Shown here: positions 1-64,000 of the stretch, one piece after another
Numbering within the stretch: the stretch's first letter is position 1
Layout of the letters: every line of letters begins with the position of its first letter
Origin: Bacilli bacterium
GTDB taxonomy: Bacteria; Bacillota_I; Bacilli_A; RF39; UBA660
Assembly: GCA_022798795.1 (NCBI GenBank)
Contig: JAAWNF010000001.1
Span: forward strand, 953 to 64,952
DNA length: 64,000 bases
Reading direction: 5' to 3'
Program-made: the position numbers and the translations under genes
Notes under the pieces: generated by a model
Told to the model about the DNA's origin: nothing
Database searches by the model: none
The model's input: only the letters and a program-made list of their open reading frames with translations

Positions 1-1025
1 AAGTCGCTTATTTGAGACCTAGAACAAATTTATTGGGTGCCGTATTTAGAGTGAGAAGCATTGCAGCATATGCAATTCATAAATATTTTCAAGATAACGG
101 CTATGTTTATTTTCATGCACCAATTATTACTGCAAGTGATTGTGAAGGTGCAGGAGAAATGTTTCAATTAACAACACTAGATTTAGAAAAAGTAGCAAAA
201 TCGGGAACTGTAGATTATAGTAAAGATTTTTTTGGCAAACAAGCTGCTTTAACTGTTAGTGGACAACTTCAAGCTGAAACGTTCGCACTTACTTATAAGA
301 AGACTTATACATTTGGTCCTACTTTTAGAGCTGAAAATTCAAATACAAAAACACATGCTTCAGAGTTTTGGATGATAGAGCCAGAAATCGCCTTTTGTGA
401 TTTAGAAGGGGATATGGATATCATGGAAGGAATGCTAAAGTATGTGGTAAAGTATGTACTAGAAAATTGTCCAGATGAAATGGAATTTTTTGATAAATTT
501 GTAGAGAATGGGCTTTTGCAAAAACTTACAAAACTTATCAATAGTCATTTTACAAGAATAGACCATAAAGAGGTAATTAAAATTTTAAAAGAAGCAGATG
601 TAAAATGGGAATTTGAACCAGAGTATGGAGAAGATATTGCAAAAGAACATGAAAAATATATAACAGAATATTTTAATGGACCTGTATTTATTAAAAACTG
701 GCCAAAAGATATTAAAGCATTTTATATGAAAGTGAATGAAGATGGAAATACGGTAGCTGCAGTAGACTTAGAAGTTCCAGGAGCAGGAGAACTTATGGGG
801 GGCTCTCAAAGAGAAGAAGATTACGAAAAACTAAAACAACGAATGAAAGAAATGAATGTAAGCGAAGAGGGTCTTGAATGGTATTTGAATCTAAGAAAGT
901 ATGGTGGATGTATTCACTCTGGCTTTGGTATGGGATTTGAAAGATTGCTCATTTATTTAACTGGAGTAGACAACATAAGAGATGTAATTCCATATCCAAG
1001 AACGCCAAATAATTGTGATTTTTAG
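1..1025 (+). CDS. asnS: Asparaginyl-tRNA synthetase, C-terminal ~337 aa; the 5' end lies upstream of the window
   Basis: Class II aaRS motifs ([25 protein letters not shown]). No stop codon upstream of the first in-frame codon, so the gene is truncated by the window edge. Confidence 0.85.
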
Positions 1026-1029
1026 GAAA

Positions 1030-1056
1030 ATATGAGAACAACTCTCATATTTTTTG
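1030..1056 (+). terminator. Rho-independent terminator after asnS
   Basis: atatgaga-acaac-tctcatat 8-bp stem followed by a T-run. Confidence 0.6.
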
Positions 1057-1124
1057 TTATGAGATTCTCCATTTACAAAAATGAAAACCAATGTTATACT
1101 TAATTATAATAAGGGTGATAATAA

Positions 1125-2204
1125 ATGGCTTTAAATGAGATGGAAAAATATCAAATTGATATATTAATAGGACGATTAAAAACATTATATCCAGAAATTT
1201 TTAATGAGCAAACATCATTAGATTTAAGGAGAAGAATGTTAGATAGCAATCAAGATTTTACCATGCTTTCTAGAGAATTGAATCGTGCTATGCAAGAACA
1301 AACAAGATTGGAAAAACTATTGTATAAATACCAATTAAGAGCAGATAATGTAAGACAAAAAGCAGAAACAGAGATACAAATGGCTTTAAATATGAGTGAA
1401 ATTACAGACTTTAAAAGAGATGGAAAAATTTATATTAAAATTACTTATAGTGATGGTAGAGTCCAAGTGATAGAAAATAGAAATGCAAAAGATACAAAAC
1501 AAATTTTTGAAGATATTCAGAGATTAAGATTTTTAAATAGCATGGATGGAATAATGAACGCTGAAGCCGCTTTTAAAGAATTATTAAAAGATTATAGAGA
1601 AGTAGCATTGGATAATGTTATGTTTATGAATCAGGATAAGTTAAATATGAAAGAACAGTCAATGTTGAATTTTGTACAAATAAATTTTCCTAATAATAGA
1701 GTGCTTGCTTCTGTAGTAGAAAATATATTTGTGATTAAAGGAAATCCTGATATTACTGTAGAAGTATTAGAAAGTAACGGAAACTATTCTTTAAAGCAAG
1801 TTGGAGAAGCCGGTTACGGTGTACAGGAACAAAGACAAGAAATAGTGAGAACTGAGATGATTGTAGAAAGACCAAATAATATAAAGCAAGAAAATTCTAT
1901 AGAACAGCTTGAAAAAATTACTGAAGGTATGACAGAACAAGAGATTGTGGAATATTTAAAAATACATGGAAAGAATCAGCAACAAATTATGCTCATTTTA
2001 TTAGCTTTAGAAGAAGCAAAAAATAAAAAGGAAGCAGAAGCAAAAATAGAGTTGGCAGAAAAGCCTAAGCAAATGGTTTTGAAGCCAGATATCAGAGGGA
2101 AAATGGCAGCTTTTATTGATACAATTTATTTGGCATTTTTAGTGGGAATGATAAGTGGAGCTACATTTTTTGTTATGTTACGTTTTCTGCTACATTCCTT
2201 ATAA
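1125..2204 (+). CDS. Hypothetical coiled-coil protein with a C-terminal transmembrane tail anchor
   Basis: RBS agggtga. Long charged, coiled-coil-like sequence with a single hydrophobic helix (AAFIDTIYLAFLVGMISGATFFVML) at the extreme C-terminus. No recognisable family. Confidence 0.5.
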   Translation: MALNEMEKYQIDILIGRLKTLYPEIFNEQTSLDLRRRMLDSNQDFTMLSRELNRAMQEQTRLEKLLYKYQLRADNVRQKAETEIQMALNMSEITDFKRDGKIYIKITYSDGRVQVIENRNAKDTKQIFEDIQRLRFLNSMDGIMNAEAAFKELLKDYREVALDNVMFMNQDKLNMKEQSMLNFVQINFPNNRVLASVVENIFVIKGNPDITVEVLESNGNYSLKQVGEAGYGVQEQRQEIVRTEMIVERPNNIKQENSIEQLEKITEGMTEQEIVEYLKIHGKNQQQIMLILLALEEAKNKKEAEAKIELAEKPKQMVLKPDIRGKMAAFIDTIYLAFLVGMISGATFFVMLRFLLHSL

Positions 2205-2314
2205 AATTTCAAAGAAAATAAGCAAAAAGTAATGAAATATATTGATTTTATAGGTAAAAGATGATATTCTTAGAATGTAAGCAAAATAGCTTAACACAAT
2301 AGGGAGGTAAAACA

Positions 2315-2587
2315 ATGACAAAAACAGATTTAATCAATTTTATTGCAGAAGAAACTGGATTAACAAAAGCAGACTCAGCAAGAGCTTTAGAGGCTATGAT
2401 GAGTGGAGTTATTAAAGGATTAAAAGAAGATGGAAAAGTAACTTTAACTGGATTCTGTACTTTTACTGCTAAGAAAAAAGAAGCAAAAGAAGGACGTAAT
2501 CCAAGAACTGGTGAAACAGTTAAAATACCTGCAAGAATTGCTGCAACAATCAAAGCTGGTACTAAATTAAAAGATGCTTTAAACTAA
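2315..2587 (+). CDS. hup: DNA-binding protein HU
   Basis: 90 aa. Canonical HU sequence (GFGTF-like arm, RNPRTGE, IPA). RBS gggagg. Confidence 0.9.
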   Translation: MTKTDLINFIAEETGLTKADSARALEAMMSGVIKGLKEDGKVTLTGFCTFTAKKKEAKEGRNPRTGETVKIPARIAATIKAGTKLKDALN

Positions 2588-2607
2588 AAGACGAAAGTCT
2601 TTTTTTC
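2587..2607 (+). terminator. Rho-independent terminator after hup
   Basis: aaagac-gaa-gtcttt followed by a T-run. Confidence 0.55.
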
Positions 2608-2619
2608 TATAAAGAGGAT

Positions 2620-3714
2620 GTGGATATAGTGAATACAGAAGTATTAGAATTGTTGAATAAAATAACTGATGCAGGATATGAAGCATATGTGGTAGGAGGT
2701 TATCCAAGAGATCTGTATTTAAAAAGAGATACAACAGATTATGATGTAACTACCAGTGCAACACCAGAAGAATTAAAAAAAATTTTTCCTAATGTTGATG
2801 ATAAAGATTCAAAATATGGAAAAGTAACTCTTAAAATGGAAAATATCATGGTAGAAATTACAACATATCGTATAGAAACAAGCTATGAAAATCATCGAAA
2901 GCCATCAATTCGTTATACAAAAGAGTTGTCTGAAGATTTAAAAAGAAGAGATTTTATTATGAATACATTATGTATTGACAATCATGGCAATTTTGTAGAT
3001 TTACTAGGTGCTAGAAAAGACATTGATAACCAAATAATTCGTGTAGTAGGAGATACAAAATCAAAAATAGAAGAAGATGCTCTTAGAATTTTAAGAGCCA
3101 TTCGTTTTGCTGTAACTTTAAATTTTAAATTGGAAAACTCTCTAAAAGAAGCCATTCGTTTATATAAACAAAATATAAAAGATTTATCTTATTTTAGGAG
3201 ACAGGAAGAGTTAAATCGTATTTTTTCAAGTAATAATATAGAATATGGGATAGCTCTTTTAAAAGAGTTAGAAGAAGAACTAGAAATATCTGGTTTAAAA
3301 GAATTAAATCCACATACTTCAGTGTTAGGAATATGGGCGCAGTTGGAGTTTTCTCCTAAATATGAATTTTCTAAAAAAGAAAAGAAAGAAATTGAAATAT
3401 TAAAAACTTTATTACAGAAGGATATATTGGAACCTTTTGTTTTATATCAATATGGACCTTATTATTGCGGAATTATTGCTGAAATAAAGGGAATTCCAAA
3501 AAGTGAAGTCATTGATATATATCAGAAACTTCCAATTCATCATCGTGATGAGATAGCTCTTTCATCAAAAGAATTAGCATTGTTTGTAAAAAAAGAAAAT
3601 GTTGGAGAAATCTATGTAGATATCGAAAAAAAGATTTTGTTAGGGGAATTAGAAAATTTAAAAATATTTATTAAACGTTATATTTTAGAAAATTATGATA
3701 GACGAAATGACTAA
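2620..3714 (+). CDS. cca: CCA-adding tRNA nucleotidyltransferase
   Basis: N-terminal polymerase-beta-like motif (VVGGYPRDLYL...DYDVTT), RRDFIMN and the poly(A) polymerase head domain. Length ~364 aa. Confidence 0.8.
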   Translation: MDIVNTEVLELLNKITDAGYEAYVVGGYPRDLYLKRDTTDYDVTTSATPEELKKIFPNVDDKDSKYGKVTLKMENIMVEITTYRIETSYENHRKPSIRYTKELSEDLKRRDFIMNTLCIDNHGNFVDLLGARKDIDNQIIRVVGDTKSKIEEDALRILRAIRFAVTLNFKLENSLKEAIRLYKQNIKDLSYFRRQEELNRIFSSNNIEYGIALLKELEEELEISGLKELNPHTSVLGIWAQLEFSPKYEFSKKEKKEIEILKTLLQKDILEPFVLYQYGPYYCGIIAEIKGIPKSEVIDIYQKLPIHHRDEIALSSKELALFVKKENVGEIYVDIEKKILLGELENLKIFIKRYILENYDRRND

Positions 3715-3753
3715 AATGTTATATAATAAATAGCACACGTAAGGTGGTGTCAT

Positions 3754-4413
3754 ATGACAGAAGAATTGTGGAAAATATTGAAAGCAGGAGATATCGTAAT
3801 TCCAAGATTATTGCTTTCGAAATATCATGATTTAAAATTGACAGATAGAGAATTTATTTTACTTATTTATTTATTGAGTGTTTTAAATACTTCATTTAAT
3901 CCAAAACAAATTGGTTCTGATTTGGGATTAACTTTAGAAGAAGTAATGGAAGAAATTACCACTTTAACATCTTTAGGATTGTTAAAATTAGAGGTAAAAA
4001 AAGTAGGAAATGTACGAGACGAATTTGTGAATTTGGACGGATTATATCAAAAGCTTGTATATATAATCGTAAATGGTGTAGCAGAAGAATCAAAAAAAGA
4101 AATATCTACGGATATTTTTACAACATTTGAACATGAATTTGGAAGAACTCTATCTCCTATGGAATATGAAATTATCAATGCTTGGCTAGATGGAGATTAT
4201 ACAGAAGAAATTGTTTTATTAGCTTTAAAAGAAGCGATTTATAATGGTACTACAAATCTTCGTTATATTGATAGAATTCTTCATAATTGGTATAAAAAGG
4301 GAATTAGGACGGCACAAGATGTAGAAAAAGATAAAAAAACGTTTCAAACTAGAAAAGTAAAATCTTTGGAAATTTTTGATAGTTATGATTGGTTGAATGA
4401 TGATAATGAATGA
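3754..4413 (+). CDS. dnaD: DnaD-domain replication initiation / membrane attachment protein
   Basis: DnaD-like C-terminal region (YEIINAWLDG...NWYKKGIRT). Sits upstream of nth as in Bacillus. Confidence 0.7.
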   Translation: MTEELWKILKAGDIVIPRLLLSKYHDLKLTDREFILLIYLLSVLNTSFNPKQIGSDLGLTLEEVMEEITTLTSLGLLKLEVKKVGNVRDEFVNLDGLYQKLVYIIVNGVAEESKKEISTDIFTTFEHEFGRTLSPMEYEIINAWLDGDYTEEIVLLALKEAIYNGTTNLRYIDRILHNWYKKGIRTAQDVEKDKKTFQTRKVKSLEIFDSYDWLNDDNE

Positions 4414-5023
4414 AATAATGAATTATTTAGACTTTCTTTTTCCAGACCCGAAATGTGAGCTGAATTATAATAAGGATTATGAATTATTAATTGCTGTAAT
4501 GTTGAGTGCTCAAACCACAGATAAACGTGTCAATATGGTAACCAATATTTTATTTAAAAAGTATCCAACTTTAAAAGATTTAAAAGATGCTCCTCTTGAT
4601 GATTTAATTCAAATTATAAGACCGATTGGAACGTTTCAAAGAAAGGCTAGAAATATAAAATTAATTGCAGAGAAACTTCTAGAAGAAGTAAATGGAGTAG
4701 TTCCAAATGATAGAAAATTTTTGGAATCATTAAGTGGGGTTGGAAGAAAAACAACGAATGTTGTACTTAGTAATTTATATGGAGCGAATGTGATTGCAGT
4801 AGATACACATGTTAGTAGAGTTAGTAAAAGATTAGGGCTAGCAAAAAAGAATGATGATGTAATAGTAATTGAGACAAAGCTAACGAAAAAGTTTCCAAAA
4901 GAAAAATTAGGAAGACTTCATCATCAACTTGTATTGTTTGGAAGATATTATTGTAAAGCTTCTAATCCTGAATGTAGAACCTGTCAATTAAAAAGTATTT
5001 GTAAAGAAAAGAAGGAATCTTAA
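4397..5023 (+). CDS. nth: Endonuclease III (DNA glycosylase/AP lyase)
   Basis: HhH-GPD motif (LSGVGRKTTNVVL), catalytic D, and a C-terminal [4Fe-4S] cluster C-x6-C-x2-C-x5-C (CKASNPECRTCQLKSIC). Confidence 0.85.
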   Translation: MMIMNEIMNYLDFLFPDPKCELNYNKDYELLIAVMLSAQTTDKRVNMVTNILFKKYPTLKDLKDAPLDDLIQIIRPIGTFQRKARNIKLIAEKLLEEVNGVVPNDRKFLESLSGVGRKTTNVVLSNLYGANVIAVDTHVSRVSKRLGLAKKNDDVIVIETKLTKKFPKEKLGRLHHQLVLFGRYYCKASNPECRTCQLKSICKEKKES

Positions 5024-5042
5024 ATGATATTCCTTCTTTTTT
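5011..5042. terminator. Bidirectional terminator between the convergent nth and ponA
   Basis: gaaggaat-N10-attccttc stem with T-runs on both sides. Confidence 0.6.
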
Positions 5043-8000
5043 ATTCAATTGTAATATTTAATTCAATCGTTCTATTCTGCTTTTTATAGGATACTTTCAA
5101 AGTCGCTTTATAAGTTGTTCCCGGTTTTGTATAATCAAAAGTATCATGAGAGACTTCAATTGTAGCTTTGTCTGTAACGTCTGTTAAAACACCATTGATA
5201 CGTTCTGTAACCATAACATAAGAGTATCCACTTTCATCAAATTGATTTGTTTCAGAAATTTTAATGTTTTTACTTCCATTCACAAGAATAGAAATATCAT
5301 TTTTATCTTTGTCATCATCAGGTTTTTCTTCTGGTTGAGAATTATCTTCTACAGAAAGAACAATTTCTACTCCACTACTTGCTGCTTTCGTTAAAATAGA
5401 ATAGCTAGATTTTATTATATATGTATTTTTTCCAGCTGAAGTATCTGTAAATGTTACTTCATTTGATGAAGTTTTTGCCATTAGAGTTAAAGAACCATCT
5501 GCATTTTTTCTATAAACATGATATTCTAATTGACCAATAGCACTGTTGTTATAATTTAATTGAGAATTAATGTAATCGATTAAATACTCTTCTTTTTTGA
5601 ATAAATCTTTATAAATTTCACGAATTCCTTCTGCAGTCATATAGCTTGGTGTTGAAATGCCATCCCAAGAAAGTGTAACTTTATTTCCTACAGCACCACC
5701 TTTTAAATTTGAAATATTAGTTAGTGAAGAAAAACGGGTGGATTGTTCAGTAGGCTCTGTACCTTTTTTAAATAATGCTGTAGTAATCATATCACTTGGA
5801 GTATTTTCACTTGGTAATGCAAGTGGGTAACTATCTTTTTCTATTTCTATTTCAATAACTCCATTTGGTTTTGTAAACTTAGTCCCCTTTTCAAAGAGAG
5901 CTTTACCTAAAGTTTGAAATAATCTTAAGTGATGATATTGTCCTAATTTATTGATATATCCAGCTTGAACATTTTCTTGCTTTATTCCACCGCCATATCC
6001 ATACCATAAAGAAATTGTATAATTTGGACTAGAACCAACAACCCAATAGTCATTGATAGCACCATTTGGTAATTTATGTATTTTAAAAGCAGAATCAGGA
6101 TAGTTGGTAGTTCCTGTTTTAGCACCATAAGTAACTCCAGGAATGTTAGAATAACTACCCAATGCATAAGAAGGAGTTTCTAATAACATATGAGTAACCA
6201 TATAAGCGGTTTCTTCACTCATTGCTCTTGTTTTTTCCACTTTTTTATTATGAACTTCACCAGATTCACGAAATTCTATTTTTGTATAACTATGTGGTGT
6301 AATATAGTATCCTCCATTTGCAAAAGCACTATAAGCTGCCGCTAAAGTGATAGGAGATTCTCCATCATATCCACCAATAGAGTGAGCTTCGTGTATAATT
6401 CCATCTGATGTTTCTGGACTTAAATGCAAATTAGAAACAAATTTTTGAATATCTTTATTATCTAATGTTTGAAATGTTTTAATAGCTGGAATATTTCTTG
6501 ATAAGCGAAGAGCTTCTTGAACAGTCATCATACCCATATACTTTAAGTCCCAGTTATTAACTGTACCACCACTTGAATAGCCATGTTCGTCATCAACAAT
6601 TAATTGCTTTGTACTCCAATTTAAATATTCAATGGCAGGACCATAATCAAATAAAGGTTTGGCTGTTGAACCTATTTGATGTGTTTCAACCGCATAATTA
6701 AGGACTTTGATATCATACATATTATGTCTTCCACCACTAATTGCTGAAATTGCCCCAGTCTGATTATCTACAACAGCAACACCAGCATCAACGGCAGGAT
6801 TTTGCCAATTAAAAGTTTCTCCAGTTAAAATCTTATTGATTTCATCTTGCTTATCAGGGTCTAAAGTTGTATATATTTTCATTGGTGTTGTATAAGGGTC
6901 AAGATTTAAATCTTTTTGTATTTCAGAAATAACTAAGTTAATAAAACTCATATATTCATTTCCTGTATCACTAGTTTCTGTGAATGGATTAAGAATTTTT
7001 TCTACAGTCATAGAGGAAGCAATTTCTTTTTCTTCTGCAGTGATATATCCATGTCTTTCCATTAAATATAGAACTGTTTGTCTTCTTTTTTCACAAGCTT
7101 CTGGATTTAAAAATGGGTCATATCCAGCAGGAGATTGAAATAGTCCTGCAATCATAGCAGCTTCGGCAAGGTTTAAGTCTTTTGCATGTTTACTAAAATA
7201 AGTTAAAGAGGCTTGTTCAACTCCATAAGAGCTTCCACCTAGATAATTATCATTAACATAAAACTCAATAATTTCTTTTTTTGTATATGTTTTTTCGAGT
7301 TGATACATTGCCATATAGATGTCAGTGAATTTCCGTTTTATTCCCTCCCATCCACGGCTTTCTGTACTGGTATAATTATTTTTAGAAACTTGCATGGTAA
7401 GGGTAGAAGCTCCACCACCACCACGTCCAAGCAATTGATTGACTGAAGCTTTTAAGAAACGAGGTAAATCAAATCCATTATGTGTAAAGAATCTAGAATC
7501 TTCTGTTGCAATGATTGCATTGATTAAATTCTCTGACATTTGGTCATAAGTTATTTTTTCACGTTTTTGTGCTCCAACTTTGGCAATTTCATTTCCATGT
7601 ACATTGTAAAAAACAGAAGCTTCTTTGCGATCTAATTGATTTGGGTCAAATTTTGGTGCATTTTTCGCTATTTGCATAAAGAATAATCCAGCTGCAATAC
7701 ATCCTGCGATTCCTAAAAGAATACAAAGAATAAAAATGCCAATAAATATTTTTTTAGCAATGCCTTTTTTTCTTTTTTTCTTTTTTTCTTTTGTCTTTTT
7801 TTCAACTTTTTTTGAATTGTTTGCTTTATTAACATTAATTTTAGTTTTGTTAGTATTAGCAGTAGTTTTTGCCTTATTAGGTTTTTTTGCCTTTTTCTTT
7901 ATTATTTTCCAAATCGTAGGCGCAAAAAGACATATGTCAATGATTCCTACAATAAAGAATGATTTCAAAAATCCAATTGCAAAAATCCCTATTATCAAAG

Positions 8001-8076
8001 CTAGAAAACTAATTCCGCCAATTGCAATATTCATTTGATTTTTCATAATAAATCGCTTGATTTTCTTTTTATCCAT
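5041..8076 (-). CDS. ponA: Bifunctional class A penicillin-binding protein (transglycosylase/transpeptidase) with a long C-terminal extension
   Basis: N-terminal TM helix, a lysine-rich linker, GT51 motifs (EDSRFFTHNGFD, RGGGGASTLTMQ), the transpeptidase SxxK (STAKP), and recU immediately upstream on the same strand. Confidence 0.85.
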   Translation of the reverse strand: MDKKKIKRFIMKNQMNIAIGGISFLALIIGIFAIGFLKSFFIVGIIDICLFAPTIWKIIKKKAKKPNKAKTTANTNKTKINVNKANNSKKVEKKTKEKKKKRKKGIAKKIFIGIFILCILLGIAGCIAAGLFFMQIAKNAPKFDPNQLDRKEASVFYNVHGNEIAKVGAQKREKITYDQMSENLINAIIATEDSRFFTHNGFDLPRFLKASVNQLLGRGGGGASTLTMQVSKNNYTSTESRGWEGIKRKFTDIYMAMYQLEKTYTKKEIIEFYVNDNYLGGSSYGVEQASLTYFSKHAKDLNLAEAAMIAGLFQSPAGYDPFLNPEACEKRRQTVLYLMERHGYITAEEKEIASSMTVEKILNPFTETSDTGNEYMSFINLVISEIQKDLNLDPYTTPMKIYTTLDPDKQDEINKILTGETFNWQNPAVDAGVAVVDNQTGAISAISGGRHNMYDIKVLNYAVETHQIGSTAKPLFDYGPAIEYLNWSTKQLIVDDEHGYSSGGTVNNWDLKYMGMMTVQEALRLSRNIPAIKTFQTLDNKDIQKFVSNLHLSPETSDGIIHEAHSIGGYDGESPITLAAAYSAFANGGYYITPHSYTKIEFRESGEVHNKKVEKTRAMSEETAYMVTHMLLETPSYALGSYSNIPGVTYGAKTGTTNYPDSAFKIHKLPNGAINDYWVVGSSPNYTISLWYGYGGGIKQENVQAGYINKLGQYHHLRLFQTLGKALFEKGTKFTKPNGVIEIEIEKDSYPLALPSENTPSDMITTALFKKGTEPTEQSTRFSSLTNISNLKGGAVGNKVTLSWDGISTPSYMTAEGIREIYKDLFKKEEYLIDYINSQLNYNNSAIGQLEYHVYRKNADGSLTLMAKTSSNEVTFTDTSAGKNTYIIKSSYSILTKAASSGVEIVLSVEDNSQPEEKPDDDKDKNDISILVNGSKNIKISETNQFDESGYSYVMVTERINGVLTDVTDKATIEVSHDTFDYTKPGTTYKATLKVSYKKQNRTIELNITIE

Positions 8077-8078
8077 AT

Positions 8079-8645
8079 CTATTCTCCTTCAAAATAAATT
8101 TTATTAACAATCGTTAAGTAATCTAATCTTGGACTATATTTCTCTTTTAATAGATGACCTTCAGTCTTAAAATATTCACATGGAATGGATTTTCTAGTAG
8201 AAGATGCTAAAAAAGAGAACAGTTTTTGAGCGCTTAAATAATACGTTTCTCCAAGTGTAGAAAAGCGAACAATAATAAAACCAATTCCCCCATGATTTTC
8301 AATTTTTCTTAAATGTTCAATTTGATGTTTATGTATGTTTGCGAGTGGAAAATAAAGATGCCTAGTTTCTTTGGCCTCAAAATCAATATATTTTCCCTTA
8401 TAAATTCCATTATAATCTGTAGTAGAAGGAATTTTAAAGTATGCTTCTTTTATCACAGCTTCTAATCTAGATGGATAATCTACTTTTCTAATTGTAATTG
8501 GAGTGGGTTTTTTATGAATGATAGCAATATCATTATTTAAATAATACTCATTTGTTTCATTGATATCATCTTCTAATCCCATTCCACGATTGCCATGATA
8601 GACTTGCTTTTCATAATTTTTTTTTGTTCCAGTTGGGTAATTCAC
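8079..8645 (-). CDS. recU: Holliday junction resolvase RecU
   Basis: 188 aa, in the conserved recU-ponA operon position. RecU-like sequence (DYNGIYKGKYIDFEAKET). Confidence 0.75.
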   Translation of the reverse strand: MNYPTGTKKNYEKQVYHGNRGMGLEDDINETNEYYLNNDIAIIHKKPTPITIRKVDYPSRLEAVIKEAYFKIPSTTDYNGIYKGKYIDFEAKETRHLYFPLANIHKHQIEHLRKIENHGGIGFIIVRFSTLGETYYLSAQKLFSFLASSTRKSIPCEYFKTEGHLLKEKYSPRLDYLTIVNKIYFEGE

Positions 8646-8804
8646 TTTTTAATCACCAAAATTATTATACTATAAATTCTAATTTTTTTCTACGTCTTTC
8701 TTCTGAAATGAAAAAAATGTCACTTTTGAAATTTTTTTCTAGTTTTGTCGAAAGAAAAGTATAAAAAAATTCTTTATGATAAATTATATTTAGAGGTGAT
8801 AAAA

Positions 8805-8894
8805 ATGCAAAAACATCATATAGAGCAAATTTTTAATACCATGATAGAAGATATTAAATATTTAAAACGCGCTACTTATTTTAATAGAAAATAG
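8805..8894 (+). CDS. Possible small protein (29 aa) in the recU-gpsB intergenic gap
   Basis: Strong RBS agaggtga 6 nt upstream of the ATG. Translates to MQKHHIEQIFNTMIEDIKYLKRATYFNRK. There is no other coding capacity in the ~500-bp gap. Confidence 0.25.
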   Translation: MQKHHIEQIFNTMIEDIKYLKRATYFNRK

Positions 8895-9151
8895 GTAGTT
8901 TTTATTTATTAAAATCCAAATTGCTTTCTAAAATAATTGATATATACGATAAGTAAAAAGAATCTTTTCTATATTTTATTATCAGTACTAAGAAATTATA
9001 GCACCAATACAATATGAGAAAAGAAAAAAAGGAACAATTATAAATGGAAATTATCTGTTTTCTATTCAGTAATCTATGTTTGAAAGTAAATTGACAAATA
9101 GCTCTTTTTTTGAGACAATAGTAACATATAAATGAGTGAAGAGGTGGAGTT

Positions 9152-9481
9152 ATGTACCAAGAAAGGATTTTGCTGACTGTAAAAGATATTTTAGAAAAAG
9201 AATTTAAAATAGACACACGTGGATATCGTCCTCAAGAAGTAGATAAATTCTTAGATATTATTATTCGTGATTATGAAGAAATGAATTCCATCATAAAAGA
9301 ACTAGAAAAAGAAAAAAAAGAATTAATGGAGGATAATTTAAGATTGAAGCAAGATGTAAGAAACTTAAGAACCAAATTAGAAGTGATTCGTGATGAAGGT
9401 GGAGATAAAGTGATTCCATCAAATGCGGATGTTTTAAGAAGATTATCAAATTTAGAAAAAATCATTTATGGAAAAGAATAA
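9152..9481 (+). CDS. gpsB: Cell-cycle protein GpsB (DivIVA-domain)
   Basis: N-terminal DivIVA domain (ILEKEFKIDTRGYRPQEVDKFLD) and a short coiled coil. Position between recU-ponA and rnpB matches Bacillus. Confidence 0.8.
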   Translation: MYQERILLTVKDILEKEFKIDTRGYRPQEVDKFLDIIIRDYEEMNSIIKELEKEKKELMEDNLRLKQDVRNLRTKLEVIRDEGGDKVIPSNADVLRRLSNLEKIIYGKE

Positions 9482-9483
9482 TA

Positions 9484-9836
9484 CTTGGGCAAACGCTGTA
9501 TGCATAGTCATATAGAGGAAAGTCCATGCTCACATAGTCTGTGATGACTATACTGTTCGTGCATAGGGAAAAAATAACCTATGGTAGTAGAAATACTAAC
9601 GGCGCTTTTAATCCTAAGTAGAAATATAAGGAAGCGAAGCATAAAGTGCCATAGTGACGAAACTATTAGAAATGATAGTAGTGGAACGGGTAAACCCCAC
9701 GAGTGAGAAACCCAAATTTTGGTAGGGGAACCTAATAAGAAAGAATTAGAATTTCTTATGGGATTGATGAAAATCAATAGATAGATGTTTGCCACCTAGG
9801 TATAGGTACAGAACATGGCTTATAAAGTATTATTTT
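9484..9836 (+). ncRNA. rnpB: RNase P RNA (bacterial type B)
   Basis: Conserved GAGGAAAGTCC...and ACAGAACATGGCTTA blocks. Long match to the B. subtilis P10-P12 region (AGTGCCAnAGTGACGAA...GGAACGGGTAAACCCC...GAGAAACCCAAATTTTGGTAGGGGAACCT). Located after gpsB as in B. subtilis. Exact ends are approximate, about +/-10 nt. Confidence 0.9.
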
Positions 9837-9845
9837 TGTTTATAT

Positions 9846-10352
9846 ATGAAAGTAGGTGCGAAAGTGAAAGAAATCGGAGCGAAGTTAAAAGGGGCTCGTG
9901 AAGATATGGGAGTTTCTGTAGAAGAAGTAGCTGAAGATTTAAAGTTACGCCCTTCTCAAATTGAAAATATTGAGGAAGGAAATATGGATGCTTTTAAAGA
10001 TATTTTTTACTTAAAATATTTTATTCGTGATTATGCAAAATATCTTGGACTAAGTTATGAAGATATGGTTGATGATTTTAACGAATATTTATTTGATTAT
10101 ACATCTAAAATTTCATTAGACGATATAAAGAAAGCTCAGAAAGAAACAAATAAGAAAAAAGTAGAAGAAGCAAATAAAGTAACTTCTCCATATACGATAG
10201 AATATGAGAGTAAATTTCCTCTCATTCCATTCATTGCTATCACTATATTTGTAATTGTATTTGCGGTTATGGTAATCGCGATTGCAAATCGTCCAAAAAA
10301 GGATGAAACAAAAAAACCAAATAATGTAATAGCAATGAATATGATTAAATAG
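9846..10352 (+). CDS. rodZ: RodZ-like membrane-anchored XRE-family HTH protein
   Basis: N-terminal HTH (IGAKLKGAREDMGVSVEEVAEDLKLRPSQIENIEEG) and a single TM near the C-terminus. Sits upstream of pgsA-recA as ymfM/rodZ does in B. subtilis. The ORF-track start at 9789 lies inside rnpB, so the internal ATG at 9846 was chosen. Confidence 0.6.
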   Translation: MKVGAKVKEIGAKLKGAREDMGVSVEEVAEDLKLRPSQIENIEEGNMDAFKDIFYLKYFIRDYAKYLGLSYEDMVDDFNEYLFDYTSKISLDDIKKAQKETNKKKVEEANKVTSPYTIEYESKFPLIPFIAITIFVIVFAVMVIAIANRPKKDETKKPNNVIAMNMIK

Positions 10353-10362
10353 GAGGACTTTT

Positions 10363-10962
10363 ATGAATTTACCAAATAAAATTACGTTATCTAGAATTTT
10401 TTTAACAATGCTTATCATTGTCATTTTAGTTTTTCCATTTGAGGCAACAGGAATTTCAATTCCTAAATTATTTGTTAATGAATCAATTGTAATTGATATA
10501 AAATATATTGTAGCGGGAATTTTGTTTATTATCGCTTCATTAACTGATTTTTTGGATGGGTATTTGGCTCGAAAACTTAATATTGTAACAGATTTTGGAA
10601 AAATGATAGATGCAATAGCAGATAAAGTATTAGTAAATTGTATTTTAATAATTTTGGCTGCAAGTGGATTTATTCATCCTATTATTCCTGTTATCATAAT
10701 TTTTAGAGATACTGTAGTAGATTCTATTAAAATGATTGCTGGAAATAAAGGGGCAGTGGTAGCAGCAATTAGTACAGGCAAGTGGAAAACTGCGTGTATG
10801 ATGTTAGGGATTACATTAACATTATTTTATAATTTACCATTTGAACTATGGAATTTTCAAATTTCTGATATATTGCTTATCATTGCTTGTGTATTATCTG
10901 TTATTTCTGGAGTTCAATATTATAAGATGAATAAAGACTTTATTATGGAATCAGGAAAATAA
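10363..10962 (+). CDS. pgsA: CDP-diacylglycerol--glycerol-3-phosphate 3-phosphatidyltransferase
   Basis: CDP-alcohol phosphatidyltransferase motif (DFLDGYLARKLN...GKMIDAIADK) and multiple TM helices. Confidence 0.85.
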   Translation: MNLPNKITLSRIFLTMLIIVILVFPFEATGISIPKLFVNESIVIDIKYIVAGILFIIASLTDFLDGYLARKLNIVTDFGKMIDAIADKVLVNCILIILAASGFIHPIIPVIIIFRDTVVDSIKMIAGNKGAVVAAISTGKWKTACMMLGITLTLFYNLPFELWNFQISDILLIIACVLSVISGVQYYKMNKDFIMESGK

Positions 10963-11040
10963 AAAATCTGATTCTTTTTTTCTCTAATTTTTTGTTTTAT
11001 TATAGAATATTTAACGATTCTGCTTTGAAAAAAAGAAAGT

Positions 11041-11054
11041 AAACAAATGTTTGC
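11041..11054 (+). promoter_or_regulatory. Candidate LexA/DinR (Cheo-type) box upstream of recA
   Basis: aaacaaatgtttgc resembles CGAACATATGTTCG, a palindrome of the form AAC-N4-GTT. It lies immediately upstream of the recA -35. Confidence 0.3.
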
Positions 11055-11063
11055 TTTTGGTAT

Positions 11064-11091
11064 TGACAAAGAAAAAAAACTATTATACAAT
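11064..11091 (+). promoter_or_regulatory. Sigma-A-type promoter for recA
   Basis: ttgaca-N16-tacaat. Confidence 0.5.
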
Positions 11092-11118
11092 GATTATGTT
11101 AGACGAGGAGGAAAAATC

Positions 11119-12135
11119 ATGGTAAAGTCATCAAATGATAAAACATTAGACCAAGTATTGGCTGATATAGAAAAACAATTTGGGAAAGGTGCTGTCATGA
11201 AGTTAGGAGAGAATGAGCATCAAAAAATAGATGTCATTCCTAGTGGTTCACTTTCTTTGGATATTGCACTTGGAATAGGAGGATATCCAAAGGGCAGAAT
11301 TATTGAAATTTATGGACCTGAGTCAAGTGGAAAAACAACATTTGCGTTGCATGCTATTGCAGAGGCTCAAAAAAAAGGTGGAAGAGCAGCGTTTATTGAT
11401 GCAGAGCATTCTTTAGACCCTCAATATGCAGCAGCCTTAGGAGTAAATATTAATGATTTGTTGTTATCCCAACCAGATAATGGAGAGCAAGCATTAGAAA
11501 TTTGTGAAGCATTGGTTAGAAGTGGTGCCATTAGTGTGATTGTCATTGATTCTGTTGCAGCACTTGTTCCACAGGCAGAAATTGAAGGAGAAATGGGAGA
11601 TTCTCATGTGGGCCTTCAAGCAAGATTAATGAGTCAAGCACTTAGAAAATTATCTGGTATTATTAATAAAACGAATACAGTAGCAATTTTTATTAACCAA
11701 TTAAGAGAAAAAGTTGGCGTTATGTTTGGAAATCCAGAGGTAACTCCAGGAGGAAGAGCACTTAAATTTTATTCATCAATTCGGTTGGAGATTCGTCGTT
11801 CAGAACAACTTAAATTGGGAAGTGATATTGTCGGAAATAAAACAAATATAAAAGTAGTAAAAAATAAAATGGCTCCTCCATTTAAAACTTGTACAATTGA
11901 TATTATGTATGGCGAAGGAATATCCGCAAGTGGTGAAATTGTAGACCTTGCTTCAGATGCAGGAATCATTGAAAAAAGTGGTGCATGGTATGCATATAAT
12001 GGTGAAAAACTAGGTCAAGGAAAAGAGAATGTGAAAGAACTTTTGAAGAACAAACCAGAATTAAAAGAAGAACTTGAAATGAAAGTTAGAGAATATTATG
12101 ATATAGCACGTCAAAATGCAGAAGAAAAAAAATAG
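11119..12135 (+). CDS. recA: Recombinase RecA
   Basis: Walker [10 protein letters not shown] and canonical RecA sequence throughout. Start chosen at the ATG after the RBS gaggagg; the ORF-track start at 11047 overlaps the promoter. Confidence 0.95.
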
Positions 12136-12152
12136 TAGCATCTATTTTTTTT
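12129..12152 (+). terminator. Terminator after recA
   Basis: aaatag-tagcat-ctattt followed by a T-run. Confidence 0.55.
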
Positions 12153-12214
12153 ATTATATAATTTTTTTCAAACACAAAATCAAAGCTGATATTTTTTTGA
12201 AAAAAAATAATGAC

Positions 12215-12243
12215 TTGACTTATAACCCTAGAAACATTAAAAT
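12215..12243 (+). promoter_or_regulatory. Sigma-A-type promoter for rny
   Basis: ttgact-N17-taaaat. Confidence 0.45.
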
Positions 12244-12307
12244 AAGAATAGAGTGAAATAATGTATTTTACTTTATATAGATTTATATATAAGAAATGGA
12301 GGTATAT

Positions 12308-13861
12308 ATGAATGATGTAATTTTCTCCATTTTACTCGTCTTAATTGGAATTTTTGTAGGCATGATTGTCATTGTTGTTTTTAATTATATAAGAGGTAAT
12401 CAAGTAACTAAAAAAATAGAAGCAATGCTTGAAAAAGCAAAAAAAGAAGCAGAAAAAGTGAAAAGAGATTATTTATTAGAAGCAAAAGAGGAAGCACATA
12501 AGTTAAAAATAGATACTGATAAAGAAATTAAAGAGAAAAAGCAAGAAATAAAAGAATCTGAGGAACGCTTAATTAGTCGCGAAAATAGTATAGATAGACG
12601 TGACCAAATGCTTCAAAATCGAGAGCAGATGCTAGAAGAAAAAGAAAATAATTTAATTAATAAACAAAAAGAAATCCAAAATGAACAAGTAAAAGTGGAA
12701 GACTTAAAAAAAGAACAGATAGAATTACTAGAAAAAATCGCCGGTTTTTCAAAAAATCAAGCTAGAGAAATGGTAATGAAAAAAGTAGAGGAAATGATGA
12801 GTCTAGAAATTGCAGCTTACATTAAAGATGCAGAGGCAGATGCAAAGCTTGAAGTCGATAAAAAAGCAAAATCATTATTAATTTCATCTATGCAAAAGTA
12901 TGCAAGTGATGTTGCAAATGACCAAACAGTAACAGTTGTCAATTTACCAAATGATGATATGAAAGGACGTATCATTGGAAGAGAAGGTAGAAATATTAGA
13001 ACAATTGAGGCAGTAACAGGAGTGGATTTGATAATTGACGATACACCAGAGGCTATTGTACTATCAAGTTTTGACCCATTGCGAAGAGAAATCGCACGTG
13101 TAACTATTGAAACATTAATCAAAGATGGTAGAATTCATCCAACGAGAATAGAAGAACTTTATGAAAAAATATGTTCTGATATGAAGACAAAAATTTTAGA
13201 GTATGGTGAGTCAGCACTGTTTGAGTTAGGGCTTACAAAAATGGACCCTGAATTAGTAGAATTAATTGGGAAGTTACATTTTAGAACAAGCTATGGTCAA
13301 AATGCTTTGAAGCATTCTATTGAGGTAGCAGAATTATCGGGAATTTTAGCGGCAGAAATTGGTGAAAATATAACACTCGCAAAACGAGCTGGTTTATTAC
13401 ATGATATTGGAAAAGCAATAGACCATGAAATAGAAGGAAGCCATGTAGAATTAGGAAGTAGCTTGGCTCAAAAATATAAAGAAAATGAGATTGTTATGAA
13501 TGCGATAGAATCTCATCATGGTGATACAGAACCAACAAGTGTGATTTCAATTATTGTAGCAATAGCGGATACGTTATCAGCTTCACGTCCAGGTGCAAGA
13601 AATGATTCTTTAGAAAACTATATCAAACGTTTACAAGATTTAGAAAATATTGCAAATGTAATGCCAGGAGTAGATAAGACTTATGCTGTTCAAGCTGGTA
13701 GAGAACTTCGAGTAATCGTAAAACCAGAAGAAGTAGATGATTTAGGAAGTCACAAAATTGCTAGAGATGTCAAAAATAAAATAGAAGAAGAGATGCAATA
13801 TCCAGGAACGATTAAAGTGACTGTTATAAGAGAAACAAGAGCGACAGAAGAAGCAAAATAA
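12308..13861 (+). CDS. rny: Ribonuclease Y
   Basis: N-terminal TM, coiled coil, KH domain ([15 protein letters not shown]), HD domain (HSIEVA...LLHDIGKA). Follows recA as in Bacillus. Start at 12308 after the RBS ggaggt. Confidence 0.9.
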
Positions 13862-13873
13862 TCAAATGAAACT

Positions 13874-13906
13874 AAGGTATAATTCGAATAGGATGATACC
13901 TTTTTT
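13874..13906. terminator. Weak hairpin plus T-run between the convergent rny and the small PY-rich gene
   Basis: aaggtat-N15-atacctt followed by tttttt. Confidence 0.35.
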
Positions 13907-13966
13907 GTATGCCAAAAAGTTTTCAAAAAAATACAGTTCATAAGAACTGTACTAGAATAAAATTAC

Positions 13967-14236
13967 TTAAAATGGTCGATAATAAGGATATGGTGGACGT
14001 GGTGGATAATATGGAGGATATGGACGCGGTGGATATGGTTGATAAGCAGGTCTCCAGAATGCAGGAGCTAGAGCTGCACCAGTTACCCCTCCTAATAAGA
14101 ATGGGAATGCGAATCCTCCTGCAATAAGTCTATCATCTCCATTTGAATAAACTGTATTAGAAGTAGGCATGTTAGACATTGATGTATTACGTGTCTGATA
14201 ATTATTTGCAGGAATACTATAATATTCTTGATACAT
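13967..14236 (-). CDS. Small protein with a hydrophobic Gly/Ala-rich segment and a Pro/Tyr-rich low-complexity tail
   Basis: Strong RBS aaggag 7 nt upstream and a tataat just beyond it on the minus strand. 89 aa ending ...PAFWRPAYQPYPPRPYPPYYPPRPPYPYYRPF. The plus-strand ORF 13909..14127 is its mirror artefact. Confidence 0.55.
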   Translation of the reverse strand: MYQEYYSIPANNYQTRNTSMSNMPTSNTVYSNGDDRLIAGGFAFPFLLGGVTGAALAPAFWRPAYQPYPPRPYPPYYPPRPPYPYYRPF

Positions 14237-14294
14237 ATGAATTCTCCTTTCATATTATAGTATGAAAAAGGAAAGAAAAGGGTGATTTTACGAA

Positions 14295-15404
14295 ATGAAT
14301 TCGAAAATTAAAAATTTGAGTGAAACAATTGTGAAGTATTCTTTGGGGGTCAAAGAAAATGATAGAGTATTAATTACAACAGGAAGTTCTAAAACAAATG
14401 ATTTAGTAAAAGAATTAATTAAGAAAATAGTAGAAGTAAAAGGAATCCCATTTGTACGTTATACGGATGCTGAGACGGATACCTTATTAACAGAATTGAC
14501 GACAGAAAATAGAATTAAAGAAATAAAAAAGCAAAAACAATTTGATGTAGATAATTATGATTGCTTCATTAGCATTCGATATTTGACGAATGATTATGTA
14601 AGTAAAAATGTTCCGTCTACAATTAGAAGAAATATAGGAGAAGCGACAGAAGACATCGATGATATTAGAATTAATGAAAGGCGCTGGGTATTGCTGAATT
14701 ATCCATCCCATTTAGACGCATATAAAGCAAAAATGACCAATGAAGAATTTTATGATTATGCTTTTGATGTAATGAATGTGGATTATGGTGCTATGAGAGA
14801 AATGGTAAAACCTTTAAAAGAATTAATGGAAAAAACAGATAAAGTAAGAATCATTGCTAAAAATACTGACATTACATTTTCTATTAAAGATATACCTGTA
14901 ATCCCTTGCTGTGGTACAGCAAATATTCCAGATGGGGAAATTTATACAGCACCTATTAAGGATAGTGTAAATGGTGTGATTACATATAATACCCCGTCTC
15001 CATATCAAGGAAATGTGTTTTATAATGTATCATTGACATTTGAAAATGGAAAAATAGTGCAATGTGATTGTAATGGTGACAATAAAAAATTGGAAGAAAT
15101 ATTTGATACAGATGAAGGTGCTAGATATGTAGGAGAATTCGCAATCGGATTAAATCCAATGATATTACACCCAATGGGTGACATTCTATATGATGAAAAA
15201 ATCATTGGGAGCATTCATTTTACGCCAGGAAGAGCTTATAGAGATGCTTTTAATGGAAATAAATCAGCAATTCATTGGGATATGGTTTTAATAGAACGAG
15301 AAGAATATGGTGGAGGAGAATTATATTTTGATGATAAGTTAGTTCGTAAAAATGGATTATTTGTGTTACCTGAATTAGAACATTTAAATTATGATTTAAA
15401 ATAG
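14295..15404 (+). CDS. M29-family aminopeptidase (AmpS/PepS-like)
   Basis: Similarity by eye to aminopeptidase T/II family blocks (GEFAIGLNP, HFTPGRAYRDAF, HWDMVL). Confidence 0.55.
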   Translation: MNSKIKNLSETIVKYSLGVKENDRVLITTGSSKTNDLVKELIKKIVEVKGIPFVRYTDAETDTLLTELTTENRIKEIKKQKQFDVDNYDCFISIRYLTNDYVSKNVPSTIRRNIGEATEDIDDIRINERRWVLLNYPSHLDAYKAKMTNEEFYDYAFDVMNVDYGAMREMVKPLKELMEKTDKVRIIAKNTDITFSIKDIPVIPCCGTANIPDGEIYTAPIKDSVNGVITYNTPSPYQGNVFYNVSLTFENGKIVQCDCNGDNKKLEEIFDTDEGARYVGEFAIGLNPMILHPMGDILYDEKIIGSIHFTPGRAYRDAFNGNKSAIHWDMVLIEREEYGGGELYFDDKLVRKNGLFVLPELEHLNYDLK

Positions 15405-15447
15405 TCTAGGAACGAAAACTTCTTCATATACTTTATTAGGTGATATC

Positions 15448-16299
15448 ATGAAGAAGTTTTTTGAATGTATAGGAATGATAAGTCTTGTTTGTGTTAGTTT
15501 CTTTTTTACGGAAAAAACAGCACGTGTAGTAAAAGAAACTGATAATATCATGGTAGAAATTAAAAAAGCAGCAGAATCCCATGTCAACCATAGTATAGAT
15601 GCAATGATAAAAGAGGATACAATAATTCCAGGGATTTATGGTGGCATTGTAGATGAAGAAAAAAGCTATGAAAAAATGAAACGTGTTGGTTCTTATCAAG
15701 AAAATTTGCTTGTATATAAAAAAATAGCACCAATGGTTTCCATAGAAAAAAATTTTGATAAATATATTATTTCTGGAAATCCAAAAAAAAATATGGTTAC
15801 ATTGTTATTTCTAGTTCAAGATAATGATGATACAACGAAAATAGAAAAAATTTTGCAGCAAAAAGAAGTGAAAGCGAGTTTTTTTGTAGATGGAAATTGG
15901 TTTGAAAATCATAACGATAAAATATATGAATGGATTAATGAAGAACATACAGTGGGAAATCTAAGTTATGGAATGGATTATAAAAATAGTTCTTTTATTT
16001 GGATGGACACCATTATTAAAAGAGTTGGGAATCAAAAAATAAGTTTTTGTTATAATGAAAAGCCAAATAAAGATGCTTTAAAACTATGTGCAGCTAATAA
16101 AAATTATACAATTAGACCAAATATAATTATTGCCAAATCACCTTTATCGGAAATAAAATTAAATCTAGTAGCAGGTAGTATTATAGCACTTCCAATCAAT
16201 CAAACAGTAGAAAAAGAGTTACCTGTAATAATTGAATATATTAGAGGAAAAGGTTATAAATTAGAAAACCTATATCATCATTTAGAAGAAGATAAATAA
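15448..16299 (+). CDS. Membrane-anchored polysaccharide deacetylase (NodB)-like protein, possibly degenerate
   Basis: N-terminal TM. NodB-like blocks (LTFDDG degenerated to LLFLVQDNDDT; KASFFVDGNWFENH). Confidence 0.4.
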   Translation: MKKFFECIGMISLVCVSFFFTEKTARVVKETDNIMVEIKKAAESHVNHSIDAMIKEDTIIPGIYGGIVDEEKSYEKMKRVGSYQENLLVYKKIAPMVSIEKNFDKYIISGNPKKNMVTLLFLVQDNDDTTKIEKILQQKEVKASFFVDGNWFENHNDKIYEWINEEHTVGNLSYGMDYKNSSFIWMDTIIKRVGNQKISFCYNEKPNKDALKLCAANKNYTIRPNIIIAKSPLSEIKLNLVAGSIIALPINQTVEKELPVIIEYIRGKGYKLENLYHHLEEDK

Positions 16300-16306
16300 A
16301 TATTAG

Positions 16307-16332
16307 AAAATTCTAGAAAATAGAATTTTTTA
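16307..16332 (+). terminator. Terminator after the deacetylase-like gene
   Basis: aaaattcta-gaaaa-tagaatttt followed by T's. Confidence 0.55.
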
Positions 16333-16350
16333 TTTTTGATTCAAATTTTA

Positions 16351-16380
16351 TTGACGAACAAATGTATGATTTGGTATACT
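16351..16380 (+). promoter_or_regulatory. Promoter for the radical SAM gene
   Basis: ttgacg-N18-tatact. Confidence 0.45.
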
Positions 16381-16391
16381 AAAAGTAGAAA

Positions 16392-16431
16392 AAGAATCTA
16401 TGTAAATGACTTTCTATCTTGATTCTTTTTT
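16392..16431 (+). promoter_or_regulatory. Terminator-like hairpin within the 5' leader of the radical SAM gene (possible attenuator)
   Basis: aagaatc-N22-gattctt followed by ttttttt. It sits between the predicted -10 and the RBS at 16445. Confidence 0.3.
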
Positions 16432-16454
16432 GTTATACTAATAAGAGGTGATTT

Positions 16455-17294
16455 ATGGTTATAAAAGAAATAGCAGTGAATGAGTATTTAACAAAATCTA
16501 ATTTACCATCAAGTGACTATGTTATTAATCCATATGTTGGTTGCCCTCATGGTTGTAAATATTGTTATGCGTCTTTTATGAAAAGATTTACAGGACATAA
16601 AGAGGATTGGGGAACTTTTATTGACATAAAGAAAAGTTATCAAAGAATTAATTTAAGTAAAATAAGTAAAAAATCAGTTTTTTTATCGTCAGTAACAGAT
16701 TGTTATAATCCATTAGAGGAAAAATATAAAGTAACAAGAAAAATTTTAGAACAGCTTTTAGATTCTGATTGTTATTTGTCTATTTCTACAAAATCAAAGT
16801 TGATTTTAAGAGATATTGATTTATTGAAAAGGATACAAAATGTAGTAGTGAGCATGTCAATTAATACACTTGATGAAGAGTTTAAAAAAGATATGGATAA
16901 TGCTAGTACTATCCAAGAAAGATTAGATGCTTTAAAGGAATTACATAATAATGGTATTCGTACAGTCTTATTTATGTCTCCCATTTTTCCCTATATTACA
17001 GAATGGAACGCGATTATAGAAAAATCTAAGGATTATGTTGACGAATATTGGTTTGAAAATCTCAATTTAAGAGGACAATATAAAACTGATATCATGAATT
17101 ATATAAAAGAAAAATATCCTCAACATTATAAGGAATATGTTGATATTTATGAAAAAAAGAATAAAAATTATTGGCATATTTTAGCAAATCAAATAAATGA
17201 GTATTGTAAAAATAACAATATTGAGTTTGTGAATTATTTTTATCACGAAGAATTAGTAAAAGCAAAAAAAGAAAATGAAAATGTGTCAATTTAA
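16455..17294 (+). CDS. Radical SAM protein of the SplB / DNA-repair-photolyase-like family (COG1533-like)
   Basis: N-terminal C-x3-C-x2-C (GCPHGCKYCYA) in the arrangement typical of spore-photoproduct-lyase-like enzymes. ~280 aa. Confidence 0.55.
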   Translation: MVIKEIAVNEYLTKSNLPSSDYVINPYVGCPHGCKYCYASFMKRFTGHKEDWGTFIDIKKSYQRINLSKISKKSVFLSSVTDCYNPLEEKYKVTRKILEQLLDSDCYLSISTKSKLILRDIDLLKRIQNVVVSMSINTLDEEFKKDMDNASTIQERLDALKELHNNGIRTVLFMSPIFPYITEWNAIIEKSKDYVDEYWFENLNLRGQYKTDIMNYIKEKYPQHYKEYVDIYEKKNKNYWHILANQINEYCKNNNIEFVNYFYHEELVKAKKENENVSI

Positions 17295-17326
17295 AAAGAT
17301 AATATAGTTGTATAGAGGTGGTAAAC

Positions 17327-20300
17327 ATGCAAGATAAATTAAAAATTTTATTGGAACAATTAGAAATAAATGAAGAAAGTAGAAATCTTTTTGAAGGGGG
17401 AACTTTAGAACGAATCAAGTGCAATAAGCAAGTTATGAGTTATAGTTTTGAAATAACTTTAAAAAAACTTTTACCTCCAGATTTGGTTTCCTTTTTTTTA
17501 GAACGTTTGCACCAAACCTTTGAAAGTATTGGAAAAGTAGATGCAATATTCAAAATCGAAACAATTGAATCTGAAAAGGTAAAGGAATATTATTTTTATT
17601 TATTAAAAAAATATAGTGAAAATGCTCCAAGTTTGGAAATTTTAAAAGATTATAATCCAGAATATCAAAATGGAATTTTGACAATTGTAGTGGGAAATAA
17701 GGCTGAACAAAAAAAATTAGAAGAATTAGAACCTTATTTTACAGAAGACTTAGTAAAGTTTGGAATCAATGTATCTATGATAATTAATGTGAATAGTGAT
17801 ATCAATAGTGAAATAGAAAAAGAAATAGAAGAAGAAAAAATGGTCTCTATTCATGAGGAGCTATTAAATAGACCTGAACCAGTACCAACCCAAGTAGAAG
17901 AAGTAAAAAAGAAATTTGTTCCAAAAGAATTTAAAAGAAAACCATTAATTCAAGAACCAGAAAATCCAGATATTGTAATTGGAACTTTAATTGAAACAGA
18001 ATCTACAGAGTTAAGGCAGATTGCTGGAGAAGTAGCAAATGTTACAATAGAGGGATATATTTTTGGAACTGAAGTGAGAGAAACAAAAACCGATTTGAAA
18101 ATTATTACATTAAAGATTACTGATTACACTGATAGTGTTTATGGAAAAATATTTGTAAATGATGAGGAAGAATTTAAAACGATTTCAAAGCAATTGAAGG
18201 CTGGGAAATGGTTTAAATTTAAAGGCTCTATGAAAAATGATGTATATAGTAAAGAATTAACTTTTTCCATTAGAGATATTAATGTTTTAAAGAAAGAAAT
18301 AACAAAAAGAATAGATGATGCTCCTGTTAAAAGAGTGGAACTTCATGCTCATACTTTCATGAGTCAAATGGATGGTTTAGTAGATGAATCAAAATTAGTA
18401 AAACAAGCTATTGAGTGGGGACATAAAGCAATAGCGATAACAGACCATAATGGTGTTCAAGCTTTTCCTCATGTTTATAACATGGTAAGAGATTACAATA
18501 AAGGAAAAGAAGAAAATGAAAAGTTTAAAGCTTTATATGGAACAGAGCTTACTATGGTAGATGATGAAGTAAAAATTGTAGTAAGACCAAATGATAGTCG
18601 TTTATTAGATAATACATATGTGGTTTTTGACTTTGAAACAACAGGATTTAATGCAGGTGGAGGAGATAGCATTATCGAAATTGGTGCTGTTAAAATATTA
18701 AATGGAGAAATTATTGATAAATATGATGAATTAATTAATCCAGAAAGACCTCTTCCTAAAAAAATTACGGAAGTAACAAGCATTACTGATGATATGCTAA
18801 AAGATAAAGATAACGAAGAAAATGCAATTAAGCGTTTTATAGAATGGTATGGAGACTTTCCAATGGTAGCTCATAATGCGAAATTTGATGTGTCTTTTTT
18901 AGAGATGGCACATCAGAAATATAACTTGGGTGAATTTACAAATACAGTTATAGATACATTGGAATTGTCACGTACTATGGATAGCTCATTTGGAAGACAT
19001 AGTTTATCGGCATTAGTAAAGCGTTATGATGTCCCATTTGATGAAGAGTCACATCATAGAGGGGACTATGATGCGGAAGCAACTGCTTATGTATTTCATA
19101 AGATGATGAAAAAATTAGAAGGAATGAATTTTGAAAAAATTTCAGATTTGGATAAGCTAGTTTCCAAAGATGAAATTCATAAATATGGACGGACATATCA
19201 TATTAATTTAATTGCACAAAATAAAGTTGGATTAAAAAATTTATTTCAAATTGTTAGTTTAGCAAATACCAAATATTTATATAAAACTCCTAGAATTTTA
19301 AGAAGTGAAATTGTTCGATTAAAAGAAGGAATTTTAGTGGGTAGTGGATGCTATGAAAGTGAAGTTTTTACAGAGGGAAGAAGTAAAAGTGATGAAGAAT
19401 TAAGTAATATTATCAAATTTTATGACTATGTAGAAGTGCAGCCACCAGAGGTCTATAATCATCTACTTCAAATGAATGATTTTGCAAGTGAAGCAGAACT
19501 TTTAGAACATATAAAGAAAATTATTCGTGTTACAGAGGAAGCTGGAAAACTAGTAGTTGCAACAGGGGATGTACATCATTTAAATAGAGATGATAAAATA
19601 TATAGAAGTATTATCGTAAATCAAAAAGTACCAGGTGGAGGTAGACATCCATTAGCACGTAATAATATTAAGGAAATACCATGTCAGCATTTTAGAACGA
19701 CACGTGAAATGGTAGAAGATTTTTCATTTCTAGATGATGAAACGATTAAAAGGATTGTAATTGACAATCCAAATAAAATAGCAGATATGTGTGAAATTAT
19801 AGAAGTAATTATTGAAACAGGTGGAGTTCCTTTTTCTCCTAAAATTGATAAATCAGTAGAGACAGCAACAGAACTAGTTTATACAAAAGCTGCTGATTGG
19901 TATGGAGACCCACTTCCAGCAAATATTGAAGAGCGAATTGCTACAGAACTTTATGGAGATGGGGTATTAAAGGCGATTAAAGAAAATATGAAAAAGGAAG
20001 GGAAAGAAGAAGGAGAAGAATTTTCAAAAGAGGCTCTTAAAAGATTACATAATATTATATTAGAAGGTTTTGAACCGATTAAAGAGTTGTTGAGAGAAAA
20101 TATCAGAGCAAATTGCGAAGAAGAATTAACTGTAGAAGAATTAGAAAAAAAAGTGAAAAAAAGTTTGGGTGGAATTATTGGTGGAGGCTTTGATGTAATT
20201 TATTTAATTGCTCAGAAACTTGTAAAGCATTCTAATGATGATGGATATCTAGTTGGTTCTCGTGGTTCAGTTGGTTCATCTTTTGTGGCGACAATGATGG

Positions 20301-21955
20301 GAATCACAGAAGTAAATCCATTGCCAGCTCATTATAGATGTTTAAAATGTAAATGTAGTATTTTTGAAGATGACAATGGAAATGCATTAGGAGCAAATTA
20401 TTCTAGTGGGTTTGATTTACCTGATAAAGATTGTCCAAATTGTGGAGAGCATATGTATAAAGATGGACAGGATATGCCATTTGCCACTTTTTTAGGATTT
20501 AATGCAGATAAGGTACCAGATATAGATTTAAATTTCTCAGATTTGAATCAAGCTTCTGCTCATGATTATACCAAAGTATTATTTGGTGTAGATAATGTAT
20601 ATCGTGCAGGAACTATTGGTACAGTGGCAGAAAAAACAGCATTCGGTTTTGTAAAGGGGTATTTGGAAGAAAAAAATTTGGTGATGAGAGGTGCTGAAAT
20701 AGAGCGTATTGCTATGGGATGTACTGGGGTAAAAAGAACGACTGGACAGCATCCTGGTGGAATTGTTGTTATTCCTGGATATATGGATGTATTTGATTTT
20801 ACTCCATTTCAATATCCAGCTGATGATGCAACAGCAGCATGGAGAACAACGCACTTTGATTATCATGCAATTGACCAAGATGTATTAAAACTAGATATTT
20901 TGGGACATTCTGACCCAACACAGCTCCGAATGATACAAGATTTAACAGGAATGGATATTACAAAGGTTCCATTAGATGATAAAGAAACAATGGGAATCTT
21001 TTTATCTCCGAAACCATTAGGAGTGACAGAAGACCAAATTATGTGTCCGACAGGAACTCTCGGTGTTCCTGAGTTTGGGACTCCATTTACAATTGGAATG
21101 TTAGTTGATACAAAGCCAAAAACTTTTTCTGAATTAATTAAAATATCTGGTCTTTCTCACGGAACAGATGTATGGCTTGGGAATGCACAAGAGCTGATTC
21201 GAAATCAAGTTGTACCTTTTAAAGATGTTATAGGATGTCGTGACGATATTATGGTCTATTTAATGTATAATGGAGTAGAGCCAATTAAAGCATTTAAAAT
21301 TATGGAATTTGTTCGAAAAGGGAAAGCGAGCAAAGACCCTGATACATGGGCAGGACATGTAGAAACTATGAAGAGTGCAGGAATCGCAGATTGGTTTATT
21401 GGTTCATGTGGAAAAATAAAATATATGTTCCCAAAAGCCCATGCTGCAGCTTATGTTATTAGTGCTTTTCGAATTGCTTGGTTTAAAGTGCATATGCCAG
21501 TTATTTATTATGCGACTTATCTTTCTGCACGTATTACGGATTATGATATTGATGTTATGATTGAGGGATATGATGCAATTAAAAGAAAAATTCATGAAAT
21601 TCAAAACAAAGGGTATGATGCTACAAATAAAGATGCAGCAGTTTTGGAAACATTGAAAATAGCGCTTGAAGCAACAGCACGTGGAATGAAATTTGCTCCA
21701 ATTGACTTAAATAGAAGTGAAGCAACTACTTTTGTGGTAGAAGGAGAAGATACTATGATTCCACCATTTTCTACGATTGATGGTCTAGGAGATACTGTTG
21801 CTAAGACGCTTGTAGAAGAGAGAAAAAAACATCCATTTATGAATGTTGAGGATGTTCAAAAAAGAGGAAAAGTATCTGCGACATTAATGGATAAGATGAA
21901 ACTGATGGGAATATTCGATGGAATGGATGAATCCAGTCAATTGAGTTTATTTTAG
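17327..21955 (+). CDS. polC: DNA polymerase III PolC-type (Gram-positive replicative polymerase)
   Basis: ~1540 aa. PHP domain, internal DEDDh exonuclease (VVFDFETTG...HNAKFDVSFL...HRGDYDAEA), a zinc finger (CLKCKC...CPNCG) and the polymerase core. Start at 17327 after the RBS gaggtgg. Confidence 0.95.
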   Translation: MQDKLKILLEQLEINEESRNLFEGGTLERIKCNKQVMSYSFEITLKKLLPPDLVSFFLERLHQTFESIGKVDAIFKIETIESEKVKEYYFYLLKKYSENAPSLEILKDYNPEYQNGILTIVVGNKAEQKKLEELEPYFTEDLVKFGINVSMIINVNSDINSEIEKEIEEEKMVSIHEELLNRPEPVPTQVEEVKKKFVPKEFKRKPLIQEPENPDIVIGTLIETESTELRQIAGEVANVTIEGYIFGTEVRETKTDLKIITLKITDYTDSVYGKIFVNDEEEFKTISKQLKAGKWFKFKGSMKNDVYSKELTFSIRDINVLKKEITKRIDDAPVKRVELHAHTFMSQMDGLVDESKLVKQAIEWGHKAIAITDHNGVQAFPHVYNMVRDYNKGKEENEKFKALYGTELTMVDDEVKIVVRPNDSRLLDNTYVVFDFETTGFNAGGGDSIIEIGAVKILNGEIIDKYDELINPERPLPKKITEVTSITDDMLKDKDNEENAIKRFIEWYGDFPMVAHNAKFDVSFLEMAHQKYNLGEFTNTVIDTLELSRTMDSSFGRHSLSALVKRYDVPFDEESHHRGDYDAEATAYVFHKMMKKLEGMNFEKISDLDKLVSKDEIHKYGRTYHINLIAQNKVGLKNLFQIVSLANTKYLYKTPRILRSEIVRLKEGILVGSGCYESEVFTEGRSKSDEELSNIIKFYDYVEVQPPEVYNHLLQMNDFASEAELLEHIKKIIRVTEEAGKLVVATGDVHHLNRDDKIYRSIIVNQKVPGGGRHPLARNNIKEIPCQHFRTTREMVEDFSFLDDETIKRIVIDNPNKIADMCEIIEVIIETGGVPFSPKIDKSVETATELVYTKAADWYGDPLPANIEERIATELYGDGVLKAIKENMKKEGKEEGEEFSKEALKRLHNIILEGFEPIKELLRENIRANCEEELTVEELEKKVKKSLGGIIGGGFDVIYLIAQKLVKHSNDDGYLVGSRGSVGSSFVATMMGITEVNPLPAHYRCLKCKCSIFEDDNGNALGANYSSGFDLPDKDCPNCGEHMYKDGQDMPFATFLGFNADKVPDIDLNFSDLNQASAHDYTKVLFGVDNVYRAGTIGTVAEKTAFGFVKGYLEEKNLVMRGAEIERIAMGCTGVKRTTGQHPGGIVVIPGYMDVFDFTPFQYPADDATAAWRTTHFDYHAIDQDVLKLDILGHSDPTQLRMIQDLTGMDITKVPLDDKETMGIFLSPKPLGVTEDQIMCPTGTLGVPEFGTPFTIGMLVDTKPKTFSELIKISGLSHGTDVWLGNAQELIRNQVVPFKDVIGCRDDIMVYLMYNGVEPIKAFKIMEFVRKGKASKDPDTWAGHVETMKSAGIADWFIGSCGKIKYMFPKAHAAAYVISAFRIAWFKVHMPVIYYATYLSARITDYDIDVMIEGYDAIKRKIHEIQNKGYDATNKDAAVLETLKIALEATARGMKFAPIDLNRSEATTFVVEGEDTMIPPFSTIDGLGDTVAKTLVEERKKHPFMNVEDVQKRGKVSATLMDKMKLMGIFDGMDESSQLSLF

Positions 21956-21981
21956 AATGTCTATGATGACATTCTTTTTTG
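21954..21981 (+). terminator. Terminator after polC
   Basis: agaatgtc-N6-gacattct followed by tttttt. Confidence 0.65.
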
Positions 21982-22060
21982 TATAATATATGTATTTAGA
22001 TAAATTTCCCTTTTCAAAATAGAACAATTTTTAGTATAATGAAAATAGAGGTGAAATAGA

Positions 22061-23434
22061 ATGAATCTTGTAAAAGAAATCAATCCTAATATATTTAGGG
22101 AATATGATTTAAGGGGAGTTTATCCTGATGATATAACAGAAGATGTAGCGTATACATTGGGGAAAAGTTTTGGTACATATATCAAAAAGTTTGGTTTCGA
22201 GAAGACTGTGGTAGGACATGATAACCGTTTATCATCACCATTATTAGCAAAAGCATTGATAAAAGGAATTTTGGAAACAGGAATTGATGTTATCAATTTA
22301 GGACTTGTTACAACGCCAATGTATTATTTTGCCAAATATCATTTAGAAATATATTCAGGAATTATGATTACAGCTAGTCATAATCCAAAAGAATATAATG
22401 GATTTAAAATGGCTTTTTCTAAAGTTGGAAATGCTTATGGAAAACAAATTATGGAATTTCGCGATTTTACCCATGATTTATGCTTTGATGAGGGGTTAGG
22501 AACAGAAATTAAATTAGATTTAAAAAGTAGTTATTTAAAATTACTAAAAAATTCCATTGATTTAGGGAATAGAAAAATTAAAGTAGTAGTAGATTGTGGA
22601 AATGGTACAGGTTCTATTGTCATCAAAGATATATTAGAGTTATTACCAATTGAATATGAATTATTATATTGTGAAAGTGACGGAAATTTTCCGAATCATC
22701 ATCCAGACCCAAGTGTTGCTTCTAATATGATAGAATTAGGAAAAAAAGTAAAAACGTTAGGATTTGATTTTGGTATTGGGATTGATGGAGATGCAGATAG
22801 GGTTGGAATCGTAGACGAAAATGGAAAAGTAATTCCAACAGATTTGGTAATGGCGATTATTTATCGTTATTTATATCCAACAATGAAAAATAAAAAAGCT
22901 TTGTTTGATGTAAAATGTTCAAAAGCATTAATTGATGATTTAGAAAACTTAGGCATAGAACCAGAAATGTATCGAACAGGAAATTCTTATACGAATATGA
23001 GAATGCAAGAGGGAGACTTTGATTTTGGAGGAGAATATTCTGGGCATATCTTTTTTAGAGACAAATTTCCAGGGTTTGACGATGGAATTTATGGTGGACT
23101 TCGTGTAATTGAAATTTTATCTCATACAGAAAAAGATATCAGTCAATTGTTAGAGGGCATTCATCAATATTATTCAACCGAAGAAATGAAGATAGCAGTT
23201 ACAGATGAAACAAAGTTTGAAATAGTAGAAAAAGTAAAAGAGTATGCGAAAAATAAAAATTATTCTATTATTTCATTAGATGGAGTAAGAGTTGCGTTTG
23301 ATGATGGATGGGCTCTTGTGAGAGCATCAAATACAGGACCAAATTTAACAGCTCGTTTTGAAGCAACCACAGAAGAACGATTAGAAGAGCTACAAAATGA
23401 ATTTTTAAACGTAATAGAAACTTCTAGTAAATAG
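22061..23434 (+). CDS. Phosphohexomutase (phosphomannomutase/phosphoglucomutase family)
   Basis: Active-site serine loop TASHNPKEYNGFK, metal-binding DGDADR, and a sugar-binding loop. Confidence 0.8.
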   Translation: MNLVKEINPNIFREYDLRGVYPDDITEDVAYTLGKSFGTYIKKFGFEKTVVGHDNRLSSPLLAKALIKGILETGIDVINLGLVTTPMYYFAKYHLEIYSGIMITASHNPKEYNGFKMAFSKVGNAYGKQIMEFRDFTHDLCFDEGLGTEIKLDLKSSYLKLLKNSIDLGNRKIKVVVDCGNGTGSIVIKDILELLPIEYELLYCESDGNFPNHHPDPSVASNMIELGKKVKTLGFDFGIGIDGDADRVGIVDENGKVIPTDLVMAIIYRYLYPTMKNKKALFDVKCSKALIDDLENLGIEPEMYRTGNSYTNMRMQEGDFDFGGEYSGHIFFRDKFPGFDDGIYGGLRVIEILSHTEKDISQLLEGIHQYYSTEEMKIAVTDETKFEIVEKVKEYAKNKNYSIISLDGVRVAFDDGWALVRASNTGPNLTARFEATTEERLEELQNEFLNVIETSSK

Positions 23435-23509
23435 AAGTTTTTTTGTGATAAAGATCATGCTAGCTAGTATTTCCAACTTTTTTACGGTATAATAAAGCTA
23501 GGTGATAAA

Positions 23510-26098
23510 ATGGCGAAAATAATACTAGTAGATGGAAATAATCTTTTGTTCCGAAGCTATTATGCAACTGCATATAATGGTAATTTTATGAAGAATAGTA
23601 AAGATTTTCCAACCAATGCCTTATTTGGATTTACGAATATGATAAATAAAATTATTTTAGAGGAAAAACCAACTCATATAATGGTTGCATTTGATAAAGG
23701 GAAAACATTTCGACATGAAAAATATACAGAATATAAAGGAGGAAGAATAGAAACACCAAATGAGCTGAAAGTTCAATTTCCAATAGCAAAACAACTATTA
23801 ACTGAAATGGGAATTGCTTTTTTTGAAATCGATAACTATGAGGCTGATGATATCATAGGTACTTTTGCACGCTATTGTGATGAAAAAGACGAATGGATTG
23901 GAACGATTATTAGTAGTGATAAGGATTTGCTTCAATTGATTAGTCATGATGTAGATATGAAATTATTAAAGCAAAAAGACTATATTCGGTATAATTATGA
24001 ATCATTTCAAGAAGATTACGGAATTGTTCCAAAACGAATGGTAGATTTAAAGTCTTTAATGGGAGATAGCTCAGATAACATTCCTGGAGTAAAAGGAATT
24101 GGAGAAAAAACAGCTCTAAAATTATTACAAGAATATGAAACTCTAGATGGAATTTATAAAAATATAAGTAAAATTGGAATGAAAACAGCGCAAAAATTAG
24201 AAGAAGAAAAAGAGAATGCTTATATGAGCTATGATTTGGCTACCATTTATAAAGAAGTTCCAATCCCATTTGAGCCAGAAGAATTGGTTTATAGAGGAAA
24301 TCAAAAAGGATTAAATGAATTATATGAAGAGCTAGAATTTTATTCTTTTATAAAGAAAAATAAAAAAGAAGAAATTGACAAAAAATTATTGAATGTTGAA
24401 ATCCTGACTGATTTGGAAGATGTGAAGCTAGATGGAGAAGTAGCTATTTATTTAGAATTATTTGGAAGCAATTATCATACAGCAGAGCCTTTGGGTTGCG
24501 GAATTTATCATAAAGATAAGGCATTTTATGTTCCAATAGAAACATTAAAAAAATATCCAGAATTTTTAAAGAATAATCCTAAGTACACATATGATTTAAA
24601 AAAAGATATTGTTTCTTTAAAATATCTTGGAATTGATTTTAACAATTGTATTTTTGATACCATGATAGCTGCTTATTTACTAGAATATAATGTAAAAGAT
24701 GATATTGCTTATTTAGCAAATCAGTTCGACTATGATATTTTCTTTTATGAATCTATTTTTGGAAAAAATAAAAAACAAGAGAAACCAAAAGAAGAAATTA
24801 TTGCATATCATGCTATTATGAAAGCAAAATTTATTTATGAAACAAAAGAATTATTAGAAAAGCAACTAGAAAAAGAAGGAATGACCTCTTTATATTTTGA
24901 TGTTGAATTACCACTTTCTAGAGTTCTTGCCAGCATGGAATGTACTGGTGTTCATGTAAGTAAAGAAACAATAGAAGAAATGGGAAAAGAAATCAAAGAA
25001 AAAATAGATTTATTACAAGAAGAAATATATCAATATGCAGGATGCGAATTTAATATTTCTTCACCAAATCAATTAGGAGAAGTTTTGTTTGAAAAACTAA
25101 AATTACCTCATGGAAAAAAAGGGAAGACTGGCTATTCTACTGCGATAGATGTTCTTAAAAAGCTTCAAGGCTCTCATCCAATTATTGAAGTTATTATGGA
25201 ATTTAGAACTTTAACAAAATTATATACAACATATATTGAAGGACTAAAAAGTACAATTATGAAAGATGGAAAAATACATACTATTTATACACAGGCAATA
25301 ACTAGAACAGGAAGACTTTCTTCTATAGAACCAAATCTTCAAAATATTCCCGCAAGAAATGAATATGGAAGAATTATTCGAAAAGCTTTTATTCCAAGTC
25401 TTAATTCTGTTATTTTGAGTAGTGATTATTCTCAAATAGAATTGAGAATGCTTGCACATATTGCTGATGTTGAATCATTAAAAAAGGCATTTCATGAAAA
25501 TATTGATATTCATACTAAAACAGCAAGTGATTTGTTTAAAATTCCATTAGAAGAAGTAACTAAGATGCAGCGTAGAATGGCAAAAGCAGTTAATTTTGGA
25601 ATTATCTATGGAATTAGTAGTTATGGATTATCTGAAAATTTGTCGATTCCACCAAAAGAAGCAAAAGAATTTATTGATAATTATTTACTTACTTATCCAG
25701 GTATTAAAGACTACATGGATAAAATAGTGAACCAAGCTTATCAAGATGGATATGTAAAAACATTATTAGGAAGAAAACGATTGCTTCCAGAATTAAAAAA
25801 TGCGAATTATATGATACGTAGTAGTGGTGAAAGAATGGCTTTAAACACACCAATACAGGGAACGAGTGCAGACTTAATAAAAAAAGCTATGGTGGATATT
25901 TATAATGAATTTGAAAAACAAAATATGAAAAGTAAAATGATTTTACAAGTACATGATGAATTGGTATTTGATTGTTTATTAGAAGAAAAAGAAAAAGTAA
26001 TTTCAATTGTGACCGAAAAAATGAATCAAGTATATCCTTTATCTATTCCATTAGAAGTAGATATTGAATATGGTAATAATTGGTATGAAGCCAAATAA
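23510..26098 (+). CDS. polA: DNA polymerase I
   Basis: 5'-3' exonuclease domain (LVDGNNLLFRSYYA, GDSSDNIPGVKGIGEKTA). A degenerate 3'-5' exonuclease region. Pol A motifs (DYSQIELR, RRMAKAVNFGIIYG, QVHDELVF). Confidence 0.95.
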   Translation: MAKIILVDGNNLLFRSYYATAYNGNFMKNSKDFPTNALFGFTNMINKIILEEKPTHIMVAFDKGKTFRHEKYTEYKGGRIETPNELKVQFPIAKQLLTEMGIAFFEIDNYEADDIIGTFARYCDEKDEWIGTIISSDKDLLQLISHDVDMKLLKQKDYIRYNYESFQEDYGIVPKRMVDLKSLMGDSSDNIPGVKGIGEKTALKLLQEYETLDGIYKNISKIGMKTAQKLEEEKENAYMSYDLATIYKEVPIPFEPEELVYRGNQKGLNELYEELEFYSFIKKNKKEEIDKKLLNVEILTDLEDVKLDGEVAIYLELFGSNYHTAEPLGCGIYHKDKAFYVPIETLKKYPEFLKNNPKYTYDLKKDIVSLKYLGIDFNNCIFDTMIAAYLLEYNVKDDIAYLANQFDYDIFFYESIFGKNKKQEKPKEEIIAYHAIMKAKFIYETKELLEKQLEKEGMTSLYFDVELPLSRVLASMECTGVHVSKETIEEMGKEIKEKIDLLQEEIYQYAGCEFNISSPNQLGEVLFEKLKLPHGKKGKTGYSTAIDVLKKLQGSHPIIEVIMEFRTLTKLYTTYIEGLKSTIMKDGKIHTIYTQAITRTGRLSSIEPNLQNIPARNEYGRIIRKAFIPSLNSVILSSDYSQIELRMLAHIADVESLKKAFHENIDIHTKTASDLFKIPLEEVTKMQRRMAKAVNFGIIYGISSYGLSENLSIPPKEAKEFIDNYLLTYPGIKDYMDKIVNQAYQDGYVKTLLGRKRLLPELKNANYMIRSSGERMALNTPIQGTSADLIKKAMVDIYNEFEKQNMKSKMILQVHDELVFDCLLEEKEKVISIVTEKMNQVYPLSIPLEVDIEYGNNWYEAK

Positions 26099-26102
26099 TT
26101 AA

Positions 26103-26131
26103 TTGACATATTATGAGAACTATTTTATAAT
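26103..26131 (+). promoter_or_regulatory. Near-consensus sigma-A promoter for the CDF-GNAT gene
   Basis: ttgaca-N17-tataat. Confidence 0.6.
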
Positions 26132-26183
26132 GAGTGAATATATATAGTACTATATTAGTAGTACTTTTTCTTGAGGTGAAAAA

Positions 26184-27470
26184 ATGGATAAAATAACAAA
26201 AGTAATGGGAATCAGTATTATTACAAATATTTTTCTTTCAGTTGTAAAGATAGTAACTGGATTTATTGGAAATAGTGGAGCTTTAATTGCTGATGGGATT
26301 CATTCATTTAGTGATTTATCAACTGATTTTATTGCTATTGTGGGAAATTATTTGTCCAGAAAACCAGCAGATGAAAAACATCCTTATGGACATGGAAAAA
26401 TAGAATATATTACAAGTATTATTATTAGCTTAGTCATATTATTTTTAGGGGGCTCTATTATTTATGAGTCTTTTCAAAAACAATTTGTAATTCCTAGTAT
26501 GATAGTCGCTCTTATCAGTTTTGTAACAATTGTATTAAAACTTTTGTTATCAAAATATATCATTCGAAAAGGAAAAGAATATAAAAATAATATTTTATTA
26601 GCCAGTGGTTATGAAAGTAGTACAGATGTTATTAGTTCAATTGTAGTTTTCGTATCTGTACTATTGATGCAATTGTCTAAAACTTGGATGATTTTCAAAT
26701 ATGCAGATATGATAGCAAGTATTATAGTTGGGATATTAATTATAAAAATTGGCTATAGTATTTTAAGTGAAAACATGAGTACTATTTTAGAAGAACAAGA
26801 AACAAATAAAGAATATTTAGATTCTTTAAAAGAAATTATATTAAAAGATGGTAATATTCATCATATAGACAATTTATTGGTTTTAAAATATGGTTCTTAT
26901 TATAAGTTAGTTGCTGAAGTAAGTGTTGACTCGAGATTATCAATCATGGAAGCTCATCAATATGCTCATGAAGCTGAAAATCGGCTTAAAATGTTTGATT
27001 CGAAAATTATTTATGTAACAATACATGTGAATCCATACCAAAAATACAAGCTTATAAAGGCAACAAAAAGAGATTTTGAGAAAATTTACAAATATCGATT
27101 GGAAACAATTATCACAGAAGGAAAGCCAGAGATTGAAGAGCAAAAACGAATTGAAAGATATGTGAAAAAGGGTTTGAAAGAACATTTGAATGATTATTTT
27201 ATGATTACTGTGGAAGGAAATAAAATAGGAACAGTAGGGTATTATATAACAGATGATAATACAATTTTAATAGAAGAACTTTATTTAGAAGAAATATACA
27301 GGAATTGTAAAATAGGGACTTCAATTTTAAATCATATTATATTAAAGCATAAAGATAAAGAAATTACTCTTTGGGTATATAAAAATAATAAAATTGCAAT
27401 TTCACTATATCAATGTTTAGGCTTCAAAAAAATAGAAGAAACAAAAGAGAGAATGAAAATGAGAAAATGA
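26184..27470 (+). CDS. Cation diffusion facilitator (CDF) transporter fused to a C-terminal GNAT-like acetyltransferase domain
   Basis: CDF signature (SGALIADGIHSFSDL...HPYGHGKIEY), six TM helices and a cytoplasmic domain. The last ~110 aa resemble a GNAT fold (TVGYYITDDNTILIEELYL...YQCLGFKK). Confidence 0.6.
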   Translation: MDKITKVMGISIITNIFLSVVKIVTGFIGNSGALIADGIHSFSDLSTDFIAIVGNYLSRKPADEKHPYGHGKIEYITSIIISLVILFLGGSIIYESFQKQFVIPSMIVALISFVTIVLKLLLSKYIIRKGKEYKNNILLASGYESSTDVISSIVVFVSVLLMQLSKTWMIFKYADMIASIIVGILIIKIGYSILSENMSTILEEQETNKEYLDSLKEIILKDGNIHHIDNLLVLKYGSYYKLVAEVSVDSRLSIMEAHQYAHEAENRLKMFDSKIIYVTIHVNPYQKYKLIKATKRDFEKIYKYRLETIITEGKPEIEEQKRIERYVKKGLKEHLNDYFMITVEGNKIGTVGYYITDDNTILIEELYLEEIYRNCKIGTSILNHIILKHKDKEITLWVYKNNKIAISLYQCLGFKKIEETKERMKMRK

Positions 27471-27494
27471 CTTGACATTGTTTTTTGGATAGTG

Positions 27495-27703
27495 TTACAA
27501 TTATTTCATAAATCGTTGATGAAGATTAGTAATAGTAAAATTTTTAGTAGAGAGTTCATGGTTGGTGAAAATGGATAAGAATTTTATTATGAATCTACTT
27601 CAGAGTGAAATGTAAACATTTCCGGGAGACCGTTATCAGAATTAAGCAAGACTCATATTAGGATGGTACCGCATCATATGCTCCTAATGTTAGTCTTTTT
27701 TTA
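27495..27703 (+). promoter_or_regulatory. T-box riboswitch leader controlling serS
   Basis: Stem I elements, F-box CCGTTA (gagaccgttatcag), T-box sequence aattaggatggtaccgc, then terminator gactcatattagga...tcctaatgttagtc followed by ttttttt. Confidence 0.8.
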
Positions 27704-27723
27704 TTGAAAAGGAGAGATATAAT

Positions 27724-29010
27724 ATGTTAGATATTAAGTTTTTACGAGAAAATAAAGAAGCAGTAAAAGAAAATTTAAGAAAGAAATTTCAAGAAGAAAA
27801 AATACCACTTGTAGAGGAAGTAAGTGAAAAATATGATAGAAAAAGAACACTTCAACAACAAGTAGACGATTTAAGAAAAGAAAGAAATGAAACATCTTCA
27901 TTGATAGGTAGTTTGATGAAAGATAATAGAAAAGAAGAGGCTGAAGAAAAAAAGAAGCGAGTAGTAGAAATCAATACTTTTTTAGTAGATTTAGAAAAAG
28001 AAGCAGAAACATTAGATATAGAAATTAAAAAAATCATGATGGGAATTCCACAAATGATAGATGCTTCTGTACCAATTGGAAAAGATGATAGTGAAAATGT
28101 AGAAATTGAAAAATTTGGAGAACCTATTGTTCCTAATTATGAAATTCCACATCACGCAGATATTTGTGCGAGACTAAATGGAATTGATAAGGAAAGTGCA
28201 GGAAGAACAAGTGGAAACGGTTTTTATTATTTGATGGGAGATGTTGCAAGACTACATTCAGCCATGATTTCTTATGCAAGAGATTTTATGATTAATAAAG
28301 GATTTACTTATTGTATTCCACCATTTATGATTCGAAGTGATGTTGTAACTGGTGTTATGTCATTTGCAGAAATGGAAAATATGATGTATAAAATAGAAAA
28401 TGAAGACTTGTATTTAATTGGTACCTCAGAACATTCTATGATTGGAAAGTTTAAAGACCAAATAGTAAAAGAAGAAGAGCTTCCAATTGCTATGACTTCA
28501 TATAGTCCATGTTTTAGAAAAGAAGTTGGTTCTCATGGAATTGAAGAAAGAGGGTTATACCGTGTTCATCAATTTGAAAAACAAGAAATGGTAGTCCTTT
28601 GTAAACTTGAGGAGGCAATGAATTGGTATCATAAAATGTGGTCATATACAGTAGAATTCTTTAGAAGTTTAGATGTTCCTGTTAGGACTTTAGAATGTTG
28701 TAGTGGAGATTTAGCAGACCTTAAAGTAAAGTCTTGTGATGTTGAAGCATGGAGTCCAAGACAACAAAAATACTTCGAAGTTGGTTCTTGTTCCACTTTA
28801 GGTGATGCACAAGCAAGAAGACTTTCTATTCGTGCTAAAGGAGAAAGTGGGAACTATTTAGTTGCGACATTAAACAATACAGTTTTGGCTACCCCTAGAG
28901 GATTAATTGCCGTGTTAGAAAATAATTATATGGAAGATGGTAGTGTTAAAATCCCAAAAGCATTAAGACCTTATATGGGTGGGAAAGAAATCATTGTTCC
29001 TAAAAAATGA
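27724..29010 (+). CDS. serS: Seryl-tRNA synthetase
   Basis: N-terminal coiled-coil arm and class II core (FRKEVGSHG...RVHQFEKQEMV...GRTSGNGFYY). Confidence 0.9.
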   Translation: MLDIKFLRENKEAVKENLRKKFQEEKIPLVEEVSEKYDRKRTLQQQVDDLRKERNETSSLIGSLMKDNRKEEAEEKKKRVVEINTFLVDLEKEAETLDIEIKKIMMGIPQMIDASVPIGKDDSENVEIEKFGEPIVPNYEIPHHADICARLNGIDKESAGRTSGNGFYYLMGDVARLHSAMISYARDFMINKGFTYCIPPFMIRSDVVTGVMSFAEMENMMYKIENEDLYLIGTSEHSMIGKFKDQIVKEEELPIAMTSYSPCFRKEVGSHGIEERGLYRVHQFEKQEMVVLCKLEEAMNWYHKMWSYTVEFFRSLDVPVRTLECCSGDLADLKVKSCDVEAWSPRQQKYFEVGSCSTLGDAQARRLSIRAKGESGNYLVATLNNTVLATPRGLIAVLENNYMEDGSVKIPKALRPYMGGKEIIVPKK

Positions 29011-29014
29011 TAAT

Positions 29015-29052
29015 AAAAAAAGCATTATTATAAAAATTTAAATGCTTTTTTT
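29015..29052. terminator. Bidirectional terminator between serS and the convergent ATP-grasp-like gene
   Basis: aaaaagcatt-N15-aatgcttttt with A/T runs on both sides. Confidence 0.6.
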
Positions 29053-29068
29053 GAATCTTTAACAAATT

Positions 29069-30043
29069 TTAATATTTTATGAATTGATGTCCAAATAGTG
29101 CAGAGAATGCAGGATGCATTTTATTTTCTCCAGTTAAGGCTTGATGAAAATCATGGGCAAAACTTCCTGGAATATCATCAAATAATGGAGAAACTGGAGG
29201 TTCTTCCCCACTAAAAGAACATTCTTCTGTTTTATATTTTGGGAGGGCTATGATATCTTGATGAGTAAGGTCACTAGGATTTTCTGCCATTCTAGAATTA
29301 TATAAATATGGCACGGCAGTTTCAATTGCATTAAACTCCAAGATATCTAACTTTCCTTTGCTACTAGCAACATCTAAAACAAAGTAATCTGGAAAATCAT
29401 TTGGAAGTTCTTTTATAATTGTATTTATAAATTGAATTACTTCTTTAGGAATTCTATGATATGTTTTATGTAGTGGTCTAGAGATAGAGGTAATTACTCT
29501 ATTGTGGATGAAAGCTCTATATTCTTGCTTTCCTAGATTATCTTCATCTATCGTAATAACAGGGCTTATCATAAATTCATCTTGAAGATGATATTTCATA
29601 GCTTTTCTAAAAGGACTATCAGGTTCAACAATATCTATGATTGTAATAATGCCATGAAAATCTTTTTCGACGGTTTTTAAGAAAATAGAACCATTGACTC
29701 CATATTGTTCAAATAGACAAGTAAGAAAAGCTAAATCCTCAAAATCTTGTCCTGTTATAATTGATACATCTCTATGATGAGGTTCTATAAAGTTTGCCCA
29801 ATGTTTAACATTTTCTATATCTTCAATTGTGTTAATAGAAATTCCTTCAAAGTCTTCTATCAAATCAAACATTTCATATAATCTAAAAATATCAGAAATA
29901 ATGAGGATTTTTTTTCCTTTGATATTAACTTTTCTATGATTACAATCAAAAAAGCAATTATGTTCTTCATCAAAGAACAGAAAACCTTCAAGTTTACTTT
30001 CTGGAATCAATTTTTTTAATTCAATTGGAAAACAATAATACAT
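29069..30043 (-). CDS. ATP-grasp-like enzyme (predicted amidoligase), family unassigned
   Basis: ATP-grasp-type blocks: QEYRAFIHNRVITSISRP (E-[YF]-R-x-f...R, as in RimK/Ddl) and YFVLDVASSKGKLDILEFNA (the D...lE.N metal/ATP-binding loop). ~324 aa. No SP or TM. Confidence 0.45.
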   Translation of the reverse strand: MYYCFPIELKKLIPESKLEGFLFFDEEHNCFFDCNHRKVNIKGKKILIISDIFRLYEMFDLIEDFEGISINTIEDIENVKHWANFIEPHHRDVSIITGQDFEDLAFLTCLFEQYGVNGSIFLKTVEKDFHGIITIIDIVEPDSPFRKAMKYHLQDEFMISPVITIDEDNLGKQEYRAFIHNRVITSISRPLHKTYHRIPKEVIQFINTIIKELPNDFPDYFVLDVASSKGKLDILEFNAIETAVPYLYNSRMAENPSDLTHQDIIALPKYKTEECSFSGEEPPVSPLFDDIPGSFAHDFHQALTGENKMHPAFSALFGHQFIKY

Positions 30044-30153
30044 ATAATCTTCCTCCTTCTTGAAAATATATTATAATATATGTTTGTAAATTTGACAAAT
30101 TATAGAAATCTGTTAGAATAAAAACAATTAAAAAGAGAAAAGAAGGTGAATTT

Positions 30154-31392
30154 GTGGAATTTTCGTTAATAGATGCAAGAAATATAGATAGCGCATTAAA
30201 ACAAAAAGGGATAGATCGAGGGATTGGAATTTTAAACCCTTCTTTTCCATTTTTTACACCAGAACAATTGGGGCAAATAGACGAATTTATTATAGAAGGA
30301 TGTGAAGATATTTCTTTTTTGAGATATTTACCAAATTTACGTAAAGTTGTTATTCGGAGCCTTGATTATGAAAGAGTTATCCCAACAGGAGAGTATAAAG
30401 AGAGTAATTTTTTTAATCAAATTACAGATTTTAGTGTGATAAAAGAGTGCGAAAATCTTGAAGACCTTTATATTGAAAATGATGTTTGCATTAGGGAATT
30501 AGATGTTACTGGATTAAGAAAATTAAAAAATGTTTATTTAATTAATAATCCAAGATTAGAAAGTATTAGAGGTTTAGATGAACAACATCATTTAAAACAA
30601 GTTGTCATGTATGGAAACAATATAAAAAATTTTACGAATCTAGCAGACTATTTATCTAATACATTGGATGCGAAACAAAATATTGTAGATATTAGTATTT
30701 TCTTTGCCTGTATTCATTCAATAACGCAAGCAAAACAATTATATGACGCATATTTGAAAGGATTAGTACATGTATCATTCGCAGAAAAAAATGGATTAAC
30801 AAATTATACTACTCATACAGTGGAACAAATTACGTTCCTGTATATTAAATTTCGACGTTTATTTGAGCAAAAAGGATTAATGAGCGCAAATGATTCTGAT
30901 AAAATTGGTTATGTGTTTCGCTATGTTGCAGAATATATTCGTTTTGCTGCAGAAGAGGTAGAGAAACGTGATAGACTGTATACAGAATTAATTGAAATTT
31001 ATTGTGGTATTCCAGAATTTTATAAAAGGAATATGGGAGCCTTACATAATAGTTTCAATACTTATCATTTTAGAGCAGGAAATTGCGAAGGAATTGTAAA
31101 TTTGATGAGATTTATGTTATCTATTTTAGATATTCCAAATGAAAATGTACATTGTCATGATAGAAGATATAAGAAAAACATAGAATTAAATCATGCTTTA
31201 TTAAGAGCATGTGATAATGGAAGATGGCTATATTATGATGCCACATATGACCGCAAAAATATTAGGAATTTTTACGGCAGAACATATAATGAAATAACAG
31301 ATTATGTAGAATTAAGTATATTTGAAAAGATGATTAGTGAGGAAGAAGAGTATGGGATTGGACAATCTAATGGAGTATTTGTTAAATACTAA
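30154..31392 (+). CDS. Cytoplasmic leucine-rich-repeat protein with a C-terminal transglutaminase-like cysteine-protease core
   Basis: GTG start after the RBS aaggtga. Internalin-like LRRs (LxxLxIxNxxC, LRKLKNVYLINNPRLESIRGL). C-terminal Cys...His...Asp triad context (FRAGNCEGIVNLMRF...NHALLRACDNGRWLYYDATYD) typical of transglutaminase-like proteins. No signal peptide. Confidence 0.45.
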   Translation: MEFSLIDARNIDSALKQKGIDRGIGILNPSFPFFTPEQLGQIDEFIIEGCEDISFLRYLPNLRKVVIRSLDYERVIPTGEYKESNFFNQITDFSVIKECENLEDLYIENDVCIRELDVTGLRKLKNVYLINNPRLESIRGLDEQHHLKQVVMYGNNIKNFTNLADYLSNTLDAKQNIVDISIFFACIHSITQAKQLYDAYLKGLVHVSFAEKNGLTNYTTHTVEQITFLYIKFRRLFEQKGLMSANDSDKIGYVFRYVAEYIRFAAEEVEKRDRLYTELIEIYCGIPEFYKRNMGALHNSFNTYHFRAGNCEGIVNLMRFMLSILDIPNENVHCHDRRYKKNIELNHALLRACDNGRWLYYDATYDRKNIRNFYGRTYNEITDYVELSIFEKMISEEEEYGIGQSNGVFVKY

Positions 31393-32857
31393 AGTTGACT
31401 ATATAATATTGAATTGTTATTTTAGAAATTTAGCAAGTGAAGACCAAGAAAAATTTAAAGAAACAATTCATAATATGAAACGTGAGGGTTTATATAAAAG
31501 CCCAATTCATGGAGTATATCATAGTGAGAAAGTGTGTTTATTTGCTTTTCTTTTAGGAAAACATTATGACTTAGAAGAAGATGATATGCAAATTTTAATG
31601 GATGCAGCCATGTATCATGACTTCAAACGGGAAAATGATTTTGAAGATTCATTTCATGGCATGGTAAGTGCAAATAATATTGAAAAAATAGTGCCCCTAG
31701 GGGCAGTTTACTCTGATAGAGTAAACTTAACTATGTTAAAGGCTATTATTGATTTTCACTCTCAACCAGATAGAAGATTAAGACTTAACTTTGAAAATTA
31801 TGGGTTACCAGAAGCATCTTTTGATAGATATCAGCGATTAGCGTATCTATTAAAAGATGCTGACGCACTAGATAGAACTAGATTTAGTGAAAAAAGTCAA
31901 GCCTCTTTAAAACCAGAATATCTGCATTTTCCGAGGTCAGTATTTATGATTGATTTAGCGCAAGAAGTAAATGAGGCTTATAATAAGTTGATGGAACGAA
32001 ATTGGAGTGATGATATTCCGCTAGAAAAAATGTCTGGTGATTGTTTTCATAGTATAGGGTTTGATTTTTTCAGAATTTCTAGTGTGTTAGAAAACGGTAT
32101 ATTGTCGTTTTCTGAAATGGAAAAAACAAAAATGAATTTTCCGCGAAATTTTGATGGTGGAAATGGTACAAGATGGATTTCCGCAGTACCAACTACTTTT
32201 ATAAAAGATGATGAAATTGCTTTTAAAACATTTATTCAAAATGGAATTTCGTTTTTTTGTACGAATCAACAATTGTATTCCCCTGTGGAATTTAATAAAA
32301 AATCGACTGCAATTTTAAAGGGGTTACCATATGCTAAGAGTGGATATTTAGATGAGAGATATGTATTTAGAAAAATTAGTACAGAAGCTATTAAATCTGT
32401 TTTTGTAGTAAAAAAGCATGCTATAAAAGATGTAAATGAATTATCTTATTTATACAATACTCTTTATTATGGAACTTTGGAAAGCAAAATTATTTATTTA
32501 TTAAATAATATGGGAATAAAAACGATTGATTTAGTACCTGATTTGATTGTTCCAATGGCTAGATATAAAAAAGAATTAGATGATTATGGTGCAGTAGATA
32601 TGATAGAAAGAATTATGATAGTACCAAAAATGAAAAAAACATTGAACGTATTATTAAAAGATATTAATGCTATTATACAAAGATTAATTCACAACTATTA
32701 TGCCTGTATGTTAAATCGACCAGTAGACTCAAAAATTACAGTTGCAGATGTTGTAGAATATGAGCTTTCCAAGACCAATAAAAAGGTAACAATGGTAGAT
32801 GGACCAGAGGAACTATTATTCTTTATTGAAGAACCACAAAAGAAAAAAGAAAAATAA
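31352..32857 (+). CDS. HD-domain phosphohydrolase fused to a ~300-aa C-terminal domain of unknown function
   Basis: HD motifs (GVYHSEKV, MYHDFKR, FHG, LKDADALDR). RBS gaggaaga. The 5' end overlaps the preceding gene by ~40 nt, suggesting translational coupling. Confidence 0.45.
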   Translation: MGLDNLMEYLLNTKVDYIILNCYFRNLASEDQEKFKETIHNMKREGLYKSPIHGVYHSEKVCLFAFLLGKHYDLEEDDMQILMDAAMYHDFKRENDFEDSFHGMVSANNIEKIVPLGAVYSDRVNLTMLKAIIDFHSQPDRRLRLNFENYGLPEASFDRYQRLAYLLKDADALDRTRFSEKSQASLKPEYLHFPRSVFMIDLAQEVNEAYNKLMERNWSDDIPLEKMSGDCFHSIGFDFFRISSVLENGILSFSEMEKTKMNFPRNFDGGNGTRWISAVPTTFIKDDEIAFKTFIQNGISFFCTNQQLYSPVEFNKKSTAILKGLPYAKSGYLDERYVFRKISTEAIKSVFVVKKHAIKDVNELSYLYNTLYYGTLESKIIYLLNNMGIKTIDLVPDLIVPMARYKKELDDYGAVDMIERIMIVPKMKKTLNVLLKDINAIIQRLIHNYYACMLNRPVDSKITVADVVEYELSKTNKKVTMVDGPEELLFFIEEPQKKKEK

Positions 32858-32871
32858 CAAATATCTTTTTT

Positions 32872-32898
32872 AGCACTCGGACTTGACGAGTGCTATTT
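32872..32898 (+). promoter_or_regulatory. CIRCE operator (HrcA binding site) upstream of clpB
   Basis: ttagcactc-N9-gagtgctat matches TTAGCACTC-N9-GAGTGCTAA at 17 of 18 positions. Confidence 0.85.
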
Positions 32899-32913
32899 TT
32901 GGTGCTACAATGT
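32885..32913 (+). promoter_or_regulatory. Promoter overlapping CIRCE
   Basis: ttgacg-N17-tacaat. Confidence 0.5.
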
Positions 32914-32948
32914 ATTTGGTTTAAAAAAACCGAAAGGAGGGATTTCGT

Positions 32949-35072
32949 ATGAATGGTGGAAATCCATATGAAGAAAATTTAAAAAATGTATTAGAAAAAT
33001 ATGGCAGGGATATTGTTCAGAGTGTAAAAGATGGAAAAGTAGACCCAGTTATTGGTAGAGATGAAGAAATTAGAAGCATTACTAGAATCCTTTCTAGAAA
33101 AACAAAAAATAATCCAGTTTTAATTGGAGAACCAGGAGTAGGAAAAACAGCAATTGTAGAAGGATTAGCAAGTCGTATTATAAAAGGAGATGTTCCAGCT
33201 TCCTTGAAAAATAAACGAATTTGGGAATTAGATATGGGAGCATTAATAGCAGGAGCAAAATATCGTGGAGAATTTGAGGAACGATTAAAAGCAGTTCTAA
33301 AAGAGATTAAAGACTCTAATGGAGAAATTATCATGTTTATCGATGAAATTCATATGATTGTAGGTGCAGGAGCTTTAGAAGGAGCTATGGACGCTGGAAA
33401 TATGTTAAAACCAATGTTGGCTCGTGGAGAAATTAAAGTGATTGGTGCTACTACATTAAATGAATATCGTAAGTATATTGAAAAAGATGGAGCCTTAGAA
33501 AGACGTTTCCAAAAAGTATTAGTAAAAGAACCAAATGTTATAGATACTATTACAATATTAAGAGGTCTAAAGCAAAGATTTGAAGTATATCATGGTGTTA
33601 ATATAAAAGATAGGGCTTTAGTAGCAGCAGCAACATTATCAGACCGTTATATTACAGACCGATTCTTGCCAGATAAAGCAATAGATTTGGTAGATGAAGC
33701 ATGTGCTACAATAAAAGTGCAAATGGATTCTGTTCCAGTAGAACTAGATACGCTAACTAGAGAAATTATGCAATTAGAAATAGAACTTGCCGCTTTAAAA
33801 AAAGATAATGATGAAATGTCTAAAAAAAGAGTAGCTGAAATTAAAGAACAAATCACAGTATTAAAAGAAAAAGAAACAGAGTTACGTAATAAATGGCAAG
33901 ATGAAAAGAAAATAAACGACCAAGTAAAATCAAAAAAAGCCGAACTAGAAAAATCACGATTTGAATTAGAACAAGCTGAAAACAATTATGATTTGGAAGC
34001 AGCAGCAAAACTAAGACATGGAACTATTCCAAAACTAGAACGTGAATTAGAAGAATTAAAAGCAAATGATAAATCTGATATGTTAAGTGATACAGTAGAT
34101 GAAGAAGGAATTGCTGCAATTATTTCTAAGTGGACCAATATTCCAGTTCAGAAATTAGTAAGTGGTGAAAAAGAGAAACTCATTCATTTAGAAGAGAATA
34201 TGCAAAAAAGAGTAAAAGGTCAAGAAGAAGCACTAAAATTAGTCAGTGAGGCAATTCTTCGTGCTAGAGCGGGAATTAAAGACCCTAATAGACCAATCGG
34301 TTCCTTTATTTTCTTAGGACCAACTGGAGTAGGAAAAACAGAAGTTGCTAGAACTTTAGCTTATGAACTATTTGATGATGAACGTCACATGATTCGAATT
34401 GATATGAGTGAATATATGGAAGCACATTCTGTATCTAGGTTAGTAGGAGCGCCTCCAGGATATGTTGGATATGATGAGGGGGGACAATTAACAGAGGCAG
34501 TTAGGAGAAATCCATATAGTATCGTTTTATTTGATGAAATTGAAAAAGCGCATAAAGATGTTTTTAATATATTACTTCAAATATTAGATGATGGAAGAAT
34601 TACAGATAGTCAAGGTAGAACAGTAGATTTTAAAAATACGATTATTATTATGACTTCTAATTTAGGTAGCGAATATATTTTAGAAAATAAAGAAAATAGT
34701 AGGGAATTAATTCATACGGAATTAAGACACACATTTAAACCAGAATTTTTAAATCGTATTGATGAAATTATTATTTTTAAACCATTAACCAAAGAAGTTA
34801 TCTATGATATTTTAAATAAGATTGTTAGTGAAATTGAATATCGACTAAGTGATAAACATCTTACTATTGAATTAACAGAAAATGCCAAAAAATTCATTAT
34901 AGAAGAATCTTATGATGAAAATTATGGAGCTCGTCCAATTAAACGCTATGTAAGCAGAAATTTAGAAACTTTACTTGCTGAAAAAATAATTATGGATGAA
35001 ATAAAATTTGATAGCAAAATTGTTATAGATATAGAAAATAATACATTTATTATAAAAAACGTAGAAAAATAA
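32949..35072 (+). CDS. clpB: ClpB-type AAA+ disaggregase lacking the N-terminal domain
   Basis: Two AAA+ modules (GEPGVGKT; GPTGVGKT) with an intervening coiled-coil M-domain. ~707 aa instead of ~860. The ORF begins directly at the NBD1 upstream region ([24 protein letters not shown]). Confidence 0.85.
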
Positions 35073-35646
35073 TTCTGCGTTTTTTATGTGTTTCTGATGA
35101 AGCAAATATCAAAAATTAAAACATTATCAACATATCATGATGGGTAGAAAATAAATGAAGAAAAATAGATTTTTACTATTTTGTTAGCAAAATTTACATA
35201 AAAAAACTACCAAAATGCAATGTTTAAAAAAGCTATCAAAATCATTTATATTTAAAAGTAGTGTGTTATATAATAACGTTTATCGGATTTATTTGATTGA
35301 TAATTGCCTTTAAAAGAGAGTTGATAATATGCGAAAAGATAATTTTATTTCCTCTTTGATATTGCTTAATTTTATAAAACTTATTTTAATTTTTATTTTT
35401 GTATTATTTATAATTATAAACTACTAAAAGGTTATCAGGAGATTTATGGAAAACAAAAACAAGCACTTCAGCATTTAGAAAATAGTGCTTGTCCGATATC
35501 CAATAGGGCAGTACTTGATTTTAAACAAACAATACTATTATAGCCAATTAACAGAAATTAATTTACACCTATTTACATTGAACTAGGAATACAAATATTG
35601 ACGACCTTTTAAATGAGAGTTATATTATAAATAGGAGGCTTATGAA

Positions 35647-36600
35647 ATGGAACTTAATGTACAAGAAGCAATACAAGGAACAGTAGAATTTTTAAATAGA
35701 ACATATTATTCTTTTGTACGTCCTGATTTTAGTAAGTATAGTAGTATTTATTCATTTTCAACAGAAAATTTATCTTATTTAGAAAAAATTAATTTAGACG
35801 GAAAAGATGTTTTAACTGTAACTGGTAGTTTTGACCAAACTTTTAATTTGATATATGAGGGTGCAAAAAAGATTTGTAATTTTGATACAAATGTGAATAC
35901 AGTCTTTTATGCCCAATTAAAAATGGCAGCAATGAAAGCATTTTCTTATCAAGAATATTTACAGTTCTTTTTTGGAGACAGTAAGATGGATTATGGTATG
36001 TATCAAAGATTAATCCCGTTTTTAGAATATTGGAATTCTATATATCAATTATTTTCCAATGATGGTAATGCGTTATTTGCATCAAAATTAATAGAAGCCC
36101 CATCAAATATTAAAAATACTATTCTTGGCAATCCTTATTTATATAGTGAAGAAAATTATGAACAAACAAAATCCAGATTAGATGATGTAGAGATATCATT
36201 TACAGAAAAAGATGTACTAGAAATTGGAGAAGGTAGTGATACATATGATGCCATGTTCTTTTCTAATATTGAGTCTTATTTAGTAAGCGATTGCTTTAGT
36301 ACAATGGTTAGCAATGAATATATAGAATTTATTCAAAATAAGGCTAGCAAACAATTAAATGATGGTGGTATTATTCAAATGGCTTATCAATATGGTTATA
36401 AAACTAAAATTAAAGCAACAGGAAGTTTTTTGAAAAGGTTGTTTCATACGAAATTTAGAATTCAAGGACTTGATTATTTAGAAGGAAAGTTTAAAACTGT
36501 TACATTTATGGGATTTCCACTATGGAGAAATGTAGAAATTACAAAAGATGTACAAGATTGTATTTACTTGTATGAAAAATCAAAAGGAAAATCAATGTAG
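35647..36600 (+). CDS. DUF3419 / BtaA-like putative SAM-dependent (3-amino-3-carboxypropyl) transferase family protein
   Basis: Block DVLTVTGSFDQTFNLIYEGAKKICNFDTNVNTVFYAQLKMAAMKAFSYQEYLQFFFG resembles the DUF3419 N-terminal SAM-binding region, recalled from memory. RBS aggagg. Confidence 0.35.
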   Translation: MELNVQEAIQGTVEFLNRTYYSFVRPDFSKYSSIYSFSTENLSYLEKINLDGKDVLTVTGSFDQTFNLIYEGAKKICNFDTNVNTVFYAQLKMAAMKAFSYQEYLQFFFGDSKMDYGMYQRLIPFLEYWNSIYQLFSNDGNALFASKLIEAPSNIKNTILGNPYLYSEENYEQTKSRLDDVEISFTEKDVLEIGEGSDTYDAMFFSNIESYLVSDCFSTMVSNEYIEFIQNKASKQLNDGGIIQMAYQYGYKTKIKATGSFLKRLFHTKFRIQGLDYLEGKFKTVTFMGFPLWRNVEITKDVQDCIYLYEKSKGKSM

Positions 36601-36672
36601 GGAACTACATTTTTTTTTGACTAGATATTGTTTACAATATTATAATATGTACTAATTTATTGGAGGAATTGT

Positions 36673-37935
36673 ATGAAAAAAATATGGATAGGTGGATATG
36701 GTGCTTGCAGCAATTATAATGAAAAAGCAATGATTAAAGAGTTAGTGAAAAATCTCAAACTTGAATTTGTAGAGTCAGAAGAAGCAGATATTGTAATCAT
36801 AACAGATACCTGCTTAGCGACTTATCAACAAATGATTAATAGTTATAAATGTATTGAAGATATTTAAAAAAGGGTAAAAGCGGATGCCGAAATAATTGTG
36901 AGCGGTTGTATATCAAAGGGAGTAAAATTTGAGTTAACAGAAGAACAAAAAGAATTATTAGCAAAAATAGAAATTGTAAAACAGGAAGAACTTGTTCCAT
37001 ATGTAGCAAACTTATTAAGAGGTTACAATATGGAGGATGAATTTGATATCCCATATTCAGTAGATAATGTTTCTATTTCACTTTCTCCAGTTTCTTGCTG
37101 CTTAAACCATTGTAGTTTTTGTAAAAGTCATTATATGAATTTTGAATTAAAAAGTTATCCGTTTGAAAAGGTAGAAAGTTTAGCATCTGATATTGAAGAA
37201 ATTGATTATCCATTTCATCATATTGCAATTCATGCATCAAATTTAAGTCTTTATGGAGTTGACTTATATGGAAACAGAAGGTCTCATGAAGTGATAAAGA
37301 CTTTCACAAAACCAGATAAAATCAAATTTGCTTATGTAGGAGCTTTAATTAATTGGTATCCGGAATTGATAGAAGAAATTATTAGAAATCATAAAATTAA
37401 AGAAATTTTTGTTTCATTAGAAAGTGGAAGTGAAAGAGTTTATAACTTAATGAACCGACCAATTTCATTAGAAAGTTTAATTAAACTAATCCGCTTTATT
37501 AGAAAAGAAAGACCAGATATTATTATTCATACAGAACTGATAGCAGGATTTCCAACTGAAACAATAGAGGATTTAAAAAGAACCATTGATTTAATTTACG
37601 AACTTGATATTGACCCAGTATTTGTGCATGATTACCAGAACTCAGAACAAATTCCATCTTCAATGCTGCTAGGGCATTCTTATAATTATTGTATGGAAGC
37701 AGCATATTATGCTAGAGAAAAATTATTGCCATTACGGGAGAAATTTAAAGAGAAAATTTGGACTGGAGAAATGTTTGTTCTTGAAAAAAATGAGGAACAA
37801 AAACTTTATTTTGCCATGTTAATGAATGGAATATTAAGGAATGTTCGTTTTGACCAACTAGATAGAGACTATCAAGAGGGAGAAATTATTCCAGCAAACA
37901 CAGTAAAGCCAAAACAATTCGTAAAAAGAAAATAA
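36673..37935 (+). pseudogene. MiaB/RimO/MtaB-family radical SAM methylthiotransferase interrupted by a single in-frame TAA at 36865..36867
   Basis: ORFs 36673..36867 and 36898..37935 are in the same frame, and 225 nt separates their starts. The N-terminal MTTase domain (KIWIGGYGACSNYNE...EADIVIITDTCL) continues through the stop as IEDI*KRVKADAEIIVSGCISKG, followed by the radical SAM C-x3-C-x2-C (CLNHCSFC). The stop lies in an A-run (taaaaaagg). Confidence 0.6.
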
Positions 37936-38019
37936 AAAAGGTACGAAAATATACTTTTTAAGTTTGTATATCAACATTATAAATGTTATAATTTGAATAT
38001 AATATTAGGAGGGTGTCAT

Positions 38020-40002
38020 ATGCTCAATATTAATAATGATGAATGGCTTATTAGGAATGGTCGATTAATAGAATACAGGAAAAATGAAGATGAAGTTGTT
38101 ATACCAGAAGGAGTAACTGAAATTGAGTCAATGGTATTTAGAGGGAAAAAATTTGGTACTATTACAATGCCAGGGACAATTCGAAAATTTCCACCCTGCT
38201 TTCTGGAAACTGGTTTTTATAAAGATAAGATAATCTTAAAAGAAGGAATAGAGTATATTACTCCTCTTGCCTTTTGTCGTGCCAATGTAAAAGAAGTTGT
38301 TTTTCCTAACTCTCTTAAAGTAATAGGGAAATATGCTTTTTCAGAAGCTTTTTATAGTTATCACACTCGTTTAATATTAAATCATGGTCTTGAAAAGATT
38401 GAAGAATGTGCATTTAAAAATGCTCTACATTTTGATTCCATTGTTATTCCTAAAACAGTTGTAGAAATAGCTTCTGATGCATTTGCTGGTTGTCAAAATT
38501 ATTCCTCTCTTTACTGTTTCTTTTCAAATGCAACTAAATTAAACCTTTTTGAAATACAAGACTTCAAAGAAATGTACCATGTTCATATTTGTACGCTTAA
38601 CGATTTTAATATGCGTCAAGCAATTTCACTAATAAAACCATGTCATGAAAAATGTACAATTTATTTTGAGGGATATAGTAATCCAGTTGTGAAGGCAATT
38701 TTGGATACAACGTGTTCTGGAACAGTGACAATGACTAAAGAGATAACCTCTCCCGAATTTCTTAATAAAGAAAGTGTTATTTTACCAGAAACATCGAATT
38801 TAATGGATAAAGAAATAGATGATTTAATAAATCAAATCAAGAGTAAAATCTTATTATTAGATGCAGATACTAGAAATTCTATTTCAAATCAATTAAACTA
38901 TTTAATAGATGAATATAGAAAAAATTTAGAAGAAGCAAAGCCAAAATTTGGACTTAATGTAGAAGAAAGCTTAACTACATTACCTGATATTCCATCTATA
39001 AGAATTCACTTCATAACAAATTTAAATAAAATTATTATGTATATGAATAGATTAGATAATACTATCGCTTTGAGGAAAAAAATCAATCATTATAAAGAAT
39101 TTATTGTAAAAGGTGTGAAACCTCAAGAAAGTGATGAGAAGAATTTTCAAAAAATAGAAGATATTATCCTAAAAACTAATAGTTTTACATCTAATGAGTA
39201 TGTTAAAAATAGTTTATTCAGTATTTTAAATGAAATAGACTATGAATTAGAAAAATCATTTAAAACATTCTTTCACACCTCGCTTACATTATCTAATTTT
39301 AGTGATTATGAAACTATATTAGCCACTAAAATAGAAGAATTTTATGCAAAAGTATTAATGTCAACTGATTTTTATCAAGCATTATTTGGTAATCATAAAA
39401 CATCTTTGGGAAATGATATTGAAACTTTAAAAACTATTATTGCCTCTTTGGATACAAATAGTCAGTCAAAATATGAGAATAGATTAACAAGTGTCCTTTT
39501 AAAATATAATTCTAAAATAGAACATTTAGAGATAAATTATCATACTGAAATTGAGATAAGAAAAGAATTGATGCCCATTATTCGTGAACTTGCAAACATA
39601 GTGGGAAATATTACAGATCGAAAAAGCTTGTTAGATGATTTGACTTCAGCTAAAAATTTGTTAGCTGGTGACGAAATTAATTATTTAGGAAGTATAAGTA
39701 GTACTATTAAAGATATTATGAATTTATTAAGTAATCAGTTTGTAGATGAAATTTTAAAGCAAGAAATTATTACATCTTTGAATGAATTATTAAATAATTC
39801 TTATAGTCAAATTATAAATAATACATTTCCTATAAAAGAAAATAGCATCATGAAAAATTTTAACTTGAATTTTCAAATTACTTTACAAATACTTAAAAGC
39901 ATTTATGGAATAAAATTTAATTTAGAAAGTTTCATCAAAAAAACGAGTGATTATAATGCTAGTTTATCTAGTATGTTGAATAATGGTAAACATAATCGTT
40001 GA
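38020..40002 (+). CDS. BspA-type leucine-rich-repeat protein with a long C-terminal alpha-helical region, apparently cytoplasmic
   Basis: RBS aggaggg before the ATG at 38020. BspA-like LRR units (IPEGVTEIESMVFRG, ITPLAFCRANVKEVVFPNSLKVIGKYAFSE, IEECAFKNALHFDSIVIPKTVVEIASDAFAGC). No signal peptide. The C-terminal ~400 aa are helical and Asn/Ile/Lys-rich. Confidence 0.5.
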   Translation: MLNINNDEWLIRNGRLIEYRKNEDEVVIPEGVTEIESMVFRGKKFGTITMPGTIRKFPPCFLETGFYKDKIILKEGIEYITPLAFCRANVKEVVFPNSLKVIGKYAFSEAFYSYHTRLILNHGLEKIEECAFKNALHFDSIVIPKTVVEIASDAFAGCQNYSSLYCFFSNATKLNLFEIQDFKEMYHVHICTLNDFNMRQAISLIKPCHEKCTIYFEGYSNPVVKAILDTTCSGTVTMTKEITSPEFLNKESVILPETSNLMDKEIDDLINQIKSKILLLDADTRNSISNQLNYLIDEYRKNLEEAKPKFGLNVEESLTTLPDIPSIRIHFITNLNKIIMYMNRLDNTIALRKKINHYKEFIVKGVKPQESDEKNFQKIEDIILKTNSFTSNEYVKNSLFSILNEIDYELEKSFKTFFHTSLTLSNFSDYETILATKIEEFYAKVLMSTDFYQALFGNHKTSLGNDIETLKTIIASLDTNSQSKYENRLTSVLLKYNSKIEHLEINYHTEIEIRKELMPIIRELANIVGNITDRKSLLDDLTSAKNLLAGDEINYLGSISSTIKDIMNLLSNQFVDEILKQEIITSLNELLNNSYSQIINNTFPIKENSIMKNFNLNFQITLQILKSIYGIKFNLESFIKKTSDYNASLSSMLNNGKHNR

Positions 40003-40087
40003 TATAAAATGTAAGTATAATTATTGAATAATAAATTACTATTGAGTATAACTAAAAAGTATAAGAAGAATATACTTTTTTATTTTT

Positions 40088-40114
40088 TTAGCACTCATAT
40101 ATTGACAATGCTAA
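40088..40114 (+). promoter_or_regulatory. CIRCE-like operator upstream of hrcA (degenerate right arm)
   Basis: ttagcactc-N9-caatgctaa: the left arm is perfect and the right arm matches 7 of 9. It overlaps the predicted promoter. Confidence 0.6.
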
Positions 40115-40130
40115 CATATAATGTTATACT
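40102..40130 (+). promoter_or_regulatory. Promoter of the hrcA-grpE-dnaK operon
   Basis: ttgaca-N17-tatact. Confidence 0.5.
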
Positions 40131-40172
40131 GATAGCAGTGTTTGAAAGAGAGTGCCAAAGAGGTGAAAAGAA

Positions 40173-41162
40173 ATGATGAATGATAGACAGACTGAACTAT
40201 TAAAATTAATTATTGAAGATTATATTAAAACAGCAAGACCAGTCAGTTCAAAATCACTTTGTGAAATCATGAATTGTTCGAGTGCGACCATTAGAAATGA
40301 AATGGCTACATTAGAAGATTTCGGCTACTTAGAAAAAACACATACTTCATCTGGACGTGTTCCAAGTGAAAAAGGCTATCGTTATTATGTTGATTATATT
40401 ATGAAACCAAAGGAAATGAATGGGGAAGATATGTTAAAATTACAAACGATTTTCCACAACCAATCACTTGCTTTAAATGATGCAATTCTAAGAAGTATGG
40501 AAATTATTTCTGAACTTACAAGTTATACATCAGTAGTTTTAGGAAGTTCTTCGAAAGAAAATAAAGTAACTAAAGTAGAAGTGGTTCCATTAAATGACTT
40601 TCAGTTTATCACTATTGTTGTAACAGATAAAGGTCATGTAGAACATAGAACTATGAATTTACCAGATACAATTTCTGTAGAAGAAGTACGCCAAACAGTA
40701 GAGTTAATCAACAAATTAATTATAGGTACTCCAATTGATGAAGTTAGTAGCAAACTGGAATTTGAAGTAAAACCAGTGATTGCAAAATATATAAAACAGC
40801 ACGAGGTTCTTTATAATGCCTTCTATAGTGCATTTAGTGACTTTACAAAAGAAGCGAATGTTAGAGTGACAGGAACAAAAAATATTTTAATGCAACCAGA
40901 ATTTGATGATGCAACTAAAATTAGAGAAATCATGAATAAGTTTGAAGACCAAAGTATGATTAACAATATTAAGGAAGAAGACAATGGAATTAATATTTAT
41001 ATTGGTAGTGAAAACGAGTTTGATGATGATGTCACTGTAATTAAAACAAAATATTCATTAGGTGGAGAAGAAGGAACAATTGCTTTAATAGGACCAAAAA
41101 GAATGGAATATGACCGAGTAATTGCATTACTCGACTATATTAAACAAAACATAGGGATATAA
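40173..41162 (+). CDS. hrcA: Heat-inducible transcription repressor HrcA
   Basis: N-terminal winged helix (RQTELLKLIIEDYIKTARPVSSKSL) in the operon position before grpE. ~329 aa. Confidence 0.85.
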   Translation: MMNDRQTELLKLIIEDYIKTARPVSSKSLCEIMNCSSATIRNEMATLEDFGYLEKTHTSSGRVPSEKGYRYYVDYIMKPKEMNGEDMLKLQTIFHNQSLALNDAILRSMEIISELTSYTSVVLGSSSKENKVTKVEVVPLNDFQFITIVVTDKGHVEHRTMNLPDTISVEEVRQTVELINKLIIGTPIDEVSSKLEFEVKPVIAKYIKQHEVLYNAFYSAFSDFTKEANVRVTGTKNILMQPEFDDATKIREIMNKFEDQSMINNIKEEDNGINIYIGSENEFDDDVTVIKTKYSLGGEEGTIALIGPKRMEYDRVIALLDYIKQNIGI

Positions 41163-41182
41163 TGTCAAAAAGGAGGTATAAA

Positions 41183-41785
41183 ATGGAAGAAAAAGAAACT
41201 TGCGGATGCGGAAATTGTAATTGTGAAAACACAGAAGAAACATGTGGATGTGAAAATGAAGAGTGCAATTGTGCAGAAGAAAAAGAAGATAAAAAAATAT
41301 TTGGAAAAAATAAAAAATCAAACAAATTAGAAAAAGAATTAGAAGAATTAAAAGAGGTTAATAAAGAATTAGAAAATAAATTGTTGGTAAGTAAAGCTGA
41401 TTTTATCAATTATAGGAAAAGAAAAGATGAAGAAATTAGTCGCTTACTAAAATATTCTGGGGAAGACATGATTAAAGATATGCTTTCTACAGTGGATAAT
41501 TTTGAAAGAGCAATCGCTTTAGATGACGAAAATCTAGATGATGAACTTTCAAAATTCTTAGAAGGTTTTAAAATGATTTATTGTAACTTTGTGAATATCT
41601 TAGAAAAATATGAGATAAAAGCCATTGATGGAAATAATAAGCCATTTGACCCAACTTATCATCAAGCTGTTATGACAGCTCATGTAGAAGGTATGGAACC
41701 TGGTATGATTATTGAAGTATTACAAAAAGGATATTTATACAAAGATAGAGTGATTAGACCTGCTATGGTTAAAGTTAGTGAATAA
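41183..41785 (+). CDS. grpE: Nucleotide exchange factor GrpE with an N-terminal cysteine-rich extension
   Basis: RBS aggagg before the ATG at 41183. GrpE core (coiled coil, DNFERAIA, HQAVMT...G..VIRPAMVKV). It is preceded by ~35 aa carrying 9 Cys (ETCGCGNCNCENTEETCGCENEECNCAEE). Confidence 0.85.
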   Translation: MEEKETCGCGNCNCENTEETCGCENEECNCAEEKEDKKIFGKNKKSNKLEKELEELKEVNKELENKLLVSKADFINYRKRKDEEISRLLKYSGEDMIKDMLSTVDNFERAIALDDENLDDELSKFLEGFKMIYCNFVNILEKYEIKAIDGNNKPFDPTYHQAVMTAHVEGMEPGMIIEVLQKGYLYKDRVIRPAMVKVSE

Positions 41786-42202
41786 ATGGATAGATGTTAT
41801 TTTATAGAAAAAGAAACGTTTGAAATTTATGAAGAACATCCTAAAGTATTTAGCTGTGACCCAATGATAGCAAAAGTAATTTCAAAATTAAATAAGTTAG
41901 GATATTATACTTTAGCAAGCTGTGAAAGTCATTATGAAATAAAAGAATATGATATTTCATATCCAAAAGAGAAAATGGTAACAGGAATTTATATTTTATT
42001 CAAAAGTAAGTATGAATTTCCAAATATTCCAGAAGGATTTATAGTAGAAGAATTAGGAGAGAAGACTTGTTTATCTCATACGATTAATTATTTTAATGCT
42101 TCTGGTAATTACAAAAATCGAACTGAATTTGAACAGGAAAAAGAAAAATATTGCAAGATAATTACAGAATGGGCAATGAATTTGCCAGAAAGAGAAAGGT
42201 GA
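41786..42202 (+). CDS. Hypothetical 138-aa protein inserted between grpE and dnaK
   Basis: The ATG sits 1 nt after the grpE stop. Cys/His-containing sequence (CDPMIAKV...LASCESHYE) with no recognised family. Confidence 0.4.
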
Positions 42203-42207
42203 TAAAT

Positions 42208-44034
42208 ATGAGTAAAATTATAGGTATTGATTTAGGAACAACAAATAGTTGTGTATGTGTATATGATGGAGGAGAAGCAAAAGTAATTGCTAACCCAGAA
42301 GGTTCAAGAACAACTCCATCTGTTGTAGCATTTAAAAAAGATGGAGAAAGAATTGTTGGTATTAAAGCAAAAAACCAAGCAATGACAAATCCAAATACAG
42401 TATCAAGTGCGAAGAGAAAAATGGGAACCAACCATAAGTTTGAAGTAGGTGACAAAAAATATACACCACAAGAAATTAGTGCAATGGTACTAGAAGACCT
42501 TAAGAAAACAGCAGAAGCGTATTTAGGGGAAAAAGTAACAAAAGCAGTTATTACAGTTCCAGCGTACTTTAACGATGCACAACGTCAAGCAACAAAAGAT
42601 GCTGGTAAAATTGCTGGATTAGAAGTAGAAAGAATTATCAACGAGCCAACAGCAGCAGCACTTGCTTACGGATTAGATAAACAAGAAAAATCAGAAATGA
42701 TTTTGGTATTCGATTTAGGTGGAGGAACATTTGACGTTTCTATCCTAGAAACTGGTGATGGAGTATTTGAAGTAAAATCAACAAGTGGAAATAACAACTT
42801 AGGTGGAGATGACTTTGACAACCGTGTTATGGAATACTTAGCAGACGAATTCAAAAAAGAAAATGGGGTAGACTTACATAAAGATTCTATGGCTATGCAA
42901 CGATTAAAAGAAGCAGCTGAAAAAGCTAAAAAAGATTTAAGTGGTATGAGTTCAACAGAAATTTCACTTCCATTCTTATCGCAAGGAGAAGATGGACCAC
43001 TTCATTTAAATTTAAGCTTATCAAAAGCAAAATTTGAAGATTTGATTCGTGACTTGGTAGAATCTACTATGGAACCAGTTCGTAAAGCCTTAAAAGATGC
43101 TAACTTGACTTCAAAAGATATTGATAAAGTATTATTAGTTGGTGGTTCTACTCGTATTCCAATGGTACAAGAATTAGTAAAAAAAGAATTAGGAAAAGAA
43201 CCAAGTAAAGAAGTAAACCCAGATGAAGTAGTAGCAATGGGAGCAGCCATCCAAGGTGGAGTTTTAACAGGAGATGTTAATGATATCGTATTATTAGACG
43301 TTACACCACTTTCACTTGGTATCGAAACATTAGGTGGAGTATGTACTGTATTAATTCCAAGAAATACAACCATTCCAACTAGTAAATCTCAAGTATTCTC
43401 AACTGCTGCAGATAATCAACCAGCTGTAGATATTCATATCTTACAAGGAGAAAGACCAATGGCAGCTGATAATAAAACACTTGGAAATTTCCAATTAACC
43501 AACATCCCAGCAGCTCCAAGAGGAGTACCTCAAATCGAAGTTACATTTGATATTGATGCCAATGGTATTGTCAATGTAAAAGCAAAAGATTTAGGAACAA
43601 ACAAAGAACAATCTATTACAATTACTGCTTCTACAAATTTAAGTGATGATGAAATCGATAAAATGGTAAAAGAAGCAGAAGCAAACCGTGAAGCGGATGA
43701 AAAGAGAAAAGAAGAAGCTGACTTACGTAATGAAGCAGAACAAACAATTTTTGCTACAGAAAAAGCGTTAAAAGACCTTGGAGATAAAGTAAGTAGTGAA
43801 GATAAAGCAAAAGCAGAAGCAGAAATGAAAGAGTTAAAAGAAGCATTAGAAAAAGATGACTTAGAAGATATTAAATCTAAAAAAGAAAAATTAAATGAAA
43901 CTGCTATGGCTTTTGCAACAAAAGTTTATGAAGAAGCAGCAAAACAAGCGCAAGCAAATGAAAATAATAGTGCAGAACAAACCTCTGATAAAAAAGATGA
44001 TAATGTAGTAGATGCTGAATTTGAAGAAAAGTAA
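42208..44034 (+). CDS. dnaK: Chaperone DnaK (Hsp70)
   Basis: [18 protein letters not shown] and full Hsp70 architecture. Start at 42208 after the RBS gaaaggtga. Confidence 0.95.
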
Positions 44035-44081
44035 AAAGAAGTTCTAGGAAACTAGAACTTTCTTAAGGATAAGGAGAAACT

Positions 44082-45878
44082 ATGGGAAAAACAGTAAAAA
44101 AGCGTTCAGAAATTGATAATAAATATAAATGGAATTTAGAAAAAATGGTAGAAGCAAAAAGCTTTGATGAATTATATCAAGAAGTAATACAAAAAAAGGA
44201 ACAAATTCAAAATATGCAAGGTCATATTATGAGTTCTAGTGCATCTTTGCTTTCTTATTTGAAAACAAGTGATGAACTAGATAGAGTTTTAGAGCAAATC
44301 TATGTATATGCACATATGCTTTGTGATGAAGATACAACAAATACACAAGCACAAGAACGAAAAATGAAAACGGAAACCTTGAATGATGATGTAAATGAAG
44401 CGTTAGCTTTTGTACGCCCAGAAATTTTAAGTTGCCCATATGATACTGTTCTTAAATACATTGAGGAAAAAAGGGAACTTGAAGAATATCGCTTTGCTTT
44501 AGAGTCCATATTTCGTTATCAAAAGCATACACTAAGTAAAGGGGAAGAAGCAATTATAGCAGCAGCTTCCAATGCATTTGGTACAGGAGACGATGTATTT
44601 TATAATTTAGATAATGCAGATATCTATTTGGGAACAATAAAAGATGAAAACGACGAAGAAGTAGAACTTACTAATAGTAATTATGGATATTATGTTGGAA
44701 GTCAAAATAGAAGAGTTAGAGAAGATGCTTTTAAAGCAATGTATAAATATTTTGGAGATTTTAAAAATACAATTGCAGCGGCCTTGAAAGGACAAATCAA
44801 GGAAAACTTTTTCTATAGTAAAGTTAGAAACTATAATAGCCCATTAGAAGCGAGCCTTTTTCATGATAATATTGATATTTCTGTTTATCATAACTTAATT
44901 GATACTGTACATGAGCATTTTAAAGACATGTATCGTTATATGAGTTTTAGAAAACAGGTATTAGGGTATGACGAGATGCACATGTATGATGTTTATGCAG
45001 ATTTAATACAAGAAAAGCCGAAAGAGATTCCATTTGAAGAAGGAAAAGAAATTGTATTAGAAGCTTTAAAACCATTAGGTATGGAGTATATAAGCAGCTT
45101 ACAAAGGGCTTTTACTGAAAAATGGATTGATATTTATCCAAATAGAGGAAAAAAATCGGGGGCTTATAGTTGGGGGACTTATGATTCTTATCCTTACTTA
45201 TCCGTAAATTATGATAATAGAATAGATTCTGTGAGCACTCTTGCTCATGAACTAGGACATTCTATGCATTCTTATTATTCTAATAAAAATCAAAGTTTTA
45301 TCAATCATGGATATCCAATTTTCCTAGCTGAAATCGCATCTACTGTAAATGAAATATTGTTAAACGACTACTTATATAAAAATGCCGAAACAAAAGAAGA
45401 AAAAATCTTATATTTGACAGAATTCTTAGAAAAAGTAAGAACGACGATTTATCGTCAAACAATGTTTGCTGAATTTGAAATGTTGATGCATGAAAAAGAA
45501 GCCAATGGAGTGCCTCTTACAGAGCAAGAATTTAGTAATACTTATTATGAATTAAATAAACTTTATTATGGCCCTGATGTGATTAGTGACAATGAAATCC
45601 GCTATGAATGGGCAAGAATTCCACATTTCTATGATTCCTTCTATGTCTATAAATATGCCACAGGTTTATCAAGTGCGATTGCAATTGCATATGATATTCT
45701 AAATGGAGTAGAAGGTGTAAAAGAAAGATATTTGGAATTTTTATCAAGTGGTGGAAGCGATTATCCATTAGAAATTTTAAAACGTGTTGGAATTGATATG
45801 ACAACTAAGGAACCAATAGAAAAAGCATTGTCTGTTTTTGAACAGAAACTTCAAGAACTAAAAGCTTTATATAACTAA
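44082..45878 (+). CDS. pepF: Oligoendopeptidase F (M3B family)
   Basis: HEXXH zinc motif (HELGHSMHSYYS). ~598 aa, M3-family length and blocks. Confidence 0.85.
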   Translation: MGKTVKKRSEIDNKYKWNLEKMVEAKSFDELYQEVIQKKEQIQNMQGHIMSSSASLLSYLKTSDELDRVLEQIYVYAHMLCDEDTTNTQAQERKMKTETLNDDVNEALAFVRPEILSCPYDTVLKYIEEKRELEEYRFALESIFRYQKHTLSKGEEAIIAAASNAFGTGDDVFYNLDNADIYLGTIKDENDEEVELTNSNYGYYVGSQNRRVREDAFKAMYKYFGDFKNTIAAALKGQIKENFFYSKVRNYNSPLEASLFHDNIDISVYHNLIDTVHEHFKDMYRYMSFRKQVLGYDEMHMYDVYADLIQEKPKEIPFEEGKEIVLEALKPLGMEYISSLQRAFTEKWIDIYPNRGKKSGAYSWGTYDSYPYLSVNYDNRIDSVSTLAHELGHSMHSYYSNKNQSFINHGYPIFLAEIASTVNEILLNDYLYKNAETKEEKILYLTEFLEKVRTTIYRQTMFAEFEMLMHEKEANGVPLTEQEFSNTYYELNKLYYGPDVISDNEIRYEWARIPHFYDSFYVYKYATGLSSAIAIAYDILNGVEGVKERYLEFLSSGGSDYPLEILKRVGIDMTTKEPIEKALSVFEQKLQELKALYN

Positions 45879-45894
45879 AAGGAAGTGAAGTAAA

Positions 45895-46992
45895 ATGGAA
45901 AAAAGAGATTATTATGAAATACTAGGGGTTAGCAAAACAGCGACTGACTCTGAAATAAAAAGTGCTTTCAGAAAGCTTGCTAAAAAATATCATCCAGATG
46001 TTTGTAAAGAACCAGACGCAGCAGAAAAGTTTAAAGAAGCACAGGAAGCCTATGCAGTATTAAGCGATGCTTCAAAACGTGAGCAATATGACCAATATGG
46101 TCATGCAGCCTTCCAAGGAGGACCTGGAGGAACAGGTGGATTTGATTTCTCCGGATTTGATTTTTCAGATATCTTTAGTGATTTATTTGGAGGCGGATTT
46201 GGTTTTGGAGGTGGAAACTCTTCCACTAGAGCTAGAAAAGGTTCAGACTCTTTAATTAGAATGAATTTAACCTTTGAAGAAGCAGTATTTGGAACAAAGA
46301 AAACAGTAAACTTAGATGTTGTTGAAGATTGCAAAGAATGTTCTGGAAAAGGTGGACATGGTGAAAAAACATGTCCAACCTGTCATGGAAGTGGTCAAGT
46401 AACAACAGAACAAAGGACTTTATTTGGAGCATTTATGACAAAATCGACTTGTCCAAATTGCAAAGGAAAAGGAAAAAGCTATGAAACGACTTGTAGCCAA
46501 TGTAGGGGTTCAGGAAAAGCAAAACGGAATGTTGATTTAGAAGTTACGATTCCAGCAGGAGTAGATACTGGAAATCAATTAAGGTTGGCTGGAAAAGGGA
46601 ATGCAGGAAGTAATGGTGGACCAAATGGAGATGTTTACATTGAATTTAATGTAAAAACACATCCAATTTTTGAAAGAGAAGATGACAATATCTATTTAGA
46701 ACTACCAATTACAATTGCAGATGCTGTTTTAGGATGTAAAAAAGAAGTTCCAACTTTATATGGAACCGTAAAGCTTACAATTGATGCTGGATGTATGACT
46801 GGAGATAAATATCGTTTAAAAGGAAAAGGGGTAGAACATATCCACAGTAGTAGAAAAGGCGATATGTATGTTATTATTAAAGTAATTACTCCAAAAAAAC
46901 TATCTAAAGAACAAAAGAAACTTTTTGAACAATTACAAAAAACAGATTTAGAGGATAATAGCGCATTTAAAAAGATACGTGAATATATTTGA
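45895..46992 (+). CDS. dnaJ: Chaperone DnaJ
   Basis: J-domain with HPD (KYHPDV), G/F-rich linker, four CxxCxGxG zinc-finger repeats, and a C-terminal substrate-binding domain. Confidence 0.95.
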
Positions 46993-47035
46993 AATTTATT
47001 GCGAAAAATAAAAAATATTTTTTCAAAAAATAGAT

Positions 47036-47062
47036 GATTAAGATTCTTCTTAATCTTTTATT
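47036..47062 (+). terminator. Terminator after dnaJ
   Basis: gattaaga-N4-tcttaatc followed by tttta. Confidence 0.55.
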
Positions 47063-47121
47063 TTATATTGATATTTGCAAATATTTATAATATAATAAAA
47101 CTAGAAATGTGAGGGTTATAT

Positions 47122-47664
47122 ATGAATGACATAATAATGGAAACGGAAATGCGTATGAATAGTGCAATTGAAAATATGGAAAAAAGATTTTTAAATATTC
47201 GAGCAGGAAGAGCCAATCCAGCAATTTTAGATAAAGTAATGGTTTCTTATTATGGAAGTGATACACCATTAAAACAATTAGCGACAATTTCTATTCCAGA
47301 AGCAAGACAACTTATGATTAAACCATTTGATAGAAGTTGCTTAGGAGCAATAGAAAAAGGAATTTATGAAGCCAATATTGGACTAACACCAAACAATAAT
47401 GGTGAAGTTATTATTTTAAACATACCAGCACTTACAGAAGAAACAAGAAAAGAGTATGTAAAACAAGCCAAAATAATTGCAGAAGAAGCTAAAATCGCGC
47501 TTCGCAACATTCGTCAAGATGCAAATAATGACATTAAAAAATTAGAAATTCCAGAAGATGATAAAGAAGCTGGACAAGAAGACATTCAAGAATTGATTAA
47601 TAAATATAATAAAATAGTAGATGAAAAATTTAAAGAAAAAGAAAATGAATTGATGAGTGTATAG
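47122..47664 (+). CDS. frr: Ribosome recycling factor
   Basis: 180 aa. Canonical RRF sequence (RAGRANPAILDKV, IPEARQLMIKPFD, ALRNIRQDAN). Confidence 0.9.
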   Translation: MNDIIMETEMRMNSAIENMEKRFLNIRAGRANPAILDKVMVSYYGSDTPLKQLATISIPEARQLMIKPFDRSCLGAIEKGIYEANIGLTPNNNGEVIILNIPALTEETRKEYVKQAKIIAEEAKIALRNIRQDANNDIKKLEIPEDDKEAGQEDIQELINKYNKIVDEKFKEKENELMSV

Positions 47665-47692
47665 AACAATTGAAAAGATTGTTCTTTTTCAT
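47665..47692 (+). terminator. Terminator after frr
   Basis: gaacaat-N7-attgttc followed by ttttt. Confidence 0.6.
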
Positions 47693-47744
47693 TGATAAAG
47701 TGAAAACTTTGATGTAAAATGGGTTTAGAATAGGTGTTGGTACC

Positions 47745-50294
47745 ATGAAGAAAAAAGGGTTTACATTAATTGAGTTATTGGCTGTCATTATAATACTAGC
47801 CGTTATAGCACTTATCACTGTTCCAATTGTGCTAAATATTATTGAGAAATCTAGAAAGCAAGCTTTTTTAAATAGTGCTTATGGTATTATGGAAACAGCC
47901 CAAACTTATTATGCAACGGCTTTGATTTTTGAAGAAACACCAAAGCAATTATTTACTTTTCCAAATGACAAAGTATTGTCTTTTACAGGAACAAGACCAA
48001 AAAGCGGATATGTAGAAATTAATGAAGAAGGTAGAATAGAACTTCAATTATATAATGGAAAATGGTGTGCTTATAAAAGTTATTATGCGCCAAAGATTCA
48101 TTTAGAAGAAGGTGCTTGTAGTGATTTCAAAGGAAGTATCGTTGTCGAGGAAGAAGAAACCACTTATTTTAAAGGGGAAATGATTGATATATTAAAAGGG
48201 GTAACCGCTTATGATAATGAAAATCATACTGTAGAAAATAATATTGGTTATGAGGGAACTGTGGATAGAAAAACTCCAGGAGATTATCACATTACTTATT
48301 ATTTAAAAAATGACAAAAATGTAAAAGCAGAAAAAGTTTTTCATATTTTAGATGAACGATATCATGCTGATTTTGAATATACTGGAAATGTTCAAAAATT
48401 TGAAGCTCTTTATGATGGTCTTTATGAAATAGAATTATGGGGAGCAGCAGGTGGAAGAAATGAAGATGCCCCTTATGGTTATGGTGCTTATACAAAAGGC
48501 ACAATTCATTTAAAAAAGGGAGATACATTTTATATTTATGTTGGTGAAAAAGGAAAAAATAATCATAAAGTTTCCTTTAATGGAGGCGGATATTATGGCG
48601 GTCAAAAAGGCTATGAAGGAAACGCTGGAGGAGGTGGCGGAGTAGCGCACTTTGAATACAATACAGCTGGAGAAAAGAGCTATGCTGGGACATTAACTGG
48701 ATATAATGGTGGTTATTATCATGGCCATCCTTATAATAATCAAGAGGGAAAAGGTGGAACACAAATATCTGGTGGAACAAATGGAAATAATGTTCATAAT
48801 GGAACAGGAACTACGTATTCTGGAAGTTTTGGAAAAGGTGGAAATAACGATTCTATATCTGACGGTCTTGGAGCTGGAGGAGGTGGCGGCGGCTACTACG
48901 GCGGTGGAGCTGGAGGTGCTACCAAAAACGGAGGCTCTGGTCAAGGAGGCGGAGGAGGTTCTTCCTTTATCTCTGGGTATCCAGGCGTAAATGCCATTCA
49001 TAAAGATGGTTCGCCATCTGGACAACCAAATCATTATTCTGGCATTGTATTTCGTGATGCTTTCATGCTAAGCGGAAAGGAAGAAATGCCAAATCCTAGA
49101 AAAGAGGGAACAATGAATGGCAACTCTGAAGATGGTTATGTACGTATCACACTATTGCATGATATAGAAGACCACGCCATGATTTATTTATTGGGAGAAG
49201 AACAAGTAATACAAAGGACTGATACTTTTGAAGACCCAGGGTATGAAATTTTATTAGGAAATTCACCAAGTGGAATAAAATATCATGTTGAAGTCAAAGA
49301 TGATGCAAAAGATACACTTTGGAATATGCGTACCATTACATATCAGCTCTATAATGATAAAAATCAGTTAATTGAAACAAAAATAAGAAAAATTCTTCAT
49401 GTTTCTGATATGAATTATGACTATACTGGCAATTATGAGACTTTTACTGTTCCAGCAAGTGGTACTTATCAAATTGAACTATGGGGAGCAACTGGTGGAT
49501 TTTATGAAGGAACAGAACAATTTAGTAAAGGTGGATATACAAAAGGAAATATTGCTTTAACAAAAGGACAGAAACTATATATTTATATAGGCGAAAAGGG
49601 AAAAGTAGCAAGCCGAACTCCAACTTTTAATGGAGGAGGAACAGGCGGACTTGGAACAAGTTATGGAACTTCTGGTGGTGGAGCAACAGATATTCGTCTT
49701 GAAAGCGGAGATTGGGACAATATAGATAGTTTAAAATCGAGAATTATGGTCGCTGGAGGTGGTGGTGGTTCTTCTCTTGGAGTTTATACAACTGCTGGAG
49801 GAGGGAGCTACGCAGGCGGATTACAAGGCTATAGTGGAGGATACTATAGCGGACATGCTTATAACAACCAGGATGGAAAAGGTGGTACTCAAATAGCAGG
49901 AGGAACAAACGGAAATAACATTTATGGTGGAACAGGAACTCCTTATTCCGGAAGCTTTGGAAAAGGCGGAAATAACGACTCTGTATCCGATGGCACAGGT
50001 GCTGGAGGCGGTGGAGGAGGCTACTACGGAGGTGGAGCAGGAGGCGCTACCAAATCAGGCGGTTCTGGCCAAGGAGGTGGAGGAGGTTCTTCCTTTATCT
50101 CTGGCTATAATGGATGCAATGCTATTAATGAATCATTAAAACCGACAGGTAGCTCAATTCATTACTCTAATATGAGTTTTAAAAATGCTTTGATGTTAAG
50201 TGGAAGAGAAGAAATGCCAAATCCAAGAGGAACTGGAAATATCAATGGAAATAATGACCATGGATATGCTAGAATTCGTTTTGTATCGTTTTAA
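47745..50294 (+). CDS. Modular type IV pilin/pseudopilin-like protein with a tandemly duplicated glycine-rich C-terminal module
   Basis: Class III (prepilin) signal KKG|FTLIELLAVIIILAVIALI with Phe+1 and Glu+5. ~800 aa follow, containing two homologous modules (YTGN..F..P.SG.YEIELWGAAGG...YTKG.I.L.KG...YIY.GEKGK...FNGGG...) and poly-Gly stretches reminiscent of the Gly_rich (PF12810-like) / ALK glycine-rich domain. Confidence 0.6.
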   Translation: MKKKGFTLIELLAVIIILAVIALITVPIVLNIIEKSRKQAFLNSAYGIMETAQTYYATALIFEETPKQLFTFPNDKVLSFTGTRPKSGYVEINEEGRIELQLYNGKWCAYKSYYAPKIHLEEGACSDFKGSIVVEEEETTYFKGEMIDILKGVTAYDNENHTVENNIGYEGTVDRKTPGDYHITYYLKNDKNVKAEKVFHILDERYHADFEYTGNVQKFEALYDGLYEIELWGAAGGRNEDAPYGYGAYTKGTIHLKKGDTFYIYVGEKGKNNHKVSFNGGGYYGGQKGYEGNAGGGGGVAHFEYNTAGEKSYAGTLTGYNGGYYHGHPYNNQEGKGGTQISGGTNGNNVHNGTGTTYSGSFGKGGNNDSISDGLGAGGGGGGYYGGGAGGATKNGGSGQGGGGGSSFISGYPGVNAIHKDGSPSGQPNHYSGIVFRDAFMLSGKEEMPNPRKEGTMNGNSEDGYVRITLLHDIEDHAMIYLLGEEQVIQRTDTFEDPGYEILLGNSPSGIKYHVEVKDDAKDTLWNMRTITYQLYNDKNQLIETKIRKILHVSDMNYDYTGNYETFTVPASGTYQIELWGATGGFYEGTEQFSKGGYTKGNIALTKGQKLYIYIGEKGKVASRTPTFNGGGTGGLGTSYGTSGGGATDIRLESGDWDNIDSLKSRIMVAGGGGGSSLGVYTTAGGGSYAGGLQGYSGGYYSGHAYNNQDGKGGTQIAGGTNGNNIYGGTGTPYSGSFGKGGNNDSVSDGTGAGGGGGGYYGGGAGGATKSGGSGQGGGGGSSFISGYNGCNAINESLKPTGSSIHYSNMSFKNALMLSGREEMPNPRGTGNINGNNDHGYARIRFVSF
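48340..49145 (+). repeat. Intragenic tandem duplication, copy 1 (DNA-level identity most obvious at ~48730..49140)
   Basis: Long near-identical stretches shared with 49855..50265, e.g. ggaaaaggtgga...ggaacaaa.ggaaataa and ggaggttcttcctttatctctgg. Confidence 0.6.
49400..50290 (+). repeat. Intragenic tandem duplication, copy 2
   Basis: See copy 1. The modules are ~1.1 kb apart. Protein-level repeats are YTGNVQKFEALYDGLYEIELWGAAGG and YTGNYETFTVPASGTYQIELWGATGG. Confidence 0.6.
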
Positions 50295-50385
50295 AATTTT
50301 GTCAATTTATTTTTCTGCTTTCATGAACAATAATGATTTACATAAGAGTATCATATAGGTTATAATAGAATTATGAGGTGAAATC

Positions 50386-51525
50386 ATGTTTCGAAAAGGA
50401 AATGACAAAGAACTAAATATGAAAAATGTAAATGAGACTATTTCATTAGCCAAAAAAATACTTCATATTTCATATTTCTTAATTATTATAGTTGGTGCTT
50501 GGGCAGCTATAAAAGTAGTAAAAGAATTAAAAATCTGGGATTTCATAATTGAACTATTAACAATTGTAGCACCTCTTTTTATTGGAATATTTATGGCCTG
50601 GTTATTTGACCCAGCCGTTAAATGGCTTCAAAAGAAAGGAATAAAGAGGACTTTTGGTTCTATGATTATGTATCTTTTATTCCTTGGTTTCTTATTTCTT
50701 TTATTGGCTACAATTATTCCTTTATTATCAGACCAAATTAATGATTTTGTTCAAACATTACCTAAAGTATTTGATTCTGTCAAATCTTGGATTGATGAAG
50801 TTTTTCAAAAATTGTCAGCGATTAAGGACTTTGATGCCGATGCCTTTAAGCTAGATGTATTTAAAAATATAGAAGAATTTGGAGCCAATTTAGCAAGCTC
50901 TCTTCCAACCATGACAGTAGATATCGCAAAATCAATTTTTAGTGGTCTTGGAATTTTCCTAATAGGACTTATTATTGGATTTTATTTATTAATTGGATTT
51001 GACAATGTGAATGATACCATTATTACAATATTTCCTAGGAAGATGCAAAAAGATGCGAGAGAATTAATTACAGAAGTAAATACTTCTTTAAGAAGATTTG
51101 TACAAGGAGCACTACTTGATTCTACATTTGTCTTCATTGTGACATCGATTGGATTATGGTTAGTTGGCTTAAAAGCACCGCTTCTATTTGGACTTTTCTG
51201 TGGGCTTACTAACATTATTCCTTATGTAGGACCTTATATTGGAGGTGCACCAGCAGTGATTGTTGGATTCGCCCAATCTCCAACAACTGGGATATTAGTA
51301 CTTGTAGTAATTGCAGTGATACAATTCTTAGAAGGTAATTTTATTCAAGCTCTTATTATGAGTAAAACTACAAAATTACACCCAGTTACAATTATGTTAG
51401 GATTACTTATTTTTGGTCATTTTTGGGGAATATTAGGAATGCTTATTTCAACTCCAATTATTTCAGTAGTAAAATCCATTGTTCTATTTTTAGACGAAAA
51501 ATATGATATACTAGATTTTAATTAA
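50386..51525 (+). CDS. AI-2E family transporter (UPF0118/PerM-like)
   Basis: Eight TM helices and the family block LFGLFCGLTNIIPYVGPYIGGAPAVIVGF. Confidence 0.75.
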   Translation: MFRKGNDKELNMKNVNETISLAKKILHISYFLIIIVGAWAAIKVVKELKIWDFIIELLTIVAPLFIGIFMAWLFDPAVKWLQKKGIKRTFGSMIMYLLFLGFLFLLLATIIPLLSDQINDFVQTLPKVFDSVKSWIDEVFQKLSAIKDFDADAFKLDVFKNIEEFGANLASSLPTMTVDIAKSIFSGLGIFLIGLIIGFYLLIGFDNVNDTIITIFPRKMQKDARELITEVNTSLRRFVQGALLDSTFVFIVTSIGLWLVGLKAPLLFGLFCGLTNIIPYVGPYIGGAPAVIVGFAQSPTTGILVLVVIAVIQFLEGNFIQALIMSKTTKLHPVTIMLGLLIFGHFWGILGMLISTPIISVVKSIVLFLDEKYDILDFN

Positions 51526-51547
51526 AACAATGATAAAGATTAGTACA

Positions 51548-51718
51548 CAATATTTGTTTTAGTAGAGAACTCATGGTTGGTGAAAATGAGAAAACAAACT
51601 TGTGGAAGCTCCTTTAGAGTGTAGGCAAATCCTACCGGAGAAGTCTCCGTTATCAAAAAAAAGAAGCAATTAGGATGGTACCACGGTTTTTCGTTCCTAG
51701 AAAAATACGTGGTTTTTC
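51548..51718 (+). promoter_or_regulatory. T-box riboswitch leader, presumably Ala-specific, upstream of the kinase-like ORF and alaS
   Basis: Stem I block nearly identical to the serS leader (agtagagaactcatggttggtgaaaatg), F-box tctccgttatc, T-box aattaggatggtaccacgg, and terminator ccacgg...cgtgg followed by ttttt. Confidence 0.75.
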
Positions 51719-51732
51719 TATAATTTGAAAGG

Positions 51733-52296
51733 ATGGATAAAATGAAATTAAAAGAAAAACAACCAAAAATTTTTATTGTATGTGGGAAAGCAAGGCATGG
51801 TAAAGATACCATAGCAGAAATGATTAGAAACTATTATATAGAAAATCATTATGATGTTTTAAATTTACAATATAGTAGTTATATTAAAGAATATGCGAAA
51901 AAAATTAGTAATTGGGATGGGAGTGAAGAAACAAAACCAAGAGAACTTCTACAACAACTTGGAACTAATGTCATTCGCGATAAGATTGATGAAGCGTTTT
52001 TTGTAAAGAAAATCGTGGATGATATTAAAGTTTATTCTTTCTTCTTTGATGTGTTAACAATTTCCGATGCAAGATTTAAAATAGAAGTTGATACACCAAG
52101 GGATAATTTTGAAAACGTTGTTATTATTCGAGTAAATCGGCCTAATTTTGATAATGGTTTAACAGAAGAACAAAAAATGCATAGAACAGAAACGGATTTA
52201 GATAATTATGCAAACTATGATTATGTGATTGAAAATGATGGAAGTTTAGAAGACTTAAAAGAAAAAGTAAATGATATTTTAAAACAAGAGGTGTAG
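51733..52296 (+). CDS. P-loop NTPase, nucleotide/deoxynucleotide-monophosphate-kinase-like
   Basis: Walker A IFIVCGKARHGKDT resembles the phage T5-type dNMP kinase G.ARSGKDT. 187 aa, and its end overlaps the alaS RBS. Confidence 0.4.
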   Translation: MDKMKLKEKQPKIFIVCGKARHGKDTIAEMIRNYYIENHYDVLNLQYSSYIKEYAKKISNWDGSEETKPRELLQQLGTNVIRDKIDEAFFVKKIVDDIKVYSFFFDVLTISDARFKIEVDTPRDNFENVVIIRVNRPNFDNGLTEEQKMHRTETDLDNYANYDYVIENDGSLEDLKEKVNDILKQEV

Positions 52297-52299
52297 AAT

Positions 52300-55005
52300 A
52301 TGGAAAAATTAACAGGAAATGAAATGAGGGACTTATGGTTTCAGTTTTGGGAAAGCAAAGGACATCAAGTACTAGAAAGTGCTTCATTAGTACCAATCAA
52401 TGACCCTACTTTATTGTGGATTAATGCAGGAGTGACACCTTTAAAAAAATATTTTGATGGAAGTATTGTTCCTGATAATAGAAGAATCTGTAGTAGTCAA
52501 AAATGCATTCGTACCAATGATATTGAAAATGTTGGAAAAACAGCTCGTCATCAAACTTTCTTTGAAATGCTTGGAAACTTTTCTATTGGTGATTATTTTA
52601 AAGAAGAAGCAATAACTTGGGCATTTGAATTTCTAACAAGTCCAGAGTGGATTGGTTTTGATAAAGAAAAACTTTACATGACCATTTATCCAAATGATGA
52701 AGTAGCATATAACACTTGGATTAAAGTTGGAGTAGACCCTTCTCACATTATCAAATTAGAAGGAAACTTCTGGGAAATCGGACCAGGACCAAGCGGACCA
52801 GATAGTGAAATTTTTTATGATAGAGGAGAGAAATATGACCCTGAAAATTTAGGGATTAAATTGTTACAAGATGATATTGAAAATGACCGCTATATTGAAA
52901 TATGGAATAATGTATTTAGTCAATATAATGCGAAAGCAGGAATTCCAAGAGAAGAATATCCAGAACTTCCAAGTAAAAATATTGATACTGGAATGGGATT
53001 AGAAAGAATGCTTTCTATTTTACAAGAAGTGGATACCAATTTTGATACGGATTTGTTTCTTCCTATTATTGAAAAAACAGAAGAAATAAGTGGGAAAAAA
53101 TACAATGGAGAAATGGCGTTTAAAGTAATTGCAGACCACATTAGAACAATTACCTTTGCCCTTTCAGATGGCGCTAATTTTGGAAATAATGGAAGAAATT
53201 ATGTTCTTAGACGATTATTACGTAGAGCAGTTCGCTATGGGAAAGTACTAGGTATTGAAAGACCGTTTTTAAAAGAATTGGTACCAGTAGTGGTTTCGAT
53301 TATGGAATATGCTTATCCAAATTTACGTTCCCATGAACTTTCTGTTATGGAAAAAATAAACAAAGAAGAAGAACTTTTTATGAAAACACTTGCAAAAGGA
53401 GAAAAAAGATTACAAGAGTTATTTGAAACAAGTACAGATAAAACCATTAGTGGTGAGGAAGCATTTAAATTATATGATACTTATGGCTTTCCATTTGAAC
53501 TAACACTAGAATATGCAGAAGAAAAAGGCTTTACAGTATCTAAAGAAGCCTTTGATACTTGTATGAAAATACAAAAAGATCTAGCTAGAGAAAGTAGAAG
53601 TAAAGCAACAAGTATGAATATTCAAAATGAAGAATTATTAAATTTTAAAGAAGAAAGTCTTTTTGTAGGTTATGATACATTAAAAATAGAGACTACTATT
53701 TTAAGATTATTTAATGGAGAAAAGTTTGTAGAAACATTAGAAAATTCTGGATATATTGTGTTAGAAGAAACTCCATTTTATGCAGAAAGTGGTGGACAAA
53801 TTTCTGATATTGGGACTATTATAGATGGAAATATTATGATAGAAGTAGAAGATTCGTTCAAAGGTCCAAATAAACAACATTTTCACTATGTAACCTTTGA
53901 TGGTGTTCTAAAAGTAGGAGATAAAGTAATCGCTAGTGTGAATGAAGAATTTAGACATCATGTTATGTGTAATCATAGTGCTGCTCATGTTCTTCAAAGA
54001 ACGTTACAGGAAGTATTAGGAGAAAGTGTCCATCAAGCTGGTTCTGCAATTGATAATGAAAATGTTCGTTTTGATATTCATTATGAAGGTAAAATTTCAA
54101 AAGATGAATTAATAAAAGTAGAAGAACGTGTCAATGAACGTATTGCAACAAAAGTGGATACAAAAACAGAAATTTTAACATTAGAAGAAGCCAAACAAAC
54201 AGGAGCAATGGCATTGTTTGATGAAAAATATGGAGATAAAGTAAGAGTTGTTACAATTGGTGACTCTAAAGAATTATGTGCTGGAACACATGTGAAAAAT
54301 ATTGGAGAAATAGAACGTTTCGCAATTGTATCTTTAGAATCAAAAGGAAGCAATGTATATCGAATTGTTGGAGCAACAGGAGATAGAATAGAGTCCTCTT
54401 TATTTGCTGCAATCAAACCATATAATGATGAGATGATGAAATTATTATCAAAAGCAAAAAGAATTATTGAAGAAGGGAGACAAGAAGAAATTATTTTAGA
54501 ATTTAATTTTAATATTAACAATGATGCTCCTCACACTTATAAAGATATTGTATTTAATCTAAATGAAATGGAAACGATTAAAAAGAGTGTAATGGAATTA
54601 GAAAAACGATATTTAGAAGAAAAGTCCAAAAAAGCACTTCAAAACTTAGATGTATTTGTAAAACAAAAAGAAAAAATTGGAAATATAGAAACAATTATTG
54701 TGAAAGTAGAAAATTATGATTTAAATATTTTAAAGCAAGTAATAGATGCTCTTTTAAACAGTTTAAACAATGGATTTATTTTTATTGCAACTGTGAACAA
54801 TGGGAATGTAAATATATTAGCCAAAGCTCATGCTGATTTAAAAGACAAAATACATTGTGGAAATATGGTAAAAGAAGCAGCTTTAAAATCGAATGGTTCA
54901 GGAGGAGGAAGTCCTATTTTTGCCCAAGGTGGTGGAAAGGATGCAAGTGCATTAGATGAAATTTTGAAAACGATAAAAAAACAAATAGAGGAACTAGCAA
55001 AATAG
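52300..55005 (+). CDS. alaS: Alanyl-tRNA synthetase
   Basis: ~901 aa. Class II catalytic core (FWEIGPGPSGPDSEIFYDRG), editing-domain HxxxH...CxxxH (HSAAHVLQ...CAGTHV), and a C-terminal DHHA1-like domain. Confidence 0.95.
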   Translation: MEKLTGNEMRDLWFQFWESKGHQVLESASLVPINDPTLLWINAGVTPLKKYFDGSIVPDNRRICSSQKCIRTNDIENVGKTARHQTFFEMLGNFSIGDYFKEEAITWAFEFLTSPEWIGFDKEKLYMTIYPNDEVAYNTWIKVGVDPSHIIKLEGNFWEIGPGPSGPDSEIFYDRGEKYDPENLGIKLLQDDIENDRYIEIWNNVFSQYNAKAGIPREEYPELPSKNIDTGMGLERMLSILQEVDTNFDTDLFLPIIEKTEEISGKKYNGEMAFKVIADHIRTITFALSDGANFGNNGRNYVLRRLLRRAVRYGKVLGIERPFLKELVPVVVSIMEYAYPNLRSHELSVMEKINKEEELFMKTLAKGEKRLQELFETSTDKTISGEEAFKLYDTYGFPFELTLEYAEEKGFTVSKEAFDTCMKIQKDLARESRSKATSMNIQNEELLNFKEESLFVGYDTLKIETTILRLFNGEKFVETLENSGYIVLEETPFYAESGGQISDIGTIIDGNIMIEVEDSFKGPNKQHFHYVTFDGVLKVGDKVIASVNEEFRHHVMCNHSAAHVLQRTLQEVLGESVHQAGSAIDNENVRFDIHYEGKISKDELIKVEERVNERIATKVDTKTEILTLEEAKQTGAMALFDEKYGDKVRVVTIGDSKELCAGTHVKNIGEIERFAIVSLESKGSNVYRIVGATGDRIESSLFAAIKPYNDEMMKLLSKAKRIIEEGRQEEIILEFNFNINNDAPHTYKDIVFNLNEMETIKKSVMELEKRYLEEKSKKALQNLDVFVKQKEKIGNIETIIVKVENYDLNILKQVIDALLNSLNNGFIFIATVNNGNVNILAKAHADLKDKIHCGNMVKEAALKSNGSGGGSPIFAQGGGKDASALDEILKTIKKQIEELAK

Positions 55006-55147
55006 TTTCTCTTTCTACTATAATAAGATGAAATTCATAAAATCCTTAGAAAATAAAAAAAGATTGGAGGAAGATTCACATATTTAATCTTGAATGATTG
55101 CAATAAATTATAATATTTGATAAAATGAAGTTGTATTCATAAAGTAG

Positions 55148-55399
55148 GTGATGAATTTGGGAGAAACAAAAGTTTATAATGGTGATGAATTTGAAAGTGC
55201 ACTTATTGAGAACACAATTGCAGAAGTTGCACAAATTTTAGAAGAAAGGGGATACAATCCAATCAATCAAATTGTTGGATATTTGATGAGTGGAGACCCT
55301 GGCTATATTTCTAGTCATAAAGAAGCTAGAAAAAAAATTCTTCAATATGACCAGGCAAAAATCTTAGAAGTAATGGTAAGAAAGTTTTTGAGTAAATGA
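55148..55399 (+). CDS. ireB: IreB-family regulatory phosphoprotein (UPF0297, YrzL-like)
   Basis: Conserved block GYNPINQIVGYLMSGDPGYISSHKEAR. Located after alaS as yrzL is in B. subtilis. The exact start is uncertain among GTG 55148, ATG 55151 and TTG 55157. Confidence 0.75.
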   Translation: MMNLGETKVYNGDEFESALIENTIAEVAQILEERGYNPINQIVGYLMSGDPGYISSHKEARKKILQYDQAKILEVMVRKFLSK

Positions 55400-55824
55400 G
55401 ATATTTAGGTTTAGACCTTGGAACAAGAACTCTAGGAATGTCGATTTCGGATATCACTGCAACAATTGCAAATTCTTATAAAACAATTCGTTTTGATGAG
55501 GGAGACTATGACTCTATTATTCCCGAATTAAAAAATGTTATAGAAGAATATAATATCGAAAAAGTTGTTTTAGGATTTCCAAAAAATATGAATAATACAA
55601 TTGGAGATAGAGGAATTACAACTCTAAACTTCAAAGAAAAATTAGAACAGTTTCTAAATATCGAAGTAATTATGCAAGATGAGAGATTGTCAACTGTAGA
55701 AGCAACACATTATATGGTAGAAGCCGATATGTCGCGAAAGAAAAGAAAAAAGAAAATTGATAGCTTAGCAGCAAATATTATATTACAGACTTATTTAGAT
55801 AAAATGAAAGGAAGAGATTTATGA
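55396..55824 (+). CDS. ruvX: YqgF/RuvX Holliday-junction-resolvase-like pre-16S rRNA nuclease
   Basis: RNase H-fold N-terminus MRYLGLDLGTRTLGMSISD. 142 aa. Confidence 0.85.
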   Translation: MRYLGLDLGTRTLGMSISDITATIANSYKTIRFDEGDYDSIIPELKNVIEEYNIEKVVLGFPKNMNNTIGDRGITTLNFKEKLEQFLNIEVIMQDERLSTVEATHYMVEADMSRKKRKKKIDSLAANIILQTYLDKMKGRDL

Positions 55825-56108
55825 GCGAAGAAAGAATGACATTTAAAGTTACAGATGAAGCAGGAAAAGAAATAGAATGTGAGGTTTTATTTACTTTTGA
55901 ATCAGATGAAACAAAGAAAAATTATATGGTATACACAGATAATACAACAGATGATGAAGGAAATACTAAGGTATATGCTTCCATTTATAATCCAAATGAA
56001 GCAGAAACAAAACTAATTCCAATAGAGACTGAAAAAGAGTGGAAAATTATTGAAACTATTTTAGAAGAATTACAAACAAAAGCAGCAGAAAGTATGAACG
56101 AGCAGTAG
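55821..56108 (+). CDS. DUF1292 (UPF0473, YrzB-like) protein
   Basis: 95 aa. The pattern F.V.DE.G.E.E.EVLF.FE...K.YMVYTD is typical of DUF1292. The synteny matches ireB-ruvX-yrzB-mltG. Confidence 0.7.
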   Translation: MSEERMTFKVTDEAGKEIECEVLFTFESDETKKNYMVYTDNTTDDEGNTKVYASIYNPNEAETKLIPIETEKEWKIIETILEELQTKAAESMNEQ

Positions 56109-56123
56109 CTCGTTTTTAGCGTT

Positions 56124-57218
56124 ATGGCGAAAAGAAAAATAAAGTCTAGCGTCAAAAAAGGGATTTTTGGTTTTGTTGTGTTTGTAATTTTTGTTATTGT
56201 TATTTTATATTTTTTATATCAGTGGGGATTAAAACCAGTTACAAATAAAAATACACCTGTTGAATTTACAATTACACCAGGGCAAACTTATTTAACGATT
56301 GCAAAAGAATTAAAAGAAAAAAATTTAATCAATTCTGAATTAGTTTATAAAATTTATATAAAGTTAAAAAAACCAAGCAATTTTAGAGCAGGAACTTTTT
56401 CATTAAATCAAAATATGGGAGTAGAGAAAATAATTCACGCATTATCTAATGATAGTGAGCTTACAACAGAAGCTATTACAATTACTTTCCCAGAAGGAAA
56501 GCATATGAGAGGGATTGCTAAGATTATTGTGAATAAAACAAATAATAAAGAAGAGGAAATTTATGAAGTTTTAAAAGATGAAACCTATTTAAAAGAATTG
56601 ATAAATGAATATTGGTTTTTAGATGAGAGTATCTTAAATACAAAACTTTATTATTCTTTAGAGGGATATTTATTTCCAAATACCTATGAATTTAAAAATA
56701 AAAATGTGACAGTAAAAGAAATATTTAAAACGATGTTAAACGAAACAGGAAAACAATTAGAAAAATATCAAAAAGAAATTGAAAAAAGCGAGTATTCTCT
56801 TCACGAAATGTTAACACTTGCTTCTATTATAGAATTAGAAGCAGCAGGAAGTGATGATAGAGCAGGAGTCGCTGGTGTATTTTATAATAGGCTAAAATCT
56901 GGATGGTCTTTGGGAAGTGATGTAACCACTTATTATGGAGCAAAAGTAGAAATGAGTGATCGTGACTTATATCAAAGTGAAATAGATGAAGTAAATGATT
57001 ATAATACAAGAGTGACTAAAATGGCTGGGAAATTACCAGTTGGTCCAATTTGTAATCCTGGAATGGATGCAATAGAAGCTTCTATTGAACCAAAAGAACA
57101 TAACAATTATTTTTTTGTAGCAGATAAAAATGGAAAGACTTATTTTAGTAAAACGAATAGTGAACATGAAAAAACTGTTGCGAAATTAAAAAAAGAGGGA
57201 TTATGGTACGAATATTAA
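56124..57218 (+). CDS. mltG: Endolytic murein transglycosylase MltG (YceG-like)
   Basis: N-terminal TM plus a YceG domain (LASIIELEAAGSDDRAGVAGVFYNRL...YNTRVTKMAGKLPVGPICNPG). Confidence 0.85.
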   Translation: MAKRKIKSSVKKGIFGFVVFVIFVIVILYFLYQWGLKPVTNKNTPVEFTITPGQTYLTIAKELKEKNLINSELVYKIYIKLKKPSNFRAGTFSLNQNMGVEKIIHALSNDSELTTEAITITFPEGKHMRGIAKIIVNKTNNKEEEIYEVLKDETYLKELINEYWFLDESILNTKLYYSLEGYLFPNTYEFKNKNVTVKEIFKTMLNETGKQLEKYQKEIEKSEYSLHEMLTLASIIELEAAGSDDRAGVAGVFYNRLKSGWSLGSDVTTYYGAKVEMSDRDLYQSEIDEVNDYNTRVTKMAGKLPVGPICNPGMDAIEASIEPKEHNNYFFVADKNGKTYFSKTNSEHEKTVAKLKKEGLWYEY

Positions 57219-57787
57219 TAGAAGAAATGGAAGCATATGCGAAAGAAAATAATGTTCCAATTATGCTATCTGACGGAATCAGCTTTTTAGAAAATTATAT
57301 AAGAGAACATCATGTAAAAAAGATTTTGGAACTAGGTACAGCGATTGGATATTCTGCAATTAGAATGGCTCTTATTTCTAAGGATATTCAAGTTATAACA
57401 ATAGAAAGAGACAATGAACGTTATCAAAAAGCGATTGAAAATATTAAAAAAACGAATCTTGAAAATCAAATCTGTGTATTCAATCAAGATATTATGGATT
57501 TTGAAACGAAAGAAGAATTTGATTTAATTTTTATAGATGCAGCAAAAAGTCAATATATAAAATTTTTTGAAAAATTTTCTCCTAATTTAGTAAAAGGTGG
57601 AACGATTATTTCTGATAATTTGAATTTTCATGGATATACCAAACAAGAGACGAGAATCGAAAGTAAAAATTTACGACAAATGGTTGGAAAAATTAGAAAT
57701 TACATTGAATTTTTAAAAGAGAATAAAAAATTTGAAACAATTTTTTTAGAACTTGGAGATGGCATTGGGATTAGTGTAAAATTGTAA
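57203..57787 (+). CDS. trmR: Class I SAM-dependent O-methyltransferase, TrmR/YrrM-like (tRNA ho5U methyltransferase)
   Basis: SAM motif ILELGTAIGYSAIRMA and DLIFIDAAK. Sits in the yrrL(mltG)-yrrM-yrrN-yrrO arrangement. Confidence 0.65.
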   Translation: MVRILIEEMEAYAKENNVPIMLSDGISFLENYIREHHVKKILELGTAIGYSAIRMALISKDIQVITIERDNERYQKAIENIKKTNLENQICVFNQDIMDFETKEEFDLIFIDAAKSQYIKFFEKFSPNLVKGGTIISDNLNFHGYTKQETRIESKNLRQMVGKIRNYIEFLKENKKFETIFLELGDGIGISVKL

Positions 57788-57798
57788 GGTGGTGCAAA

Positions 57799-59214
57799 AT
57801 GGAAAAGTTTGCTTATATTGGAGCCTCAGAACATGGTTTGTATTTGGAGACTAAAGTGATGGAAAAATCTGGAGAAAAGTATCGAAAAAGAACAAATAAA
57901 GAAGATACTATTCAAAGATTTATTAATCAAAATGCAACACGTTTCATAGATGCTATAGTAACTGGAGATAATTTAACATTATATACTGCTGATAAGGTTA
58001 CAATTATTGTTAGAAAGTATGCTCAATTACAGGATGAGCCCTTATTAAGAGTCTTATTCAGAAGGTTAAATAGAGCTCCAATTGTTTCAGAAAACTTAAA
58101 ACAAAATAAAAAAAGTAATGTATTTCAATTGCTTCAATTAAAAATTTTATATGCAAATAAGAAGAGACTAGCTGCCCTTGCATTATCAGGGACATTACTA
58201 GTGACTACTGGTGCCATTTTTTTAGAACAAAAAAGTTTGAATCAACAAGAACCAGTAGCAGAAATATCTAGTTTTTTGGTGGGACAAGAATCTTATTTTA
58301 AAGAAAAAGACAAAGTGGAAGAACAAATTGTGAAAGATGTAGAAAACTTATCAGAAATTACATCATTAGACGTTTTTAAGCGATTAGAGGAAACTGAGGA
58401 ACTTCAAAAAAATTATAACAGTTATGATAATTCTAAAATTATGTTAGGTGCAAGAGTAAATAGAGAAAGAATAGAAGCTATTTTTGATAGTGAAAGAGGG
58501 AAAACTATTATAGAAACAGCGATTGCCTATGGAATAGACCCATATATATTACTTGCAAAAGGTTTAACAGAATCAAATTTAGAACATGAGGCTTGCCTTC
58601 CAAATGGAAGTCGCTATAATGGATATGGAGTAGGTGCCTTTCAATTGGAATCTCCAGATGGAAGAATTGTAAAAGCATGGAATTATGAAACCCAAAGTGA
58701 AGAAAGTTTATCCATAACAATGGAAAATGCGATAGATTTTAAAAATAATACAAAAGCAGCAGCAATGTATTTTCAAAACAGAATTAATTTATATAATGGG
58801 AATATCTATTTAGCGCTTCAATCTTATAATTATGGGCAAGGAATGATGCGAATTATTATACATGATTATGCGAAACAAATGGGGATTACTGAAGAAGAAG
58901 TGAAAAATAATTTTAATGATTTGGGTTGGCTTAAGATAGTCCAGGATGTTCATCTTAACCCAAATAATTATTACTATCGTGTTATGCTTGATTTAGATGA
59001 AACAGACCTAGAAATTATTCAGGAAGCCCAAAAAAAATATGTGTGGAAGCATAGTACTTATGGAAATCCTCATTATATTGCAGATGTTCTTTCTTATTAT
59101 GTTGGATTAGAATCTCAAAATCAAAATTTAAGTGGAACAACTTCGGTTATCAATTTTAGCAACAATGAGGTAAAAGAAATTTCTAGAAATGATACAATAT
59201 TAAAGGTATTTTAA
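57799..59214 (+). CDS. Membrane-anchored protein with a C-terminal lytic-transglycosylase (SLT)-like domain
   Basis: Central TM (LAALALSGTLLVTTGAIFL). SLT-like blocks: the catalytic E-S context (AKGLTESNLEH), GYGVGAFQLE and ALQSYNYGQGMM. The N-terminal ~110 aa are cytoplasmic and of unknown function. Confidence 0.5.
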   Translation: MEKFAYIGASEHGLYLETKVMEKSGEKYRKRTNKEDTIQRFINQNATRFIDAIVTGDNLTLYTADKVTIIVRKYAQLQDEPLLRVLFRRLNRAPIVSENLKQNKKSNVFQLLQLKILYANKKRLAALALSGTLLVTTGAIFLEQKSLNQQEPVAEISSFLVGQESYFKEKDKVEEQIVKDVENLSEITSLDVFKRLEETEELQKNYNSYDNSKIMLGARVNRERIEAIFDSERGKTIIETAIAYGIDPYILLAKGLTESNLEHEACLPNGSRYNGYGVGAFQLESPDGRIVKAWNYETQSEESLSITMENAIDFKNNTKAAAMYFQNRINLYNGNIYLALQSYNYGQGMMRIIIHDYAKQMGITEEEVKNNFNDLGWLKIVQDVHLNPNNYYYRVMLDLDETDLEIIQEAQKKYVWKHSTYGNPHYIADVLSYYVGLESQNQNLSGTTSVINFSNNEVKEISRNDTILKVF

Positions 59215-59302
59215 AAATAATAACAAATACAGATTTTAAATACATTCTGTATTTTTTGCTATTTCAAGACAATTTTGTTATAATATGGTGGGATGTGAGA
59301 GT

Positions 59303-60166
59303 ATGAAAATATTGACAATACCAAGTACAAAATCGGAGGAAATTTTAACAGATGGTGTTATTTTAGGAATCCAAGATTTGAGTGTAAATTTACCTTTTTA
59401 TATTCAAGTAGATGATTTGAATCAATATAAAAATTTAAAAAAGGAAGGTAAAAAAATTTTTATTATGTTAAACAAAAATATGCATAATAAAGATTTGGAA
59501 CAATTAAGAAAAGTCATGATAGAGTTAGAACAATATTCTATTGATGGAGTATTTTATTATGATATCAGTGTTGTTAATTTAAAAAAAGAATTGCGAGTAT
59601 CTTATCCGATTATTTGGAGTCAAGAACATATGACTACGAATGCAGGAACTTGTAATTTTTGGGCATCTCATGGTGTAGAAGGCGCTTATTTATCTAGTGA
59701 AATTACGCTAGAAGAAATAAAAGAAATTAGAAGAAATACAGATATTTCTTTATTTGTAAATATTTTTGGTTATCTTCCAATGTTTGATTCTAAAAGACAT
59801 TTGGTAAAAAATTATTTAGAGTGCTTTCAGTTAGAAAAAAATGGAGATTTATATTATTTAGAGAAAGAAGGAAATACTTATCCAATTGTTGATGACAAAA
59901 ATGGTACAACTGTCTATTCTGCTCATATTTTGAATGCAATAAAAGAAGTATTAGAATTAAAGAACATGGGAATTGAATATGCAGTACTAAATAGCTTTTT
60001 GATAGAGGAAAGTGTTTTTAATCAAGTTATAAATTTACTACAAAATTTGACAGAAGAAAACAAAGAACAAGTAGAAAATGATGTCAACGAGTTGTGTAAA
60101 CAGAATGTTGACAAAGGGTTTTTATATACAGAAACTATATATAAAATAAAGGGGGAAAAAGAATGA
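59303..60166 (+). CDS. U32-family protein (YrrN-like partner; predicted tRNA ho5U hydroxylation system)
   Basis: Position and size match B. subtilis yrrN upstream of the canonical U32 peptidase. Start at 59303 after the RBS gtgagag. Confidence 0.55.
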   Translation: MKILTIPSTKSEEILTDGVILGIQDLSVNLPFYIQVDDLNQYKNLKKEGKKIFIMLNKNMHNKDLEQLRKVMIELEQYSIDGVFYYDISVVNLKKELRVSYPIIWSQEHMTTNAGTCNFWASHGVEGAYLSSEITLEEIKEIRRNTDISLFVNIFGYLPMFDSKRHLVKNYLECFQLEKNGDLYYLEKEGNTYPIVDDKNGTTVYSAHILNAIKEVLELKNMGIEYAVLNSFLIEESVFNQVINLLQNLTEENKEQVENDVNELCKQNVDKGFLYTETIYKIKGEKE

Positions 60167-61353
60167 AAATGCCAGAATTATTGGCCCCTGCTGGAAACTT
60201 AGAAAAACTTAAATTTGCGCTTCTTTATGGGGCAGATGCTGTTTACTTAGGAGGAACTATGTTTGGACTTAGGGCCAATGCTTCCAATTTTACATTAGAA
60301 GAATTACAAGAAGGTGTATCATTTGCACACAATTTACATAAAAAAGTTTATGTAACTGTCAATATTGCTCTTCATACCTCAGAATTAAAGGCATTAACAG
60401 AGTATTTAAAGGAATTAGATAAAATAGGTGTGGACGCAATTATTATTAGTGACCCAGCAATCATTTCCTTGGTAAAAGAACATACCAATTTAGAACTTCA
60501 CTTGTCTACACAACAATCCACTTTAAATTATGAGTCTGTAAAATTTTGGAAACAAGAAGGGATTAGTAGAATCGTTCTCGGAAGAGAAGCAACAAAAGAA
60601 GAAATTATTGAAATAAAGAAACACGTGGACATTGAAATTGAATGTTTTATTCATGGAGCTATGTGTGCTTCCTATAGTGGAAGATGTGTTCTTTCTAATT
60701 TTTTGACAGCGAGAGATTCTAATCGAGGTGGATGCAGTCAAATATGTCGATGGGATTTCAATTTATTAGATAAAGATAGAACTCCGTTAATTGGAGAAAA
60801 ACCATTTACTTTTTGTACCAAAGACTTATCTCTGCTCGCGTATATTCCTGATATGATAGAGATGGGAATTACTTCTTTTAAAATAGAAGGCAGAATGCGT
60901 TCTATTTATTATATTGCGACAGTTGTCGATATTTATAGAAAAGTAATTGATGAATATGTGCAACAAAAAGAAAGTTATGAATATAATAAGGAGTATGAAA
61001 AAGTACTTACAAATTGTGCCAATAGAGATTCTGTACCACAGTTTTTTAATCACAATGAGGGGGTAGAATGTCAATATTATAATGGTCGAATAGAAGTTTC
61101 TAATCAGGATTTTTTAGGTCTTGTCTTAGAATATAAAGATGGATATGCAGTAATAGAAGAACGCAATTATTTTAAAGTAGGAGATACAGTAGAATTTTTT
61201 GGTCCAAGTGTTAATACTTTTCAGATAACAATAGAAGAAATCATCGATGAATTTGGAGAACAAATCAGTGTAGTAAGACATCCAAAGCAAATTGTAAAGG
61301 TAAAAGTTGGTAAGCCTTTGTATCCAAATGATTTTATGAGAATAAAAAAATAA
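60163..61353 (+). CDS. Peptidase U32 family protein (YrrO/PrtC-like)
   Basis: U32 N-terminal block ELLAPAGNLEKLKFALLYGADAVYLGG and the Cys-rich segment E.ECFIHGAMCASYSGRCVLSN. Confidence 0.8.
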   Translation: MKMPELLAPAGNLEKLKFALLYGADAVYLGGTMFGLRANASNFTLEELQEGVSFAHNLHKKVYVTVNIALHTSELKALTEYLKELDKIGVDAIIISDPAIISLVKEHTNLELHLSTQQSTLNYESVKFWKQEGISRIVLGREATKEEIIEIKKHVDIEIECFIHGAMCASYSGRCVLSNFLTARDSNRGGCSQICRWDFNLLDKDRTPLIGEKPFTFCTKDLSLLAYIPDMIEMGITSFKIEGRMRSIYYIATVVDIYRKVIDEYVQQKESYEYNKEYEKVLTNCANRDSVPQFFNHNEGVECQYYNGRIEVSNQDFLGLVLEYKDGYAVIEERNYFKVGDTVEFFGPSVNTFQITIEEIIDEFGEQISVVRHPKQIVKVKVGKPLYPNDFMRIKK

Positions 61354-61364
61354 TAGAAAGAAAG

Positions 61365-61393
61365 TTGACAAAAGAAAAAAACTGTAGTATTAT
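61365..61393 (+). promoter_or_regulatory. Promoter for greA
   Basis: ttgaca-N17-tattat. Confidence 0.5.
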
Positions 61394-61436
61394 TTGATAG
61401 ATTTAAAAGAAAAATTAATTTTGAGGTGAAATAAAA

Positions 61437-61907
61437 ATGTCAAATACAAAAGAAATTTACTTAACAAAAGCAGGTCTTGAAGAAATGCAAAAGGAATTGG
61501 AGTATCTAAAATTAGAAAAAAGACCTGAAGTAATAAATGCATTAAAAGATGCTCGAGCTTTAGGAGATTTAAGTGAGAATGCGGAATATGATGCAGCACG
61601 TACAGAGCAAGCTATTGTAGAAAGTAAGATTGGGGAATTAGAAGCCATGATAGAGAATGCAATTGTTATTAGTGATGTGAAAACCGATCAAGTTGCAATT
61701 GGTTCAAAAGTAAAAATAGAATATGTAGAAGATAAAGAAACAGAAGAATATACAATTGTAGGAAGCAAAGAAGCTGACCCATTCCAAAATAAGATTTCTA
61801 ATGAGTCACCAATTGCAAGTGCTATTTTAGGACTTCGTGTTGGGGATATTGTATCAGTCGAAAGTCCAAATGGAAAATATGATGTTAAAGTTGTAGGAAT
61901 TATGTAA
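61437..61907 (+). CDS. greA: Transcription elongation factor GreA
   Basis: 156 aa. Coiled-coil N-domain with conserved acidic residues (GDLSENAEYDAAR) and an FKBP-like C-domain. Confidence 0.9.
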   Translation: MSNTKEIYLTKAGLEEMQKELEYLKLEKRPEVINALKDARALGDLSENAEYDAARTEQAIVESKIGELEAMIENAIVISDVKTDQVAIGSKVKIEYVEDKETEEYTIVGSKEADPFQNKISNESPIASAILGLRVGDIVSVESPNGKYDVKVVGIM

Positions 61908-61930
61908 AAGCACTAAGTGCTTTTTTGGTT
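61907..61930 (+). terminator. Terminator after greA
   Basis: aagcact-aa-gtgctt followed by ttttt. Confidence 0.65.
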
Positions 61931-62002
61931 TGAAAAAAAGGAAAAGTGTTGAATTATTAGGAAAAATAAGATATACTAGTAACATGAATTGGAGGAAAAT
62001 GT

Positions 62003-63277
62003 ATGAGTAAAAAAAGTGAAGCAACAGAAAATAAAAATATAAAAGAAATTACTGTTAAAATAGAGGGAAAAGAATGGGAAGAAGCCTTAAATAAAGCCTA
62101 TGAAAAAGCGAGTAAGAAAGTAAAAATTGATGGGTTCCGTCAAGGTCATGCTCCAAAAGAACTATTTTTAAAGAAATATGGAAAATCTTCTTTGTATATG
62201 GATGCAGCAGATTTATGTTTGGAACAAGCTTATGTTAAAGCTTTTGAGGACCAAAAAGATATTAGAATTGTAGCAGAACCTGAGATTGCATTATCAGATG
62301 TAAATGATGAAGGAATTGAATTTAAATTTACTTTAACACTTAGACCAGATGTAAAATTAGGAAAATATAAAGGTTTAGGGGTAAAAAAAGAAAAAGTAGA
62401 AGTAACAAAAGAAGAAATAGAGCATTCTATTGGACACATGAGAGAAAGATACGCTGAAAATGTTTTAAAAGATGGAGCAGTAGCAGATGGAGATATTGTT
62501 GTAATTGACTTTGAAGGATTTAAAGATGGAGTAGCATTTGAAGGTGGAAAAGCAGAAAATTATTCTTTAACGATTGGAAGTGGAACTTTCATTCCTGGGT
62601 TTGAAGAACAATTGATAGGAATGAAAAATGGAGATACGAAAGAAATCAATGTAACTTTTCCAGAAGACTACCATAGCGAGGAATTAAAAGGAGCACCAGT
62701 TGTATTTAAAGTTACATTACATGAAGTAAAAGAAGTTAAAATACCTGAAATTAATGATGAATTTTTTGAAGATTTGGGAATGGAAGGAATTGACACATTA
62801 GACAAATTAGAAGCACAAGTAAAAGAAAATCTTTTAGCACATAAAGAAGCAGAAGCTGATAATAAATATGTAGATGAATTATTAGAAGCAGCAGCAAAAA
62901 ATGTAACAATTGATATTCCAGATGTTATGATAGAAGAAGAAAAGAAACGCATGATTAAGCAATATGAAGAAAATTTGAAAATGCAAGGAATTACATTAGA
63001 GCAATTCTATCAATTTACAAATTCTGATGAACAGGCATTGAAAGACCAAATGCATGAAGAAGCTGTAAAACGTATTACATTTAGATTAATGTTAGAAGAA
63101 ATAGCGCAAGCAGAAAATATAAAAATAACAGAAGAACAAGCAGAAGAAGAAGCTACTAAATTAGCAGAAAAATATCAAATGAAAAAAGAAGAGTTCTTAA
63201 AATTATTTGGTGGATTAGATATGGTAAAATATGACCTTGAGATGCGTGCAGCAATGGATGCGTTGAAAAGTGAATAG
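62003..63277 (+). CDS. tig: Trigger factor
   Basis: Ribosome-binding N-domain (GFRQGHAPKELF signature), a central PPIase domain, and a C-terminal arm. Confidence 0.9.
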   Translation: MSKKSEATENKNIKEITVKIEGKEWEEALNKAYEKASKKVKIDGFRQGHAPKELFLKKYGKSSLYMDAADLCLEQAYVKAFEDQKDIRIVAEPEIALSDVNDEGIEFKFTLTLRPDVKLGKYKGLGVKKEKVEVTKEEIEHSIGHMRERYAENVLKDGAVADGDIVVIDFEGFKDGVAFEGGKAENYSLTIGSGTFIPGFEEQLIGMKNGDTKEINVTFPEDYHSEELKGAPVVFKVTLHEVKEVKIPEINDEFFEDLGMEGIDTLDKLEAQVKENLLAHKEAEADNKYVDELLEAAAKNVTIDIPDVMIEEEKKRMIKQYEENLKMQGITLEQFYQFTNSDEQALKDQMHEEAVKRITFRLMLEEIAQAENIKITEEQAEEEATKLAEKYQMKKEEFLKLFGGLDMVKYDLEMRAAMDALKSE

Positions 63278-63311
63278 GAATTTGACAAAATAATCTAAAC
63301 ATGATAGTATA

Positions 63312-63337
63312 GACCCCAATGAAAAGGGGGTTTTTTT
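63312..63337 (+). terminator. Terminator after tig
   Basis: gacccc-aatgaaaa-gggggt followed by ttttttt. Confidence 0.6.
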
Positions 63338-63925
63338 ATGCCAAGTGTAGGTTATATACCAAATACATTTGAAGATAGAATGATACATTTATTGGTTGAT
63401 AGAAGTGAAATGGAGAAAGATGCAATTTCAAATCTCACACAAAGAGAAATAGACGTTATCAGAATGAAATATTATGAATTAATGAAAACATCAGAAATAG
63501 CGAAAGCTTTGGGATTATCTAATGTTTGGATAAATAAAATTGAGCAAGAAGCATTGTGTAAATTAAGATATATCATTTTGAAGCAAAAAACAACTGTTGT
63601 TGATTCAAAAACTGGGATGAGTGAAAAGGATTGGGAATGTTTAGCAAGTGATATTGCTAGGTGGATGGAATATCAATCTACCAATCCTAAATTGTTTGTA
63701 AAACGCCATGGAATATTAAGGCAATGGGCAAAAGATATCATTATGTGGAGGTTAACACCAGATGAAAGACAAATTCTTTTATGGTATCATGGAATTATGC
63801 CAAAACCGGGAAAAAGTGATCAGGAGTATTATGATACTGTTGATTCTATTCATCGAAAAATTTTAGGACTATTATTAGAAGATGAGCTAGTTGTAAAAAA
63901 AGCTGGGTATAAACAAAGAGTATAG
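63338..63925 (+). CDS. Sigma-70 region-4-like HTH protein (no region 2) with a C-terminal domain of unknown function
   Basis: LTQREIDVIRMKYYELMKTSEIAKALGLSNVWINKIEQEALCKLR resembles sigma-70 region 4.2. The rest of the protein has no recognised family. The ATG directly abuts the tig terminator T-run, so the true start may lie downstream. Confidence 0.4.
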   Translation: MPSVGYIPNTFEDRMIHLLVDRSEMEKDAISNLTQREIDVIRMKYYELMKTSEIAKALGLSNVWINKIEQEALCKLRYIILKQKTTVVDSKTGMSEKDWECLASDIARWMEYQSTNPKLFVKRHGILRQWAKDIIMWRLTPDERQILLWYHGIMPKPGKSDQEYYDTVDSIHRKILGLLLEDELVVKKAGYKQRV

Positions 63926-64000
63926 ATGCTCTTTTTTTCTTTACACAAAAACAAATGTTTGCTATAATGTTACTAGAATGGAGGTTGTTATGGTAGTAGA

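Follow-up and report, generated by a model that had tools for sequence, protein, structure and literature searches.

A probable young pseudogene of a methylthiotransferase-like radical SAM gene with a premature stop codon common to all sampled strains

In a 64-kb stretch of DNA from an uncultured gut Bacilli bacterium (the window, by which the whole stretch analysed is meant), a locus split by one in-frame TAA is best explained as a young nonsense pseudogene of a methylthiotransferase (MTTase)-like radical SAM gene, a reading to which we give a probability of roughly 90%. As demonstrated in this analysis, the stop codon is real and common to all sampled strains, selection on the gene is relaxed and secondary lesions are present.

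Two reading frames as pieces of one gene

The open reading frames 36673..36867 and 36898..37935 are, to judge from their sequence, pieces of one ancestral gene, and this far beyond chance, because they share a frame, a single domain match (UPF0004) crosses the stop and the fused reading aligns over its full length to uninterrupted homologues. Past the TAA at 36865-36867, the same frame stays open up to the TAA at 37933-37935, and GTG 36898, at which the second reading frame begins, is the Val76 codon of the fused reading and merely the first start-type codon past the stop. NCBI annotation presents the 64-aa piece as the hypothetical protein MCI9232988.1 and 36898..37935 as a 345-aa 'radical SAM protein', MCI9232989.1. 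The features of the locus are as follows.

36617..36646, + strand: candidate sigma-70-like promoter 5' of the broken gene (TTGACT, 18-nt spacer, TATAAT; 11/12 matches)
36662..36666, + strand: Shine-Dalgarno GGAGG, as read from the sequence, 6 nt 5' of ATG 36673
36673..36864, + strand: codons 1-64, the first two thirds of the N-terminal MTTase (UPF0004) domain
36706-36708 and 36811-36813, + strand: auxiliary-cluster cysteines C12 and C47, within codons 1-64, invariant in alignment A1
36865..36867, + strand: premature in-frame TAA, codon 65/420, which ends the 64-codon reading frame opened by ATG 36673
36868..37935, + strand: codons 66-420 and the normal stop, comprising the remainder of UPF0004, the radical SAM core and a C-terminal beta-rich domain
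36907-36909, + strand: third auxiliary-cluster cysteine C79, invariant in alignment A1
37096..37098, + strand: codon 142 TGC (Cys), in the family an invariant Gly just before CxxxCxxC; strain L002 keeps GGC
37099..37122, + strand: radical SAM cluster motif C143-x3-C147-x2-C150 (CLNHCSFC), all three Cys invariant
37331..37343, + strand: site of a 13-bp frameshifting deletion (CTTATGTAGGAGC), deleted in L003, L007 and L008, inside the conserved KFAYVGALINWY segment

The fused 420-aa product matches Pfam UPF0004 (PF00919) over residues 3-94 (32.5 bits vs a cut-off of 27) and Radical_SAM (PF04055) over residues 139-308 (50.3 bits vs 29.5). The UPF0004 match passes unbroken over the stop, which cuts the domain between C47 and C79. 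The earlier note, from which this analysis started, had read the two same-frame ORFs as one MiaB/RimO-like protein, and the 420-aa fused reading with its end-to-end homologues bears this out; the junction is likewise as it had described, reading ...CIEDI-TAA-KRVKADAEIIVSGC... with the stop at the start of the A-run, that is, at a T3/A6 junction (GATATTTAAAAAAGG). A TTGACC...TATAAT layout similar to the candidate promoter precedes the intact orthologues of L015 and L018, and the sequence that would serve as sigma-70-like promoter of the broken gene is apparently still intact.

The stop codon in other strains and its probable origin

The exact 64-aa product occurs on contigs from nine further samples (Logan, ENA assemblies) in addition to the NCBI metagenome-assembled genome (MAG), and the base at 36866 is an A in 10/10 assemblies. 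Compared with the window, the sampled contigs have an identity of 97.4-100%, and they vary among themselves at other sites. As they were fetched via the 64-aa product, a query that takes the stop for granted, the absence of an intact allele rests on a separate protein search: among 5.8 billion clustered proteins no intact allele of >80% identity was found, the best full-length homologue being 80% identical, and the 90% cluster of the 345-aa piece consists of fragments only (345, 345, 189, 145 and 54 aa). The species' own genome was not found in the GTDB representative set, in which the best locus is 77% identical. The ten assemblies are independent and stem from several projects, with several samples probably belonging to the same studies, as their run accessions are neighbouring; the assemblies are thus independent, but perhaps do not represent independent populations.

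That the stop reflects a sequencing or assembly error, with a sense codon at 36865-36867 of the true genome, was one of the options considered by the earlier note. The position of the stop at the junction of a T-run and an A-run, a context which is error-prone on some platforms, speaks for such an error, but it is refuted to near certainty by the recurrence of the same TAA in 10 samples that were assembled independently and stem from several projects. The assemblies differ at other sites and hence are not copies of one assembly, while a homopolymer-length error does not fit as the frame is kept. The TAA at codon 65 is real, inherited and common to all sampled strains.

With respect to the origin of the stop, codon 65 in the six closest species is TTA (L018, L020, L022, L023), TCA (L011) or GTC (L015), and Leu occupies the corresponding column in 41/58 family members. 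As the closest species possess sense codons, mostly TTA, one T-to-A change explains the stop (compare GATATTTTAAAAAGG in L020 with GATATTTAAAAAAGG in the window). The ancestral codon 65 was most likely TTA (Leu), from which a T-to-A transversion at 36866 would have given TAA; among the residues that had been guessed for this position beforehand, namely Lys, Leu or Gln, the alignment of orthologues favours Leu.

The gene order in L015-L017 is clpB-DUF3419-MTTase(421 aa, intact)-hrcA-grpE-orf138-dnaK, and the window matches this order of the sister species apart from a leucine-rich repeat (LRR) gene before hrcA. L018-L019 show the order DUF3419 ... MTTase-hrcA-grpE-orf138, where four small genes separate DUF3419 from the MTTase gene. 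A functional tie to the neighbouring DUF3419 gene was considered and is not supported, the adjacency being lost in the contigs of the closest orthologue (S4 - MTTase - AAA protein).

The neighbourhood offers some observations in its own right. The gene at 37993-40002 (probable start ATG 38020), located between the broken MTTase gene and hrcA, codes for a BspA-type LRR protein (PF13306) of 660-669 aa. In L015-L019, which are sister species, hrcA comes next after the MTTase gene, at a distance of ~115 nt, and the LRR gene is therefore an insertion specific to this lineage within the heat-shock genes from clpB to dnaK. A 138-aa ORF without Pfam match between grpE and dnaK (41786-42202) is kept in position and length in L015-L019. 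In the DUF3419 gene (35647-36600), 15 bp around 36018 (TTTTTAGAAGAACCA, 5 codons, in frame) are missing from the window, L001 and L006 and present in L002-L005, so that the product is 317 aa long in the window vs 322 aa in L002-L005 and in the sister-species orthologues. Within clpB (33688-35072), blocks of polymorphisms are private to single strains or pairs of strains, such as a densely polymorphic run in L004 (33701-34121) and those that L002 and L003 have in common (34142-34235), a pattern resembling a mosaic produced by recombination. Diversity is much lower in the adjoining DUF3419-MTTase-LRR stretch. Farther downstream, 47745-50294 codes for a protein of 849 aa which bears a prepilin-type N-methylation motif at its N-terminus, contains a bacterial surface Ig-like domain and strongly matches the ALK/LTK glycine-rich domain (PF12810, 257 bits).

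Selection, later lesions and rival explanations

The ancestor of the species would have possessed an intact MTTase-like radical SAM gene of ~421 aa between the DUF3419 gene and hrcA, in which a single T-to-A substitution would have converted codon 65, most likely TTA for Leu, to TAA. Translation from the still intact candidate promoter and ribosome-binding site should since stop after 64 residues, giving a peptide with two of the three auxiliary [4Fe-4S] cysteines and none of the radical SAM core, from which an active enzyme would not be expected. The remainder of the gene would then drift neutrally, with the replacement of invariant residues and a 13-bp frameshift in one sub-lineage.

The polymorphisms in the ten assemblies agree with such a course. 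The MTTase gene shows 8 nonsynonymous and 1 synonymous polymorphisms, a small sample of 9 SNPs, compared with a nonsynonymous to synonymous ratio of 15:80 in all flanking genes together (Fisher p = 1.5e-5) and of 13:73 in clpB alone. The gene has 1013 nonsynonymous and 244 synonymous sites, for which neutrality predicts a ratio of 4.16:1, and the observed 8:1 conforms to it (binomial p = 1.0), while the ratio in clpB departs from neutrality (p = 2e-41). All polymorphisms of the MTTase gene (9/9) fall 3' of the stop and 8/9 are nonsynonymous. Within the species, selection on the MTTase-like gene is relaxed, compatible with neutrality.

Among the replacements, G142C and S161N affect invariant residues and D197V affects a residue conserved in at least 90% of alignment A2, which comprises 68 sequences, canonical MTTases included. 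G142C is the allele of the window itself; L002 retains Gly. Whereas the stop is present in all strains, G142C is found in every strain covering the site except L002, S161N in five strains, R67K and D197V in four strains and R203K and the 13-bp deletion in three. As expected, these nested lesions fit a stepwise decay along the genealogy of the strains. Comparison between species was uninformative as a test of relaxation, as dN/dS of the window copy (0.19-0.29) equals the values among intact orthologues (0.10-0.28) and shows only recency. With such a dN/dS and a deviation at only 2/94 family-conserved positions, the inactivation appears to be recent relative to speciation.

Pseudogenes that owe their origin to a single nonsense mutation form in host-associated bacteria with shrinking genomes. 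The locus shares with such nonsense pseudogenes the one premature stop in a well-preserved frame, the retained expression signals and the relaxed selection followed by secondary lesions in sub-lineages. Nothing essential is different, the case being unusual only for the clarity with which the nested lesions can be seen in public metagenomes. The shared stop, the relaxed selection and the secondary lesions thus support the recent nonsense pseudogene that the earlier note had put forward as one of its options. Counting against a pseudogene are the retention of the promoter-like site, of the Shine-Dalgarno sequence and of nearly all conserved residues, with the TAA as the sole obvious lesion in L002. 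In strains with only the TAA, such as L002, in which G142, S161 and D197 are kept, some active enzyme might thus still arise by basal read-through of UAA or by reinitiation at GTG 36898 with complementation between the fragments, although we consider this improbable. If true, the stop would be a strong down-regulator rather than a full knockout, and the decay in other strains would mean that the gene is only weakly useful.

A functional split gene, in which reinitiation at GTG 36898 would yield a 345-aa piece that assembles non-covalently with the 64-aa piece into an active enzyme, is very unlikely. Termination and reinitiation across 31 nt would be physically possible, nearly all conserved residues are kept in both pieces and the break is positioned at the end of the predicted helix 51-67 and before the strand 73-76, not within a strand. 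On the other hand, no Shine-Dalgarno motif is present at working distance 5' of GTG 36898, while other genes here have GGAGG, and this GTG is a plain Val76 codon, in the position of which orthologues have GTA, ATG or GTG. The split would part C12 and C47 from C79, all ligands of one cluster, and a natural split at codon 65 is found in 0 of about 90 homologues. Moreover, the 345-aa piece shows neutral polymorphism, replaced conserved residues and, in three samples, the 13-bp frameshift.

Still less probable is programmed read-through or recoding, another option of the earlier note, by which an amino acid would be inserted at the UAA of codon 65 often enough to supply useful amounts of full-length enzyme. 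The frame is kept across the stop, the expression signals are intact and basal near-cognate read-through always occurs, but the stop codon is conserved in no other species, the closest six having sense codons (TTA, TCA or GTC) in its place, and the sequence 3' of the stop is without purifying selection and frameshifted in some strains, which leaves this option unsupported. TAA ends 25/44 long ORFs in the window and is as such the commonest terminator, with all three stop codons in use. No tRNA genes were found in the window and hence no suppressor there, and no Rfam element was found near the stop at 35000-40200 (E <= 0.1), the two sub-threshold matches elsewhere being chance matches. Selenocysteine is encoded by UGA and pyrrolysine by UAG, and we know of no recoding for either amino acid at UAA. 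With these programmed systems the locus shares, superficially only, a conserved enzyme gene interrupted by an in-frame stop; it differs in the codon, in the absence of the stop from orthologues and in the unconstrained 3' sequence.

An altered genetic code with TAA as a sense codon might be thought of for a very AT-rich genome (~29% GC) with the label 'Tenericutes', some members of which use a variant code, but it has a negligible probability, as the long ORFs are intact under table 11 and TAA terminates, within the 25/44 mentioned, clpB, hrcA, grpE, dnaK and dnaJ at lengths matching their families. Frameshifting or transcriptional slippage at the A-run is rejected on logic, since the frame before the stop is also the frame after it and the run has six A only, so that a slip of 1-2 bases would break the frame rather than rescue it.

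The parent family and the meaning of its loss

The search of the 5.8 billion clustered proteins yielded ~90 uninterrupted homologues of 416-440 aa and 34-80% identity which span the whole fused reading and in the alignment of which C12, C47, C79 and C143, C147, C150 are invariant. Four clades are known among the MTTases (MiaB, RimO, MtaB, e-MtaB), which consist of three domains, MTTase, radical SAM and TRAM (PMC10702137). The best NCBIfam match of the fused product is the MiaB/RimO family model TIGR00089, with 134.2 bits vs a curated cut-off of 251, and the subfamily models score lower still (TIGR01578, 108.7 vs 314.7; TIGR01125, 98.4 vs 357; TIGR01579, 88.8 vs 357; TIGR01574, 69.2 vs 355), such that the product stays below the cut-offs for the family and for all four subfamilies. 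A search of the fused product for the Pfam TRAM domains (PF01938, PF18693) gave no match at E <= 0.1.

For P0001, the closest intact homologue (80% identical), the AlphaFold model (pLDDT 95.9) has a beta-rich C-terminal domain with strands at 367-373, 378-383 and 388-392, a domain which was aligned only within the whole chain. In Foldseek comparisons, the model aligns over its full length to MtaB (9A6D), MiaB (7MJV-Z) and RimO (4JC0) in 434-454 columns, with TM scores of 0.67-0.73 at ~20% identity. A profile search of the PDB recovered RimO at 1e-76 and MiaB at 1e-65, using a profile from alignment A2 which itself includes canonical MTTase sequences. By its architecture and modelled fold, the ancestral protein is a predicted member of the MTTase superfamily with no assignable subfamily or substrate.

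Shared with the MiaB/RimO/MtaB/e-MtaB MTTases of the TIGR00089 superfamily are the UPF0004 domain with three Cys, the radical SAM CxxxCxxC motif and the fold, while the low identity to the solved enzymes, the sub-cut-off scores and the missing Pfam TRAM match set the protein apart, as does the interruption of the window copy, which is presumably inactive. Because the scores are far below the cut-offs and no Pfam TRAM is recognised, the gene belongs to a divergent clade rather than to the canonical housekeeping MiaB, RimO or MtaB. The parent family is a coherent, divergent and uncharacterised clade of ~90 three-domain MTTase-like proteins from MAGs of uncultured Bacilli/'Tenericutes'. The 'conserved tRNA/ribosomal-protein modification enzyme' that had been proposed earlier thus goes too far (134 bits vs 251), although membership of the superfamily holds. 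A second group of shorter relatives (L028-L042) has ~30% identity and aligns only over query residues ~3-330, with P0093 and P0094 having 368-369 aa. No second MTTase paralogue was detected in the 64-kb window by phmmer against all ORFs of at least 150 aa, and the tandem 428-aa ORFs at 26184 and 27724, considered as paralogues, are unrelated.

Other lineages also carry broken copies. L101 (953-2260), a member of the same clade, has an apparent in-frame stop at codon 363 on a single contig, and L099 (1434-2330) is a 5'-truncated remnant which starts inside CxxxCxxC, such that of the three radical SAM cysteines two are lost together with the N-terminal domain. The MTTase-like gene seems to be dispensable and to have been lost repeatedly in these gut bacteria. 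As the scores stay below the cut-offs and the clade is limited to MAGs of uncultured Bacilli/'Tenericutes', losing the gene need not impair any core function.

With respect to annotation, MCI9232988.1 and MCI9232989.1 ought to become a single entry marked as a pseudogene, beyond which the broken copy is of little import. The case also shows that public metagenome assemblies alone can distinguish a true pseudogene from a sequencing error and from recoding and can even order the lesions. The interesting target would not be the broken copy, but the intact orthologues of this divergent MTTase clade.
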